Below, in pieces: positions 1 through 64,000 of a DNA stretch of 64,000 nucleotides. Source of the stretch: Synergistales bacterium (GTDB lineage: Bacteria > Synergistota > Synergistia > Synergistales > JAFGMB01). Every line of letters starts with the position of its first letter. Position 1 is the stretch's first letter. The position numbers and the translations under genes are program-made. Location of the stretch: positions 864,001-928,000 of the forward strand of contig OY762654.1 of the NCBI GenBank assembly GCA_963666205.1. The letters run 5' to 3'. The notes under the pieces were generated by a model, which worked only from the letters and a program-made list of their open reading frames with translations, ran no database searches and was not told where the DNA came from.

Positions 1-2
1 AC

Positions 3-512
3 GATTCCGTATATGCAGCAGTCAGGATAGTGGCAGGACGATTTAATCTGGAAGCCCTGGTAAGACAGAGCCGCCAGCTGGCCATTGAACAGTCTACGAA
101 CATAGCCAGAGCACAATCAAGGGAATATGGAGTTGAGATACTGTCCGTATCCTACAAAAGGGTATTCCTCCCCGAGGACAATGAACAGGCAGTTTACCGG
201 TCCATGCAGGCAGAAAGGAACCGGGTGGCTGGTCAGCTCAGGGCAGAAGGACAGGCTGAAGCAATTCGCCGAAGATCCCTTGCAGACAGAAAACAGATCG
301 AAATGATAGCAGAAGCCCAGCGAAAAGCCCAGGAGATAAAGGGTGAAGGAGACAGGACTGCCCAGGAAACCCTCGCTGAAGCTACTATAGAAGCGAAAGA
401 TCTGTACGTTTTCCTGAAAACCATGGAATTTTACAAGGAGGCACTCCCTGGGACACCCATACTTCTCAGACCTGGCGAAGGAACTTTAAAATATCTTAAA
501 GGTATAGAATAA
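3..512 (+). CDS. hflC: SPFH/HflC-type protease modulator, C-terminal part (runs off left edge)
   Basis: YGVEILSV..KRV.LP..NEQAVYRSMQAERNRVA..LRAEG..EA coiled-coil pattern typical of HflC; frame open from base 3. Confidence 0.75.
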   Translation, partial: DSVYAAVRIVAGRFNLEALVRQSRQLAIEQSTNIARAQSREYGVEILSVSYKRVFLPEDNEQAVYRSMQAERNRVAGQLRAEGQAEAIRRRSLADRKQIEMIAEAQRKAQEIKGEGDRTAQETLAEATIEAKDLYVFLKTMEFYKEALPGTPILLRPGEGTLKYLKGIE

Positions 513-599
513 GACAACTATTGTATAAATAACAGGATCATGTTACTCCCTATTTCCCTCTGCCAGCGTCTCCGGAGGGGGAAATTATTGGGAACACTA

Positions 600-630
600 A
601 AGGAGATCCCTGAAAAACAGGGATCTCCTT
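600..630. terminator. Hairpin between convergent hflC and pepF
   Basis: AAGGAGATCCCTG-aaaaa-CAGGGATCTCCTT perfect inverted repeat. Confidence 0.7.
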
Positions 631-670
631 TAGTGTTATGGTCCAATTACAGGATAAACTGGATATGGAC

Positions 671-2533
671 TTATAACAAAGCCTCAAGCTCCGTCAGTTT
701 ATCCCTGAAAACAGCAATGGTCTGTTCCAGCGGACCAGGTAATGTAATATCCACCCCGGCCTGTTTCAGGATGTTAACGGAATAATCGGAACTTCCTTTT
801 TTGAGGAATTCGAGATAGCCCTTCCGGGATCCTGGTTCTCCAGAAAGGATCTTTCTTGAAAAGGAAGTAGCTGCAGCATAACCTGTAACATACTGATAAA
901 CATAAAAAGAAGAATAGAAATGGGGTATCCTGGCCCATTCGATATCGATATCTTCATCTACCACAATACCGGAACCATAATATCTTTCGTTGAGTTCATG
1001 CCATAGACCGCACATCAGATCCCTGGTAAGGGCCTCTCCCCTCTCTGCAATATCATGAGCCTTCTTCTCAAATTCTGCGAAAAGGGTCTGCCTGTAAACT
1101 GTTGTCCTTATCTGTTCCAGGTAGTAATTCAGTAGATATTTCTTCTCTTCAGGATCATCGCTGCGAGAAAGAAGATGCTCCATCAGAAGTGCCTCATTGG
1201 TTGTAGATGCTACCTCCGCAAGAAAGATTGTATAGTCCCCGTAAATATAGGGCTGGCTGGAATGTGAAAACCAGGAATGGAGGGCGTGACCCATTTCATG
1301 AGCCAGGGTAAAGGCATCCCTCAATGTGGAGTTGTAGTTAAGGAGAACGTAGGGATGGGTACCATAACTTCCCCAGGAATAGGCCCCTTTGCGCTTGCCG
1401 CGATTTTCGTAAATATCTATCCAGCCTTCAGTGAATCCCTTTTTCATAAGGTCCTGATAACCTTCTCCCAGGGGAGCAACCCCCTCGAGAACCATCTGCA
1501 TGGCTGTTTCATAGGAAATATCTTTATTGACCTCTTCCACAATAGGCACATAAAGATCATACATATGGAGCTTGCTGAAACCCAGAACCTTTTTTCTAAG
1601 ATTTACATAATCATGAAGAGGGGCAAGATTGGCACTCACAGTATCAATAATATTGGAATAGACATCCAGCGGGATATTGTTGGTATCAAGGGCTGATTCA
1701 AGTGATGAGGAGTATTTTCTGGTTTTTGAAGTGAAAATGTCTGTTTTCACATTTGAGCTATACATGGCAGCAAGAGAATTTTCATATTTTCTATAGGTTC
1801 TGTGCAGAGCCCTGAAGGAAGCCTTTCTTACCTTCCTGTCCTTTGATTGTATCAGTGAGAAATAACGTTCCTCAGTTAATTCCACCTTTTTGCCATTTTC
1901 ATCCCGGACTTGAGGAAATTTCATATCCGCATTTGTAAGCATGGAAAAAATATTCTCCGGAGCATGAGCCATTTCTCCCGTCCTGGCCATTATTTCTTCT
2001 TCTGCCGTTGACAATACATGTTCCTTCATCCTGAGGATATTTTCAAAGAAAAAACTATACTCAGCCAGTTCTTCGCTCTTCATGTATCCGTTTATTATTT
2101 CTTCAGGAAAACAGTTTATCTCTGGAACGATAAAAGATGTGGCAGTAGAATACCGGACCATAAGTGACATCGCTCTGTCCGCAAGAGCTTGAAATTCTGT
2201 AAGGGATGTATCTTCATGGCTTTTCATGTTGGCAAAGACCAGGACCTTCCCCATGGAAATACCCAGGTCTTCCTCCAATCCAAGACAATCAGCCATTATC
2301 TTCCTGGAAGAATCAAGATTTCCTCTGTAATTGTTAAATTCAACAAGTCCTCTTTCAATCCGATGGTAATCCTGTTCCCATTCTTTGACAGATGGATAAA
2401 TATTCTCAAGTTTCCATTTATAAAGGCTATCTATCTCATCTCTTGCAGGAAGTTCACTCTTTCGGGGTTTCCCTTTTGTTGTTCTTTCTTTATCTTCCTT
2501 GACCTTTCGGGGCATATTCTGCACCACCTTCAT
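671..2533 (-). CDS. pepF: Oligoendopeptidase F (M3B peptidase)
   Basis: YKWKLENIY N-terminus, GKRKGAYSWG, zinc motif HEMGH, AEVAST, WARIPHFY. Confidence 0.95.
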   Translation of the reverse strand: MKVVQNMPRKVKEDKERTTKGKPRKSELPARDEIDSLYKWKLENIYPSVKEWEQDYHRIERGLVEFNNYRGNLDSSRKIMADCLGLEEDLGISMGKVLVFANMKSHEDTSLTEFQALADRAMSLMVRYSTATSFIVPEINCFPEEIINGYMKSEELAEYSFFFENILRMKEHVLSTAEEEIMARTGEMAHAPENIFSMLTNADMKFPQVRDENGKKVELTEERYFSLIQSKDRKVRKASFRALHRTYRKYENSLAAMYSSNVKTDIFTSKTRKYSSSLESALDTNNIPLDVYSNIIDTVSANLAPLHDYVNLRKKVLGFSKLHMYDLYVPIVEEVNKDISYETAMQMVLEGVAPLGEGYQDLMKKGFTEGWIDIYENRGKRKGAYSWGSYGTHPYVLLNYNSTLRDAFTLAHEMGHALHSWFSHSSQPYIYGDYTIFLAEVASTTNEALLMEHLLSRSDDPEEKKYLLNYYLEQIRTTVYRQTLFAEFEKKAHDIAERGEALTRDLMCGLWHELNERYYGSGIVVDEDIDIEWARIPHFYSSFYVYQYVTGYAAATSFSRKILSGEPGSRKGYLEFLKKGSSDYSVNILKQAGVDITLPGPLEQTIAVFRDKLTELEALL

Positions 2534-2889
2534 TAAAAGTTAGAAATATTATCTTCAGAAATTTTCAATACTATCTTCTGGATAGCTGCTCAGAACAGGG
2601 AGGAAATGAATAAAATCGTATTCACTCCATATTTCAACTTTCCGGCATTGGATCATATTATCTTTTAAGGGTAACATAATTCAATAAATGCAACACAGTT
2701 GTCATGATTTCTGAACAGCAGGCCCATCTGTTTCCGGATATTCCCCATTCTGATAGACCAGAAGAAACCCACTTTAGCATAATGCCCTGAGGTCCGTACT
2801 AAATCTGATAGCCAACTTTTCTGAATCAGATAATATCTCTCTAACATTCCGGAATCAAGAATGCTAGATTATTCTGTTTTTTCTTGCAA

Positions 2890-2970
2890 TTGACCCCAGA
2901 AACGTATATTGTATAATTCAGTCAGTTGTTTTTTTGGATATAAATAAAATTGATATTTATATCCAAAAAA
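2890..2970 (+). promoter_or_regulatory. Sigma70-type promoter followed by a 17-bp perfect inverted repeat upstream of the TRAP operon
   Basis: TTGACC (2890-2895), 16 nt, TATAAT (2912-2917); arms 2930-2946 and 2954-2970 TTTTTTGGATATAAATA / TATTTATATCCAAAAAA. Confidence 0.6.
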
Positions 2971-3013
2971 GGAACTATGCATCTCACACAAAACTCATAG
3001 AGGAGTGAAAAGG

Positions 3014-3994
3014 ATGAAGAGACTCGTTATTTTACTACTTGCCCTTACGTTAGTGATAGCGGCCATCGGTCCTGCTGCTGCAGCGAAACAGGATTGGCCC
3101 GATCAGCTGAGATTTATGGCCGGACCTCCTGGCGGAAACTGGTTTGCACTGGGCGGCGCCCTTGCTGATATGTGGACCAAGAATGTGACCTCGTCCACAA
3201 GCGGAACAGGCGGCGGTGTTTCAAATATAATAAACACAGACAGGGCCAAGGGAGATATGGGATTCTCGGTAACAGCACTTGTTGGCGCTGCATCCAAGGG
3301 AGAAGCACCCTTCAAGTCCCCTGCAAACAATACGGCAGTTCTCGCTAACCTTTATCGTCAGTACACATATTTCATCATGCGCAAAGACTATGCCGAAAAG
3401 AACGGTGTAAAATCGGTAGGCGATATCGTTGCGCAAAAACTTCCCATCCGTTTCGCAACTCTTAAACCTGGGACAGCATCTGAATTCACCATCCGTTCCA
3501 TCTTTGAAAAAGGTTTCGGCGTAGGCTGGGATGACGTTAAATCCTGGGGCGGTTCTGTCGAATTCGCTTCATACTCAGACGGGGCCAATCTTCTTGCTGA
3601 CAACCACCTTGACTGCTTCGCATTCTCCGTCGGCAGTGTGGCATCCATTGTCATGAAGATAGAAAGCCAGACCGATGTGGTCATTCTTCCTGTTGATGAA
3701 TCAGCCCTGAAGGCCATGACAGAAGCTCTCGGAACCGTGACCTTCCAGATCAAACCGGAAATCTACAAAAGTATTGATGAACCCGTTCCTACTGTTGGCG
3801 ACTATACCTGTGTGGTAATTCGCAAGGATCTTCCTGAAGATCTTGTTTACGAATTGACCAATGCCCTCTGGACAAATAAGGCAGATCTTGTCAAAGCTGT
3901 TAAAGCGATGGAGGAACTCAATCCGGAAGAAGCTGTACCAGTTTCCGCTCCAGCCCATCCCGGGGCTGTCAAGTTCTGGAAAGAAGCAAAATAA
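3014..3994 (+). CDS. TAXI-family TRAP transporter solute-binding protein
   Basis: Signal peptide, AGPPGGNWFALG, GGGVSNI, C-terminal P.HPGA.KFWKE; AGGAG RBS; adjacent fused permease. Confidence 0.9.
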   Translation: MKRLVILLLALTLVIAAIGPAAAAKQDWPDQLRFMAGPPGGNWFALGGALADMWTKNVTSSTSGTGGGVSNIINTDRAKGDMGFSVTALVGAASKGEAPFKSPANNTAVLANLYRQYTYFIMRKDYAEKNGVKSVGDIVAQKLPIRFATLKPGTASEFTIRSIFEKGFGVGWDDVKSWGGSVEFASYSDGANLLADNHLDCFAFSVGSVASIVMKIESQTDVVILPVDESALKAMTEALGTVTFQIKPEIYKSIDEPVPTVGDYTCVVIRKDLPEDLVYELTNALWTNKADLVKAVKAMEELNPEEAVPVSAPAHPGAVKFWKEAK

Positions 3995-4073
3995 CAAGAC
4001 TTGAAAAAGAGAAAATAATCAAATAAAGGGTGGTGCAATGCACCACCCATTTTAGTATCTGAGGAGATAAGAG

Positions 4074-5948
4074 TTGAGAAAGCTAACTGGACAAATTCAG
4101 AAAGTTATATATCTCTATGTTCTGGCAATGGGTATATTCCACCTCTACACTGCTGTTTTCGGTACTTTTGAAGCGTATCTGCAGAGAATGATCCATCTCA
4201 CATGGGTACTTCCCATGGTCTTCATTCTTTACCCCATGAAGAAAGGTTCCGATAGCAGTTCTGTACCCTGGTACGACTGGATTCTGGCAGTTATATCAGT
4301 TCTTCCGGGTTGTTATGGCATGCTGCACTACGAAGATATAACAATGAGGATTATACAGGTTGACCCTGTAACCACTCCCCAGCTGATCCTTGGCATTATA
4401 CTCCTTTTTGTACTACTTGAAGCGACGAGACGTATAGTGGGATGGCCCCTTGCCATTATTGCGGGATTTTTCGCGGGATATATGTATTTCGGACACTTTA
4501 TGCCAGGCATAATGAGGGGTCTCTCATTCACTCTTCCAGAGGTCATTGAAGAGATCTACCTGACAGATGAAGGGGTTTTCTCCATACCCCTTGGAGTTTC
4601 TGCCACCTTTGTCATGATATTTCTTATTTTTGGCGGTTTTCTTGAAAAAAGCGGTATCGGAGAATATTTCATGGAATTCGCCCAGGCCTTTACCGGCACG
4701 GCTGCTGGAGGCCCGGCGAAAATAGCGGTTGTAAGCTCAGCCCTTTTTGGATCAATATCAGGAGCCGCTGTGGCAAACGTTTATGGCACAGGTACTTTCA
4801 CCATACCCCTGATGAAAAGGATCGGATATCCCCCCTTTTTTGCAGGGGCGGTTGAAGCTGTAGCCAGTTCTGGTGGACAGATAATGCCACCCATTATGGG
4901 AGCTGGAGCTTTCATAATGGCGTCCCTTCTGGGAATTCAATATAAAGAAGTAATGATAGCCGCCATTCTACCTGCACTGCTCTATTACGGGGCAGTTCTG
5001 CTCATGGTGCACCTTGGCGCTCTCAAGAACGGACTTAAAGGACTCTCCCAGGAAGACCTTCCTTCAAGGAAAAAAGCCCTTAGGGATATCTACAAGATGC
5101 TTCCCATCATAGGCCTTGTATACCTTCTCCTTACAGGATACACGCCCATGCTCGCAGCTGTGATAGGAGTCGTAATGGCATGGCTTATTTCCCTTCTTGA
5201 CAAGGATTACCGAATGGGACCAAAAGCCATCTGTGACGCCATATATACAGGGGCAAAAAATATCCCTGTTGTCTGCATTGCCTGTGCTGCTGCAGGTATC
5301 GTGGTAGGTTCCGTGTCCCTGACAGGATTCGGATTCAAGTTTGTAGGACTGGTATTTACCCTTGCGAGGGATATCCCATTCCTGGCCCTTGTCCTAATCA
5401 TGCTGGTATCGCTTGTCCTCGGCATGGGGCTACCGACAACGGGAGCATATATCCTGGCCGCTGCCCTTGGGGTACCTGCCCTTGCAAAGCTGGGATTCGA
5501 CCCCCTGGCTTCCCACATGTTCGTCTTCTACTTTGCCATAATCTCCAACATTACTCCACCCGTCGCCCTTGCAGCCTATGCAGCCAGCTCCATAGCAGAC
5601 TCAGAACCTAACAAGACGGGCTTCGCAGCCATGAAACTGGGCATCCTGGCTTTTATCGTACCCTACGCCTTCATGTACGATAAAGGGGTTATCCTCCATG
5701 GAGGACTCATTGCCAACCTGGCAGCAGTAGGAGGCGGATGTGCAGCCATCTTCGCGATGGGGTTTGCCATGATGGCTTATATCCGCAACAAAATAACCGG
5801 ATGGCAGAGACTTGTATTTATCGCGGCTGGCTTTCTGTGCTTCTTCCCTGTTCTTGTTATCAAGGGAATCGGCATCGCAGCAGTACTGGGTGGATATCTG
5901 CTGTTTCGGGGGAAACCGAAAAATACTCTGAATCAGGATGGAGTCTGA
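4074..5948 (+). CDS. TRAP transporter 4TM/12TM fused permease (TAXI type)
   Basis: GGPAKIAVVSSALFGSISG, EAVASSGGQIMPPIMGAGAF, LGMGLPTT, ITPPVALAAY. Confidence 0.95.
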   Translation: MRKLTGQIQKVIYLYVLAMGIFHLYTAVFGTFEAYLQRMIHLTWVLPMVFILYPMKKGSDSSSVPWYDWILAVISVLPGCYGMLHYEDITMRIIQVDPVTTPQLILGIILLFVLLEATRRIVGWPLAIIAGFFAGYMYFGHFMPGIMRGLSFTLPEVIEEIYLTDEGVFSIPLGVSATFVMIFLIFGGFLEKSGIGEYFMEFAQAFTGTAAGGPAKIAVVSSALFGSISGAAVANVYGTGTFTIPLMKRIGYPPFFAGAVEAVASSGGQIMPPIMGAGAFIMASLLGIQYKEVMIAAILPALLYYGAVLLMVHLGALKNGLKGLSQEDLPSRKKALRDIYKMLPIIGLVYLLLTGYTPMLAAVIGVVMAWLISLLDKDYRMGPKAICDAIYTGAKNIPVVCIACAAAGIVVGSVSLTGFGFKFVGLVFTLARDIPFLALVLIMLVSLVLGMGLPTTGAYILAAALGVPALAKLGFDPLASHMFVFYFAIISNITPPVALAAYAASSIADSEPNKTGFAAMKLGILAFIVPYAFMYDKGVILHGGLIANLAAVGGGCAAIFAMGFAMMAYIRNKITGWQRLVFIAAGFLCFFPVLVIKGIGIAAVLGGYLLFRGKPKNTLNQDGV

Positions 5949-6009
5949 TTACAAATCGGGCGCCCTTGAGGGCGCCCGTCATTCACAGTTCGATCCATTA
6001 TAACCTCAG

Positions 6010-6591
6010 CTATTCAGGAGAAACCATAAACCTTTTTCCAAGAGAAAATCCATCTCCAAGATAATTTCCGATCCCATAATACTTTCTTAAAACGGGTGCA
6101 AAGATCAGAGGTCTTAGAAGTTCGGGGTCAGGTAAACCCTTCTCTCCCAGCATCTCTTCATCCACCTTTATGTCCTTAATTTCACCTATCAGCTCGTAAT
6201 GAGACCCCAGGTCAATACTTCTGGAAAGCCGACATTCGAGAACCAGTGGAAATTCCCTTATGAATGGGGCATCTACATTCTCTGCTCTTTCATAACCAAG
6301 ACCGGTTGCAGCGAACTTGTCAACTTTTCTCCCGGAGACCATCCCGAAATAATCCGCTTCAGCAACATATGCCTCCGAGGGGATATTAACGGTAAAGGCT
6401 TGTCTGGCCTGGATTGACTCAAAGGAATAACGGGATTGCCTAAGTGCTACCATCAGGGCAGGAGGCTCGGAATTACATATACCACCCCAGGCAGCCGTAG
6501 CAGCATTAGCTCTTCCCTCTTTATCATAACTCCCTATAACCAGCACAGGTGCCGGATACAGGATGGTGTTGGCACCAACAGATCTCTTCAT
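6010..6591 (-). CDS. Flavin reductase-like (flavoredoxin family) protein
   Basis: YPAPVLVIGSYD..G.AN, FTVNIP, ADYFG.VSG...DKF, LEC, GSH. Confidence 0.9.
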   Translation of the reverse strand: MKRSVGANTILYPAPVLVIGSYDKEGRANAATAAWGGICNSEPPALMVALRQSRYSFESIQARQAFTVNIPSEAYVAEADYFGMVSGRKVDKFAATGLGYERAENVDAPFIREFPLVLECRLSRSIDLGSHYELIGEIKDIKVDEEMLGEKGLPDPELLRPLIFAPVLRKYYGIGNYLGDGFSLGKRFMVSPE

Positions 6592-6710
6592 GGATTTGTC
6601 CTCCTCTTTTCAATTTATGAAGGTTCACCCTTCAGGCACTTTAAGTATTTAATGACGGAGAAACGGGGAACGAAAATACTCTCTGTATATTAGCAGAATT
6701 TCCAAGAAAA

Positions 6711-6846
6711 GGTGAGTATTGATCAGACAGAAAACAGTTAATCACTATTATTCAGAGTTATTTCTTTTTATTGACCAATAATCAAACTTGCCTGACCAAT
6801 ACTAACCTTTATAATAAAGACAACAAACAGATCAGTATTGGTCAGT
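6711..6846 (+). promoter_or_regulatory. hsp20 promoter with several CtsR-like heptad direct-repeat boxes
   Basis: TTGCCT-16-TATAAT (6788-6815); boxes GGTGAGT-ATT-GATCAGA (6711+), GGTTAGT-ATT-GGTCAGG (6791-6807, minus), GATCAGT-ATT-GGTCAGT (6830+). Confidence 0.65.
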
Positions 6847-6877
6847 AATAATATATAAATTTATGGAGGTGTCTAAT

Positions 6878-7363
6878 ATGACAAGGTGGCTGACTAGAAG
6901 GACCAACAATTCTTTACCAACATTTACTCCATGGACAAACACTGTAGACAGGATGATGGATGATATGCTGAGCGTATTTAATTCATGGCCTTCAGACATG
7001 CTCAAACCATATGATGAGGGAGAATTCGTAATTCGTCCAAGGGGTGATTTTTACCGTGAAGACGGTAAAATCATTGCAGAATTCGAAATCCCGGGGATCG
7101 ATCCGGAAAACGTAGATCTCAAGATCTATAAGGACAGGATGGAACTTAAGGCCGAAAAGAAACGGGAAAACAAGATCGAAAAAGAAAACTATCTGAGATC
7201 TGAAAGATATTATGGAAGTGTTTCAAGGACTATACAACTTCCCTTTGAGATCGATCCTGATTCCGTTAAAGCATCTTACAAAAACGGTATCCTCAAGGTA
7301 GAACTGAAAGAGATAGTGGAGGCAGACGTTTCAACTAAAGTAAATATTGATATAGAACAATAA
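6878..7363 (+). CDS. Small heat-shock protein Hsp20/alpha-crystallin
   Basis: EIPGIDPENVDL, ERYYGSVSRTIQLP, ASYKNGILKV; GGAGGT RBS. Confidence 0.95.
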   Translation: MTRWLTRRTNNSLPTFTPWTNTVDRMMDDMLSVFNSWPSDMLKPYDEGEFVIRPRGDFYREDGKIIAEFEIPGIDPENVDLKIYKDRMELKAEKKRENKIEKENYLRSERYYGSVSRTIQLPFEIDPDSVKASYKNGILKVELKEIVEADVSTKVNIDIEQ

Positions 7364-7385
7364 ATAAACAAATCCTTAAAAGGGC

Positions 7386-7426
7386 ATGGGGGGAAGATCA
7401 CGTTTAAGATGTGATCTTCCCCCCAT
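7386..7426. terminator. Hairpin after hsp20
   Basis: ATGGGGGGAAGATCAC...GTGATCTTCCCCCCAT. Confidence 0.75.
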
Positions 7427-7792
7427 TAAACTATTCGCTCAATCATCAACAATCCCATGTTCCAGATAGAAAACTGCGAATTCTTCTGATAGTGTAACTA
7501 TTTTTTTCCACTTCAGACTCAATTTCTTCAGAATAATTATCAGAAAAATCATTATTATCTAATCGCAGAATACCATGGGAGTTTAATGTATTTATAACAG
7601 CCTTTCTAGATGAAGATCTGCAAGATATTTTACATCCCCCCCCTTCAAAGCAACTACTTTGGTCTGTACTAGCGGAATGTAACAACATCTTAACCTTAAA
7701 ACCTGACTCTCTCACTTACCATTAGCCCAATGTTGATGGGACTTATTAATTATTCTATATGGGTATTTCAGATCATTTTTGCTCGGGAAATA

Positions 7793-9244
7793 TCATCGAC
7801 GCCATGTCCCCGGAACCATCAACATGATCACAGTGTATATCTCCAGGCGTCCAAGAAGCATACACAGTGATAGAACCCATTTACCGAAGAGAGGAACAGT
7901 AGCATAATTTTTCACGGGTCCCACTATTCCCAGACCCGGGCCAATATTTCCAAGTGTTGCTGCTACACTTGCAAGAGCAGAAATAACATCGAGACCCAGG
8001 CCAGCCATGACAAGTGTGAAAATGGCGAAAAGTCCTATATAAAGGATGAAGAAGGCTGTAACTGAGCCGATAACTTCCTTTCCGACCACATTTCCTCCAA
8101 CCTTGACCTGAACCACTGACCTGGGATGAAGCAGACGGTAAAGCTCAGCCTTCACATGACGTATCAGAACCATGATCCTGAGATTCTTTATTCCTCCACC
8201 GGTTGATCCGGCACACCCTCCTATGAACATAAGGGCCAGGAGAAGATACTGGGCATAAAAGGGCCATTGTTCATAATCAGCTGTCACATAACCTGTTGTA
8301 GTAGTGATACTGACAACCTGGAAAGCAGCATAACGAATGGAATCCATAATATTGTCGTAGGTTCCGCTGAAAACCAGAAAGGCTGTCACCGTAGCAACAC
8401 TGAAAAGGATTACCCATGAATAGAATCTGAATTCCTCATCTCTCCACCAGGCTCCAAATTTTCCTCTCAGGACAAAGTAGTGAAGGGCAAAATTTGCCCC
8501 TGCCAGAAACATGAAGATTATTATAACCCAGTCAAAATACGGACTGTTATACTGGCCAATGCTTGAGTTCAATGGAGAAAAACCACCAGTTGCCATGGTT
8601 CCAAAGGTATGGGTAAGAGATTCAAAGAGATTCATTCCTCCGAGCATAAGAAAGCCCGTTTCCATGGCTGAGAGGATAACATAGACACCCCAGAGCAAAA
8701 GGGCTGTCTGCTGAACCCTGGGAGTCAATTTTTCGGGGATTGGACCGGGAACCTCCGCCTTGTAGAGCTGCATTCCACCAACTCCAAGGAAAGGTAAAAT
8801 AGCCAGGCTCAGGACAATGATCCCCATTCCTCCAAGCCAATGGGTAAGGTCTCTCCAGAAAAGGATCCCCCTGGGATTGGACTCGATATCTGTAAGGACG
8901 GATGCTCCAGTTGTAGTAAAACCTGACATAGCTTCAAAAAATGCATCTGTAAAAGTTGGAACAGTTCCATTAAAGAGGTAAGGAAGACCTCCAATTACAG
9001 AGGCAAGGATCCAGGACAGAGAAACGACAGCAAAGGCTTCTTTAATACCAAGATCATCATATGCAGTCCTTCTACCAATGCAAAAAAGCACTCCGGCTGA
9101 AACCAGACCACATCCAATGGACTGCAATATGGGAACAAAATCTCTGCTTCCATCTACGTAGGCCCACCAGAGAGGCCATAACATGGAAAAGGAAATGATC
9201 GCGGCAAGTAAGGCAAGAACCTTTGATACTATTCTGAGTTTCAA
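7793..9244 (-). CDS. trkH: Trk K+ uptake membrane subunit TrkH
   Basis: FEAMSGFTTTGAS, WLGGMGII, ATGGFS, TTTGY, GGCAGSTGGGIK, GNIGPG, MLLGRLE. Confidence 0.97.
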   Translation of the reverse strand: MKLRIVSKVLALLAAIISFSMLWPLWWAYVDGSRDFVPILQSIGCGLVSAGVLFCIGRRTAYDDLGIKEAFAVVSLSWILASVIGGLPYLFNGTVPTFTDAFFEAMSGFTTTGASVLTDIESNPRGILFWRDLTHWLGGMGIIVLSLAILPFLGVGGMQLYKAEVPGPIPEKLTPRVQQTALLLWGVYVILSAMETGFLMLGGMNLFESLTHTFGTMATGGFSPLNSSIGQYNSPYFDWVIIIFMFLAGANFALHYFVLRGKFGAWWRDEEFRFYSWVILFSVATVTAFLVFSGTYDNIMDSIRYAAFQVVSITTTTGYVTADYEQWPFYAQYLLLALMFIGGCAGSTGGGIKNLRIMVLIRHVKAELYRLLHPRSVVQVKVGGNVVGKEVIGSVTAFFILYIGLFAIFTLVMAGLGLDVISALASVAATLGNIGPGLGIVGPVKNYATVPLFGKWVLSLCMLLGRLEIYTVIMLMVPGTWRR

Positions 9245-9245
9245 C

Positions 9246-10610
9246 CTACTTTACCCCCAGAATATCAACAGCCCTGGGTAATATCTTCGAGTTGGAGAAT
9301 ATTATTACCTTGTCTCCTCCCTGGATAACCGTTTCACCGTATGGAACGATAAGCTCATTATTCCGGGAAATAAGAGCCAGAAGAGCTCCCCTGGGCAGAC
9401 CTATATCCATGATCCGCTTTCCTACTACGACGCTATCCCCTGGTATGGCAACTTCAACCATTTCTGCCCCTATCTTATCAATGATAGAAAGGGAGGCAGC
9501 CCCAGAGGGGTAACGGATGTATCTCATAATGATGGAGGCAAGAGCCTCATTGGGATTAACAAGAGCATCTACTGTGATGTAATCGTCAAGGCGATTGTAG
9601 ATATCCCTTCTCACGACAGCAATGCTTTTCCTGGCACCCAGAGCCTTGCCTATCACTCCCATAAGTATATTTGCCTCGTCACTTGTTGTAGTAGTTACGA
9701 AACCATCTGCATCTTCGATTCCCTCGTACTTGAGAAGTTCGTCATCTGCGCCATCGCCTACAAGAACAATAGTGCGTTCAAGTTCCCCGGAAAGTCTTTC
9801 ACATTTTTCCCTGTCACGATCTATGAGTTTGATCTCAAGATTCCTGAACCTGTCTTCCAGGATTTTAGCCAGACGGGTTCCGATCTTGCCACCTCCGACA
9901 ATTATGACCCTTTTAAGGCTCCGGCTCTTTCGGCATTGAAAGAGTTCCTCCAACTGCCAGACCTGTTCCCGGAAAGAAACCACATAGATAAGATCTCCCT
10001 CCTCCAGGATCGTTTCGCCGGAAGGGACAAAACCATCGCTGTTCCTCTCGATAAATACCATTATGCTCTTCAGTCCTGGATACTTCTCTCTCAATTGATG
10101 AAGAGGTATAGCCTTCAATGGGGATTCAGGAGCCACCCTGAATGCATATATACCGGCCTTGCCTCCAAAGATCTCTGAGGTATGGACCGCGGAATGTACC
10201 TGAAGAAGTTCTTCTATCTGTTTGGCAACGGACCTTTCCGGAGTGGACATTACATCGATACCAAACTCTTTTGCCCAGGTATCACTGTCAGTGAATTCCA
10301 TGCCCCTGGCCCTGGAAATGACCCTTGAGACACCAGATCTCTTGGCGATCCAGCAGGCCATTATATTGACCTCGTCCCTGTTGGAACAGGCTACCAGAAT
10401 ATCAGTATTGCATCCAGGGTATACCCCTGCTTTTTCAAGTACAGAAGGTCTGGATCCATTACCCCTGACTACACTGACATCCAGTTCTCCTTCTGTCTTG
10501 GAAGCCCTTTCGTCATCCTGTTCAACAACTGTAACATCATGTCCTTCTGAAGAAAGATCCCTGGAGACGTTATATCCTACCTCTCCAGCACCAACAACAA
10601 CTATCTTCAA
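9246..10610 (-). CDS. trkA: Trk K+ uptake regulatory subunit TrkA (double RCK)
   Basis: Two NAD-binding motifs (VGAGEVG, VGGGKIG) plus RCK-C domains; abuts trkH. Confidence 0.96.
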   Translation of the reverse strand: MKIVVVGAGEVGYNVSRDLSSEGHDVTVVEQDDERASKTEGELDVSVVRGNGSRPSVLEKAGVYPGCNTDILVACSNRDEVNIMACWIAKRSGVSRVISRARGMEFTDSDTWAKEFGIDVMSTPERSVAKQIEELLQVHSAVHTSEIFGGKAGIYAFRVAPESPLKAIPLHQLREKYPGLKSIMVFIERNSDGFVPSGETILEEGDLIYVVSFREQVWQLEELFQCRKSRSLKRVIIVGGGKIGTRLAKILEDRFRNLEIKLIDRDREKCERLSGELERTIVLVGDGADDELLKYEGIEDADGFVTTTTSDEANILMGVIGKALGARKSIAVVRRDIYNRLDDYITVDALVNPNEALASIIMRYIRYPSGAASLSIIDKIGAEMVEVAIPGDSVVVGKRIMDIGLPRGALLALISRNNELIVPYGETVIQGGDKVIIFSNSKILPRAVDILGVK

Positions 10611-10866
10611 GGCTCACACTCCCATCCCCACATATTGAGGCATCATAGATACAAGATGTCTCAATTTATTAACAAGGCGTTATTATATTTTTTATTCATT
10701 CTCTGACTAATCGCAAGTAAATGCAAGAAAGCGGAAAACCATGGACATATTACCAGATTTTTGAACTATTCCGAAAAACATTCCAAAAAAGTTTTTTTAC
10801 TTGACATTTTTGGAACATGTAATAGCATGGGCTGGAAATTTAGACCGTTTACCGGGAGGAATAAAA

Positions 10867-11361
10867 ATGGAAAAAACCATGAAAAATCTCGCGGCAGCTT
10901 TCGCTGGAGAATCTCAGGCAAACAGAAAATATCTGGCCTTTGCCAGGAAAGCAGATGCGGAAGGTTACCCCCAGGTAGCAAAACTCTTCAGAGCTGTAGC
11001 TGAAGCTGAAACCATTCATGCCCATTCCCACTTAAAGGAAATGGGCGGGATAGGCTCCACCGCAGAGAACCTGAAGGAAGCCCATGATGGAGAAGTCTAC
11101 GAATTCTCCACCATGTACCCGGAATTTATTAAAGAAGCAGAGGAAGAGGGTGCCAAGGCCCCTTTGCGCTCTTTTAACTTCGCAAACGAGGCTGAAAAAG
11201 CCCACGCGGAGCTTTACAGGAAAGCACTCGAAAGTCTTGAAAAGGGAGAAGAGGTAGAATACCATCTCTGTCCGATATGCGGCTTCGTAGTGGCACAGGA
11301 AGTCCCTGATGTCTGCCCTGTCTGCGGAGCAAAGGGCTCAGTTTTCAGGCACATAAACTGA
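10867..11361 (+). CDS. rbr: Rubrerythrin
   Basis: NLAAAFAGESQANRKY, EAETIHA, EKAH, C-terminal CPICG...CPVCG; GGGAGG RBS before ATG 10867. Confidence 0.95.
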   Translation: MEKTMKNLAAAFAGESQANRKYLAFARKADAEGYPQVAKLFRAVAEAETIHAHSHLKEMGGIGSTAENLKEAHDGEVYEFSTMYPEFIKEAEEEGAKAPLRSFNFANEAEKAHAELYRKALESLEKGEEVEYHLCPICGFVVAQEVPDVCPVCGAKGSVFRHIN

Positions 11362-11377
11362 GCAGTATCTTTACAGT

Positions 11378-11425
11378 ATAGACAAGAGAAGGAATCGGAC
11401 ATGTTCGATTCCTTCTCTTGTCTAT
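11378..11425. terminator. Long perfect hairpin between convergent genes
   Basis: ATAGACAAGAGAAGGAATCG...CGATTCCTTCTCTTGTCTAT. Confidence 0.8.
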
Positions 11426-11429
11426 CATT

Positions 11430-12041
11430 TCACTGAACCCACTGCCGGGAGATCTTCTGCGTAAATCTAGAACAGAAACTTTCCAGGGATAAATTATTTT
11501 CCCTTGCTCTCTCCAGTTCCCAACGCCAGACAACAGATCTGAAAAAATCTCTTTCTCTTGCTAAAAAGCCTCTTTTCCTCTGTCTCACAGAAACCCTGAA
11601 ATAATGCAAAAAGAATCTTTTCGGATCCTCTATAATGTCAGTAGGAAGTGGCCCGCTGTACCTGCTTCCTGTGGCTTCGGAAAAGGCTTCTGTATCAGCC
11701 ATTAGCCAGGCCTCGATCTTTCTTTGCACTGGAACTGCCATTGCTGGGGGAAAGGAGAATGCGGCTTCCTCCAGCTTTTTAAAGTCTCCTTTTTTCAGAT
11801 CCGCCTCATCGAAGAAAAGAAGAACAGGACCCTGGAGATGGTATTGCCGGACAAGCCCTGCACTTTTCCTGACCAGACTATCGATGCCGGTCTGCACCTT
11901 AATCCGGATTTTAAGACCATACGAGTCGAAAAAAGGTTTCATTCTCTGAAGAAGAAGCCCGTCATGAGGTCCTTCACATATGCAGGTTACATAGTTACAG
12001 GTACCCTTCTCTCCCATGGCCTCCTCCGGAGAAATCTTCAA
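11430..12041 (-). CDS. DUF4276-like (TOPRIM-related) protein
   Basis: CEGPHD near N-terminus, IEAWLMAD, IIEDPK and SLESF motifs resemble DUF4276; start may be ATG 12017. Confidence 0.6.
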   Translation of the reverse strand: MKISPEEAMGEKGTCNYVTCICEGPHDGLLLQRMKPFFDSYGLKIRIKVQTGIDSLVRKSAGLVRQYHLQGPVLLFFDEADLKKGDFKKLEEAAFSFPPAMAVPVQRKIEAWLMADTEAFSEATGSRYSGPLPTDIIEDPKRFFLHYFRVSVRQRKRGFLARERDFFRSVVWRWELERARENNLSLESFCSRFTQKISRQWVQ

Positions 12042-12049
12042 CTCCCGGA

Positions 12050-13261
12050 TCAGGCCTTTTCCCCAGCCAGATAATTCGCAGCCACTCCTGCGATCAGTGC
12101 CACTCCATCAGCCAGGACATCTTCGTCGACCTGAAATTTCGGATGATGGTGAGGAGCCGTTATTCCCTTACTCTTGGCTCCTATTCCGAGGAAGAAAAAA
12201 CTCCCGGGAATCTTCTCAAGATAAAAACTGAAATCTTCCGCACCCATTGTAGGTGCTATCTCAATCACCCTGTCCTCGCCAAACATCCTCTTTGCGGCCG
12301 CTGATGCATGATCAGTAAAATCGGGATCGTTAACAGTGGGAGGGAGATTGTTGTGATAATCAAATTCAGCCTCACATCTCATAGCATTTGAAACATTCTC
12401 TACTATACGTTTCATTCTCCCTGGCAGCTCTTTTCTGAGTTCAGGGTTGAATGTCCTTGTAGTTCCAAGGAGATAAACGCTGTCCGGAATGATATTGAAG
12501 GCACTTCCTGCTTCCATTTTCCCCACAGAAACAACTATGCTTTCCAGTGGATCAGTTTCCCTGCTGACTATGCTCTGGATCATTGTTATCAGGTGACCTG
12601 CCGCGAGAGTGGGATCGATTGCCATATGGGGGACTGCTCCATGGCCGCCCTTTCCCTGAAGACGTACCTCCCACCTGTCTGCAGAGGCCATGAGAGGACC
12701 CTTGCGATAACCTATTTTACCGCTTGGGACATCCATCCAGACATGAAGACCTGTAATCGCATCAACACCATCAAGAACATTTTCTCCTACCATTGCCCTG
12801 GCGCCTGGAAAGGAACCTGACTCTTCAGATGGCTGGAAAATAAGTCTTACCTTCCATGGGAAAGAATCCCTGGTTTTTATTATCAACTCTGCAACACCAA
12901 GGAGGATAGCGATATGGGCATCATGTCCACAGGCATGCATTACTCCCTCGTTCTCTGAAGCAAAGGGGAGACCCGTCGTTTCTTGTATGGGAAGAGCATC
13001 CATGTCGGCACGCAATGCTATACATCTGCCGGGTTTATCAGAATTCAGATCCGCTACTACCCCGGTCGGCCTGCCCGCCGTGCCTATTCTGACGTTTTCG
13101 TATCCTAGATCCTCAAGGATAGCGGCAATCTTCCTGCTGGTATCCACTTCTTCCATTGAAAGCTCAGGATGGCTGTGAAAGTAACGCCTGTGACTCTTTA
13201 CCCTTTCATGAAGTTCTCCTGAAATTTTTCTGATCTCTTGAAATATCTCGCCATTATGCAT
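12050..13261 (-). CDS. M20D amidohydrolase
   Basis: RRYFHSHPELS, LRADMDALP, MHACGHDAH, FQPSEE, GGHGA.PH, AEDF, HHPKF. Confidence 0.95.
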   Translation of the reverse strand: MHNGEIFQEIRKISGELHERVKSHRRYFHSHPELSMEEVDTSRKIAAILEDLGYENVRIGTAGRPTGVVADLNSDKPGRCIALRADMDALPIQETTGLPFASENEGVMHACGHDAHIAILLGVAELIIKTRDSFPWKVRLIFQPSEESGSFPGARAMVGENVLDGVDAITGLHVWMDVPSGKIGYRKGPLMASADRWEVRLQGKGGHGAVPHMAIDPTLAAGHLITMIQSIVSRETDPLESIVVSVGKMEAGSAFNIIPDSVYLLGTTRTFNPELRKELPGRMKRIVENVSNAMRCEAEFDYHNNLPPTVNDPDFTDHASAAAKRMFGEDRVIEIAPTMGAEDFSFYLEKIPGSFFFLGIGAKSKGITAPHHHPKFQVDEDVLADGVALIAGVAANYLAGEKA

Positions 13262-13406
13262 GCATCGTAACTCCCTTCAATGAAAAATCCTTTTGAATTC
13301 TTTTTATATTGAAAACCGGTAACCATATTCCTCCTTCTTCAGAAAGCCCCGATATCTGAAAAAGAAAAATAAAACTCCCCCCTTAGGAAAAAGGAAGGGG
13401 AAATAT

Positions 13407-13901
13407 TTATTTCAAACATTTTATGGAAAATTCTTTAAGTATTTCCTTGAGCGCTGGCCCACCTTTTTTGATCATACCGTCGGTCAGACTCAATACGGAA
13501 CGGGGGGGCTTGCCACAAAGCCTTTCCATTTCAGAAAAAGCGCGCTTATCTCCACTTCCTCCCATGGTACAGAAAAAAGCGACCTTCCGAGCCTTTCTAC
13601 CATGATCAGAGCAATAGGTTCTTATTGCCGGGCTGACTGTCCATGCCCATACGGGACCTCCAATTATTACCATATCAAAATTGCCTGCATCATTCATTGG
13701 GGGGGTAATATCAGTCAGCTTCTTCATGGCGGCATCTCTGCCGCCGATGGCGTATCCGCCAACTCCAGCCCTGTTCTTAAGGTCGACAATGGATTCGATC
13801 TGTGTGAAAACACCAGGTAACTCTTCAGATATCTCCTTCAACAGGGATGCTATTCTTTTACTGTTTCCCGTTCTGGAATAGTATGCAATAAGCACTTTCA
13901 T
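13407..13901 (-). CDS. Flavodoxin family protein
   Basis: YYSRTGNS FMN loop, GGPVWAW, FFCTMGGSG. Confidence 0.9.
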   Translation of the reverse strand: MKVLIAYYSRTGNSKRIASLLKEISEELPGVFTQIESIVDLKNRAGVGGYAIGGRDAAMKKLTDITPPMNDAGNFDMVIIGGPVWAWTVSPAIRTYCSDHGRKARKVAFFCTMGGSGDKRAFSEMERLCGKPPRSVLSLTDGMIKKGGPALKEILKEFSIKCLK

Positions 13902-13944
13902 CTGATCACACCTCCCACATTAGGTAGAGCCATGATCCCACTCC

Positions 13945-14697
13945 TCACCCGAGGGGCAACTCGCTCTGGATATCTTTAAGGCGGATCTTCCGACCAACCC
14001 CGGTTTCGATGTAACCGGGAAATTGATTCCTGAAGACTTCTTTTGACAGATCGCCACTGCAATGACATGGAGCAGGATGAGAAAGCCCCTTCTTTGCAAG
14101 TGTAGATGCCAGAAGTTCTATCTCGAACCTGGAACGGGCTTCCAGATGAAGACCTCCAATTATCATCAGCAGTTTATCCGGGGAAATACATTCAACCTTT
14201 TCGAGGATACTTTTCACCCCGGGATGAGCACAACCCGTCATTACGACGAGTCCTCTATCAGTCTCTATTACCATGGCTATTTCCCTGGTCATATCTCCCG
14301 TTTCTGTAGTAACGGAAACCCCGGGCATGATCTGCAGACACGATGAAACTGGCACTAATCCTGCTCCAGAGGCTAGAATTCTCTCAAGAAATCCCCTGGC
14401 AAAGGAAGAAGGAAAGTAAACTGAAATTTCATGGTTTTGTTCCAGAAGGGCATCGATCCCACCTGTATGATCGCCATGAAAATGAGAAAGCACCACTATA
14501 TCTATATCACGAGGAGAAATGCCGAGTTTTTGCATATTGGAAAGAAGGACCTCCCCCCTTGCGCCTGTATCGAAGAGGATAGTTTCTCCTGCCCCTTCGA
14601 CGAGACAGGAAAAACCCCATCCTGCCTGAAGGTCATTCTCAGCGGTTATGTTGTCATAGAGGATAGTCAGTGATATTTCAGAGGACATTATTTTCAT
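13945..14697 (-). CDS. MBL-fold metallo-hydrolase
   Basis: LYDN, WGFSCLVE, FDTG, SHFHGDHTGG, TGCAHPG, GGLH, PCHCSG; AGGAG RBS before ATG 14697. Confidence 0.9.
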   Translation of the reverse strand: MKIMSSEISLTILYDNITAENDLQAGWGFSCLVEGAGETILFDTGARGEVLLSNMQKLGISPRDIDIVVLSHFHGDHTGGIDALLEQNHEISVYFPSSFARGFLERILASGAGLVPVSSCLQIMPGVSVTTETGDMTREIAMVIETDRGLVVMTGCAHPGVKSILEKVECISPDKLLMIIGGLHLEARSRFEIELLASTLAKKGLSHPAPCHCSGDLSKEVFRNQFPGYIETGVGRKIRLKDIQSELPLG

Positions 14698-15406
14698 TTT
14701 TCGTACACTCCTGCTCTTCATAAATGAGTTGACCTGTCCTTCTTTAAAGGAGAAATGCGGAAAATAATAATGTGAATTATCGCGATCTGTGGTCAAGCCA
14801 AGAGGTAGAAATGCATCTGGCAGAGGGATATTTGCCAGATGTGGGAATCCCCATAAGATATCTGTCCAGATCATCCGTTCCTCATTGACCGGTAATTATA
14901 ATCACCGATCTTTTTCTTATCAGTTCTTGTATTATACTCATATTTCCCTGAATGCTAAACCAGGAGTATTCTCTTCAAAGATAAACAGTGACTGTGAAAT
15001 TCTGTTACTTTCAATATTTTTCCAGGTGGCATATGATATGGCATGATAGTTTGTCAACTGGTCAGTTTCATGAATTAAGACATGATCTATCGAACCTTTA
15101 TAAATTCAGGATCCCAGAAACAGATTTGACCATACCGTGATCCCTTTATAACCCCATCGATCCACTGACCCCCCTGGCGCCTTCATAGGTCCTCTAAGAT
15201 ACGGCTTCCGGTAAGAATCTATACATAAACCATCAGGAAATAACAATGTATTTCCAGTCAAGAAAATACAAATTCCTTGAGCATTATCTCCTGAAAGTCA
15301 CTTTTCCATAGGTGCCTGTAAGGAATATCCTTGCACTAATCCTGCAGTAAGGAGTAAATTACCAATGTCTTGCCATAATCTTATAACATCAGAAAGGAGG
15401 GTTTAC

Positions 15407-15733
15407 ATGTTCTACAGAAGAGAAGACCAAAAACCGAGAATTGATCAGGATGGGTTCAGACAGACCGTTCTTGCGCGGGGTGGGAGTATGATGTTGACCG
15501 AAGGAGAGTTCAGAAAAGGAGGACTGGCACCTATCCATAGCCACCCCCACGAACAGATAGCCTATGTGTCAAGGGGGTCATTCCGTTTCAGGATAGGCGA
15601 AGAAGTAAGGGAGATCCATGAAGGAGACAGCCTGTTCGTTCCTGCCAACGTAAAACATGATTGTGAAGCACTGGAAGACGGATCCGTAATAATTGATATC
15701 TTCAGCCCGCAGAGGGAAGATTTCCTCATTTAA
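15407..15733 (+). CDS. Cupin-domain protein
   Basis: HSHPHEQ, GDSLFVPANVKH, DIFSPQREDF; AGGAGG RBS. Confidence 0.9.
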   Translation: MFYRREDQKPRIDQDGFRQTVLARGGSMMLTEGEFRKGGLAPIHSHPHEQIAYVSRGSFRFRIGEEVREIHEGDSLFVPANVKHDCEALEDGSVIIDIFSPQREDFLI

Positions 15734-15765
15734 ACAGGACACTAACTCTCAGGATAACCTTTCCC

Positions 15766-15815
15766 CAGGAGGACAAGAGATACCCTTTCAGATATCTCTC
15801 GTCCTCCTGTTTTTT
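15766..15815 (+). terminator. Intrinsic terminator after cupin gene
   Basis: CAGGAGGAC.AGAGATA...TATCTCT.GTCCTCCTG followed by T-run. Confidence 0.75.
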
Positions 15816-15887
15816 CCTCTTTAACTCGATGTTTAGAAGCTGCTCATTACTGAATATATTTCAACTAATAAAAATATTTTTTACCTA

Positions 15888-15915
15888 TTGCATTTCTCCC
15901 GGAAAGGACTATAAT
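15888..15915 (+). promoter_or_regulatory. Sigma70-type promoter of the ATP-grasp operon
   Basis: TTGCAT ... TATAAT with ~16-nt spacer. Confidence 0.6.
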
Positions 15916-15954
15916 TCGCTCAAAATCAGTTAACGGATTGAAACCAAATTTTCT

Positions 15955-16092
15955 ATGGAAAGACACCATAAAATGGTGAAGAAAAGAAGGTTCAGTCATA
16001 TTATGTCAAGCCCAGATCCTCGTTTTCCTCCCGGAAAAAAGGGTGGGTTTTTTTTATGGGCTCAAGTGCTGGTTAGATCATCAGAGATCTGA
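15955..16092 (+). CDS. Putative leader (attenuator/arrest) peptide, 45 aa: MERHHKMVKKRRFSHIMSSPDPRFPPGKKGGFFLWAQVLVRSSEI
   Basis: Open frame between promoter and first structural gene, running through the terminator hairpin; alternative start ATG 15973; weak RBS. Confidence 0.45.
   Translation: MERHHKMVKKRRFSHIMSSPDPRFPPGKKGGFFLWAQVLVRSSEI
16008..16055 (+). terminator. Leader (attenuator) terminator
   Basis: AAGCCCA.ATCCT..TTTTCC-tccc-GGAAAA..GGGTGGGTTT then TTTTT; lies upstream of the first structural gene. Confidence 0.6.
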
Positions 16093-16134
16093 TGTGAGAC
16101 AGTAAATATTTCCTCAAAAAGGAGAGGACAGAAA

Positions 16135-17190
16135 ATGTGGGAAACAAAAGAGGGAAAAGAAGAGGTTCCGCTAAGGGTAAGTAAAGTAGGAATAGCATAT
16201 AATCTCCGCCGACAGGCTGAGGTGGGTCAACCTGATGACCTTTATGAGGAGTATGACTGCATGGATACAGTACGCTCCATATCAGGTGAAATAGAACGCT
16301 ACGGTTTCGAAACATGCATGCTGGAACAGGATGAAAACTTTCTGGAAAAGATTTTCCAGAACAAGCCCGGTTTCGTCTTCAATATAGCTGAAGGAGTAGG
16401 TGGAACAAGGGGAAGGGAAGCCCAGATCCCTTCTATCCTGGAAAGCATTGGAATACCCTACTCCGGATCTGATGGAGTTTCACTTTCAATAACCCTGGAC
16501 AAGTATCTGACCCACAAGATCCTCTCTTCCTCCAACATCAGGGTTCCCGCTTTTTACCACTTTGCCGCAGAAGAAGATTTTGAGAATTCGGAAGAGATCT
16601 TTGACTATCATGAATTATGCATTGTCAAACCTCGATGGGAAGGCTCCTCCAAGGGAGTGTTCAAAGATTCCATAGCTCAAACACATGAAGAAATGAAGGA
16701 TAAAGTCAGAAGAATATGGAAGATGTACAAAGAACCGGCCATTGTGGAAGAATATCTGCCCGGAGATGAGATTACCGTCGGAATAATGGGTAACGGGACC
16801 CAGAAGGTCCTCGGAATGATGCGGATAGTTCCTTTACACAAGGAAGAAGGTCACTTTCTATATTCACTTCAACATAAACGGGAATGGGAGGAACTGATAA
16901 AGTACCAGGGACCCGAAACAATTCCCGACCATGTCCGAAAGGCTCTTTCAGATGCAGCTAAAAAGACTTTCAAGGTTATGGATCTCAGGGATGTAGCCCG
17001 TATAGATTTCCGGCTGGACACTAACGGTATCCCGAGAGTAATAGACGTCAATCCCCTGCCAGGTCTTTCTCCCAGGTATAGCGACCTGATAATTCTCCAC
17101 AGGCTTAGCGGTGGAGAATACAAGGAAATAATCAGGGGGATCCTCAAGGAATCCTTTCACAGAAACAACCTGGAATGGTCGTGGAATTGA
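16135..17190 (+). CDS. ATP-grasp ligase, D-Ala-D-Ala-ligase-like (paralogue 1)
   Basis: FNIAEG, GIPYSGSD, LDK, VKP..EGSSKG, VEEYLPG.E, ARIDFR, DVNPLPG; lacks the canonical Ddl N-terminal GG.S.E. Confidence 0.85.
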   Translation: MWETKEGKEEVPLRVSKVGIAYNLRRQAEVGQPDDLYEEYDCMDTVRSISGEIERYGFETCMLEQDENFLEKIFQNKPGFVFNIAEGVGGTRGREAQIPSILESIGIPYSGSDGVSLSITLDKYLTHKILSSSNIRVPAFYHFAAEEDFENSEEIFDYHELCIVKPRWEGSSKGVFKDSIAQTHEEMKDKVRRIWKMYKEPAIVEEYLPGDEITVGIMGNGTQKVLGMMRIVPLHKEEGHFLYSLQHKREWEELIKYQGPETIPDHVRKALSDAAKKTFKVMDLRDVARIDFRLDTNGIPRVIDVNPLPGLSPRYSDLIILHRLSGGEYKEIIRGILKESFHRNNLEWSWN

Positions 17191-18275
17191 TGAAAGGAAA
17201 CCCTGGCATGAAAGGTCCCCTTCTCGTAATAGCCAGTGAAGAGGAAACCGAAAGGGAGGACATGCTCGATATCCTGCGATGCCGGAACGCAGTTATGGAA
17301 GGACTTTCATCTGCTGGATATGACGTTACGGGGCTGAACATTACACCTGCCGATTTTCAGGACCTGCCGTCCATGATCAGAAGGATCAGGGGGATCAGAC
17401 CATCCTGCATATTCAACCTTTTTGAAGGGTTCAGCGGTAAGCCAGTCCTGGAAAGGGAATTCTGCAGAATACTGGAAAACCTGGATATCCCCTTCACCGG
17501 CAATACTTCGGCGACCCTTGGTAAGTGCCTTAACAAGGATGAAACAAAGAAGCATCTTAAAAAGGCAGGAATAACTGTTCCTGGTGGATACATCGTAAGA
17601 AGTCATCTACAGGTCGTCCCCTCAAGGATTCGTTATCCCCTCTTCATCAAACCCTGCTGTGAAGATGGGAGTGTCGGGATAGATCATCGATCAATAATAG
17701 TGGGACCAGAAGACCTGGCCGCAAGACTTGAGGAAAAACTTTTGCGGCATCCCTCTGGAATCGTTGTGGAAGAATTCATCCCCGGAAGGGAATTTAACGT
17801 TGCATTCCTTGGAAATGGGCCCTATGAGATGCAATCAGTGTCGGTTTTGGATTATGCCAGGTATGAAGGCGTTCAACCCTTTCTGGGATACGATTCCAAG
17901 TGGGACCCCGCTTCTCCCGATTACAGTATGACCTTTACCGAGTTGGACGAAGGGAAAGACAGGGAACTGAAAACCAGTATAGGTCGGATAGCTTCAAAAG
18001 CTGGCCATGTACTGGGATGCAGAAGCTACTTCAGGGTTGACCTGCGTGAACGGGATGGGGAAATGTACGTTCTGGATGTAAACCCGAACCCTGACATTAA
18101 TCTGGACAGCGGCTTCGTCAGGCAGAGTCGCACCCGGGGTTACTCATACCCGCAACTTCTTGAGCATATAATCAATCTAGCACTGGAAGAAAAAATGGAG
18201 AAGAACAATTATGAAATACAGCGTACAGGATTATATAAAGATAGCAGAATCGACAAAAGCCTTTACCTCTCCTGA
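17175..18275 (+). CDS. ATP-grasp ligase, D-Ala-D-Ala-ligase-like (paralogue 2)
   Basis: FNLFEG, IPFTGN, LNK, IKPCCEDGSVGI, VEEFIPGREF, RVDLR, DVNPNPD; overlaps both neighbours. Confidence 0.85.
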   Translation: MVVELMKGNPGMKGPLLVIASEEETEREDMLDILRCRNAVMEGLSSAGYDVTGLNITPADFQDLPSMIRRIRGIRPSCIFNLFEGFSGKPVLEREFCRILENLDIPFTGNTSATLGKCLNKDETKKHLKKAGITVPGGYIVRSHLQVVPSRIRYPLFIKPCCEDGSVGIDHRSIIVGPEDLAARLEEKLLRHPSGIVVEEFIPGREFNVAFLGNGPYEMQSVSVLDYARYEGVQPFLGYDSKWDPASPDYSMTFTELDEGKDRELKTSIGRIASKAGHVLGCRSYFRVDLRERDGEMYVLDVNPNPDINLDSGFVRQSRTRGYSYPQLLEHIINLALEEKMEKNNYEIQRTGLYKDSRIDKSLYLS

Positions 18276-18675
18276 GATAAAAACTCTGCGGGAAGTCCTG
18301 GAAGAATGGGAAGCAAACCCCGGAAAGGACTACCTTCTTCTTCACGAAGAAGATCAGGAAGGATTGATGGGCTTTCTGATATACGGATCTACGCCTATGA
18401 CTGAAAGCGGTTTCGACCTTTACTGGATAGCGGTAAAAAAAACAGGACAGAGGAAAGGTATGGGCAGGAAGCTTGTCCTGGAAATGGAAAACCGTATTCT
18501 CGAAGAAAAGGGACGAGGTGTTATAAGGATCGAGACTTCCGGTAGGGAACAGTATAAGGGGCAGCGACAATTCTACCTTTCACTGGGATACTCCGAATGT
18601 GGACGTATCAGGAATTTCTACCATCAGGGTGACGATCTCGTAACATTTTCAAAATCCATCCAGGGAATGAATTAA
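18211..18675 (+). CDS. GNAT N-acetyltransferase
   Basis: FDLYWIAV, acetyl-CoA motif QRKGMG, IETS, FY..LGY. Confidence 0.9.
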   Translation: MKYSVQDYIKIAESTKAFTSPEIKTLREVLEEWEANPGKDYLLLHEEDQEGLMGFLIYGSTPMTESGFDLYWIAVKKTGQRKGMGRKLVLEMENRILEEKGRGVIRIETSGREQYKGQRQFYLSLGYSECGRIRNFYHQGDDLVTFSKSIQGMN

Positions 18676-18786
18676 GGAGGGGAATCGAATCTCCTTCTTT
18701 GATCATTTCTCTGTAACTTGCAGGATTACATTCATTACAGGAAAAGGATGTAAGAAAAGGTTCCTTAACAATATGGAGGAAATTCG

Positions 18787-20529
18787 ATGTTCAGGATAAG
18801 ACGGGTACTTGATGACATTATTCCTGTCAACAGGGACGCGATCATACAGGTTCAACAGATGACAAGGGCTCAGTTTCCCGATATTCGGGAAACTGAGGTG
18901 GAAAAGATCCCTGATATGCTCAGAAATTCCCTTAAGTACGGATTTCAGACCATTCTTCTTATCGCCGAGGGAGAGGCAAGAAAGATCATGGGTTTTGCTC
19001 TTCTTCTCTATGATCCCCTTCTTCGTTATGCCTACCTTGATTTTATAGCGGCTGGACTGCCCCTCACGGGCAGAGGGCTTGGAAGCATCCTCTATGAAAG
19101 GATCCGAAAGGAATCACTGGAACTTGGTGCAAAGGGACTCTTTTTTGAGTGTCTTCCTGACGACCCTCTTTTGTCCAGAAATGAGGATACCCGAAAACAG
19201 AATGAATCCCGTCTTCGTTTTTACGAAAGGTATGGAGCCAGGCCGATCATTAACACACTTTACGAAACTCCCCTTACTGCTGAAGGCGATAATCCGCCAT
19301 ACCTTGTATTTGACCCTCTGGGCCAGGAAACCCCCTTGAGAAAGAACAGGGCTCGCCTGATCGTTCGTTCCATTCTCGAGAAGAAATACCCGGACCTGTG
19401 CACCCCTGAGTATACAGCAATGGTAGTATCCTCCTTCAAGGATGACCCGGTAAGGATCCGTCCACCCAGATATATAAAGGAACTTGCAAAAACTAATGTT
19501 CCAAGGGAAATACCGGAGGATGAAAAAATAGTCCTTGTGATCAATTCCGGTCATGAGATCCATCACGTGAGGGAAAGAGGATACGTGGAATCTCCTGTGA
19601 GGATAAGTGCAATTTTAAAGGAGATCGAAAACACAGGCCTTTTTATGACCAGAAAGGCCAGGCACTTTGGAAGGTCCTGGGTAACAAGTGTTCATGACAA
19701 AGATTTCATAAACTACCTTGAAAAGATCTGCCTCGGGGTCGATGGAGACAGATCTGTTTATCCCTATGTATTCCCCATAAGGAACAATGCCCGGCCGCCA
19801 AAGGAACTTTCTGTTCGTGCAGGTTACTACTGCATAGACACCTTTACCCCCTTGAACAGAAATGCCTATCTGGCAGCAAGAAATGCCGTAGACTGCACCC
19901 TGACCTGTGCCCAGTCTCTATTGAGTGGGACCCACCTCGCCTATTCCCTCGTCAGACCCCCGGGACACCATGCAGAAAGGAGAAGCTTTGGAGGATTCTG
20001 CTATCTTAACAGCACTGCCATAGCAGCCCAGTATCTTTCGGGAAAAGGACGAGTAGTCATCCTGGACATGGACTACCATCATGGCAACGGGCAGCAGAAC
20101 ATATTTTATAAGAGAAAGGATGTATTCACCATATCGATACATGGTCATCCATCCTTTGCATATCCCTACTTCAGCGGATTTAACGACGAAAAAGGACTTT
20201 TTGAAGGAGAAGGCTTTAATCTCAACATTCCTCTTGGAGAACAGGTCCACGGTGAAATATACAGAGAAGCCCTTAAAAAAGCACTGAAAAGAGTAAAAGA
20301 ATATGATCCTGATTTTCTGATCATAGCCCTTGGGCTGGACATATCGAGAAAAGACCCTACTGGAACGTGGGATCTTTTAGCAAAGGATTTTTTCCTTAAC
20401 GGAAAACTGGTAGGAAAATTGAATCGGCCAACCCTGGTAGTCCAGGAAGGCGGCTATAACACAAGGGTTCTCGGTCAGAACGCAAGAAATTTTTTCACAG
20501 GCCTCTGGCAGGGAGCATACAGGGATTAG
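18787..20529 (+). CDS. Fusion of GNAT-like domain and histone-deacetylase/acetylpolyamine amidohydrolase domain
   Basis: N-terminal YLDFIAA..TGRGLGSILY..RFYERYG; C-terminal RPPGHHA, GGFCYLN, DMDYHHGNG, ALGLD, QEGGY. Confidence 0.9.
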   Translation: MFRIRRVLDDIIPVNRDAIIQVQQMTRAQFPDIRETEVEKIPDMLRNSLKYGFQTILLIAEGEARKIMGFALLLYDPLLRYAYLDFIAAGLPLTGRGLGSILYERIRKESLELGAKGLFFECLPDDPLLSRNEDTRKQNESRLRFYERYGARPIINTLYETPLTAEGDNPPYLVFDPLGQETPLRKNRARLIVRSILEKKYPDLCTPEYTAMVVSSFKDDPVRIRPPRYIKELAKTNVPREIPEDEKIVLVINSGHEIHHVRERGYVESPVRISAILKEIENTGLFMTRKARHFGRSWVTSVHDKDFINYLEKICLGVDGDRSVYPYVFPIRNNARPPKELSVRAGYYCIDTFTPLNRNAYLAARNAVDCTLTCAQSLLSGTHLAYSLVRPPGHHAERRSFGGFCYLNSTAIAAQYLSGKGRVVILDMDYHHGNGQQNIFYKRKDVFTISIHGHPSFAYPYFSGFNDEKGLFEGEGFNLNIPLGEQVHGEIYREALKKALKRVKEYDPDFLIIALGLDISRKDPTGTWDLLAKDFFLNGKLVGKLNRPTLVVQEGGYNTRVLGQNARNFFTGLWQGAYRD

Positions 20530-20559
20530 TTGAACCCGAAAACTCAGCACTATCACCTT

Positions 20560-20852
20560 TTACTACAGCTGATAGTCGAGTTCCTGGCAGCATATGCCGA
20601 TAACGGGACATGATCATGGGGATGGTGCCGCTGTATGTGGAGGTGGGGAGATAGTGGTTTTATGATGATCCTGCCCTTATTGCCGGTGATAATACTGTTC
20701 TATTTTTTTATGAAGGCCCGCTCCGGCAAGGAGAACGAAGTACCCAGACCTATACACCTCTGGAGATACTTAAGAAACGTTACGCACAGGGCGAAATAAC
20801 AAAAGAGCAATTCGAAGAGATGAAAAAGGAACTGCAAGGCATGGAACAATAG
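20560..20852 (+). pseudogene. Degraded SHOCT-domain small membrane protein
   Basis: Frame A ...FLAAYADNGT*SWGWCRCMWRWGDSGFMMILPLLPVIILFYFFMKAR; shifted frame B TPLEILKKRYAQGEITKEQFEEMKKELQGMEQ* (SHOCT pattern); one TGA (20611) and one frameshift. Confidence 0.7.
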
Positions 20853-20883
20853 ATCCATTCGGGCAGTATTATTTTATATTTCG

Positions 20884-20923
20884 AAAACGGGGAATTCGTC
20901 TTTGCTGGTGAACTCCCCGTTTT
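20884..20923. terminator. Bidirectional hairpin
   Basis: AAAACGGGGA.TTC...GAACTCCCCGTTTT. Confidence 0.65.
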
Positions 20924-20931
20924 GGTTCAAC

Positions 20932-20967
20932 AAAAAACATCCCCGGGCTTGGACCCCCAGGGATGTT
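20932..20967 (-). terminator. Intrinsic terminator directly 3' of the orphan GEMM aptamer
   Basis: Minus strand AACATCCCTGGG-loop-CCCGGGGATGTT TTTT. Confidence 0.7.
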
Positions 20968-20969
20968 AT

Positions 20970-21121
20970 TCTTTAAAGGCAGCCCGGCCGGCCTGACTGT
21001 CGGTTTTACATTCAACCCAAAGAAACCTTACTCTTGCAAGATTCCTTTGAATATAAAATCCGTTTTAGTCCCGTGGCTTTGCGCCACCGTCTTTTGACGG
21101 CTTCGCTCTTATCTTTAAAGA
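20970..21121 (-). ncRNA. GEMM-I (c-di-GMP-I class) riboswitch aptamer variant, no downstream ORF
   Basis: Minus strand: TCTTTAAAG(P1)..A-GCGAAGCCGTC-AAAA-GACGGTGGCGCAAAGCCACGGGACTAA...[long hairpin]...GGCCGGGCTGC-CTTTAAAGA(P1). Confidence 0.75.
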
Positions 21122-21128
21122 GTACCTC

Positions 21129-21156
21129 ATTATACTTCTAATCTGATGAATTGCAA
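21129..21156 (-). promoter_or_regulatory. Sigma70-type promoter driving the orphan GEMM RNA
   Basis: Minus strand TTGCAA-16-TATAAT, about 7 nt upstream of P1. Confidence 0.6.
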
Positions 21157-21364
21157 CTGATTCACATGGATATCTCCGGGGAATAGCCTCCATTATATAT
21201 TTATATTCCACTCTAACTGTTTATCCCGTCTGTTTTCGATAAAAACAGGGAAAACCCGGCAAATCCTTTAAAAATAGAATAACTGCTACACCTGAGAGCT
21301 GGAATTTTTTTCTGAGACTTCAACACGATGATACAGACAGGTGATCCTGTGTTAAAATAATTTC

Positions 21365-21733
21365 ATGAATGACGAAGAAATGACTCTTGGACTCTTTATC
21401 AAGTTTCTGGCAAAGTACTCCAGCATTCTAGCCGTTTTATTTATCGTTATGATCTCCTTCAGCAAGGGACACATTCCTCAAAGCCCTTCAATGGATGATC
21501 TTGGGCTTTTTCTCTGTTTTCCTGTAGGTGTATCCATAGGCCTGCTTTTAGCTCTTAAATATGAAGGAATAGGCGGCCTTGTAACCATTACTTCCATCGT
21601 GATCTTTTATGCCTTTAATTCATATCTCTGGGGTAATTACCCCGATGAATCCTACTACCTGATCCTCTCCTTCCCATCTGTCCTCTCTCTTCTCTCATGC
21701 CTGTTGAACGACCCGGATTTCAGCAACAGGTAA
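21365..21733 (+). CDS. Hypothetical membrane protein (about 4 TM)
   Basis: Four hydrophobic segments; no recognised motif. Confidence 0.65.
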   Translation: MNDEEMTLGLFIKFLAKYSSILAVLFIVMISFSKGHIPQSPSMDDLGLFLCFPVGVSIGLLLALKYEGIGGLVTITSIVIFYAFNSYLWGNYPDESYYLILSFPSVLSLLSCLLNDPDFSNR

Positions 21734-21775
21734 CAGGGAATTTACCCCCCTTCATTCCAGATTGTCTGGAATGGT

Positions 21776-22204
21776 TCAACCCTGGAAAAATGCAAGGGTA
21801 AATTTGCGGCAGTAATCCATGAAGATTCCGTAGGGCCTTCCGGCGACAGCAAAGATAAGGGTCATCATTATAGTGGAAATAATGATCTGGTTAACAGAAG
21901 CATGGGCCAGTAACAGAACTAATACATAAAGGGGCAGTTGAAAAGAAATAAATGCCGCAGTATCTCCCAGGGCTGTCTGGATAAATGAGTCCACCTTCAG
22001 ATCAAACCTTGTGAAAAGCATATCCCTGTAACAGCCATACAGTCTTCCTGTGAGAAGATTTGTAGGTACAGCGGCAGCCCTTGCAACCAGTGACTGCATA
22101 ACTGTCATTCCGGCCGCAAAGATCTCGATCATCATACACATGGCAGTTGAAAAAAGGATCATGGCAACTGTATCTGCTAACAGCATTTTCCATGATCTAT
22201 TCAT
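21776..22204 (-). CDS. alaE: L-alanine exporter AlaE-like
   Basis: ADT.AM..F..GMT..QSL..R....P.N....R.YG.YRD, DT.AF.SFQ.PLY; AGGTG RBS before ATG 22204. Confidence 0.8.
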   Translation of the reverse strand: MNRSWKMLLADTVAMILFSTAMCMMIEIFAAGMTVMQSLVARAAAVPTNLLTGRLYGCYRDMLFTRFDLKVDSFIQTALGDTAAFISFQLPLYVLVLLLAHASVNQIIISTIMMTLIFAVAGRPYGIFMDYCRKFTLAFFQG

Positions 22205-22658
22205 ATACTTATCACCTGCTTCCCATGACGTATAAGAGAACACAACAACCGATCCGGAACAGCAAAACACATCTATGCCGATATGATATCCCTTGATACA
22301 GATGAAGATGGGATAGATCGGGACTTAATCAATTACTATGACCAGAAGGAAGAGAAGTAAGGAAATGATCAGTTCCGATAATATCATGTAATTACAGGGC
22401 TCTCCACATCTATCCTATCGATGAATGCAAATCTGATCGGTCCTGAAGGCCAGTATATGACCTGCTATCTCCTGAATGAACCACTGGAAGATCCCGTAAA
22501 GGAATCCTGAAAATACATTACGAAAATATTCATTACCCGGGCAGAATATGTGATCGAAGAGGATAAGAATATAAATATGTATTTCTCCCTGTTTTATGCT
22601 AAATTAAATGCAACTTCAGTGTAATGGTAAAATCCTTGAAGTGGAGGCCTGTCTTTAC

Positions 22659-23240
22659 ATGTCGTTAAAGAAGGAACCTATACCGGAACAGGATGCAGCA
22701 TATCTTTTTGTAAAGGAAATATTTTTCAACATTAATGAAAACTGGAAAGAAATACGAAGGTGGCTGGAAGAGCTGGGTAATTATTCTGACCTCGGTTTTT
22801 CAGATCACAGGAAAATCCTGGAGATAGGTCTGAATGACGAACAGGCCTGCTGTGAATTTTCACTTGCCATTCTTGCAATGGAGGTCATGAAGTTCCCACC
22901 TGAGGTTACAGGAGAAAGAAAAGACATAATTCTTGAGGGTATTTATAAGGAGCTGGCCACACTGGATTCAATTGAGGGAAATCCTTCCTGCCATCTGGAA
23001 CGGGTCCAGACATACCTGTTTCTTTCAGGTAGTACCGGGGAAGAATCAGGATCTGCACTCTCGAAAGAAAAAATGCTCTACTATTTTTACAGGAGTATGG
23101 GTATAAAAAATAAAAACGGCTGGGGAGATATATTCCTTGCCTCCAGACTGGAAGACCTGCTCATGGCATGCATTGGGGACAACTGGAAGATCTTCCATAA
23201 AAGTTTTGTCCCATCCAGGGAAAACAGGAACTTATCCTGA
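22659..23240 (+). CDS. Hypothetical protein
   Basis: Long ORF with GGAGG RBS; no recognised motif. Confidence 0.6.
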   Translation: MSLKKEPIPEQDAAYLFVKEIFFNINENWKEIRRWLEELGNYSDLGFSDHRKILEIGLNDEQACCEFSLAILAMEVMKFPPEVTGERKDIILEGIYKELATLDSIEGNPSCHLERVQTYLFLSGSTGEESGSALSKEKMLYYFYRSMGIKNKNGWGDIFLASRLEDLLMACIGDNWKIFHKSFVPSRENRNLS

Positions 23241-23594
23241 TATGCATTTTTTCAGTTCTGACATAACCATCCGGCTATCCACAATAAGGGTATAAAGAAG
23301 GACCATGTACTGGATACCGAATATGATGGATTCGAGCATGAAGAAACTTCCCGGTTCAGGGAAAAAGATCAGCAGAGGAGTCAGCATGGCCGAAAGGGCA
23401 AGTAACAGATATCGTATGACGGTGGTTCTTTTGCCATTCCTGCAACGGACCAGGTTAGCCAGTTTCAATAAACAGAAAACAAGGAAAATATCTGCCACAC
23501 TCCAGATCAGACCCTGCATGACCGTGAGCCTGATATATTCAGCCCTTGTAAAAGATCTTCCTATCAGGAGAATGAGTTTTTCAGACATCCCCAT
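23232..23594 (-). CDS. Hypothetical membrane protein (3 TM)
   Basis: Hydrophobic helices; overlaps the stop of the upstream gene; RBS present. Confidence 0.7.
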   Translation of the reverse strand: MGMSEKLILLIGRSFTRAEYIRLTVMQGLIWSVADIFLVFCLLKLANLVRCRNGKRTTVIRYLLLALSAMLTPLLIFFPEPGSFFMLESIIFGIQYMVLLYTLIVDSRMVMSELKKCISG

Positions 23595-24225
23595 ATCCCC
23601 TTCCCTCTTTTTTTAAAAACCTGTATATTCTCCAGCCCAGAAGAGCAACTATCCATTCAAAAAGAATCCAGAAAAACCCGCAGATCTTTATATAAAAGCG
23701 TGAAATGTTCATTACAGCTTTCCAGCCCATGGCACCTTTAAGTACTACTCTTAAAAAGGAAACTTCATAAAATATGTAGAAGAGCAGAAAAACTGTTATG
23801 AACGAAACCATCAGTGGATCCATCCTGTTGTTTGAGGGTGTTTTCATCTTTATTAATAAACCCTCTATCCTGAGAACATAGATGGTGATCGCCCCTTCTA
23901 TTAGAACCCAGAAGGTGCAGAAGAGTCGCCAGAGGGAAGAATGGTAATAAGAGCGAAGGGGGTATGATGATGCAACAGACCCTGGAAATACCTTCGACAG
24001 GATAAGGTCCTGGCTGAATGTCAGAAGAATAAGAAACAGGAACCCTGATGAAAGGACAAGGATAAACGGTTTCTGACTCCTCATGCTTTTAACAGGTATA
24101 AGGTAGTAATATCCCCACCTTACAAAAACAAGGCAGAAGGCTTCGGCAAAAAGCCAGAAAAGCCCCATGAACCTGGTGAAAATAAGGGTATCCCTGATCA
24201 TGAAAAACTTAAGCATTTCATTCAT
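23581..24225 (-). CDS. Hypothetical membrane protein (5 TM) with repeated FW..xE helices
   Basis: GLFWLFAE / TFWVLIE / GFFWILFE. Confidence 0.7.
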   Translation of the reverse strand: MNEMLKFFMIRDTLIFTRFMGLFWLFAEAFCLVFVRWGYYYLIPVKSMRSQKPFILVLSSGFLFLILLTFSQDLILSKVFPGSVASSYPLRSYYHSSLWRLFCTFWVLIEGAITIYVLRIEGLLIKMKTPSNNRMDPLMVSFITVFLLFYIFYEVSFLRVVLKGAMGWKAVMNISRFYIKICGFFWILFEWIVALLGWRIYRFLKKEGRGYGDV

Positions 24226-24441
24226 ATCCTATTACTATCCTCACAATATTTACCAGCTCCTGATTCATCACTTCAGTCCAATAAAATTAATAATACCATA
24301 ATACTGATAGTACTGATCGCAGGAAGGAAAGACACGGCCATTCACGCTTCATCACGCTAGTGGTATAATGCAATAAAATAGTATTTCTAATGCTGTTTCT
24401 ATGGAGATGGGTTGTCTTTGTACGAGAAAGAGGTGGGTGGC

Positions 24442-24777
24442 ATGAAAAAAACATTTTTTATTGTTTGTTTCTTGATTTTTCTAACGCCCCTTGGTGTGCA
24501 TGCTTATGTCCACACTCCCCCTTCGGAGAAATTTGAGCTCGAAAGGCTTGCCTTCCTCATTAATTCTGAAACAGGAAACTTCAATGGCACATCCCTTCGG
24601 GCTTATGATAAATCTTTTCTTACGGTTTCCATGAGACCTTTCCTCAGCATACAGAACCAGGCCAACTTTTTCACGCAGAATCTGTTTAACACCTTCTATC
24701 CATTCGAGAACTACAGACCTGAAAGGATTGAGGTTGACTTTCATCCCTCTTCCTCCAGGCTGGTATTGACCTACTGA
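24442..24777 (+). CDS. Hypothetical exported protein
   Basis: MKKTFFIVCFLIFLTPLGVHA signal peptide; GAGGTG RBS. Confidence 0.65.
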   Translation: MKKTFFIVCFLIFLTPLGVHAYVHTPPSEKFELERLAFLINSETGNFNGTSLRAYDKSFLTVSMRPFLSIQNQANFFTQNLFNTFYPFENYRPERIEVDFHPSSSRLVLTY

Positions 24778-24791
24778 GATTCACCAGGCGC

Positions 24792-24837
24792 AAGTACAGA
24801 GGAGCCGGCAGATGATCCTGCCGGCTCCTCTGTACTT
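24792..24837. terminator. Perfect hairpin between convergent genes
   Basis: AAGTACAGAGGAGCCGGCAG...CTGCCGGCTCCTCTGTACTT. Confidence 0.8.
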
Positions 24838-24861
24838 CAATATTCACATCTTTCTGGAATT

Positions 24862-25872
24862 CTACTTACCCGATTCAAGAGCATCTTCAACTCTCTCGAT
24901 CACGCCGGAATGTTCGGCAGGGATCCACTTGTGCCAGTGATCCCTGTTATTCCTTAGAAACCATCGGGCCGCAAGATCTGCATCGGAATCATTATCATGT
25001 ATGAACAGGAGGGCTGTCCTGTTCTGCTCAAGGGTTGTGGCATAATTACTTAAAAATGCCGAGACCTCAGGTTCCCTTTGAACAAAAGTGCTGTTAGCAA
25101 CAACGAAAGATGTTCCTTTTACCCATTCACAGGCATATCCCTTCTTCTCGTTCCACAGGTCCATATCAAAGGGAGGCTCCTCCAGCAATGTAAAATCGTA
25201 CAACCCCATTAGCCACGTGGGATCCCAGAAATAAAAAAGAACAGGCTTTCCCTTTTTATAATTGGACACAACTTCACCTATAAGTACAGTAGTACCTCCT
25301 GTCGGGAAAGATACAAAGTACTTATCCAGACCATAGGCCTGTAATTTAGCCATGTTAACCCCGTAGGCCATCCAGCTGGGAGGACCATTGAGGAATCGGC
25401 CCTTATTCTTCACCTCAGGGTCCCGGAAGATTTCCCAGTACTTTGCAAGATCATGGACAGATCTCAGGTCTGGAGCCATTGGTTCTATTCCCCGCTCGGG
25501 ATCACCTTTGACAACATAGGTCGGGACATACCAGCCCTGGCTTCCGCCGTCGTAATTGACTGAAAGCTTTACAACGGCTCCACTATCCCTTGCCTTATCC
25601 CACCATTCTTTACAGTTATTAGGCCAAAGGTCCATGTATATGTCAATATCACCCTTCTCCAGCCCTACAAGTCCTGCTATATGCTCAACAAAGAGCTGTT
25701 CCACCTTCTTTTCGTAACCATTTTCTATGATAAACCCCGCGACCCTGTCATGAAAACGAACGAGATCCCAGCCATAATCTGCAAAGGTTATCAATTCTCC
25801 GGGTGCAGCAAATGCAGATAAACAAGAAAGAAGAACCATCATCAATCCAATACAAATCCTTATCAGTTTCAT
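24862..25872 (-). CDS. Glycine betaine/proline ABC transporter substrate-binding protein (ProX-like), no adjacent permease
   Basis: Signal peptide, GDIDIYMDLW, GWYVPTYVV.GD..RGI.P.APDL, FYFWDPTW, AARWFL. Confidence 0.85.
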   Translation of the reverse strand: MKLIRICIGLMMVLLSCLSAFAAPGELITFADYGWDLVRFHDRVAGFIIENGYEKKVEQLFVEHIAGLVGLEKGDIDIYMDLWPNNCKEWWDKARDSGAVVKLSVNYDGGSQGWYVPTYVVKGDPERGIEPMAPDLRSVHDLAKYWEIFRDPEVKNKGRFLNGPPSWMAYGVNMAKLQAYGLDKYFVSFPTGGTTVLIGEVVSNYKKGKPVLFYFWDPTWLMGLYDFTLLEEPPFDMDLWNEKKGYACEWVKGTSFVVANSTFVQREPEVSAFLSNYATTLEQNRTALLFIHDNDSDADLAARWFLRNNRDHWHKWIPAEHSGVIERVEDALESGK

Positions 25873-26268
25873 TAAAACACCTCCCGCTCAAGACTTAATA
25901 TTGCAACTCTTCATTGTATTAACTGATAATATAGTAACATATTTATTCCTCAAAGACTTCCAGTATTTTTCTGAAGTCTGCCATAACATTCTTAGATATG
26001 AACATTTCTTCCTGGCAGAAAGGATTTGGAGAGAACCAGGTTCATATCTGCCTGTTGTTTTGCTTAATCCGGCAGTTCTCAATCCAGGATCATGGAAACA
26101 TAAACCTGAAAATGGTGTAAAATGTCCATTTAAGAAGATATCCGAAGATCCAGACTGTAAAGATGCCCTGCATACAATGCAAAACTGCTTGTTAATGGGT
26201 AGTTCTACAGGGAATGGCATCTTTCATTGTGTAGATCATAAATCCATCTTCCAGGGAGTGAACCAGAC

Positions 26269-27390
26269 TTGAACAGATCGGACCTTAAGGCAACCAGAAG
26301 ACTGGTAATAAAGATCGGGACCAGTTCCATAACCCATGAATCTGGAAAGTTGAACCTCATGGTAATGGAAACCCTTGCCAGAGAGATGGCTGACCTCCAC
26401 AACAGGGGGATAGAAGTACTCCTTATAAGCTCAGGGGCAGTAGGGGCAGGAGTAGGGACCCTGGATTACAGGGAACCTGTTCAAACCCTACCGGTCAAAC
26501 AGGCTCTGGCCGCCGTGGGTCAGGGCACATTGATGCATATGTACGAGAAATTCTTTTCAGAATATAGTAAAAAGGTTGCCCAGGTTCTTCTGACCCGCGA
26601 CGTTTTTGATGATCGCCTAAGATACCTGAATGGTAGAAACACCCTGCTCTCTCTACTCAGCCTAGGGGTGATACCTATCATCAATGAAAACGACACGGTA
26701 GCTGTAGAGGAACTCAGATTTGGTGATAATGACACCCTTTCTTCCATGGTCGCATGTATTGTAAATGCAGAGCTTCTGGTAATCCTTTCAGATATAGATG
26801 GACTCTACGATTCAGATCCCAGGAACAATGCCCATGCCAGGCTGTTATACGAAGTCGGGGAAATCACTGAAGACATGGAAATCAATTCCAGAAGTAAGGG
26901 AAGCGCCCTTTCAACAGGGGGTATGTTTACGAAGCTGATGGCAGCCAGGATGGCCATGAGTTCAGGCATACCCATGGTAATAGCCAACAGCAGGGAAAAG
27001 GACATCATCAGGAAAATAGTAAATGGAGAAAAGAAGGGAACCATGTTCATACCCTCAGGGGACAGAATACAGGCGAGAAAACACTGGATAGCATTCGGGA
27101 GCCTTTCCCATGGTCGTATCAGGATAGATAATGGAGCTCAGGAAGCCCTTGTCCATTATGGCAAAAGTCTTCTGCCCTCGGGAATAATTGACGCGGAAGG
27201 AGAATTTGACAGGGGTACTATCATATCTGTCATCTCGGACAGATATAAGGAAATTGCACGAGGGATAGTCAACTTTTCCTCTGAAGAAATACGGCTGATA
27301 AAGGGAAAGCAGACTGATGAGATAGAAAGTATCCTTGGATCGAAGGATTATGATGAAGTAATTCACAGGGATAATCTGACCATCATGTAA
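26269..27390 (+). CDS. proB: Glutamate 5-kinase with PUA domain
   Basis: VIKIGTSS, SSGAVGAG, QALAAVGQ, PIINENDTV, FGDNDTLS, TGGMFTK, VIHRDNL. Confidence 0.97.
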   Translation: MNRSDLKATRRLVIKIGTSSITHESGKLNLMVMETLAREMADLHNRGIEVLLISSGAVGAGVGTLDYREPVQTLPVKQALAAVGQGTLMHMYEKFFSEYSKKVAQVLLTRDVFDDRLRYLNGRNTLLSLLSLGVIPIINENDTVAVEELRFGDNDTLSSMVACIVNAELLVILSDIDGLYDSDPRNNAHARLLYEVGEITEDMEINSRSKGSALSTGGMFTKLMAARMAMSSGIPMVIANSREKDIIRKIVNGEKKGTMFIPSGDRIQARKHWIAFGSLSHGRIRIDNGAQEALVHYGKSLLPSGIIDAEGEFDRGTIISVISDRYKEIARGIVNFSSEEIRLIKGKQTDEIESILGSKDYDEVIHRDNLTIM

Positions 27391-27417
27391 AACCCGGTCT
27401 GAAAGAGAGGTTAAATA

Positions 27418-28671
27418 ATGCTGAAAGAACAGATCTATGAACTGGGGAAAAAGGCCAGAACTGCATCCAGGGTTCTGGCTACGACTTCAACACAAATGAA
27501 AAATGAAGGTTTGACAGCAATGGCCGAAGCACTAAGAGTCCATAAAGAGGAAATATTATCAGCTAACAGACTCGATCTTGAAAATGGTCGCAGGGCTGGC
27601 CTTCCGGAACCAATGCTGGAGAGACTTCTTCTGAATGAAAAACGCATAGATGAAATGGCTTACGGGCTGGATAAAACAGCCGACCTCAAGGACCCGGTAG
27701 GCGAGGTGCTTGGTGCATGGAAAAACCGGCAGGGTCTAGAGATCGGCAGGATAAGAGTTCCCCTGGGAGTAATAGGGATTGTCTATGAGTCAAGACCCAA
27801 TGTTACTGCGGATGCTGCAGGGCTATGCCTCAAATCAGGTAATTCAGTGATACTCAAGGGAGGAAAGGAAGCCATCAACTCCAATCGTATCATAGCATCT
27901 ATCATAGGTAATGCCGCCGGATCAAGGGGTATTCCGGAGGGATCTATTCAGTTCATTGACAGTACCGACAGGGAATCAACAGCTATCCTCATGAAAATGA
28001 ATAAACATCTGGATGTCCTTATACCAAGGGGAGGGAAGGGGCTTAAGGGAGCTATTCAACAGAATGCCACTGTTCCTGTAATAATGACAGGGATGGGAAT
28101 ATGCCATATTTTCATCGATGAATCTGCCGACATGCCCATGGCAGTCAATATAGCAGTCAATGCAAAGGTCTCCAGACCATCCACCTGTAATTCTGCGGAA
28201 ACACTACTCATACATGAAAAATGTGCTGAAGCTCTTCTTCCCTCTGTCGCAAAAGCTTTAGAAGAAAAGGGCGTTGAACTCAGAGGAGATGAAAGGGCAA
28301 GAAGCATCTGTCCCGGGATGAAGATAGCATCCGGGGAGGATTGGGCAACTGAATATCTTGATCTAATTATGTCAGTTAAAATTGTAAAAGACCTGGAGGA
28401 AGCTTGTGACCATATCAACACATATGGCACCGGACATAGTGAAGCCATAATCACAGAAAATTACACCAGTTCAAGTCGATTTCTTCAAGCAGTGGACGCT
28501 GCAGCGGTTTATGTCAATGCCTCCACCCGTTTTACTGACGGCGGAGAATTCGGCTTTGGAGCAGAGATGGGTATCAGTACCCAGAAACTTCATGCAAGGG
28601 GACCCATGGGACTGGAACAGCTTACGTCCGTAAAATACATCATCAGAGGGCATGGACAGATAAGGGAATAA
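27418..28671 (+). CDS. proA: Gamma-glutamyl phosphate reductase
   Basis: VPLGVIGIVYESRPNVT, CNSAET, VNASTRFTDG, ISTQKLHARGPMGL. Confidence 0.97.
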   Translation: MLKEQIYELGKKARTASRVLATTSTQMKNEGLTAMAEALRVHKEEILSANRLDLENGRRAGLPEPMLERLLLNEKRIDEMAYGLDKTADLKDPVGEVLGAWKNRQGLEIGRIRVPLGVIGIVYESRPNVTADAAGLCLKSGNSVILKGGKEAINSNRIIASIIGNAAGSRGIPEGSIQFIDSTDRESTAILMKMNKHLDVLIPRGGKGLKGAIQQNATVPVIMTGMGICHIFIDESADMPMAVNIAVNAKVSRPSTCNSAETLLIHEKCAEALLPSVAKALEEKGVELRGDERARSICPGMKIASGEDWATEYLDLIMSVKIVKDLEEACDHINTYGTGHSEAIITENYTSSSRFLQAVDAAAVYVNASTRFTDGGEFGFGAEMGISTQKLHARGPMGLEQLTSVKYIIRGHGQIRE

Positions 28672-28695
28672 ACATAAAGAGGGGAGGCGTAAAGT

Positions 28696-29952
28696 TTGGA
28701 CCCTCTAAGGGAAAAGATAGTAAAAGATCCGATGATATGGAAATTCTGTGCCTATGGATTCCTGAAAAATCTCAAACTCTTTGAACCCTATCTTCTTATA
28801 TACCTTATGGGTCTTGGACAGGATCTCTTCTCCATAGGCATCCTCTACTCTATAAGGGAGACAGTGACGTATTTTTTAGAGATACCTTCCGGAGTCCTTG
28901 CCGATAATTACGGAAAAAAAAGGGAACTTATGGCCTGCTTTGTTTTTTACATTATTTCTTTCCTTCTCTTTTTTATTGGTTCCGGTTTTTCCGTACTAGC
29001 ACTTGCCATGGTATTTTTTGGACTGGGTGAGGCATTCCGGTCCGGCACGCACAAGGCAATGATATATTCATACCTGGAAACAAAGGACTGGTTCCATGAA
29101 AAGACCTTTGTCTACGGAAGAACAAGGTCATTCTCCCTGATAGGATCCTCCATGTCAGCATTTATTTCTATTATTTTCGTGCTTAAACTCCCCAGCCTTC
29201 GGTGGATCTTCCTGATATGCACCATCCCCTATATCCTGGACTTCCTTCTCATATGGTCTTATCCTGCTTTCCTGGATGAAAGGCAGGAGACCCCTTTCAG
29301 TTTTTCTTCCTTCTTCACCATGACCTTTGAAAGACTGTTTTCGATCATTAAAAGACCTGTGTTGAGGAATATCCTACTGAGCTCTGCCATTTTCGATGGC
29401 CTTTTCAGGACAATAAAGGATTACATTCAGCCCATTCTTGTCCTTCTTTTTCTTTCATCTTTACTCATGAACGACTCCCCTGAAGGTAATGAAACAATGG
29501 TGAAAGTATATCTTGGAATTCTTTATGGAGTTTTTTATATTTTCAGTTCCATTGCTTCCCGGAATGTCTATCGCCTTCATAAAATAGGATCATCTTCTAC
29601 CCTTATGAACTTCTCATTTACCCTGCTCGGCATTATGTTCATTTTACTTTCATTCTCTATTTCGAATAAGATGGCTATTACTGTACCATGTCTTTACTTT
29701 ATCCTCTATGTAATGAAGGACGCCAGGAGACCAATATTCATGGATATATGCGGTAACTGGATGGAGAGGATGGAGAGAGCCACTGTATTGTCTCTTGACA
29801 GCCAGATCCGGTCCGTGGTGACCATATTAACTGCACCCTTAGCAGGGTGGATCTCGGACAATTTATCTCTGGGAAGTACCTTTCTCTTCCTGGGAATATC
29901 AATTCTGATAATGGAAAGGTACCTTCACATTAGAGAAAGAACCCCTCTATAA
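28696..29952 (+). CDS. MFS transporter
   Basis: About 12 TM; EIPSGVLADNYGKK motif A; GEAFRSGT. Confidence 0.9.
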   Translation: MDPLREKIVKDPMIWKFCAYGFLKNLKLFEPYLLIYLMGLGQDLFSIGILYSIRETVTYFLEIPSGVLADNYGKKRELMACFVFYIISFLLFFIGSGFSVLALAMVFFGLGEAFRSGTHKAMIYSYLETKDWFHEKTFVYGRTRSFSLIGSSMSAFISIIFVLKLPSLRWIFLICTIPYILDFLLIWSYPAFLDERQETPFSFSSFFTMTFERLFSIIKRPVLRNILLSSAIFDGLFRTIKDYIQPILVLLFLSSLLMNDSPEGNETMVKVYLGILYGVFYIFSSIASRNVYRLHKIGSSSTLMNFSFTLLGIMFILLSFSISNKMAITVPCLYFILYVMKDARRPIFMDICGNWMERMERATVLSLDSQIRSVVTILTAPLAGWISDNLSLGSTFLFLGISILIMERYLHIRERTPL

Positions 29953-30096
29953 CTGTATATGAACATTAAACACATTCTACCAATTCCTTACAGTAATGGT
30001 AGAATGAGAATTGAGGTCTGATCTACTTTCCTCCAGTAGATACCTTATTTCAGAATAACAGGTTGAGACAAAAAGACCTTCAAGGAGTATCTTGCG

Positions 30097-32715
30097 ATGA
30101 AATGGAACCTGGATGAAAATGTAAACCCTTCTTCCTCTATTGTAGAACCTGGCATTCCTGCAGATGGCACTATTTCATGCAACCATACGATCTACCCGAA
30201 TATAAGCGCCCCTTATCATACTGAGGAATACTTCGAAACCCTGTTGAAAGAACTTCCGGATGGAGTCCTCATAACTGACCCCCATGGGAAAATACTGCGA
30301 GGAAATGAATCATTTTATGCCATGTTCGGGTACTGTGAAGAAGATATAATTGGAAGATATATCCACGAGATCATGCCTGACTCCCATATTCAACAGGAGA
30401 TCCTTTCAAATTTCAGGAAACTTGCAAAAGCAAAACTGGATAAGGTTGAAGCGATAAGACAAAATAAAGACGGCTCTTTTCTTGAGGTTATAGTCCATGG
30501 CGGCCCCATAATGCACGAAGGGGTAATACAGGCGGTCTTTATAATTTATATGAATATCAGTGGAAGGAAAAAAGTAGAACGAACTCTTAAAGAGAGCCAG
30601 GAAAGATTCGCCATAGCCATAGAAGCAATCAATGAAGGCCTCTGGGACTGGAATCTTCTGACCGATGAAGTCTATTTCAGCCCAAGGTATTATACTATGT
30701 TGGGGTATGAACCTGGAGAATTCCCTCCTCTCCTTGGATCATGGGTAGAACTTCTCCACCCCGAAGACAGGGAAAAAGCCCTGACCGTAAACGATTTTTA
30801 CAAAAAGAATAAATCGGAAACCTTTGAGATAGAATTCCGTCTTCGCAAAAAGGACGGAAGCTGGCTCTGGATCCAGGGAAAAGGAAGAGTTGTAAGCCGC
30901 GGCGAAGATGGCACCCCCATCAGGATGGTTGGAACCCATGCAGATATCTCTGAACGCAAAAAGGCTGAAGCAGTCATAATAGAGAAAGAAGAATTCAGTT
31001 CAAGCCTTCTGGAACATGCTCCCCACCCCATAGTTGTATATGAACCAGATCTGTCCATAAAATATGTCAATCCTGCCTTCATAGAACTGACAAGGTACAC
31101 CGAAGATGAACTGATAGGCATTAGACCTCCTTTCCCATGGTGGCCAGATGACCATTCAGAATATCTTACTCTTCTGCATAGATCTATGGGAGGATCCAGC
31201 AGACTTGAGATGGTCTTCTTTACAAAGGATAGGACTCCCTTCTGGGTAGATCTTGCACCAAAAGCTGTCATATTTCAGGGAAATATCAGGTATTACCTTT
31301 CCAACTGGGTGGACATAACGGAAAGGGAAAAGGCCAGCCAGGACCTCGAGACAGAAAAACGCTACTGGCAGCAGCTTTTTGAAAACTCACCTGAAGGTAT
31401 CGTCCTTTTCGATAGCGAAGATCGGGTTCTCCGTGCAAACAGGACCTTCTATAATATTTTTGGTTACGATGAGCAAGAAGTTCTGGGCCAGATTATCGAT
31501 GATCTTGTCGCGGGCCCTGAAGACTATTACAGTAAGGCCAGGGAATATTCCCGCTCTGCACGAAATGGGGAAAAGATCTCCATGGACACGATCCGTTTCA
31601 GGAAGGACGGAACACCCATTAACGTTTCCATCTTGGGAGTCCCCCTTAAAATGAGTGACGGGACCTCCTTCGGATACGGGATATACAGGGATATCACTGC
31701 CCGAAAAAAAATTGAAGAAGCACTGGATATAGAACATAAATATCTTCTCAATCTCTTTGAAGGGGCGCCAGAAGGCATTGTCCTCTGCGATAAGGATCAG
31801 ATAGTGATAAGGGCTAACCGGGCTTTCTGCAATCTGTTCGGATATACCTGAAAGGAAGTGCTTGGAAGAGCTCTTGATGAGCTAGTTACGAATAGCGAAA
31901 AAAGATTCAATGAAGCCGTATCCATAACAGAAAGGGTGAAAAATGGAGAATTTCTTCAAATGGATACAGTCCGTAACCGAAAGGACGGTACTGAAATACC
32001 TGTTTCAATTTTAGGAGTACCCTTCGAAGTTGGAGAAGAATATGCTATCTATGGTATTTACAGGGATATATCTGACAGTAAAAAGGCTGAGGAAAAGCTT
32101 AAGAGGAGTTACCAGCAACTGGAAAGAGCCATGGAAGGGACCGTCAACACTATAGCCAAACTGGTAGAAACTCGCGATCCCTACACGGCTGGGCACCAGG
32201 TAAGAGTGGCTGAGCTTGCTTCTGCTATTGCAGAAGAACTTGGTCTTCCACCAGATAGGAAAGATGCCATAAAATTCGCCGCCATGATCCACGATATTGG
32301 TAAGATCAGTATTCCGACAGAGATCCTGAGCAAACCCGGCAGGCTTTCAGAACTTGAATTCAGGCTTATAAAAAATCATCCCCTTTCGGCCTATGAGATA
32401 CTTGAGAACATCAATTTCCCATGGCCTGTAGCAGACATAGTCCACCAGCACCATGAAAGAATGGATGGTTCGGGATATCCGGACAGGCTCAAGGGGGACG
32501 AAATACTTCTGGAAGCAAGGATCCTCGCCGTGGCAGACGTGGTAGAGGCCATGAGCTCGGACAGGCCCTACAGGCCTGGACTGGGGCTGGACAGAGCCCT
32601 CGATGAGATACGGGACAAGACAGGCACCTTCTTCGACAAGGCAGTTACCAAAGCCTGCCTTACCCTCTTTCAGGAAAAGGGGTTTTCTTTCAAGAATGAA
32701 AGAAGGACCATATAA
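30097..32715 (+). pseudogene. Multi-PAS HD-GYP phosphodiesterase interrupted by an in-frame TGA at 31849-31851
   Basis: ORFs 30097..31851 and 31858..32715 share a frame; ...FGYT*KEVLGRALDELV continues a PAS repeat (cf. FGYDEQEVLGQIIDDLV); intact HDIGK, HHE..DGSGYP, RPYR. Confidence 0.8.
32419..32553 (+). repeat. 135-bp tract, inverted copy of 34501..34635 (127/135 identical)
   Basis: Manual alignment of the HD-GYP core (PWPVAD...VVEAM) in both genes: 8 mismatches. Confidence 0.85.
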
Positions 32716-32747
32716 CAGGTCAATCCGCCGGCCTGACTATTTTTTAT

Positions 32748-33089
32748 TTATCCCCTCCCGGACATTGTTATGGATCCATGCAAAGCAAGCCAGAAACATC
32801 TAGGCTCTGAACTCGTAAAAGTGACCCTGTGCTTCCTGTGGGCTGGAATAAATATCCAGTCACCGGGAACCATTTCTGTTTCTTCGCCGGATTCATAAAG
32901 GATCTCTGCTCTACCTTCAAGAAGAAGAACCCATTCATCTTTTTCCTGGTCAAACCATTCTCCCTCTGGAGTTGTATGTCCCGTAGAGATTATCCTTTCC
33001 AGCCTTATATCCTCTCCAGAAAAGAGGGTCTGCAGAAATTCTTCAGAAATGTCAAAATCTACGGGCAGGCTAAAAAGATTTCCTTTCAA
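32748..33089 (-). CDS. Cupin-domain protein
   Basis: LERIISTGHTTPEGEWFDQEKDEWVLLLEG, PAHRKHRV. Confidence 0.9.
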   Translation of the reverse strand: MKGNLFSLPVDFDISEEFLQTLFSGEDIRLERIISTGHTTPEGEWFDQEKDEWVLLLEGRAEILYESGEETEMVPGDWIFIPAHRKHRVTFTSSEPRCFWLALHGSITMSGRG

Positions 33090-33186
33090 TAAAAGTCATC
33101 CCCTCTATATTAAGTATCCAATGGGAAAACTGATACTCTGCCATATTGCAATAACCCCCCATTTCAGAAGGCCTCTTTAGAGTAGA

Positions 33187-34140
33187 TCAGTCCCGGGGCC
33201 TGAAGGAAGATTCTCTGGAAAGCATATCGAAAAGCTCCTTTTCCCGCGCAGAAAGTTTTTTAGGGACGGCAATTCTTATACTAACGAGCATATCCCCCCA
33301 GCTTCCTCCCTTTCCAGGAAGGCCTTTTCCCTTGAGCCTCAGTTTCTGACCGCTCTGGGTACCAGGCGGCAATTTCATATTAACCGTCCCATTCAGTCCT
33401 TTTACAGGGATCATGGAACCCAACGCCGCTTCCCATGGTGAAACTCTTACCTCTGAAATAAGATCATAACCCTGTATCTCGAATCTTGGATCTTTTCTGA
33501 TCCTGATCTTAAGGTACAGATCACCCCTCGGACCTCCTGCAATACCAGGACTTCCTTTACCAGCCAGCTTCAGCTTCGTGCCGTCGGTTATTCCTCCCGG
33601 CAGATTTACCTTAAGATTCCTTCTCTCGGGAACCATCCTGCCATCTGGCGATCTGACATAACTCTCAAGAGAGATGGTCTTCTGCCCTCCCCTGATAACT
33701 TCCTCCAGAGTCAGCTCTATTTCAGCTTCATTGTCCTGCCCTTTACGCACCTTCTGTCTCCCCGGGCTTCCAAAAAAGACATCCTCCATACCGCCCATAC
33801 GGCTACTGCCCATACCTCCGAAAATCGTACGGAAGAAATCACTGAAACCTTCAAAATCGCCAGACCCAAAATCCATACCTCTTCCTTCATAACCTGGAGG
33901 AGGATTAAAGGGTTGGCCATTCTGCCAGGCCGAACCGAGGGTATCATACTTCTGCCTTTTTTCAGGATCTCTCAAAACTTCATAGGCTTCATTAATATCT
34001 TTATATTTCTTTTCGGCATCTGGAGCCTTATTCACATCAGGATGATATTTCTTGGCAAGCCTGCGGTATATTTTTTTTATTTCATCCTGACTTGCTGTCT
34101 TTTTAACTCCCAGAATGCTGTAATAATCCTTGTACTCCAC
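33187..34140 (-). CDS. DnaJ-class chaperone (CbpA/class II type, no zinc finger)
   Basis: J domain [19 protein letters not shown]; DnaJ C-terminal domain; GTG start 34140 with GAGGTG RBS. Confidence 0.92.
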
Positions 34141-34199
34141 TGAATAAAACACCTCTTTCCCTTCGTGGAAAAGATATATGGGAAATGCACAGATTAAAT

Positions 34200-34247
34200 A
34201 CTGACCAATACTAACCTTTATTATAAACACAAAAGCCACATATACAA
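34200..34247 (-). promoter_or_regulatory. DnaJ-type gene promoter with CtsR-like box
   Basis: Minus strand TTGTAT-16-TATAAT then GGTTAGT-ATT-GGTCAGT; 21 nt identical to hsp20 promoter 6792-6812. Confidence 0.65.
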
Positions 34248-34353
34248 GACTTAAATAAGGGACTTAGAGATGTTTATTCCCTATTTTTGAGCAATATTTA
34301 ATATTTTCAGAGGATTTACCATCTATTGAAGACCTATATCCCCGGTTTTCTTC

Positions 34354-36474
34354 CTAATCTCCCAGGACAAAACCTTTTTCCCTGAAGAGGTTCAGGCACA
34401 CTGACACCACTTTTTCATCATAGGATATCCCCGCCCTGTTCTCTATTTCCTCCAGAGCCTTTTCTATTCCAAGGCTTCCACGGTAAGGACGGTGAGAACA
34501 CATGGCCTCCACCACGTCAGCCACAGCAAGGATCCTTGCTTCCAGAAGTATTTCGTCCCCCTTGAGCCTGCCCGGATATCCCGAACCATCCATTCTTTCA
34601 TGATGCTGATGGACGATGTCTGCTACAGGCCATGGAAAGTCAATATTTTTCAGTATTTCATAAGCCGATTGAGGGTGGTTTTGGATAAGTTCATACTCCA
34701 TTTCCGTTATCTTTCCTGGTTTATTCAGTATCTCACTGGGAACATTGATTTTCCCGATCTCATATAGAAGGGACGCAACTCGAACACCCTCTATCCGTTC
34801 CGGGTCAAGATCCATTTCCTTTGCTATCTCAACTGCAAGACGGGAAGCACGATGCTGGTGACCCGCTGTATATGGGTCTCTTAATTCCACTATTTTAGAC
34901 ATGGTTTGAATAGTGCCCTCAAGGGCAGAGCGGTACCGCTCCTCCGCCTGTCTGATAGTTGTAATATCTGTAGTAATCCCAACTATGCCTGTTACGTATC
35001 CATTATCATCTTTCAGGGGGACTTTAGTTATTGAAGCATATCTTGTATTTTCTGGCGTCTCGAAAACATCTTCAAACTGGAGCATTCTGCCCGTTTCTAC
35101 TAATCTTCTGTCAGTTTCAATATTGAACCTGAGAATTTTTTCCGGTAAAAAAGATTCTCCTCTGGTTCCTATTATCTGGTCTCTGGAAACACCTGCTATC
35201 TCTTCATAAGCCCTGTTTACCTCAAGTAAAATCCCATTTCGATCCTTCATGTAGACTACATCAGGTATAGCTTCAAGAAGAGTATTAAGCCTTATATAGG
35301 TTTCTCTTAATTCATCTTCGGAATGTTTTGTTTCAGTTATATCCTCAGCTATTCCCCCGTACTGGATCATCTCCGGATCTGAATTGTCAAGGGCTGAACC
35401 TACAACCCTGAGCCATCTCCATTCTCCTGCAGCATTTTCCATTCTCAGGACAACAGGTTCAGAAAGTGTTCCTTTCTCTTTGATCAGTTCAAGAGATCTG
35501 ATACCTGTTTCCGAATCCTCCTGATGAACGAATTCCAGGAAATTTTTATTGATAATATCACTGCTCGTATAACCCATTATTCTTTCCCATGCCGGGGATA
35601 CGAAGGTGACCTTACCGTCAGAATCAATGGTAAATATTATCTGATTGGCATTTTCCAGAATATTCCTAAGCCTGGATTCACTTTCTTCAAGAGCTTTTGC
35701 CGCATCCTTCCGTTCTGTAATATCTTTTGTGAAGGTAAGGATGCACTGTTCACCCCCTATATCCAGGAACTCTCCTGAAAGAAGTGCAGTAATGACTTTT
35801 CCGGACTTTGTACCGAACATTACTTCCCGGTCTCTGACTACTCCCTTTTCTATAAGGGGCTTTACGAAGGCATCTCTTTCCTCATCGCTTCTCCAGATAT
35901 TCAGCTCACGGGAAGAGTGACCTATGATCTCCTCCCGTGTATATCCAAAAATCCGCAGGAAACCTTCGTTTATATCTACAAATTCGCCGTTAAAGGCCTT
36001 AGCTATGGCAATGGCATCCGCACTGGTGCGGAAAGCCTTGGCAAATTTCTCCTCACTTTTTTGTAGAGCCCGGGATGATTTCCAATGATGCCACCTGGTC
36101 GTACTCTCCTTAAGTTCCCTTTCTATGGCTGGTACAAGCCTCTGCAGTGAACTCTTCATTATGTAGTCGTTGGCTCCAGCCCTCATAGCATCTACAGCGA
36201 ATTCCTCACCGATAGTGCCTGATACGAAAATAAAAGGGATATGGGGATCTATATCACACCATGTCTCAAGGACATCAAGACCACTGTATTGAGACATGGA
36301 ATAATCGGATAAAATAATATCCCATTCTCCTGACCGAAGTGCCTTACTAAAATCTTCTTTATTATCCACCACGAGATAGTCAGGTTCGTATCCACCCTGT
36401 TTCAATGCTCTTAGAAGTAAGATAACATCGTCTTCCATAGTCTCGACAATTAAAACCCGTATTGATGCTGCCAT
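34354..36474 (-). CDS. REC-PAS-PAS-PAS-HD-GYP protein with degenerate HD motif (YE)
   Basis: Receiver (IILSDYSM, FVSGT, YIMK), three PAS repeats, RDPYTAGH...LLYEIGK...HHE..DGSGYP..RPYR; probable start ATG 36474. Confidence 0.9.
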   Translation of the reverse strand: MAASIRVLIVETMEDDVILLLRALKQGGYEPDYLVVDNKEDFSKALRSGEWDIILSDYSMSQYSGLDVLETWCDIDPHIPFIFVSGTIGEEFAVDAMRAGANDYIMKSSLQRLVPAIERELKESTTRWHHWKSSRALQKSEEKFAKAFRTSADAIAIAKAFNGEFVDINEGFLRIFGYTREEIIGHSSRELNIWRSDEERDAFVKPLIEKGVVRDREVMFGTKSGKVITALLSGEFLDIGGEQCILTFTKDITERKDAAKALEESESRLRNILENANQIIFTIDSDGKVTFVSPAWERIMGYTSSDIINKNFLEFVHQEDSETGIRSLELIKEKGTLSEPVVLRMENAAGEWRWLRVVGSALDNSDPEMIQYGGIAEDITETKHSEDELRETYIRLNTLLEAIPDVVYMKDRNGILLEVNRAYEEIAGVSRDQIIGTRGESFLPEKILRFNIETDRRLVETGRMLQFEDVFETPENTRYASITKVPLKDDNGYVTGIVGITTDITTIRQAEERYRSALEGTIQTMSKIVELRDPYTAGHQHRASRLAVEIAKEMDLDPERIEGVRVASLLYEIGKINVPSEILNKPGKITEMEYELIQNHPQSAYEILKNIDFPWPVADIVHQHHERMDGSGYPGRLKGDEILLEARILAVADVVEAMCSHRPYRGSLGIEKALEEIENRAGISYDEKVVSVCLNLFREKGFVLGD
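34501..34635 (-). repeat. 135-bp tract, inverted copy of 32419..32553
   Basis: Same manual alignment as for the partner repeat. Confidence 0.85.
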
Positions 36475-36798
36475 GTTGCTAACACTACCTTTCTCAGGCA
36501 GAAAGCCCATTACCTGTGGTGTATGACTTGCAGAAAGGGCAAAACAACACCTTCTCAATATTGTCTTCAGTGAGATATCTCCAGTATAGAAGCTAATGAT
36601 CCCTCGATTTTCTTTATAATGATCTGTTAGCTGCTTTAATACTAACAGCGGTGAGATCGGGAAAAGAATACAGATTAAAGAACTTACCCTGTATTTTAAC
36701 GCATTAGATTACCTGGTAATCATATGATCACTGGTACGACAATGCCTCCGCGGATGATCCTTTTCCTCGGAGATATCTGGAGACCATGGCTTTTTTAA

Positions 36799-38958
36799 TT
36801 ATGAATTCCTTATTCTCATGGAATTAAGTACCACGGAGATAGAACTTAAGGTCATTGCCCCTTCAGCTATCACCGGATGCAGAAGAGCTGCCATAGCGAG
36901 AGGAATAACTATTACATTATATGCGAAGGCCCAGAAAAGATTCTGACCTATGATGGAGAAGGTCTTCCTGGAGATGTGTATAGCATCAGCGATCTTCGAT
37001 ACTCCTCCTTTTACAATAACAACATCGGAACTATCAATGGCGAGATCAGTCCCCGAACCGATGGCAAATCCTATATCCGCACCCTTCAGAGCAGCCGCAT
37101 CGTTCATACCATCGCCCACCATGAGCACTTTCATGTTCTCAGATTGGAAATGGCGTATAATATTGAGTTTTTCTTCAGGTCGAACCTGGGAGTAGACTCT
37201 TTCAATACCTGCCCTGAGGGCGATAGCTCTTGCTGTTATATCATTGTCACCCGTTGCCATTACTGGCATAATACTCATTTCTTTGAGTCTGGATACTGCA
37301 TCCGCTGCATCTTCCCTCATTGGATCTTCAATTGCCAGGTAACCCGCAAGTTCTCCATTTTTTCTCAATTCGACAACTGTCCTGCCCATTGAGTGCTGAG
37401 AATCATAGCGGGAAGGATCCAGAGGTCTCCCGATAAAGAATTCTACCCCTTGGATCAAGGCTTTAACGCCTTCACCAGGAATTTCCTCAAGAGAGGAATA
37501 AGTTATCTCTTCCTGGGAAACCGTCGATATGGCCCTGGCCAGGGGATGATTGGAATTCCTCTCCATGGATGCTACCACCGCAAGATCTGGACCCTCCAGA
37601 TCATGTTCGACAACTGTGGGATTACCCTCGGTTATAGTTCCAGTTTTGTCCATGACCACAACCTGAACATCTTTAGCAGTCTGGATAGCCTCTGCATTCC
37701 TTATGATCATTCCCTTCCTTGATGCAGCACCGGTACCTGTTATCAGTGCCATGGGAGTTGCCAGACCAAGAGCGCAGGGACATGCTATGACTATGGTGGT
37801 AATGAAGGCAAAAACACCGATGGAAAGGGGATCTCTGGCTTTTGTCACCCAGGGCAGAACTTCTCCTGCACGGTCCAGGAAAAAGAAGAATTTCCCTATC
37901 CCGAAGTACCAGAAAGAACCGCTTGCGAGGGCTAACAGGAAAACAACCGGAACAAAGTAATTGGTGACCCTGTCCGCAAATGCCTGTATGGGGATCTTTG
38001 CTCCCTGGGCCTCCTGAATAAGGGATATCATAAGGGAAAGAAAGGTTTCCTCTCCAACTTTGGTAACCTTCACCTGCAATAGCCCCGTCAGATCAAGAGA
38101 ACCTCCGATCACCTCATCACCTGCATTTTTCTCGATAGGGATCGATTCCCCCGATATCATCGATTCGTCAACTGCGGCTCTACCGGATATCACTTCTCCA
38201 TCAACCGGTATCCTTTCTCCCGGACGAATGATCACCACAAGGTCCTTCTTCATGGCCTCTATGGGAACCATAATTTCTTCTCCAGCCTGATCTGCTACTC
38301 TTGCCTCTCTGGCCTGGATTTTTACCAGGGCCTTTATTTCTTTGGAGGCCCTGTCCCGTAACCAGGATTCAATAAATCTTCCCGTAATATGAAGAGCTAT
38401 TATCATAGATCCTATAGCTCCAAAAGAAGCCACAGGAACATTCAGAAGGACGAGAATACTCGTAAACCATGCTGCGGTAGAACCCAGAACAACCAGCACA
38501 TCCATATTGGCATGGGCATGGGAAAGGGCTATCCAGGCCCCTTTGATACTTCCCCTCCCTGCTCCGAATATGACTGCGATCCCTCCCAGAAATTCCATTG
38601 AAAGAAAATAGGGTATATGGCGGCCAGTCATGTGAAAGAACATCAGGATCATGAGAGGGAGAGTTATCCCCCAGCTCAGCAGCAGGTTATTTCTTGCCTC
38701 CCTGTATCGTTTGTTTTCAAGGTCTTCAGGGGCTTCATAGGAAACATCGTAACCTGCAGACCGTACAGCCCCTTCCAGTATCTCCTGAGGTATATCTTTC
38801 TCCAGAACCACAAAGGCTGTTTCAGTTGCGAGGTTCACTGCCGCAAATTTAACTCCCTCTATTTTCCCCAGACTACGTTCCACCATACGTGAACAGGTGG
38901 CACAGGTCATACCTGTTATATGAAAACTGCGTTTAACAGTATCATGATATTTTTTCAT
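36799..38958 (-). CDS. copA: Cu(I)-type P1B heavy-metal ATPase
   Basis: GMTCATC, SGES, CPCALGLATP, DKTGT, HP, GDGMND, YN..P, MTLSS. Confidence 0.93.
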   Translation of the reverse strand: MKKYHDTVKRSFHITGMTCATCSRMVERSLGKIEGVKFAAVNLATETAFVVLEKDIPQEILEGAVRSAGYDVSYEAPEDLENKRYREARNNLLLSWGITLPLMILMFFHMTGRHIPYFLSMEFLGGIAVIFGAGRGSIKGAWIALSHAHANMDVLVVLGSTAAWFTSILVLLNVPVASFGAIGSMIIALHITGRFIESWLRDRASKEIKALVKIQAREARVADQAGEEIMVPIEAMKKDLVVIIRPGERIPVDGEVISGRAAVDESMISGESIPIEKNAGDEVIGGSLDLTGLLQVKVTKVGEETFLSLMISLIQEAQGAKIPIQAFADRVTNYFVPVVFLLALASGSFWYFGIGKFFFFLDRAGEVLPWVTKARDPLSIGVFAFITTIVIACPCALGLATPMALITGTGAASRKGMIIRNAEAIQTAKDVQVVVMDKTGTITEGNPTVVEHDLEGPDLAVVASMERNSNHPLARAISTVSQEEITYSSLEEIPGEGVKALIQGVEFFIGRPLDPSRYDSQHSMGRTVVELRKNGELAGYLAIEDPMREDAADAVSRLKEMSIMPVMATGDNDITARAIALRAGIERVYSQVRPEEKLNIIRHFQSENMKVLMVGDGMNDAAALKGADIGFAIGSGTDLAIDSSDVVIVKGGVSKIADAIHISRKTFSIIGQNLFWAFAYNVIVIPLAMAALLHPVIAEGAMTLSSISVVLNSMRIRNS

Positions 38959-38987
38959 TCAACTCTCCAGTTTTATTATCCTTTACT

Positions 38988-39191
38988 CTAGTTTTCCCTT
39001 ACAACAGCGGGATAACCGGCATCATCGAGAACATCCAGGATTTCTGCTATCTTATCTGAATCAAGAGTAACAGTTTTATCTTCAAGGTTAATTTCGAAAT
39101 CTGTCAACCCCATATCCGAAAGGGCTTTATCAATTCTGTATACACAGTGCATACAAGACATGTCCGGAACTTTGATAATATACCTGCTCAT
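38988..39191 (-). CDS. copZ: HMA-domain copper chaperone
   Basis: DMSCMHC, AGY; AAGGAGG RBS; directly upstream of copA. Confidence 0.85.
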   Translation of the reverse strand: MSRYIIKVPDMSCMHCVYRIDKALSDMGLTDFEINLEDKTVTLDSDKIAEILDVLDDAGYPAVVREN

Positions 39192-39295
39192 AGTAATATC
39201 CCTCCTTACACCAGCTATAAACCTATTGTGACCTTTCGAATAATTATATCGGATACCTCCATTACATCGCCATCTGAAGAAAGATAGGTCCCGTT

Positions 39296-39703
39296 TTACA
39301 GTTCGTCGCTCAGTAAAAGCCAGAAGGAGGCCGTTATCCCCCAAATGGCATTGAATATCACAACAAACAGAGGTGTCATAGCTCCGAGTTCCAGACCCAT
39401 TATTCCCTTGTTCGCCCTGACAGGGAAAATAATGAAAAGCTGAACCAGAGTAGGAACGATACTGTAGATAAACCCTTTAAGATACAATTTCCCCTTTAAA
39501 AACGGGATAAGAAAAAGGAATCCCCAGATACCGCCCCATACTACCCTTGGATAGAGCCAGAGAGGGCTAAGAGCCGGAGCAATACTCACACCTAAAGCAC
39601 CCGTAAGACCGATCTTTCCGAAAAACCATACTGCAAGGCTATTAGTAAGTCCTCCCATACAGCCTGCCGAAAAGACAAGAGAAACACTTTTCACATAACC
39701 CAT
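39296..39703 (-). CDS. Hypothetical membrane protein
   Basis: 4 TM, YPRVVWGGIWG; AGGAGG RBS. Confidence 0.8.
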   Translation of the reverse strand: MGYVKSVSLVFSAGCMGGLTNSLAVWFFGKIGLTGALGVSIAPALSPLWLYPRVVWGGIWGFLFLIPFLKGKLYLKGFIYSIVPTLVQLFIIFPVRANKGIMGLELGAMTPLFVVIFNAIWGITASFWLLLSDEL

Positions 39704-40383
39704 TTTCGAACCTCCTTTACAGGAAAACCTGAAATTCAACTTCCTTTTCAATGCATATTTTTAATTTGTTTGAATCGGGAGATATGCGTTCTATAGTAGC
39801 ATTTTACTACGCCGCATTGTGGGATAGTGAAAAGATCTGACAGAAGAGCTTATATTTAAACAGGTTTGATACGGAGAGTAAGAACTCTTCAGGAAAAAGA
39901 AGCATGGACCCTGAACATGATCCCTTGCTCATAACCGGAAATAAAGTTGAGAAAGGATATAAAGGGTCCATACAGATCTCCATGGTAAAGTCAGGCGGGG
40001 AAGATCCTGACCCCCGAGAATATTGAAAACAGGATCCTCTGACCGGTTTTCAAACATCCAGATAGTCCATTTCGCCATCAACTGTGCCTCCATAAGCTGC
40101 CCCACTGGAGCATGAAGCCTATCGGGGTAACTGGATGAACAGCTTGCGGATCCTGCTGAAAAAAACATAAGAGACGGCAGGAATAATTACTTCAGGGGGA
40201 TACCCTTTACCTTAGCCGGATCTTTTCCTGGTTTCGCCAGGACTCTGGGAATGATTCCCCTCGGATTGATACGTCAATACGCCCATGGCGAACTCAAGGA
40301 AATTACAGGAATAGTTGTAACAGGATAAGAATTAAATTTCTTCCCTGCCGCTGGCCCCTTAAAGACGACCATGAACCCTTAGC

Positions 40384-40650
40384 TCAATAGACCCTCTCGA
40401 AACGAGCCCTTATTCCCAGGATAAATCCTGTTAGAAGGCCCAACACAACTATGGCTGGATAAAGAAGATCGACAATGGCAAGGATAAGTATGGCGGTACC
40501 AGCATTCAGCCGGTATAGTAATTGACCGTTTCTCCTGAATAAAACCAGAACATAACCCTGCCCAAAAGCAGATAACTCCTGAAAACCCTCCGCTATCTGG
40601 CGAAATAAGATCCTGAACCTTTCTGTAAATGACCGATCATGAGAATACAT
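40384..40650 (-). CDS. Small hypothetical membrane-associated protein (DUF4342-like)
   Basis: Basic N-terminus, hydrophobic hairpin, C-terminal RARFER; family call tentative. Confidence 0.55.
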   Translation of the reverse strand: MYSHDRSFTERFRILFRQIAEGFQELSAFGQGYVLVLFRRNGQLLYRLNAGTAILILAIVDLLYPAIVVLGLLTGFILGIRARFERVY

Positions 40651-40704
40651 AAAACCAACCCCTGATAAAGACTATGAAAATTGAAACTGAATACCAGAAT
40701 TATA

Positions 40705-41280
40705 CTATTTTTCTGTTTTTTTAAACTCCAGGGCTGCGGAGTTCAGGCAATACCGTAATCCTGTCGGCGGAGGTCCGTCTTCAAAGATATGCCCCAGGTG
40801 CCCTTCGCACCTGCGACATATAACTTCCGTCCTTCTCATCCAGAAAGACCGGTCTTCTCTTGTTTCAACATTCTCATCATTCAGAGGAGCCCAGAAACTG
40901 GGCCATCCGGTACCGGAATCAAATTTTGTGTCCGAGCTGAAAAGTTCAAGGCCGCAGCCGGCGCAAACATATATACCTTTTTCATGATTATTCCAATATT
41001 TCCCGCTGAAGGCCCTTTCTGTGCCTTTTTCCCGGAGGACATAGAACTGTTCTGGAGTAAGGATCTTCTTCCACTCCTCTTCCGTCCTTACTATTTTTTC
41101 GACCATGGGATCATTCCCTTTCTGGACAGGTTCTGCAGATAAAAGAGTTTCGGGAAAAAATGAAGCAGATAAAAATATCTGCAGAAATATGGCAAAAAAA
41201 ACCGTTGGTTTATACTTTCTTGTCATAGTTTTCACCTCTCGACTCTCTGAGAATGAAGGGAAAATACTTCTTCTTGCCAA
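40705..41280 (-). CDS. msrB: Peptide-methionine (R)-S-oxide reductase, possibly with signal peptide
   Basis: GTERAF, CAGC, KFDSGTGWPSF, RTEV.C..C..HLGH.F.DGP.PTGLRYCLNS; true start uncertain. Confidence 0.95.
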   Translation of the reverse strand: MARRSIFPSFSESREVKTMTRKYKPTVFFAIFLQIFLSASFFPETLLSAEPVQKGNDPMVEKIVRTEEEWKKILTPEQFYVLREKGTERAFSGKYWNNHEKGIYVCAGCGLELFSSDTKFDSGTGWPSFWAPLNDENVETREDRSFWMRRTEVICRRCEGHLGHIFEDGPPPTGLRYCLNSAALEFKKTEK

Positions 41281-41400
41281 TGATCTGTTCGATGAATAGA
41301 AAGCCCGAAAGAATAGTGTTTACTTCATTCGGTCTTGCAATGCAGAAATTATGACAGGTTTGATGAATATTAGCGGCATATATTTCATGCATCCATGAAA

Positions 41401-42471
41401 TCAGGCTACTGTTATTTCAGTATTAAGATAAATATCCTGGACGGCATTAATGATTCTTATTCCTTCATCCATCGGCTTCTGGAAAGCCTTTCTTCCAAGG
41501 ATAAGTCCCATTCCTCCTCCTCTTTTGTTAATTACCGCTGTTTTTAAAGCATCAGCCAGATCATTACCTCCGGAAGCTCCGCCCGAACTTATCAGACCCG
41601 CCCTTCCCATATAGCAGTTGGCCACCTGGTAACGTAAAAGATCGATGGGATTATCCGAGGTCAGGTCATTGTAAACAGCGTCACTGGTTTTACCGAAGTT
41701 CAGGGCCCTGAAACCTCCGTTATTTTCAGGAAGTTTCTGTTTTATGATGTCAGCCTCTATGGTTACACCAAGGTGATTGGCCTGGCCGGTAAGGTCTGCA
41801 GCAACATGGTAGTCTGTTCCCTCATAATTGAAAGAAGGATTCCTGAGATAACACCAGAGAATGGTAGCCAGGCCCATTTCATGGGCTATTTCAAAAGCTG
41901 CTGAAACTTCCCGGATCTGTCTCCCTGACTCTACACTGCCAAAGTATATGGTAGCTCCAACAGCAACAGCCCCCATTTCCCTGGCCTGTTTTATAGATGC
42001 AAAAATGATCTGATCATAGGATCCGGGATATGAAAGAAGTTCATTATGATTGAACTTCATGATAAAGGGTATTTTATGTGCGTACTTTCTGGCAACACTT
42101 CCGAGAACTCCAAGGGTGCTCGCCACACCGTTACATCCACCCTCCACAGCCAGTCTGACAATGTTTTCAGGATCAAAATAAATAGGATTGGGCGCAAAAC
42201 TTGCCCCTGCAGAATGTTCGATTCCCTGGTCTACAGGAAGAATGGAAAGATATCCGGTCCCGGAAAGTCTACCGTGTTCAAAGAGGGACTGAAGGGAACG
42301 AAGAACCGGATTGGGCCTGTCCGTATCTCTTACTATCCTGTCTACAAAATCAGGACCGGGAAGATGAATTTGCTCACGGGGAATGGTACTGCATTCATGG
42401 TCCAGAAGATCCCGGGCTTTATCCCCCAGTACTCTTTTTACCTCATTAACAGATATTGCCAAAACAGCCAC
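41401..42471 (-). CDS. fbaB: Class I fructose-bisphosphate aldolase
   Basis: [41 protein letters not shown]. Confidence 0.96.
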
Positions 42472-42635
42472 CCCCTTAATTCAATCTCAAGATAAGAAAT
42501 CAACAATCGGGAAAAGATCTCTCCCAGGAATAGTTTACCATAATACTGAGTGAACGTGATAAGAATTACCCTGGGTTCTATCCATCTTATCTAACATGAT
42601 GATATAATAATTGTTTAGAACAATGCAAACTGGAG

Positions 42636-43331
42636 GTGGTGAAAATGAAAGGAATATCCATAAAAATATTGTTCATTGGGATGACCCTTTTTCTTGTTTC
42701 CTGTCTCTTCCAGATACCTCAGGCCTTTGGCGAGTCTGGAGAGTTAAGATCACTTCTTATTTCAGAAGCACCTGAAGAGGAACTGGTTTCAACCTGGGAA
42801 AAACTTTGGGAGGACATAGATACTGGAGAAAAGGCCTCTCGAGCAATATATCTCATAGAATCCCTTTTCCCCAACGGTGATGTTTCAAGATGGGAAGAAG
42901 TATCTGGATTCTGGTATCCCTCCCTTATTCCCAAATCCCTTGCAGCTCTTGACGCAGTTTACGTTCTTGCCCTCTCTCTTGCCGAAATAGGGGAACCAGA
43001 TGGGAAGGCTCTTGCTGCTGAGATCTTGAAAGATCTTTCCAGATCCCGCAAGGGAAGGATATATGCATTTATGACCGCACCTGAAGAATACCTGGTCATT
43101 CAAGATAGCTTGAAAGACATTAAGGGCCTTTCCCTCCCGGAAGGAAAGATCATTGGCAGTCTGCCCTTTGCCCATCCAGTCAGGGGAAGATATTCGGTAA
43201 CAACAGGAAACCTTACACAATATGTTTCCCTCAATGGATTTGGTCAGCCTGTTTCCACTATGGGTGCCTATGGATGGGACAGGGAAAAGGGAAGGATCTT
43301 CGCCCATATTGAAAGAGAATCGAACAGGTGA
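42636..43331 (+). CDS. Hypothetical exported protein
   Basis: Signal peptide; GGAGGT RBS; no recognised motif. Confidence 0.7.
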   Translation: MVKMKGISIKILFIGMTLFLVSCLFQIPQAFGESGELRSLLISEAPEEELVSTWEKLWEDIDTGEKASRAIYLIESLFPNGDVSRWEEVSGFWYPSLIPKSLAALDAVYVLALSLAEIGEPDGKALAAEILKDLSRSRKGRIYAFMTAPEEYLVIQDSLKDIKGLSLPEGKIIGSLPFAHPVRGRYSVTTGNLTQYVSLNGFGQPVSTMGAYGWDREKGRIFAHIERESNR

Positions 43332-43430
43332 TGAATGCGCAGTTCAGATGCTTTTCCGGACATTCCTGAATAATGGATCAGGGGGTAAGGGATTTACTGT
43401 ATCAGGACTATATTTCCCTGCACCCCCTCT

Positions 43431-44627
43431 TTGCCGGGCCTGGGGAGGTGTTCACTGATAGAAGGTGGTTTTCACAGGATTATTGTATCCTTGATCAGCG
43501 CTGTAATATTAGGCATTTTCCCCTGGGAACATTCTGCAATACCCTGGAATATTCCTCTGGAAAGTATTTCATGCTCTCAAGGGATGTTTCCCGGTGAAAT
43601 AAAAAACAAACTTAAAGATATTTCCGGTGGCCTTATATGTGGCATTATCTGGGGAATTATCGTAATAAGCACAACAGTTCCTGATCTATCGATTGTCTTA
43701 ATGTTTTTCGTTATTGTTATAAGTGGGGTTGCAGCTCCCTGGAGACATCCTGAAAATATCTTTTTTCCAGCCATGGTTTCGGGTGGCCTTCTCCTTCTGG
43801 CTCCACGGCAATCCCTGGCTATTTTACCCGTAGTACTGACTTTCAGTTTAACTCTGGGCCCCTTAATATCTATTTCAATTATCTTATTCATATCTAGTGT
43901 TCTTCTGGGGATCCTTAAAAACGGATATTCACTCTCCTTTACAATAACCTTGTTTTTTCTGGTCCTTTCCCGATCCATTGCCCTGGACATATCTTTAATA
44001 ACTGCGGAAATGCACTCTGCCAGGAATAGTCTTGAAGAACATCTGATCAGAAGAAAGATATACCGGTATTGCGGACTCGTTTTCCCATTGTTGATCTATC
44101 CGGTCTACGGACTCCCGGTTTTAAGAACAGTTCTCTTTTCAATGACAGCGGCTGCCCTTCTCCTGGAGGGAGGAAGAAGAGTCCTGCCTGGCATTAACAT
44201 AGTTCTGAGAAAGATCTTCAGCCCGGTTGGTAAGGGAGAAGAAGCCTTCCATACTTCCGGGACAACATATTATCTTACTGGTTCAGCCCTGGCATGCCTT
44301 TTCCCAGGTGGAACAGGGCCTTTATCGCTGATAATGCTCACCCTTGGGGATGCATGGGCTGTTCTGACCGGAAAACGATGGGGACAACATTACTGGATAT
44401 CAGGAAAAACCATCGAGGGCAGCCTGGGATGTCTCTTTATCTGCATATTGGCTGGTCTTTCATTTGTTCTATTTACAGGAGGAAATAACATTTCTCCCTT
44501 TTCTGTTGTAATTGGTGCCATTGCGGCAACCCTTACGGAAGCGCTCTTCAGAGGATCTCTGGATAATCTCATGATAGCTCCTTCCACAGCAGCTGTAATT
44601 TACATCTGCAATACATTTATTTTTTAG
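43431..44627 (+). CDS. Membrane protein with C-terminal polyprenol/diacylglycerol kinase-like (CTP-dependent) domain
   Basis: RRKIYR, SGTTYY, LGDAWAVLTGKRWG, GKTIEGS, DNLMIAP; start uncertain. Confidence 0.7.
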   Translation: MPGLGRCSLIEGGFHRIIVSLISAVILGIFPWEHSAIPWNIPLESISCSQGMFPGEIKNKLKDISGGLICGIIWGIIVISTTVPDLSIVLMFFVIVISGVAAPWRHPENIFFPAMVSGGLLLLAPRQSLAILPVVLTFSLTLGPLISISIILFISSVLLGILKNGYSLSFTITLFFLVLSRSIALDISLITAEMHSARNSLEEHLIRRKIYRYCGLVFPLLIYPVYGLPVLRTVLFSMTAAALLLEGGRRVLPGINIVLRKIFSPVGKGEEAFHTSGTTYYLTGSALACLFPGGTGPLSLIMLTLGDAWAVLTGKRWGQHYWISGKTIEGSLGCLFICILAGLSFVLFTGGNNISPFSVVIGAIAATLTEALFRGSLDNLMIAPSTAAVIYICNTFIF

Positions 44628-44680
44628 GAGAAAAAAGGTGATCTTTGTAAAGGGCTATTTCAGAACAGGAGGGATCATGT

Positions 44681-47071
44681 ATGGAAAACTTCGAACTGAT
44701 GGGCAAATTCTACCTCGGAAAAGAAATGGATATCGAGAAGAGAAAAATCACCGATAATATACTACTTTATGATTCAAAGGATCTTACAACCCATGCAATG
44801 ATAATCGGAATGACGGGAAGCGGGAAAACAGGGCTTGGAATGGCCCTCCTTGAAGAAGCTCTTATGGACAATATACCGGTAATAGCAATTGATCCCAAGG
44901 GTGATATAACCAATCTCCTCCTCTCCTTCCCAGATCATATGACAGAGGACTATCTGCCTTGGATCAACCTGGACGAGGCTGCGTCAGAGGGTTTTTCTGC
45001 CTCTCAATATGCATCCCGGGAAGCTGAAAAATGGAAAAAAGGGCTTGCTGGATGGGGAATTGGAGGAGACAGGATAATTAAAATGAGAGAATCGGTCAAT
45101 TTCAGCATTTTTACTCCAGGAAGTGATTCGGGGATCAGTGTAAATATGCTGGGATCCTTCCGATGTCCCCCGGAAAATATAATCCATGATCATGATATTC
45201 TTATCGAAAAGGTCCAGAATACTACATCCAATCTGCTATCCCTCCTGAATATTGAATCTGACCCATTATCAGGAAAAGAAAACCTCCTTATATCAAAGAT
45301 ATTTGAACATACATGGAAAGAAGGCATGGACGCAGATCTGCCATTGATAATAAACAGGATCCAGGATCCCCCCTTCAATAAAATAGGTATAATGTCAACA
45401 GATTCTTTCTATCCTCCCAGCGAGCGTTTCAAACTTGCCATGACCATTAACCAGGTCCTGGCATCGCCTTCCTTCAGCCAGTGGATGACAGGAGTTCCAC
45501 TTGAAATGGGAAATTTATTTCATACTCCGGAAGGTAAACCCCGGGCTTCGATCTTCACAATTTCTCATCTTTCAGATAATGAGAGGATGTTCTTCATCTC
45601 CATGCTTCTGGGGGAATTGATCTCCTGGATGAGATCCAGGTCTGGAACTTCAAGCCTCAGGGCTATTGTCTATATCGATGAAGTATTCGGATACATGCCT
45701 CCCGTTAAAGAGCCGCCCTCCAAAGGTCCCCTTCTCACTCTTCTTAAACAGGCAAGAGCCTTTGGCATAGGAGTGGTTCTGTCCACTCAGAACCCTGTAG
45801 ATCTGGATTACAGAGGACTTTCAAATATAGGAACCTGGTTCATAGGAAGGCTTCAGACTCAACGTGATAAAGACCGGGTCCTTGAAGGGATGGAGAAACT
45901 TGCAGATACCGAAGAATATGACCGGCAATTTCTTGACAAGGCTATATCCGGACTGAACAGGAGAGAATTCCTTCTTAACAATATTCACGAGAATAGCCCT
46001 TCAATTTTCAGTACCCGCTGGGTCATGTCTTACCTCAGGGGACCTCTCTCAAGGGAACAGATCCGATCACTTATGAAAGACAGAAAAAAGGGATCTGAAT
46101 CGCCAGGGGACATGGTCAGAGAAGAACCATCCAGGGGAAAGAGCCTGATTAGCCCCATCAAGCCAGTTATCCCCCCTGATATAAATGAATATTTTCTTGC
46201 CCCTCCTGACGGATCAGTTTCAGTAACATACAAACCATGTCTCCTTGGAATCGCAGAAACTTGCTATTCACAATCCAGCATGGGAATTGATGAAAAAATT
46301 ACATACATCCTGGAAACAGAATCTCCCTCCAGCGGCCAGGAACCGGACTGGGGGAAAGCAGTTAACCTGGAAATGGATCCGGAAGATATCCATACAGAAG
46401 CTTTGGCTCATGCTGATTTTATGGAACTCCCCAGCACCATGGCAGAATCCCGTAATTACAGAAAATGGAAAAAGGAATTCATCAAATGGATCAGGCAGAA
46501 CAGACCTCTGGTTATATTCAGGAACAGATCATTAAAAATGATTGGACTTCCTGGAGAAAAAAAGGGGGATTTTGAAATAAGGATAGAAGAAACACTCAGG
46601 GAAAAAAGAGACCTGGATGTTGAAGATTTGAGAAAAAAATATGACAGTAAAATGAAAACCCTTCAAAAACAGCTGATAGTAGCAGAACAATCCATTGCAC
46701 GGGAAAGTGAACAGGCAAACAGCAGGAACATCGAAACTGTAATATCCTTTGGCTCAGCTCTTGCGGGAGCATTACTGGGCAGAAAAAGCATAACCACAAC
46801 TTCCACATACAGACTCGGAACAGCTCTGTCCAGGGCAGGAAGGCTTAGAAAAGAGAAAATGGATGTTGAAAGGGCCCGGGAAAGGGCCCGACTTCTACAG
46901 GAACGGATATCCGCTCTTGAAAACAGCATGTCTGAAGAAATAGAAAGATTAAAGAACAACTTGGGAAAACATAGAAACTCGACTGAAGAATACCCTATAC
47001 GTGCCAGAAACAGTGATATTAACATCAAAGTCTTTGGCCTGGCATGGATACCGCTGAAACCTGACAGATAA
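44681..47071 (+). CDS. HerA/FtsK-superfamily (DUF87-like) ATPase with C-terminal coiled coil
   Basis: Walker A GMTGSGKT, IDPKGD, Walker B YIDE, QARAFG, STQNPVDLDY. Confidence 0.85.
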   Translation: MENFELMGKFYLGKEMDIEKRKITDNILLYDSKDLTTHAMIIGMTGSGKTGLGMALLEEALMDNIPVIAIDPKGDITNLLLSFPDHMTEDYLPWINLDEAASEGFSASQYASREAEKWKKGLAGWGIGGDRIIKMRESVNFSIFTPGSDSGISVNMLGSFRCPPENIIHDHDILIEKVQNTTSNLLSLLNIESDPLSGKENLLISKIFEHTWKEGMDADLPLIINRIQDPPFNKIGIMSTDSFYPPSERFKLAMTINQVLASPSFSQWMTGVPLEMGNLFHTPEGKPRASIFTISHLSDNERMFFISMLLGELISWMRSRSGTSSLRAIVYIDEVFGYMPPVKEPPSKGPLLTLLKQARAFGIGVVLSTQNPVDLDYRGLSNIGTWFIGRLQTQRDKDRVLEGMEKLADTEEYDRQFLDKAISGLNRREFLLNNIHENSPSIFSTRWVMSYLRGPLSREQIRSLMKDRKKGSESPGDMVREEPSRGKSLISPIKPVIPPDINEYFLAPPDGSVSVTYKPCLLGIAETCYSQSSMGIDEKITYILETESPSSGQEPDWGKAVNLEMDPEDIHTEALAHADFMELPSTMAESRNYRKWKKEFIKWIRQNRPLVIFRNRSLKMIGLPGEKKGDFEIRIEETLREKRDLDVEDLRKKYDSKMKTLQKQLIVAEQSIARESEQANSRNIETVISFGSALAGALLGRKSITTTSTYRLGTALSRAGRLRKEKMDVERARERARLLQERISALENSMSEEIERLKNNLGKHRNSTEEYPIRARNSDINIKVFGLAWIPLKPDR

Positions 47072-47194
47072 AGGGATCGGAAACCGGCTCCCTTCTGTCG
47101 AGGACAGGAATTCAGCAATATTGTTTCTTGACATGAAATAAGAAAAAGATTAGTATTTTGAACACTGCGAAAATTTATTCAAGGAGGGATCACA

Positions 47195-47287
47195 ATGGCA
47201 AAGAATTTCACTGGACTATATGTGTATTTCATATATTTTATTATTTTTGCCTCCTGCGGATCCCCTCCTGGTTTGATCGGTAGTTAA
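47195..47287 (+). CDS. Putative leader peptide, 30 aa: MAKNFTGLYVYFIYFIIFASCGSPPGLIGS
   Basis: TTGACA promoter upstream (about 47128), strong AAGGAGG RBS, short ORF followed by a terminator ahead of a two-gene unit. Confidence 0.65.
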   Translation: MAKNFTGLYVYFIYFIIFASCGSPPGLIGS

Positions 47288-47304
47288 CGCTATTGTACAG
47301 ATTC

Positions 47305-47339
47305 AGGGCCGGGTTCCGAAAGGGAACCCGGCCTTTTTT
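47305..47339 (+). terminator. Leader (attenuator) terminator
   Basis: AGGGCCGGGTTCC-gaaag-GGAACCCGGCCTTTTTT. Confidence 0.8.
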
Positions 47340-47433
47340 ATATCCTTTGATCCAAAAGGAGGTGCTAGCTATCCGGGAATAATTTCGGACAACGGGATTC
47401 AATAAAGGACGTCATTCATTTCCAGTCAGAAAG

Positions 47434-48609
47434 GTGGAGAATCATATGGAAGATAAGAAGAAAACAGGCGGTTTTTCGTGGTTCATGGGTTCAAGCTGGT
47501 ACAAGAAATATCTTTTACCCGGTTTTATAGCTCAATCTGTAGTTGTAGCAGGAGGTTACGGAACAGGGAGAGAACTGGTCGAATACTTTGCCAATTACGG
47601 CCCCCTAGGCGGCCTTATGGGAATGTTCCTCATAACCATCGTTCTCTGGGCCCTGGTCTTCGGTGTCAGTTACGAATTTGCCAGGACCTTTCAGGCCTAT
47701 GACTACCGATCATTTTTCAAGGCTCTCCTGGGACCCGGATGGGTCCTGTATGAGATCTGCTACATCGTTCTACTCCTCCTGGTCCTTGGAGTTGTAGCAG
47801 CAACATCAGGAGCAATATTCCTGGAATCCTTCGGGATGCCCTTCATGGCAGGAGCAGGTCTTTTCCTGATAGGTATTGCAGTCCTTACCTACTGGGGAAC
47901 AAGTGCCCTGGAAGTTGTAATGTCCTGGTGGTCATACCTTCTTTACGCAGTTTTCCTGGCCTTTCTCCTTGTAGGCCTTTCAAAGGTCGGAGGTTCCATA
48001 TCCAGCACACTCAGCCTTGGCGAAGTAAAACCGGGATGGGCTATGGGCGGATTCAAATACGCCTTCTACAATCTTGGGACTTTCCCGGCCGTCCTTTTCA
48101 GCCTTAATTTCATAAAAAGCCGCAGGGAAGCTATTATTTCAGGTATCTGCACTGCCATTATTACCATGCTTCCCGGATTTTTCGTTTACCTTGTAACCAT
48201 AGGTTTCTACCCTGATATTTTATCGGTTGATGTCCCTTCATACTACATCCTCCGGGAGATCAGCCCCTGGCTTCTTCCGATCTTCCTTGTTGTCCTATTC
48301 GGCACAATGATAGAAACCGGAGCAGGATTTATCCACGCCGTAAATGAAAGGATCAATTCTGTCCTCGTCGAAAAAAATAACAGGGGACTTTCAAAAATGC
48401 AGAGGGGTATTCTTGGAGGTGTTATGGCATCCATGGGACTGGGCGTAGCTTCATACGGTCTTATTGGACTTATAGCAAAGGGCTATGGTACCATCAGCTG
48501 GGGTTTCTTTATCCTTCATGGTGTAGCCCTCTTTACAATTGGAATTTATAAAATGCATAAAAGGAAGACCTCACAAGAAAGTGAACCTGCCTATTCAACA
48601 GAAGGATAG
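47434..48609 (+). CDS. YkvI-like membrane protein (putative amino-acid transporter)
   Basis: About 10 TM; VAGGYGTGRELVEYF, YAFYN, GTMIETG, LIAKGYG. Confidence 0.8.
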   Translation: MENHMEDKKKTGGFSWFMGSSWYKKYLLPGFIAQSVVVAGGYGTGRELVEYFANYGPLGGLMGMFLITIVLWALVFGVSYEFARTFQAYDYRSFFKALLGPGWVLYEICYIVLLLLVLGVVAATSGAIFLESFGMPFMAGAGLFLIGIAVLTYWGTSALEVVMSWWSYLLYAVFLAFLLVGLSKVGGSISSTLSLGEVKPGWAMGGFKYAFYNLGTFPAVLFSLNFIKSRREAIISGICTAIITMLPGFFVYLVTIGFYPDILSVDVPSYYILREISPWLLPIFLVVLFGTMIETGAGFIHAVNERINSVLVEKNNRGLSKMQRGILGGVMASMGLGVASYGLIGLIAKGYGTISWGFFILHGVALFTIGIYKMHKRKTSQESEPAYSTEG

Positions 48610-48675
48610 ATGAACAAGGGTCAGGATGCAGGGAATCATTGAGGCATCCTGACCCTTTTCATACTTCAATAGGGA

Positions 48676-50076
48676 GTGATAATGGTGAAGTTCCAGGGAA
48701 TAGAGAAATATACGACGAAGAATATCAGAAAGAATCTCGAAACTGCTCTTATGGACGAAGAATACATCCCAAGGGGCTCTTCCATCAAGTATTATCCTCT
48801 TGCAGTGGAAAGAGCAGAAGGATCACTCGTCTGGGACAGGGACGGCAACAGGTATATTGATTTTCTCACCAGTGCAGCTGTCTATAATATCGGGCATTGC
48901 CATCCCCGGGTTGTAAAAGCTGTTAAGGATCAGGCAGACAAGGTATTCAACTACATAACAGGCTATTTCTACCAGGAAAATCCAGCCCGACTGGCAAAAC
49001 TGCTGTCGGAAATCACTCCAGGAAACTTTAAAAAAAAGGTAACCTTCGGTTTTTCAGGTTCGGATGCTAACGATTCAGCAATGAAGGCTGCCCGCGCCTA
49101 TACCGGGAAAAAATACATACTTTCCTTCAAGGAATCCTATCATGGAACCACCTATGGTTCTCTTGCCATTACCGGAATTATCGATGAAAGCACAAAAGAA
49201 TGTGTATATCCCCTCGATGGGGTGGGTTTTGTTGAATTCCCGGACCCCCTGAGAAATTCCTGGGGAATTGACGGGTACAGGGAACCCGAGATCCTTTCAG
49301 AAAAAGCACTTCAGGCGATCAGATCCAGGATCGACGAATTACAGGGAGACGTTGCAGGGATAATCCTTGAACCTATCCAGGGAGACTGTGGAGCTGTCAT
49401 TCCTCCGTCAGGCTTTATGAAGGACCTTAAACTTCTTTGTGAAGAAAAGGGGATCCTTTTCATTTCAGAGGAGATACAGTCCGGGATGGGAAGAACGGGA
49501 AAGATGTGGGCTATAGAACTTTTCGATGTGGAACCTGACATAATAGTTGCAGGAAAAGCTCTGGGCGGAGGATTACCCATATCGGCAGTAATAGGAAAAA
49601 CTGAAATAATGGACAGTGTCCCTCCCCCACTCTTCTGTTTTACTCACCTTGGACATGCACTGAATACAGGAGCGGCTATAGAGACAATAGGAGTTACTCT
49701 GGATGAGGATCTGATGCAGCAGGCCCTGGACAACGGAGAATATCTTAAAGCCGGATTTGATTCCATGGCCCAACGCTTCGACATCATAGGAGATATCAGA
49801 TACAGGGGACTGCTGTTTGGTGTTGATATTGTCAGAAAAGGGACAGAAAAAGACCCGGACAGGGATATCGCTCTAAAGATATGCTGGAGAGCCTGGGAAA
49901 AGGGTCTTATCATGATAACCTTCGGCAAACATGGGAACGTCCTCAGGATCGCACCTCCGCTGAATATAGGTAAGGACCTTCTTGATGAGGCCCTCAGGAT
50001 AATTGAAGAATCCATCGTTGACGTTCTGGATGGAAGGGTATCCGATGAAGCAATAAGATATTTGCAGGGCTGGTAG
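48676..50076 (+). CDS. Class III PLP aminotransferase-fold enzyme, Ile 2-epimerase/broad amino-acid racemase-like
   Basis: [47 protein letters not shown] (PLP Lys), LRIAPPL. Confidence 0.85.
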
Positions 50077-50160
50077 GTAAAAGATAGCCCGGAGACACTG
50101 TCATAAAACGATGTTTCCGGGCCTGAATAGTTTTATCCTGTAACTGCAGGAAACAAACCT

Positions 50161-50880
50161 TTATCTCGAAAAGCTTATAGCCTTCCTGGGGCAGGAATCT
50201 ATACAGTTTCCGCAGAATATACATTCCGGGTCGTACATTGATCCTTTCTGAACCATATCCATCACATCAATGCTCATGGGACAGTTTCTGCTGCATATCC
50301 CGCAATTCACGCATTTGTCTTTGTCTGCAGATAAACGCAGTACCGGCAGACCTGCTTTCCTTGAAATATTCCAGCCTACGACCATAAAAGGCGCAAGCAT
50401 GCATATATAATGACAGAAAGCTCTTTTCCCCAGAATAAATGAAAGACACAGAATAAAGCCCATAGCTCCATAGTAAAGGATATATGCAGAAGGATCGGCA
50501 AGGGATACCCCGAATCTTGTCCTGTAAAACAGATCAAGGGAAGTGAATCCTCCTGCCCCTGTAGCGAAAAGGACTAGCATAATCAACCAGGGAGCCCAGA
50601 TCAGGTATTTTATCCAGTTAAGCCTACCCCCCCTGGCAGGTGCATTATTAACATGAAATGCCCATTCCTGAAAGGCTCCTGCAGGACAGGCCCATCCGCA
50701 GAAAGCCCTGCCCTGGAAAAGAGAAAACAGAAAAAGAAAAAACAGAAAAACGAGACTACCTGTTACTATGCCTTTCTTTGCTCCCTGTATTATAAGAATT
50801 GGCGAAAGGTAGAACATTGTTACAGGGAGAAATAGAAAGGAAATAATAAGAATAGCTTTCCGGATCTCCTGCCGTTTCAT
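50161..50880 (-). CDS. Membrane-bound 4Fe-4S polyferredoxin (NapH/MauN-like)
   Basis: RAFCGWACP, RAFCHYIC, two CxxCxxCxxxCP motifs. Confidence 0.9.
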   Translation of the reverse strand: MKRQEIRKAILIISFLFLPVTMFYLSPILIIQGAKKGIVTGSLVFLFFLFLFSLFQGRAFCGWACPAGAFQEWAFHVNNAPARGGRLNWIKYLIWAPWLIMLVLFATGAGGFTSLDLFYRTRFGVSLADPSAYILYYGAMGFILCLSFILGKRAFCHYICMLAPFMVVGWNISRKAGLPVLRLSADKDKCVNCGICSRNCPMSIDVMDMVQKGSMYDPECIFCGNCIDSCPRKAISFSR

Positions 50881-51046
50881 ATGCTTTTCCTCCTGGTCTA
50901 ACCTGTCATTAATCAGGCAGTTCCTTAAATGTTAAGTTATTCCCGGATTATCCATTTTCGGTTATCTGGAATGATACAATATTTTCTTTCATGATAAACT
51001 TGGTTAGCCCAAATCACAATAACTTTTACGAAGGGACGGCATAGCA

Positions 51047-51505
51047 TTGGAATATTACAGAAATAAACAAAAAGGAAGAACTGCCCTCATGATACTCAGC
51101 TTTCCCATGACTGTTATCATTGTCCTTTTCACCAGAGGTGTTTCCAGGGGGCATCCTATTTCATCACTTTGGCAGATCCTTGCAGCGGGGCTTATCATGG
51201 GATTCTTCATGTTTCTTCTGAGCTGGATGGAAATCAGCGTGATCGATGACAGGATAGAGATTGTTCTGGGACCGGGATTATACCGGAAAAAACTTGATAT
51301 CAGGAACATACAGGAACTGACCGTGACCAGGATCCCATGGTACGCTACCGGGATTAAGAAAATCAGGAATGGATGGCTTGTAGGAGTTGATTCCTCTCCA
51401 GGAATACGCATAGAGTTTAAGGATGGGAAATGCCTGGTTCTTGGAACTGAGGATGTGGAAAGGCTTATGGCTGTACTCGAAGAAAGGATGGGATCCCTGG
51501 CATAA
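51047..51505 (+). CDS. Hypothetical membrane protein (2 TM plus soluble domain)
   Basis: Y...Q.G, two TM, W...GI, GT.D...L pattern. Confidence 0.7.
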   Translation: MEYYRNKQKGRTALMILSFPMTVIIVLFTRGVSRGHPISSLWQILAAGLIMGFFMFLLSWMEISVIDDRIEIVLGPGLYRKKLDIRNIQELTVTRIPWYATGIKKIRNGWLVGVDSSPGIRIEFKDGKCLVLGTEDVERLMAVLEERMGSLA

Positions 51506-51588
51506 ACCGGGGACATGTCCTTCATAAATCAGTCTTTTATAGAGTACAGCTAAAAAATATTTACCAGGGACAGGCGGAAAAGATTAAA

Positions 51589-52353
51589 CTAGCCAAAGTT
51601 TTTCCATGTAGTCCTGAGCCGGGCAAGTTCTTTTTTGTCAGACTCTCGGGATATCCTGTGGAGAAAGACCGGATCAGGAACCGATTCTGTCATGGCTGTC
51701 TGACACAGGACCCGATCTCCATAGAGAGCCTGATCCTGATAATTTATCTCGATCCTGTAAGGACGATAATACTGATATTTCCCCATCATATCCATATTTT
51801 TGCCCCACTGGGGAATGGTTTCGATAGCCCACTCCGGATAAATTGCGTTGTTTACGTGCCGATTTGCATCCAGATCATGGAGTCTGACTTTGAATGTGAT
51901 CTCTGATTCAGATTCCGTAAGAGATGGAATGTTCCGGAAATCGTCTCTTATTTCGTTTTCTCCTCTGAGTATTTCAATAAAGGGCGTCCTGTTCAGACGT
52001 ACAGGGTTACCCTTTGCAAGATCGACCATCAGCCAGCAAGTATTGGCTTCAAAGAGCATTTGCCCTTCCTCATCCCGGACTTCCAGCATCCTCAGTTCAT
52101 AGAGATTCCTCTGCATCCAGGGCCACGTACGAATACTAATGGTCTCTCCCTGGAGGGGATATCGGTTTATTTTCAATCCATATTTATAGAGGATCCATGC
52201 ATAACCATGACTTTGAAGCTGCCCGGCTGATATACCCAGACTCAGGGCATGCTCATCCGCTGCATCCTGAAGGTAGTGGAAAATATTGACAATTTTAATC
52301 CTCTGTGAGGCTCCACATTCAGAATATCTGATCTGATAATCTCTATAATACAT
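51589..52353 (-). CDS. Acyl-ACP thioesterase
   Basis: YLQDAA..H, DLDANRHVNNAIY.EW; GGAGG RBS before ATG 52353. Confidence 0.9.
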   Translation of the reverse strand: MYYRDYQIRYSECGASQRIKIVNIFHYLQDAADEHALSLGISAGQLQSHGYAWILYKYGLKINRYPLQGETISIRTWPWMQRNLYELRMLEVRDEEGQMLFEANTCWLMVDLAKGNPVRLNRTPFIEILRGENEIRDDFRNIPSLTESESEITFKVRLHDLDANRHVNNAIYPEWAIETIPQWGKNMDMMGKYQYYRPYRIEINYQDQALYGDRVLCQTAMTESVPDPVFLHRISRESDKKELARLRTTWKNFG

Positions 52354-52579
52354 ATTATTCCTCCATGAAAGAGATTTATACTTAAGAACATCCATATTAT
52401 TTTAGGGTCTGAAAAAAAGAAGACAACCCCTATATAATATCAGGACAATTTGGAATACTTTCAAAGGGAGGTTATACTACTCCATATCCATTTCTGATTC
52501 TGTTACATTCAGTAAAATTAGGGATAACGCTTTTCATAAAGCGGGAAATCATTAATATTGCATTGGGGAGGCAGATCCG

Positions 52580-54055
52580 ATGATGGGGAGAATTGAGGAT
52601 CATATTTACAAGACATTCATGGAAGGGCCAGAGGAAAAAACACTCTGGTGGAAAGGAGAATGGTGGAAGAGAAAAGATCTTGAGGAAGCTGTGGAATCAT
52701 GTTTAAAAAAACTCCTTGAAAGCGGTTTCAGGGAAGGATTCAGGATAGCCACTATGCTGCCTAACTGTCCACTGATATCCATCCTTTCCATTGCGGTCTG
52801 GAAGCTTGGCGGAACAATTGTTCCTCTGAACGCTAAAATGGGCCCGGAAATACTTCTAAACACCCTTCGCCTGGTAGAACCGGGCGCTGTGATTCTTTTT
52901 CCAGGAATGGAAGAGGCTGCAGCAGCCCTTGAAGCAAAGGGAATGACCACGGTTATAGCACCCCTGGAGGGACCCCTTCCTTCTTTCAAATGCCGGGAGT
53001 GTACACCGGAAGACAGGTCTCTGGCTGTAATATTTGCAACTTCCGGAACTTCGGGGATGCCAAAGGCAGTAATGCTTTCCCATTCCAATATTCTGGATAA
53101 CACCTTTGGTGTTTATAAAACCTTCAAACACTTTCGAAATGATGATAACGTGATCAATGTACTGCCTAATTTTCATGTCTTCGGCTACAACCTGTGTACC
53201 ATACTGCCCCTGGTGAATGGATTACGTCAGACCGTGGTTCCCACATTCATGCCCATATCCTCCACTCTTCAAGCCATGATAGAGGCTGAAGTTACTGTAA
53301 TAGCTGCCGTACCAACGATGTATTCACTTTTCATGGCAGTAATAGCAAAAGGACATCCAGTTCCAACTACCCTTCGATTCATGGTATCGGGAGGAGATAA
53401 GCTGGATCTCCGCATAGATGAAAGGGCAAAACAGCTTTTCGGAGTAGACCTCTTTGAAGGCTACGGACTTACAGAATGCTCCCCTATCGTTTCGGCCAAC
53501 TGGAGTTTGCAGGAGAAAAAGGCAGGATGGGTTGGTACTCTTCTACCTGGTTACGAAGCCCAGATAAGAGATATGGAGGGTAATGTCATAGATAACCAGG
53601 GGGAAGGAGTACTCTGGGTCAAGGGACCATCCGTTACGAAGGGTTATTTCCGAAGCCCTGAAATAACCCGGGAAAGAATGGTTGATGGCTGGTTCAATAC
53701 CGGTGATATAGCTACATTCGACAGTAAAGGCCTTCTCAGGATCCTGGACAGGGCTGGGGATATGATCATTGTTGGAGGGTTTAACGTGTATCCCCAGGAA
53801 GTGGAAATGGTCATAAAAGGTCATCCGGATGTCCAGGATGCGGGAGTTATAGGAATACGACATGGACTGAGTGGAGAATATGTAAAGGCCTTCGTTATTC
53901 CCAGAGAAGGGTCAGGCCTGGATGAACCGAGGGACATAATCAACTTCTGTAAAGGCAGACTTTCCCATTACAAGATCCCCCGAAAGGTCGACTTCGTAAA
54001 GGAACTTCCTTATTCAGGTATGGGAAAACTATTGCGGAGGGAACTCAGGGCATAA
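52580..54055 (+). CDS. Long-chain acyl-CoA synthetase (AMP-binding)
   Basis: TSGTSGMPK, EGYGLTE, TGD, GFNVYPQEVE, GKLLRR. Confidence 0.93.
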   Translation: MMGRIEDHIYKTFMEGPEEKTLWWKGEWWKRKDLEEAVESCLKKLLESGFREGFRIATMLPNCPLISILSIAVWKLGGTIVPLNAKMGPEILLNTLRLVEPGAVILFPGMEEAAAALEAKGMTTVIAPLEGPLPSFKCRECTPEDRSLAVIFATSGTSGMPKAVMLSHSNILDNTFGVYKTFKHFRNDDNVINVLPNFHVFGYNLCTILPLVNGLRQTVVPTFMPISSTLQAMIEAEVTVIAAVPTMYSLFMAVIAKGHPVPTTLRFMVSGGDKLDLRIDERAKQLFGVDLFEGYGLTECSPIVSANWSLQEKKAGWVGTLLPGYEAQIRDMEGNVIDNQGEGVLWVKGPSVTKGYFRSPEITRERMVDGWFNTGDIATFDSKGLLRILDRAGDMIIVGGFNVYPQEVEMVIKGHPDVQDAGVIGIRHGLSGEYVKAFVIPREGSGLDEPRDIINFCKGRLSHYKIPRKVDFVKELPYSGMGKLLRRELRA

Positions 54056-54283
54056 TTTCAAGCTGCAAGTATTCAATAATGCTTTCACCTTGACAGGCAA
54101 AGGCTGCGTGCTCCTATAATAGAACGCTGCCTTTGCCTGTTATAACGTACTGGAACAGACTTCTGAAATTGATATTCCTCACTTTCCTTTTCCGGATGGT
54201 CTTTCACTTGACTTTGGTTGACTATGTTAGCATAATGAATCAATATAGAAAGTCCCTTTAATCGGTAAAATGAGAAGAAATTC

Positions 54284-55309
54284 ATGGAAGGAGGGGAGCC
54301 TTTGATATACCGTTTCAAAAGGTTTTTTCTTATCTTCCTCATGCTCATCTTGATTCTGACTTTATTCAAACCTGCATATTCCGAACAGAAACCAGGCGAT
54401 CCGATACAGAAAACTGAAAACATCATTATAAGGCTGGAAAAAGAATATGGTCCCGGTATCATTCTGGGAGACCCTCTGGAAGTTGGTGAATACCGCATTA
54501 TACCTGTTACCAGAATAGAGGTCAGGGAAAAACTTCAGGGTCAGGGAAACTGGATATCGGCCCATAATGTGACGGAAGGTTCTATTCGCCCCATGGGTCT
54601 GGTTGTCCTTTCTCCAGAGGGATTCGAATTCATCCGTATTCATGAATCACTGCCAGGACAGATAGTGGAAAGACTCCCTTTGATCACACAATGGATAAAC
54701 AGTTCCATCTTCAGGAGAGGACCCTATGACCCCGGCGCAAAAATACCCTTCGATGAGATGATAGCTTCTGTGGCTTTGCTGGTTCCCGAAAAAGTATTCG
54801 GCCTTGGAATAGTCTCCTGGTGGGTTCAGAAACTGATCTTCGCATCTGCCTGGTATATTCTTGCCTTTATAACCACCCTTCTTTTTTCAGCACAGTCCGG
54901 TTTGATTGCTGAAAACATGATGCATAGACCTATTGCAAGCACATTTGCAGGAATTACAGGAACAATTACCATCATATTTTTCTGTGCAGTCATGACCGCA
55001 TCAATAATTGGAATACCCATATCGATTATCCTGGTAATCTTTTACCTCCTCGGATCCTTTCTGGGAAGAGTCGCAATGGGGGTCCTGCTGGGTTGGCTGG
55101 TCATCAGAGGGTTCAGATCAGGAAATACATCCTCATCATGGATACTCATTGGAGGAGCAATTATGGCTGTAATGAGGATGATTCCCAGGTTTGGTTGGAT
55201 TATATGGCTGGCCTTCGGTGTTCTGGGTTTTGGAGGAGTTCTTGTAACACTTATGAATCATAAAGTTATGGACCAGCTATCAAAGAATGGGAGGAGTGAG
55301 ACAGAATGA
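54284..55309 (+). CDS. GerW/YtfJ-like exported domain fused to a multi-TM domain
   Basis: Signal peptide, LGDPLEVGEYRIIPV..I..IRPMGLVVL, then about 6 TM. Confidence 0.65.
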   Translation: MEGGEPLIYRFKRFFLIFLMLILILTLFKPAYSEQKPGDPIQKTENIIIRLEKEYGPGIILGDPLEVGEYRIIPVTRIEVREKLQGQGNWISAHNVTEGSIRPMGLVVLSPEGFEFIRIHESLPGQIVERLPLITQWINSSIFRRGPYDPGAKIPFDEMIASVALLVPEKVFGLGIVSWWVQKLIFASAWYILAFITTLLFSAQSGLIAENMMHRPIASTFAGITGTITIIFFCAVMTASIIGIPISIILVIFYLLGSFLGRVAMGVLLGWLVIRGFRSGNTSSSWILIGGAIMAVMRMIPRFGWIIWLAFGVLGFGGVLVTLMNHKVMDQLSKNGRSETE

Positions 55310-55734
55310 GAAAGTCAATTATCATTTTATTTACCCTGCTTTTGATATCTCTGTTACCTTCTTTTACAATCGCCCAGGAAGGAGTACAGGGACATATCGA
55401 GCTTAGTAAGGCCATCGTTGAACAGATAGGAACTGTTCTGGATGCTGACAATGTTCTGGGAGAACCGGTAATTATTCAGGGTAAAACAATAATTCCCGTG
55501 GTTAGCATGGCCTTTGGCTTCGGGTCAGGCAGGGGAATGATGGAAATGCACACTGGATCTGGAGGCGGCGGCGGTGGAATTGTAATGCCCGTGAGTATGC
55601 TGGTCATTTCCCCCGATGGAGATATAACAGTTCTGGAAGCTCGGAAAAATCAGTTTACCGAGATAATAAAAGGGTTAAGCCTCGCCTATATGGAGATGAT
55701 TAAGGAAGAGCGGGAAACTGCTGACGGAGAATAA
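55306..55734 (+). CDS. GerW/YtfJ-family protein with signal peptide
   Basis: VLGEP....KTIIPVVSMAFGFGSG..GGGGGG...PVSMLVI. Confidence 0.85.
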   Translation: MRKSIIILFTLLLISLLPSFTIAQEGVQGHIELSKAIVEQIGTVLDADNVLGEPVIIQGKTIIPVVSMAFGFGSGRGMMEMHTGSGGGGGGIVMPVSMLVISPDGDITVLEARKNQFTEIIKGLSLAYMEMIKEERETADGE

Positions 55735-55741
55735 ATGATTA

Positions 55742-55780
55742 AAAAATAAAGAGAGGACAGTTTTTCCTCTCTTTATTTTT
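55742..55780. terminator. Bidirectional terminator
   Basis: AAAAATAAAGAGAGGA...TCCTCTCTTTATTTTT. Confidence 0.75.
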
Positions 55781-55787
55781 AATGGAC

Positions 55788-56255
55788 TCACAGGATCATG
55801 GCCTTGCTCTCTTCGAGGTATTTATTCCCCTTTTCCTGTTTAGCCTTTGCCCCCTTCAGCTTCTCTCCCCTGTTACCAACCTTGGCCCGGATATCAGGAC
55901 CCTGTTCATTCGGTTTAAAGATAACCTTTACCTGGGCAAGTTTGCCATGCCAGGAACCTTTCTTCGGAAGATCCACCTGAACGAAGAATCTCTGGGAATT
56001 CACATGAACCTTTACCTTGTCTCCCTTTCCATATTTTCCATTTAATCCGGAAAGATCGATATGGATATTAAGGATGGAACCCTGTGGAAGATCGGTCTCT
56101 CCTCTGATATGCAACTTGTGGCCCTTAACAGATATTTCGGTAAGTTTCAGATTTGAGAAAAAGTCAGCCCCTTGGGAAACAGAAGGTAAAATAAGGATGA
56201 CAAACAGAATGCTGAGGATAACCACCGGGAAAACACGTTGACTTACTCTTTTCAT
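55788..56255 (-). CDS. Hypothetical exported protein
   Basis: Signal peptide; GETDLP.G, VG..GEKL.G; AGGAGG RBS. Confidence 0.75.
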   Translation of the reverse strand: MKRVSQRVFPVVILSILFVILILPSVSQGADFFSNLKLTEISVKGHKLHIRGETDLPQGSILNIHIDLSGLNGKYGKGDKVKVHVNSQRFFVQVDLPKKGSWHGKLAQVKVIFKPNEQGPDIRAKVGNRGEKLKGAKAKQEKGNKYLEESKAMIL

Positions 56256-56444
56256 ACTTCTACCTCCTGGATAAGCAATTGGAAACTGTATCGAATCCAG
56301 CCTTTAAAGACCACCCTTATAATAACAGACTTCACTACCCGGATCTTCCCTAATGAAAATAGTTACGGGATCCTTAGAAACCCCGTAACTATTTTATCGT
56401 TTCTATGGCTTGCGGAACATATGATACAGTGTCAGGATGGAATT

Positions 56445-57245
56445 CTATTTATCTTTGTCCTTGCCTTTCCCATTACCGCCTTTATTGCCATTATCTCCAC
56501 CCTTGTTCCCATGATCTTCCTTTTCCTTATCTTTGCCAAGAGCTTTACCATTAACTGTCTTCAATGCTGACTGGGTTTTCAGAGTATTCATTTTGGGCGA
56601 TTTTTTATATTGGCCCCAGCTCACCTCTCCGTTAATCAGACCCTGGACTTCGGGTACACTTGTATTAATACCTTCCAGAATTCCAGCATAATCAATTTCT
56701 CCAGCCTTCAGCTGCCCTTTAACCTGGTCCCATAAACTCATGGTGTCTGTAACTACTGACTCGACATCAACGGTTTCATATACAGGATTACCGTCTGAAT
56801 CTTTTACAGTATTACCATCCGCATCTTTTTTCTCGACTTCTACCTGTTCTGTAACTGTTCTCTCCACTTCAACTGTCTTGTTAAATATTTCTTCCTGAAG
56901 TTTACGGCTGGCAGGAACATGATTGTAATGAGCCCAAGCTATGAATGCATGTCTTTCAGCAAGGTCCTCCATTTTTGCCGGATCGGGAAGATCCTCAGCC
57001 TCTTCAGTTTCTTCAGTTTCTTCAGTTACTACGGGATCTACAGGATCAGTCGTAACTGCTTCTTCCTCTGTGTTTGCAAGTTCGAGGGCCATCATTGCTA
57101 TATCCAGCTGATTCTGGACATTCTGAGGTAATGCATCATTCACCGTATCAGTTACTTCAGCTTCAACCGCCATTACACAACCTGCAGTAAGAGTTAACAA
57201 AAGAAATCCCATGAGCAAACAGATCGACTTCTTCACTTTATCCAC
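56445..57245 (-). CDS. Exported acidic protein with Gly/Lys/Asn-rich low-complexity tail
   Basis: Signal peptide; (TEE)3 from a 9-bp tandem repeat at 57001-57027; tail GKALGKDKEKEDHGNKGGDNGNKGGNGKGKDKDK. Confidence 0.8.
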   Translation of the reverse strand: MDKVKKSICLLMGFLLLTLTAGCVMAVEAEVTDTVNDALPQNVQNQLDIAMMALELANTEEEAVTTDPVDPVVTEETEETEEAEDLPDPAKMEDLAERHAFIAWAHYNHVPASRKLQEEIFNKTVEVERTVTEQVEVEKKDADGNTVKDSDGNPVYETVDVESVVTDTMSLWDQVKGQLKAGEIDYAGILEGINTSVPEVQGLINGEVSWGQYKKSPKMNTLKTQSALKTVNGKALGKDKEKEDHGNKGGDNGNKGGNGKGKDKDK

Positions 57246-57304
57246 CCCTTAAATAAAAAAATGTACCACGGGCGGAAGCCATAGGTACATAAGGAACAAG
57301 TCCT

Positions 57305-57390
57305 GTAAGGCAACCCGGCTGTCATAACCATAAGGCTTTAGACCCGCAGCTTTGCGTCACCGCCTTTCGGCGGTTTTGCCAAATTCTTTT
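57305..57390 (-). ncRNA. Cyclic di-GMP-I (GEMM-I) riboswitch
   Basis: Minus strand G-GCAAAACCGCC-GAAA-GGCGGTGACGCAAAGCTGCGGGTCTAAAGCC..GGTTATGACAGCCGGGTTGCC: GNRA loop and receptor intact; TTGACA at 57423-57428. Confidence 0.93.
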
Positions 57391-57639
57391 CTGACACAAG
57401 ATTAACGCCAGACTATCTCTTTTGTCAAGGACAATCATATTAGACTGACCAGGTATTGTGTTTTGAGTATGACATGGTATCATGTTAAAGGAGAGAATAA
57501 GATATTGTCCAGTATACCATCAGTTCCCTGTAAACTCTCTTCTCAGACATCTTGACTATAGAATACCTTCAGAATTATTCTCAAAGACTTCATCCCGGTA
57601 TTTTCTTCCTCCTCTCCATCAGCTGGAGGAGGTGCTGTA

Positions 57640-58272
57640 ATGGAACATCGAAGAGAAAGAAACAATCTCCTTTTCGAAAATCGATTTATTTCCGTAAGAA
57701 AATTCAGCCTCCAGAGAGGGGACCATATCCTTCTGCACTCTGGAAGGAACAGGGTGCTGTTCTTCCTGTCCGAAGCCCATTTAAAGATCATGGAACCCCC
57801 GGTGGCCAAGGACCTTTACACGGAAACAGAAAGTGTTCTATGGCATGACCATACAGATTTTATTGTTCGGAACATGGATAAGAATACTGCGGAACTGGTT
57901 ATCTTTTCTCTTATGGAGAATACAGAAAAGCTCCCCCATGAACTGACACAGGTACCTTCCATGGATCAGCTCGAAAAGCTGGATATTCAGATAAAACTTG
58001 ATAACCCGGCCGTAAGTGTATTGAAAGTCAGGCTCAAAGCCAGGGAGCGATTTCCTTCACACCCTGGAATCAGGATGATCCTCTTTGCCCTTTCTCCATA
58101 TACCATCCGTTATATTCATGAGCAGTTGGGAGAGATAAGTAAAACAGTAAAAGTAGGGGATGTCCTTTGTCATGGATCTGATGTTTCTTCCATTGAAAAT
58201 CTGGGCCAGAATACTCTGGCATTCCTGGTCCTGGTTTTAAAATCTCCAAGTCTTGAGTCAATAAGTCTTTAA
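57640..58272 (+). CDS. Hypothetical protein, probable tandem cupin-like beta-barrels
   Basis: Two similar halves (FENRFISV..LQRG..H / DNPAVSV..LKAR..H); GGAGG RBS. Confidence 0.6.
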   Translation: MEHRRERNNLLFENRFISVRKFSLQRGDHILLHSGRNRVLFFLSEAHLKIMEPPVAKDLYTETESVLWHDHTDFIVRNMDKNTAELVIFSLMENTEKLPHELTQVPSMDQLEKLDIQIKLDNPAVSVLKVRLKARERFPSHPGIRMILFALSPYTIRYIHEQLGEISKTVKVGDVLCHGSDVSSIENLGQNTLAFLVLVLKSPSLESISL

Positions 58273-58605
58273 TTGATGAAGGGAGGAATAATAGTGGGGA
58301 AAATAGCACTGGTGAATCCTCGTGAGATAAACTGCAGGGTCTCAATGGGTGATGCTATTCTTGTCTGCGCATATCCCGACGACAGGGACTTTAAGAACAA
58401 CAGGCTGAAAAAAGCTCTCTCCTTCCAGGATTTTGCCTCGAGAATGCACAGCCTGTCAAAAAAGAAGGAGATAGTTTTCTATTGTGATAGTGAAAACGAG
58501 TCTGTTTCTACCGATATGGCTCTTAAAACAGAGGATTTCGGTTTTGAGAATGTCAAAGTCCTTAAGGGTGGAGTTACGGGGTGGAAAGAAGCGGGCCTCG
58601 AATGA
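58273..58605 (+). CDS. Rhodanese-like single-domain protein
   Basis: LVCAY, EIVFYC, GFENVKVLKGGVTGWKEAG. Confidence 0.8.
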   Translation: MMKGGIIVGKIALVNPREINCRVSMGDAILVCAYPDDRDFKNNRLKKALSFQDFASRMHSLSKKKEIVFYCDSENESVSTDMALKTEDFGFENVKVLKGGVTGWKEAGLE

Positions 58606-58754
58606 ACTGCCTTCGATGAAAGGTTGAAGGGATCTTGTCTTACCGGAGGATCAGGGAAGCATGGCGGGAGACCTTCAAAGAGCAGGAGCGGGGTCTCGAG
58701 TAGATCATTACGGGGAGAACTGATCAGTACCCTGGGTCTGCAAGGACCGGATCA

Positions 58755-59192
58755 CTACCAGGGATCCCAGCCTTCTGCAAATACAAGGCTGTACTTGCTT
58801 ATCTCCAGATCATGGGGAAGGAGAGCCTTGAACTTTACTGTTTCTTCTGAAGTCAGATCATAGGTCTGATCAAAGGCAGTTCCAAGAAATTGACCACCCT
58901 CTCCATAAAGGGCAAATACGATCCTTACATATGGAAGATTATGGCTGGTTATATTTTTTACCTCTCCTTCAATATAGGAGGATATGCCATCTCTTTCATG
59001 GGAAAATTCCAGGACATTCACAGAAGAAACACTTTCGATCCTCTCTGTTCTCAAGTTACTCAAACTGCCCATAATGCCCCAGAAAAGGATCGTGATCGTC
59101 AGGAAGAAAAGAGAGTTGATCAGAAGGTCTATCATAGCTTTTCCCGAAGATTTCTCCAGCCTGGATGGCAAATTGATTTCCACAGAATTCAT
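58755..59192 (-). CDS. FxLYD-domain membrane-anchored protein
   Basis: TM anchor, IEGEVKN....LPYVRIVFALYGEGGQFLG...DL. Confidence 0.75.
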   Translation of the reverse strand: MNSVEINLPSRLEKSSGKAMIDLLINSLFFLTITILFWGIMGSLSNLRTERIESVSSVNVLEFSHERDGISSYIEGEVKNITSHNLPYVRIVFALYGEGGQFLGTAFDQTYDLTSEETVKFKALLPHDLEISKYSLVFAEGWDPW

Positions 59193-59198
59193 GGATAT

Positions 59199-60056
59199 CT
59201 ATCCTTCTGTGCCGGGTCCAAGATCAAGTATTTCAGAATGAAAGGTCGACATGTCCATAAGTACAAGTTTCCCCCCGGGACCAGTTGTTATTCCAGTTAT
59301 TTCCTCTATTAAACGGGCAGCCTGAAGAGAGGCTATTACAAAGGGTGAAAAGGAAGGTACTCCGGCAACAGTCTCCACTCCTTTTTCAGAGATACCGCTG
59401 TTGCTGAAAAGATCAAGATGTGTTCTGTTTCCTGGATAGTACAGGGCCATCTGCCCGATGAGACCGCCCACTGCTCCATGTATGACAGGAATACCCATTG
59501 CATAGCATGTTTCATATAGCATTTTTCGCGAGGTATTGTTGTCAAGGGCATCTACAGCCATATCTGCATTGTTGAGGATATTTCTTATATTATCCTCCTG
59601 CAGCATCACCGGACAGGAAACTATCCTGACAGCACTGTTAACTGCTGCTATCCTTTCTGCTGCAGCCTCGACTTTAAGCCGGCCTAGAAAAGCTTCTGAA
59701 GAAAGAATCTGTCGATTAAGGTTATCCTCGCTGAAGGAATCTCCATCAACCAGGATCAGGCATCCTATCCCGGCTCTCGACAGTATTTCCACGATGACTC
59801 CGCCAAGGCCACCGCAACCGATAACAGCAATGGAGGAACAAAGGAGTTTTAACTGCCCTTCTACTCCGAGAACCCCAATATTTCTTTCATATCTGCGGGG
59901 AATGATGCCATTCTCAAGAGCGCATTTTTCGATAACGAGAGGATGAATTTCAAATGATATGGCCAGTTTTCTGGAATCTTCGATAGATAAGAGGATCCTC
60001 TTTCCATCATGAAAGGATCTTTTCTCTATTTCCCTTTTCAATCTTACAGGATCCAA
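59199..60056 (-). CDS. ThiF/MoeB/HesA-family E1-like adenylyltransferase
   Basis: RYERN, VIGCGGLG, DGDSF..NLNRQ, DALDN; no C-terminal CxxC pairs. Confidence 0.9.
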   Translation of the reverse strand: MDPVRLKREIEKRSFHDGKRILLSIEDSRKLAISFEIHPLVIEKCALENGIIPRRYERNIGVLGVEGQLKLLCSSIAVIGCGGLGGVIVEILSRAGIGCLILVDGDSFSEDNLNRQILSSEAFLGRLKVEAAAERIAAVNSAVRIVSCPVMLQEDNIRNILNNADMAVDALDNNTSRKMLYETCYAMGIPVIHGAVGGLIGQMALYYPGNRTHLDLFSNSGISEKGVETVAGVPSFSPFVIASLQAARLIEEITGITTGPGGKLVLMDMSTFHSEILDLGPGTEG

Positions 60057-60182
60057 TTGCCTTACCCCCTTCAAACAAAAGTAAACCCTGATAATTCCGG
60101 TAACCCTGATATTGCTATTGAAATCTATCATATCCGAACCGATAATAGTATGAGTTCAATAACCCGGGGAGGAGTGCTGACT

Positions 60183-60467
60183 TTGAAAGTTCGTCTTTTT
60201 GCTTTTCTGATGTACGAAGTAGGGAAAAGGGAACTCGAAATTCAAGCGCCACCCGACGTGGCTTCCCTCCTGGAACTGATGTCCGGTAAATACGGAACAG
60301 ACTTTGATAAATGGATATGGAGAAAAGACGAAGGATCCGGCCGCACCCTTATTACAGGTACCCTGATAATGGTAAATGGCCACCATATATTACACCTTGA
60401 GGGTCTTGAGACTCCCCTTGATGACTATGACGTTGTAAGTATTTTCCCTCCAGCTGCTGGTGGATAA
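60183..60467 (+). CDS. MoaD/ThiS-family ubiquitin-like sulfur carrier
   Basis: KVRLFA, MVNG, GLETPL..D..IFPPAAGG C-terminal diglycine; GGAGGAG RBS. Confidence 0.9.
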   Translation: MKVRLFAFLMYEVGKRELEIQAPPDVASLLELMSGKYGTDFDKWIWRKDEGSGRTLITGTLIMVNGHHILHLEGLETPLDDYDVVSIFPPAAGG

Positions 60468-60540
60468 CGAAGGGATCCCCGGTCAGAGGGATCCCTTCTG
60501 CATAGCTTATATTAAAGATTTGCAGACAGGAAATGGAGAC

Positions 60541-61374
60541 TTAATATTGCACTCTCAGTCTGCCATTGTCATATCCGATAGACCTCAGGACCTGATCCAG
60601 CATTATGTCACCATGACTATATATCTTATCTGCAGCCATGACTGCCGGTTCTATCTTATCCCATCTCTTCTGGATAAAGGTTTTATCGCCCCATCTGGCT
60701 TTCGCGTAATCCTGCATCTTTGCCCTTGCGTCATTTCTGAGGAACTGGGTATTTGTATATAAATTCCGTGTTTTAGAACACAGAGAGACAACCTCTGAAC
60801 TTGCGTGTAAAGGTAGCGATAATTCGGAAATAGCAAGGCGGGATTGTGTAATACCCCTTGTGATATCAGGCATTTCCTTTCCAAATGCCTCCATGGAAAT
60901 TTTCCCCAGTATAACTTCCCTGAAAAGCTGGTTGGCCTGCTCCCAGTGAGCATTGGCAAGATTATTCTGCCAGACAAGCTTCTGACAGAAATCAAGGGTC
61001 TCCCTCTCTTCGATACTGTACCTGGCTGGCTTCAGCCAAGTGACTACCTTGCCGGCGCTTCCCAAAAGGGTAAGTACTGCAGATCTCCCTTCTCCAAGTC
61101 TTCGGGAAAGGGCATTCTCCACCTCTGACGCAGACTTGTCCGTAATGGAAAGGTGATCTACTTCTACCAGAAGATCCCTCGCCATAATGCCTGCATATTC
61201 CGCTGGACTATCCTCATATACCCTGGTAACCAGAAATTTACCTCCCTCATCCGGTTCTCCAAGCTCCAATCCGGATACAGAAAAATTCATTTCTCCATAG
61301 GCACTTCCCATAAGAAAGCTAACCGACAAAAGTGCCAGAAAGGATACCAAAAAAGCCATTCGAGTTTTCTTCAT
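60541..61374 (-). CDS. Exported PDZ-domain protein
   Basis: Signal peptide; GLEL...VTRVYEDSPAEYAGI..RDLLVEVD; helical C-terminus. Confidence 0.75.
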   Translation of the reverse strand: MKKTRMAFLVSFLALLSVSFLMGSAYGEMNFSVSGLELGEPDEGGKFLVTRVYEDSPAEYAGIMARDLLVEVDHLSITDKSASEVENALSRRLGEGRSAVLTLLGSAGKVVTWLKPARYSIEERETLDFCQKLVWQNNLANAHWEQANQLFREVILGKISMEAFGKEMPDITRGITQSRLAISELSLPLHASSEVVSLCSKTRNLYTNTQFLRNDARAKMQDYAKARWGDKTFIQKRWDKIEPAVMAADKIYSHGDIMLDQVLRSIGYDNGRLRVQY

Positions 61375-61613
61375 TCTGTCACCGCCCTTCATTTTAACTT
61401 TATTAAGATATCAGTATATTGATTCCTGAGGTTTATCTTGCCACGTTGGCCTGTTTTTTTCAATACTTGAATTCGGCAATGAGTAGTCGGAATCATTAAA
61501 AATAATACTCTGGCCAAAAAAGAACATAAAATGGTCAGAATTTGTATACCTGAAATTTCACTGTACATGTCAAGTTATAATATTATTATCCTTGTAAAGG
61601 AGTACTTGTTGAA

Positions 61614-62066
61614 ATGAAAAGGGCCCTGGTTGCCATCGATATGAATGATGAAAGCAATTCCCTGATAAGATTTGTTTTCCCCTACGCTGAGAGACATAAT
61701 CTTCATCACATAGATTTTATTCATGTTGAGGATGAAGATGAGACCCTCGATGTGACCGGGGACCCTCCCCAGATGCAGGGGAAAAACACTCTTGAGAAAA
61801 TAGGGGTGATGGTGGATAAGTGCATGGAGACCCTTCCTTCAAAAGTTGTTTCCTTCAATATACTCATCACCAGAGGGATCCCCGAGGAAGAAATAGTAAA
61901 AAGGGCAAAGGAAATGCACTACGATCTCATCGTTCTGGGTCAGTCCATTGCCAGGAGCATAGAGGGGTTTCTGAGCGGGAACATGGGTATCAGGATAATG
62001 GACAACACCCAGTGCAGCGTTCTGGTCTATAACCCTCGAAAAGTCAAGTGGATGGTTGAGTATTAG
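61614..62066 (+). CDS. Universal stress protein (UspA family)
   Basis: LVAID, IHV, GIPEEEIV..A....DLIVLG, FL.GN....CSVLV. Confidence 0.9.
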   Translation: MKRALVAIDMNDESNSLIRFVFPYAERHNLHHIDFIHVEDEDETLDVTGDPPQMQGKNTLEKIGVMVDKCMETLPSKVVSFNILITRGIPEEEIVKRAKEMHYDLIVLGQSIARSIEGFLSGNMGIRIMDNTQCSVLVYNPRKVKWMVEY

Positions 62067-62231
62067 GCCCCCCTCCTCTACTGGTCACAGAAACCCCTGG
62101 TATTTCATTTTCCCCTTCGAAATGTATTTTATTTTTTATCAATGAATACAAAAAAATCATTTCCCCACAGACCCACCAATCTGCTAGAATAAATCCCAGT
62201 AATGTTATCCTTTATGGGAGGTGTAAACATT

Positions 62232-63386
62232 TTGAAACGTACGGGTATTGCAGTATTAGTTCTTGCAGTGGTGTTGTGTTTGGGAGCAGGAGCGGCCATG
62301 GCAGCCGATACCGTCAAGATCGGTTACCTTGCTGCTCTTACTGGTGATTGGGCAGCCTATGGCCAGACCGAGGCAAATACAGCACAGCTTGCTGTCGAAG
62401 AGATAAACGCCCAGGGGGGGCTTTTAGGCAAGCAGGTTGAGCTGGTAGTTTACGATTTCCGCACCAGGGCTGAGGACGCTGTAAATGCTGTCAGGCGTCT
62501 GGCTGAAGAAGATAAGGTAGTCGGTATAGTGGGAGCCAACGGAAGCGGCATTAATATTGCTACAGCACCCCTTGTAAACAGGTACGGAATTCCCCAGATA
62601 GGGACTGTTTCTACTAACCCGTTAGTGACAGTTGACCAGAAGGGTAAGGTCCGTCCCTACTCTTTCAGAGTATGCTTTACCGATCCCTATCAGGGTAAAC
62701 TTATTGCTTATTTCTCAGCCATGGAACTGAAAAGAATGAATGCGGCAATCCTTTATGATGTGGGAAGCGATTATTCCCAGGGACTTCGAGAGTTCTTCAT
62801 GAAAAGCTACGGGGAATATGGCGGGAAAATGGTGGCCGATCTGGGTTTCAGAGGAGGCCAGGATGTTGATTTCCGCGCACAGCTGACCGAGATCCGGGAT
62901 AAAAAAGCCGATGTTCTTATCCTCCCGAACATGGGTAAGGAAATGGCTCTCATCATGAAACAGGCCCGTGAGCTTGGCATGGACGACATTATCTTCGTTG
63001 GTGGAGACGGCTATGCGGAATTCATGTGGGAGATCGCGGGAGACGCCATGGAGAATTCCTACTGGATAAACCACGTTAGCCCCGAAGACCCGGCAATGGC
63101 TCCTTTCTTTGCCTCTTACAAGGCGAAATACAACGATGAATGCAAAGAATTCGTCAACGGCATACTTGGTTATGATGGTATGTATCTGATGTTCGACGCC
63201 ATCAAGAGAGCTGGAAAAGCAGATCCCAAGCTTATCGCCAAGGCTCTTTCAGAGACAAAGGACCTTCAGCTCCATCACGCCGTTATTACTTTCGATGAAT
63301 TTCATAATCCCCTGGATAAAGACGGTATCATCATCGTAGCAAAAGATGGACATGGTCAGTTCTACATGAAGATCAAACCTGAATAG
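62232..63386 (+). CDS. Branched-chain amino-acid ABC transporter substrate-binding protein (LivK/LivJ family)
   Basis: Signal peptide; VKIG....LTG..A.YG, INAQGGLLG, FRVCFTDPYQG, DFRAQLT. Confidence 0.93.
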   Translation: MKRTGIAVLVLAVVLCLGAGAAMAADTVKIGYLAALTGDWAAYGQTEANTAQLAVEEINAQGGLLGKQVELVVYDFRTRAEDAVNAVRRLAEEDKVVGIVGANGSGINIATAPLVNRYGIPQIGTVSTNPLVTVDQKGKVRPYSFRVCFTDPYQGKLIAYFSAMELKRMNAAILYDVGSDYSQGLREFFMKSYGEYGGKMVADLGFRGGQDVDFRAQLTEIRDKKADVLILPNMGKEMALIMKQARELGMDDIIFVGGDGYAEFMWEIAGDAMENSYWINHVSPEDPAMAPFFASYKAKYNDECKEFVNGILGYDGMYLMFDAIKRAGKADPKLIAKALSETKDLQLHHAVITFDEFHNPLDKDGIIIVAKDGHGQFYMKIKPE

Positions 63387-63471
63387 GAACTTCCAGGACC
63401 AGAAAGTTGTACTTAGCTGGGCGGGCGCGGGAAGTCCGTGCCCGCCCTTCTTCTGGAAAGAGGTGAACTGT

Positions 63472-64000
63472 TTGGATACCTTTTTGCAACAGACCATAAA
63501 CGGACTTTCTCTTGGTTCTGTTTACGCACTTATTGCCGTTGGTTATTCCCTTGTATATTCCATTCTGCTTTTTTCAAATTTTGCCCACGGCGGTTTTCTT
63601 GTTATAGGCGGTTACATTTGTTACTTCGCGCTTCGCTCACTGGGACTGAACATATGGATGGCAGGATTCATGTCCCTTATGGGAGCTGGTTTTTCAGCGG
63701 TACTTACAGAAAGACTGGCTTATAAACCGATCAGAGAAAGGACGAACGTAACTCTCTATCTTCTCATTGCATCAATGGGTATGAGCATAGTTATTGAGAA
63801 TATCTTTGTCATAGTGGTAGGAGGAAGGTTCAGGGCCCTCCCGCCGGTAATACCCACTCACCCTGTACATCTCTTCGGTCTTGCCACAACAAGTGCCTTC
63901 GATATCCTTTCGTTGCTGGCAGCAGTATTCTTTCTTGGAGCACTTCAGTTATTTCTTATAAAAACAAAGTGGGGACTGGCCATCAGGGCAGCAGCCTACG
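63472..64000 (+). CDS. livH: Branched-chain amino-acid ABC permease, 5' part (runs off right edge; not in ORF track)
   Basis: MDTFLQQTINGLSLGSVYALIAVGYSLVYSILLFSNFAHG...TKWGLAIRAA; GAGGTG RBS. Confidence 0.9.
   Translation, partial: MDTFLQQTINGLSLGSVYALIAVGYSLVYSILLFSNFAHGGFLVIGGYICYFALRSLGLNIWMAGFMSLMGAGFSAVLTERLAYKPIRERTNVTLYLLIASMGMSIVIENIFVIVVGGRFRALPPVIPTHPVHLFGLATTSAFDILSLLAAVFFLGALQLFLIKTKWGLAIRAAAY

Follow-up and report, generated by a model that had tools for sequence, protein, structure and literature searches.

The AblA/AblB system of methanogens and some bacteria, which makes N-epsilon-acetyl-beta-lysine, starts from a lysine 2,3-aminomutase (LAM, of the KamA family) and has an N-acetylated derivative of beta-lysine as its end product. 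NAGGN synthesis, which employs Ngg (a GNAT plus an ATP-grasp) and AsnO, combines ATP-grasp amino-acid ligation with N-acetylation to give a small cytoplasmic solute, and in carnosine synthase a beta-amino acid is ligated by an ATP-grasp enzyme. The mycothiol and bacillithiol pathways bring together a deacetylase, an ATP-dependent amide ligase and a GNAT in one small-molecule pathway. A four-gene cassette in a Synergistales bacterium (contig OY762654.1; the window is the 64,000-nucleotide stretch from 864,001 to 928,000) shares features with each of these. Its most likely role is to make, by ATP-grasp ligation, a small N-acetylated amide or peptide of beta-lysine, whose acetylation state would be set by a GNAT-deacetylase fusion. 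The proposed route thus has the start and end of AblA/AblB, but the two ATP-grasp ligases and the deacetylase of acetylpolyamine amidohydrolase (ApaH) type have no counterpart there. The NAGGN and carnosine systems use RimK- or carnosine-type ATP-grasps, not the Ddl type found here, and have neither aminomutase nor deacetylase; the mycothiol and bacillithiol enzymes belong to unrelated families (LmbE, CysRS-like), and the cassette has no sugar or thiol genes.

All four open reading frames are present on the + strand. LIG1 (16135..17190) encodes a 351-residue ATP-grasp ligase of the D-alanine-D-alanine ligase (Ddl) fold and is the cassette member tied most tightly to lysine 2,3-aminomutase. LIG2 (17175..18275) encodes a second, distinct Ddl-fold ATP-grasp ligase of 366 residues, the small GNAT gene (18211..18675) an N-acetyltransferase of 154 residues with a QRKGMG acetyl-CoA loop, and FUS (18787-20529) a GNAT-ApaH fusion. 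Judged from sequence, these are real, co-oriented genes with products predicted to be active. In their longest forms LIG1 and LIG2 overlap by 16 nt and LIG2 and the GNAT by 65 nt, in agreement with the first-pass annotation, which described four co-oriented genes, the first three overlapping. The LIG1/LIG2 overlap varies with the choice of start codon, since LIG2 relatives align from about residue 12. The arrangement is not due to chance: the cassette genes recur together, in three different gene orders, at 24 of the 39 FUS-seeded loci flanked by 4 kb or more on each side, and LIG2 follows LIG1 in every case where the two are neighbours in the same orientation. Our literature search found no paper on this ligase/acetylation cassette. 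The linkage is thus conserved, and the system, first put forward as undescribed, was found to be uncharacterised.

The ligases share the three-domain fold of Ddl and VanA. Both match Pfam Dala_Dala_lig_C (LIG1, 4.6e-29; LIG2, 1.5e-22), the AlphaFold2 model of LIG1 (pLDDT 93.2) gives TM values of 0.76/0.86 to E. coli DdlB (1IOW), and both are predicted to be full three-domain Ddl folds. The ATP, Mg and catalytic residues are shared (K97, K144, E180, E187, K215, R255, D257 and N272); they are conserved in the LIG1 alignment, and LIG2, which forms an orthologous group separate from LIG1, has K, K, E, E, K-W, R, D and N invariant. As Ddl is the closest family in both sequence and fold, the genes could encode an extra pair of D-Ala-D-Ala (or D-Ala-D-X) ligases serving peptidoglycan, in keeping with the name 'putative D-alanine N-acetyltransferase' given by its depositors to 2R7H (Dde_3044, function unknown), the closest solved structure to the small GNAT (1.9e-19, full length). 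We regard this as highly improbable. The NCBIfam Ddl profile gives 141.9 bits for LIG1 and 119 bits for LIG2 against a cut-off of 243, and aligns only from profile positions 27 and 24, respectively. The glycine-rich N-terminal Ddl motif (GGxSxE) is missing from both, as had been remarked from the sequence alone. Specificity residues are also replaced: H63 by E, Y216 by R, E or W in LIG1 and by W in LIG2, and S281/L282, with L282 becoming D in LIG1. A separate true Ddl (305.9 bits) is encoded in the same genome. The cassette is linked tightly to KamA and not to mur genes, and five of five Dehalococcoidales genomes that bear the cluster have no murC or Ddl above the cut-off. LIG1 and LIG2 are therefore not Ddl and not cell-wall ligases, a role that the first-pass annotation had considered unlikely, and the cassette is independent of murein synthesis. 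That annotation also gave weight to D in place of E in the ExN motif. Both ligases do have DVNP, but this is not a family trait: D is found only in the Synergistales-type rows and one other (L078), the remaining rows of the A1 and A2 alignments having ExN.

The core partner of the ligases is a lysine-type 2,3-aminomutase. A KamA-family gene shares the locus with LIG1 in 71 of 80 LIG1-seeded loci (33 of the 36 with full flanks), which bears out the statement in the first-pass annotation that paired Ddl-like ligases and a GNAT accompany KamA. Four KamA-LIG1 fusions, 50-52% identical to LIG1, occur among the 120 longer LIG1 relatives listed. The two genes also coincide across genomes. Among 41 genomes of the same order, 21 have LIG1, 22 have LAM and 18 have both; of the three with LIG1 but no LAM, one genome is 86% complete, one has an internal stop in its LIG1, and the third case is a fragment. 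Among 61 Dehalococcoidales genomes the counts are 28, 28 (KamA) and 27. The genome under study has one bona fide LAM (1,038,484-1,039,758), about 158 kb from the cassette, which passes the AblA cut-off (601 against 525). In each of the 94 KamA sequences inspected, the CxxxCxxC motif and the PLP lysine are intact, as are the two Asp residues aligned with D293 and D330 in the solved LAM 2A5H. AblB, a rival consumer of beta-lysine, exceeds its cut-off in none of the 41 same-order genomes, and KamD occurs in two, both without LAM. Two findings count against the pathway reading. Four LAM-bearing genomes of the order, including one of the same genus (G001), have no ligases, so that LAM has some other use as well, and a fused tandem ligase in Myxococcota is without a KamA gene within 7 kb.

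The small GNAT matches Pfam Acetyltransf_7 (4.3e-08) and Acetyltransf_1 (2.9e-06). Its assignment as AblB was rejected by profile comparison, the two being unrelated at the family level. The N-terminal domain of FUS (18787..19482) is predicted to be a GNAT-fold acetyltransferase with a helical extension (AlphaFold2 mean pLDDT 89.3). Residues 29-125 give a weak Acetyltransf_1 match (21.7 bits, cut-off 20.7), Foldseek matches include Gcn5 and AAC(6') with E down to 2e-8, and G97 and G99 are invariant in 24 sequences. The C-terminal domain (19585..20502) is a predicted zinc deacetylase (Hist_deacetyl, 4.2e-73 over residues 267-572). It aligns end to end and almost without gaps with the ApaH cluster 4 enzymes PsApaH (9GKZ, 2.9e-69), A. 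baumannii 6PHR and M. ramosa 3Q9B, and has all their zinc and catalytic residues; the HH dyad, D429/H431/D518 and GGY557 are invariant. This sequence comparison identifies the HDAC-fold domain as specifically ApaH-like, with its catalytic residues intact. It differs from cluster 4 at its start, where about the first 37 ApaH residues, the region that Graf et al. 2024 (PMC11532494) assign to the dimer's L1 hairpin, are unaligned and a 260-residue GNAT domain and linker stand instead. A GNAT fusion is not mentioned in the main text of that paper. A fused acetylase and deacetylase working on one substrate would form a futile cycle unless regulated, an observation that counts against the pathway reading.

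FUS might instead be a general polyamine acetyltransferase/acetylpolyamine amidohydrolase, or the ligases might attach an amino acid to a polyamine. The close match of the FUS deacetylase domain to PsApaH, a characterised polyamine deacetylase (PMC11532494), favours this, as does the separation of FUS from the ligases at 15 of the 39 full-flank loci. We nevertheless consider it unlikely. FUS is an accessory almost confined to ligase-bearing genomes: in this order it occurs only with LIG1 (5/5), five of six FUS-bearing Dehalococcoidales genomes carry LIG1, and all five genomes with an unlinked FUS have a KamA-LIG cluster elsewhere. In the one Dehalococcoidales exception, which has neither LIG1 nor KamA, FUS lies at a contig start. 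Fusion to KamA links LIG1 to beta-lysine, and no polyamine-synthesis genes recur beside either seed gene, LIG1 or FUS. The 'polyamine-type' metabolite first suggested fits the ApaH-like domain. The polyamine genes that the first-pass annotation named as recurrent neighbours were not seen. It had also been stated that KamA is replaced here by an HDAC-fold enzyme; this does not hold, as FUS and KamA occur together in the full cluster at 23 of the 39 loci and the present genome has its own, distant LAM.

A GNAT and an HDAC-fold protein, AcuA and AcuC, regulate enzymes in Bacillus. By this precedent FUS could be a fused switch that controls the ligases or LAM by reversible lysine acetylation. Another form of protein modification would be beta-lysylation of a protein by the ligases, in the manner of RimK or EpmA. 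PsApaH retains some peptide deacetylase activity (PMC11532494). Protein modification nonetheless appears improbable. The match of the FUS deacetylase to the AcuC-type chain 5LI3 (2.9e-29) is far weaker than that to ApaH, the KamA proteins that accompany the ligases are long, of LAM type, and score below the EpmB model, and the 160 loci revealed neither a conserved target protein nor a conserved small ORF. An EF-G-like gene lies downstream in one Planctomycetales locus and would suit such a role, but patchiness within a genus is unlike translation-factor modification.

The pathway is very widespread, and its distribution is patchy even within a genus. That patchiness, together with the same KamA-ligase evidence, would also suit an exported, self-protected beta-lysine peptide (antibiotic or signal), built by the ligases, silenced inside the cell by GNAT acetylation and activated by the ApaH domain, by analogy with acetyl-based self-resistance to streptothricin-type compounds. 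Nourseothricin and glycylthricin acetyltransferases do appear in the Foldseek list of the FUS N-domain, but at ranks 20-39 with partial alignments, and the GNAT matches are generic. Neither a dedicated exporter nor an immunity gene recurs in the loci, and a cassette found in 28 of the 61 Dehalococcoidales sampled, which have small genomes, and in 21 of the 41 genomes of the same order looks more like core physiology. We give this reading little credence. No peptidase or carrier protein was found in the cassette loci; Dehalococcoidia variants include a NAAT/MarC transporter and a MarR-type regulator.

Microviridin is made by MdnB, MdnC and MdnD, two ATP-grasp enzymes and a GNAT, and a 45-codon ORF (15955-16092) precedes LIG1. 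A graspetide-like RiPP pathway acting on this ORF is very unlikely: the ligases are modelled as complete Ddl folds, their partner is a free-lysine aminomutase, and the ORF is without relatives across 160 loci, among which no small-ORF family spans more than five. Leader-peptide control, proposed in the first-pass annotation, is not supported. A perfect TATAAT (15910-15915) with a weak -35 lies upstream of LIG1, and a hairpin with a run of eight T (16010..16055, + strand), some 80 nt before the gene, could be an attenuator or terminator. Its folding is not significant (z = -1.54), it is not kept in five same-order relatives, six same-order upstream regions show no leader conservation, and the leader has no Rfam match. 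In the 111-nt gap between GNAT and FUS, a nine-pair hairpin with a U-poor tail (18675..18698, + strand; z = -1.68, not significant) directly follows the GNAT stop codon, and the gap is not spanned by any RNA contig. FUS may be partly uncoupled in transcription; its being set off from the GNAT in this way also counts against the pathway reading.

The ligate-acetylate-deacetylate logic for a small molecule, as first proposed, remains the best reading, now with the aminomutase that the proposal missed. We infer the substrates, order of steps, product and role as follows. The unlinked LAM would make beta-lysine, on which LIG1 would act directly. Each of the two ligases would make one amide bond by way of an acyl-phosphate, and between them LIG1 and LIG2 would build a small beta-lysine-containing amide or pseudo-peptide. 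That they pair as a heterodimer, as the first-pass annotation suggested, is conjecture. The small GNAT would then acetylate a remaining free amino group. FUS would add and remove acetyl on the aminoalkyl end, which resembles N-acetylputrescine, of the product or of beta-lysine, and so set the free and acetylated pools. TreT or a mechanosensitive channel neighbours the cassette at single loci, which with marine-sediment runs gives weak osmolyte hints. We see about an even chance that the cassette supplies the ligation and acetyl-transfer steps of a widespread pathway based on beta-lysine, the product of which would in the favoured role be an intracellular solute of anaerobes, acting as an osmolyte or a polyamine-like cation.

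The four co-oriented open reading frames proposed in the first-pass annotation were confirmed in place, and their families match by Pfam and by AlphaFold2/Foldseek. LIG1 (16135-17190, +; 351 aa; Pfam Dala_Dala_lig_C, 4.6e-29) and LIG2 (17175-18275, +; 366 aa; same family, 1.5e-22) are Ddl-like ATP-grasp ligase genes. They are followed by the small GNAT gene (18211-18675, +; 154 aa; Pfam GNAT families) and by FUS (18787-20529, +; 580 aa; Pfam Hist_deacetyl at residues 267-572, 4.2e-73), which encodes a fusion of GNAT with acetylpolyamine amidohydrolase (ApaH). With the longest ORFs, LIG1 and LIG2 overlap by 16 nt and LIG2 and GNAT by 65 nt; the 111-nt gap between GNAT and FUS contains a nine-pair hairpin. 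LIG1 and LIG2 form separate orthologous groups, and LIG2 lies 3′ of LIG1 wherever the two are adjacent and co-oriented. Both complex-prediction runs of LIG1 with LIG2 gave a score of 0.00, a value uninformative either way on the heterodimer suggested earlier.

Against the NCBIfam Ddl model LIG1 and LIG2 score 141.9 and 119 bits, both below the cut-off of 243. The AlphaFold2 model of LIG1 (pLDDT 93.2) compares with E. coli DdlB (1IOW) at TM 0.76/0.86, and its top matches are all Ddl or Van ligases. In an alignment of 16 sequences that included E. coli DdlB and the Ddl of the window's own genome, the ATP, Mg and catalytic residues K97, K144, E180, E187, K215, R255, D257 and N272 (DdlB numbering) are invariant. 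Ddl binds D-Ala through E15 of the GGxSxE motif, S150, Y216 and S281/L282. This glycine-rich N-terminal motif was not found in LIG1 or LIG2 when aligned with DdlB; in the same comparison both ligases have E for H63; for Y216, LIG2 has W and LIG1 has R, E or W. S150 is gone from LIG2, and L282 becomes D in LIG1. The exchange of ExN for DxN, seen in both ligases in the first-pass annotation, does not mark the ligase family: D is confined to the Synergistales-type rows and one other locus (L078), with ExN in the remaining rows. Judged by alignment and model, LIG1 and LIG2 are predicted to share the Ddl fold without being Ddl. A true Ddl, scoring 305.9 bits, is encoded separately in this genome some 86 kb upstream. 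Five of five cluster-bearing Dehalococcoidales genomes have neither a murC (best 34.7 bits vs 335) nor a Ddl over the cut-off; the best Ddl-family matches there are LIG1 and LIG2 themselves. Given the sub-cut-off scores, the replaced residues, the separate Ddl and these carriers with neither gene over cut-off, a cell-wall role for the two ligases is therefore very unlikely, as the first-pass annotation had held. The names given in databases are generic, those in the ESM Atlas being of the 'Ddl family' kind only. The true Ddl sits beside a weak match to a D-Ala-D-Ala dipeptidase (VanX/DdpX-like, 69 vs a cut-off of 176); the two genes occupy 1544-2503 (-) and 2686-3468 (-) of locus L185, which corresponds to about 794,043-795,967 of G000:C1 in the window's genome.

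The partner that accompanies these ligases is lysine 2,3-aminomutase (LAM, family KamA). A scan of genome contigs seeded with FUS gave 502 relatives, from which 80 loci were kept. Flanks of at least 4 kb on both sides were available for 39 of these: 23 carry KamA-LIG1-LIG2-GNAT, one has the same set without LIG1, and 15 have none. With the full set at 23 of the 39, this gene-neighbourhood survey finds the four-gene linkage conserved, with FUS placed last, between LIG2 and GNAT, or first. The earlier statement that KamA is missing and an HDAC-type enzyme stands in its place found no support: no KamA adjoins the cassette in the window, but the genome's LAM lies about 158 kb away, and FUS and KamA occur together at those 23 loci. 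A second scan was seeded with LIG1 and gave 595 relatives, from which 80 loci were kept. Of these loci, 71 include a KamA-family gene (33 of the 36 that have full flanks), 59 include LIG2, 41 the GNAT and 11 FUS. The KamA count bears out the link between KamA and paired Ddl-like ligases with a GNAT that the first-pass annotation had named. Recurrent polyamine-gene neighbours, named alongside it, did not materialise; in the surveyed loci neither a peptidase or carrier protein nor a conserved small ORF or a gene of polyamine synthesis recurs near the cassette.

The association extends to reduced and fused forms. A minimal pair of LIG1 and LAM is found in Bacillota, including Caproicibacter fermentans, and a LIG1-LIG1′-LAM form in Planctomycetales and Omnitrophota. 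Among the 120 longer LIG1 relatives listed, four are single-polypeptide KamA-LIG1 fusions, the LIG1 domain of which is 50-52% identical to that of the window. In LAM, D293 and D330 bind the ε-ammonium of lysine and are replaced in glutamate 2,3-aminomutase. In each of the 94 KamA sequences examined (the cluster-linked ones, the own-genome LAM and the four fused ones), CxxxCxxC, the PLP lysine and the two Asp that align with D293 and D330 of the solved LAM from Clostridium are retained. KamA proteins linked to the cluster in other phyla fall below the cut-off for AblA of the N-acetyl-β-lysine pathway (471 vs 525), yet keep the D293/D330 equivalents. A lysine-type 2,3-aminomutase is the core partner of the LIG1 cassette.

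Relatives also occur in Desulfobacterota, Bacteroidota, Planctomycetota, Omnitrophota, Bacillota, Myxococcota and Bathyarchaeia. In Dehalococcoidia variants a NAAT/MarC-family transporter gene separates GNAT from FUS, and a MarR-type regulator is encoded divergently; some Desulfobacterota embed a sigma-54 two-component system in the cassette. A TreT neighbour (L107) and a mechanosensitive-channel domain (L181) were each seen at a single locus and are not counted as evidence of osmoadaptation. In Myxococcota, Myxococcus xanthus among them, two ATP-grasp modules stand in tandem in one protein of 700-740 aa (P0105 and relatives; L187-L266). Its halves are both LIG1-like rather than one LIG1 and one LIG2, and such fused relatives bear only indirectly on a heterodimer. 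There is no KamA within 7 kb of the tandem gene; KamA-family genes are present elsewhere in five of five genomes.

The same association is seen at the level of whole genomes. The 2.95-Mb genome of the window has one KamA-family gene, its LAM, which scores 601.3 against the AblA equivalog cut-off of 525.4. This gene (L082 9482-10759, -) is divergent to one for an Amidohydro_3-family protein of 526 aa (L082 10992-12572, +; Pfam 9.5e-97). Ten loci fetched from the same order, Synergistales, all contain LIG1-LIG2-GNAT, and FUS is in none of the ten stretches; a LAM 60-65% identical to the own LAM directly follows in two and lies within 8 kb in a third. Across 41 genomes of the order, with a LIG1 orthologue called at best E <=1e-57, LIG1 is present in 21 and LAM in 22; 18 have both and 16 neither. 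The three with LIG1 and no LAM are an 86%-complete genome, one whose LIG1 has an internal stop, and a fragment; four, including G001 of the same genus, have LAM and no LIG1. FUS occurs in five of the 41, all with LIG1. In 61 Dehalococcoidales genomes, sampled independently, 28 have LIG1, 28 have KamA and 27 have both; the single exception in either direction lies on a short contig. Six of these genomes have FUS, five together with LIG1; in the sixth FUS is at a contig start. Where FUS lacks a nearby ligase, a KamA-LIG1-LIG2 cluster is found elsewhere in five of five such genomes. The distribution is nested, FUS within LIG1 within LAM.

Of the known AblA/AblB pathway, a LAM over the AblA cut-off is present here and an AblB-type acetyltransferase was not found. 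AblB (TIGR03827) exceeds its cut-off in none of the 41 order genomes, and neither the small GNAT nor FUS has an AblB match in NCBIfam. The β-lysine 5,6-aminomutase family appears in two of the 41, both without LAM; like AblB, it does not accompany the cassette in the sampled order. The cassette is therefore the only recognisable β-lysine consumer in those 41 genomes, and it looks like the main one in both sampled groups, the order and Dehalococcoidales.

The N-terminus of FUS has a weak Pfam GNAT match. A Foldseek search with the AlphaFold2 model of this part (residues 1-250, mean pLDDT 89.3) identified a GNAT fold, the matches including Gcn5 and AAC(6′) with E-values as low as 2e-8, and G97 and G99 of the glycine-rich acetyl-CoA loop are invariant. 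The C-terminal domain scores 246.7 bits for Hist_deacetyl (cut-off 27.9). Across 24 FUS sequences drawn from many phyla there is no variation in the HH dyad (H394, H395), the zinc ligands D429, H431 and D518, or Y557 of the GGY motif; columns in this set average 70% identity, unusually high for a spread from Synergistota to Bathyarchaeia. This domain aligns end to end and nearly without gaps with characterised polyamine deacetylases (PsApaH 9GKZ, 2.9e-69; 6PHR, 5.1e-66; 3Q9B, 7.8e-60), and much more weakly with HDAH (1ZZ0, 5.2e-31) and an AcuC-type chain (5LI3, 2.9e-29). By sequence, we assign it to the ApaH type rather than the AcuC/HdaH type. Protein acetylation of the AcuA/AcuC kind is unlikely, given the two scores (2.9e-29 for the AcuC-type chain, 2.9e-69 for ApaH) and the lack of a recurrent synthetase neighbour in the surveyed loci.

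In Graf et al. 2024 (PMC11532494), bacterial polyamine deacetylases make up 'cluster 4', whose ApaH members form a head-to-head dimer through an N-terminal L1 hairpin and an L2 loop. In ApaH the hairpin and the dimer shape the polyamine tunnel. The FUS alignment begins at ApaH residue 38, and the GNAT domain takes the place of the region before. In one Rikenellaceae locus (L009) FUS is split into two ORFs. The small GNAT has a QRKGMG acetyl-CoA loop, and its nearest solved relative is the structural-genomics entry 2R7H (Dde_3044; 1.9e-19); the literature searched contained nothing relevant on Dde_3042 to Dde_3047. Longer, fused forms of the small GNAT were sought and not found, which is weak evidence, and profile comparison detected no specific kinship between it and the FUS N-domain.

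Control by a leader peptide, as first suggested, found no support: the upstream ORF has no relative in 160 loci, and the leader fold is not significant and does not align with relatives. Rfam gave no match 5′ of the cassette, either in the window or at 16 related loci. A graspetide/microviridin-type RiPP is very unlikely, as no ORF family of 20-79 aa occurs in more than five of the 160 loci and the window's upstream ORF is without a relative. Near-identical DNA is present in runs from marine sediment and activated sludge. In four runs of two studies, marine sediment among them, metatranscriptome contigs match LIG2, GNAT, FUS and the downstream spacer at no less than 95% identity; as these data are contigs and DNA carry-over is possible, coverage does not prove transcription. 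None of the RNA-library contigs crosses 18675-18787 or lies on 15891-17072, contig gaps that prove nothing.

Facing the 3′ end of FUS is a c-di-GMP-I riboswitch (20975-21117, -; 53.2 bits, gathering score 35) with a terminator-like hairpin (20936-20967, -) and no plausible minus-strand ORF downstream. It may be an orphan, or it may make antisense transcription into the cassette dependent on c-di-GMP; contigs from RNA libraries span 20475-21095. A small membrane-anchored SHOCT-domain gene (20635-20849, +) is frameshifted, with the N-terminal TM part in one frame and SHOCT (Pfam 2.5e-11) in another that lacks a start codon; either the gene is a pseudogene or the assembly is in error here. Further downstream are a DUF7670 membrane protein (21365-21733, +) and an AlaE-family L-alanine exporter (21776-22270, -); the former and genes beyond are shared with the Synergistales locus L008, and AlaE is not. 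Upstream lie an M20 amidohydrolase (12050-13261, -; CpsA model 435 bits, cut-off 500; N-acetyl-diaminobutyrate deacetylase DoeB2, 309 bits), a flavodoxin (13407-13901, -), an MBL-fold hydrolase (13945-14874, -) and, 5′ of the cassette, a cupin (15365-15733, +). In G012 (L095 9302-10534, -), the closest complete relative (LIG1 63% identical), a Mutator/IS256-family transposase gene (Pfam 1.8e-129) interrupts LIG2, and LIG1 has in-frame stops in G020, G081, G094 and G104. It thus seems that in some lineages the cassette is decaying.

As read from sequence, the cassette encodes two active-looking amide ligases of the acyl-phosphate type, an acetyl-CoA-type transferase and a GNAT-ApaH fusion. It has an association with a lysine-type aminomutase that we term obligate, and no murein link. 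LAM would supply β-lysine. LIG1 probably acts on it directly, a step supported by the KamA-LIG1 fusions and by the minimal modules of LIG1 with LAM. Two invariant acidic residues, E39 and D41, occupy the site at which, in Ddl, the amino group of the first substrate is bound. LIG2 may then form a second amide bond and the small GNAT may cap the free amine, and FUS could both add and remove acetyl at the aminoalkyl end, the β-lysine end resembling N-acetylputrescine. We give roughly even chances to the core of this scheme, in which LAM-supplied β-lysine is ligated and acetylated with FUS setting the acetylation. The product we favour is a solute of the cytoplasm, which would be an osmolyte or else a polyamine-like cation. 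More tentatively, the cassette could make an undescribed class of β-lysine-derived cytoplasmic metabolite, e.g. an N-acetylated β-lysyl peptide or an oligo-β-lysine 'peptidic polyamine'. In uncultured anaerobes of more than ten phyla, murein-less Dehalococcoidia and Bathyarchaeia among them, such a compound would count among the major solutes or polycations, with FUS as a new bifunctional acetylation switch that buffers the free pool.

No description of the cassette was found in the full-text library searched, to which this result applies; a negamycin preprint reports KamA and no ATP-grasp enzyme. Neither the enzyme families nor the logic of ligation plus acetylation is new; the combination, the β-lysine dependence and the GNAT-ApaH fusion are not known from the literature searched.

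The cassette was found in 21 of the 41 order genomes and 28 of the 61 Dehalococcoidales genomes sampled. LAM genes are common in anaerobes, where they serve lysine fermentation, N-acetyl-β-lysine synthesis, antibiotics and EF-P modification; we know of no purpose for LAM outside these four. Once the product is identified, hundreds of proteins annotated as 'D-alanine--D-alanine ligase family' or 'histone deacetylase family', labels that mislead where murein is absent, would gain a function. The identification would also define the first substrate for a GNAT-ApaH fusion and bring to light a new compound, a solute or polyamine-like, in microbes of sediments and digesters.
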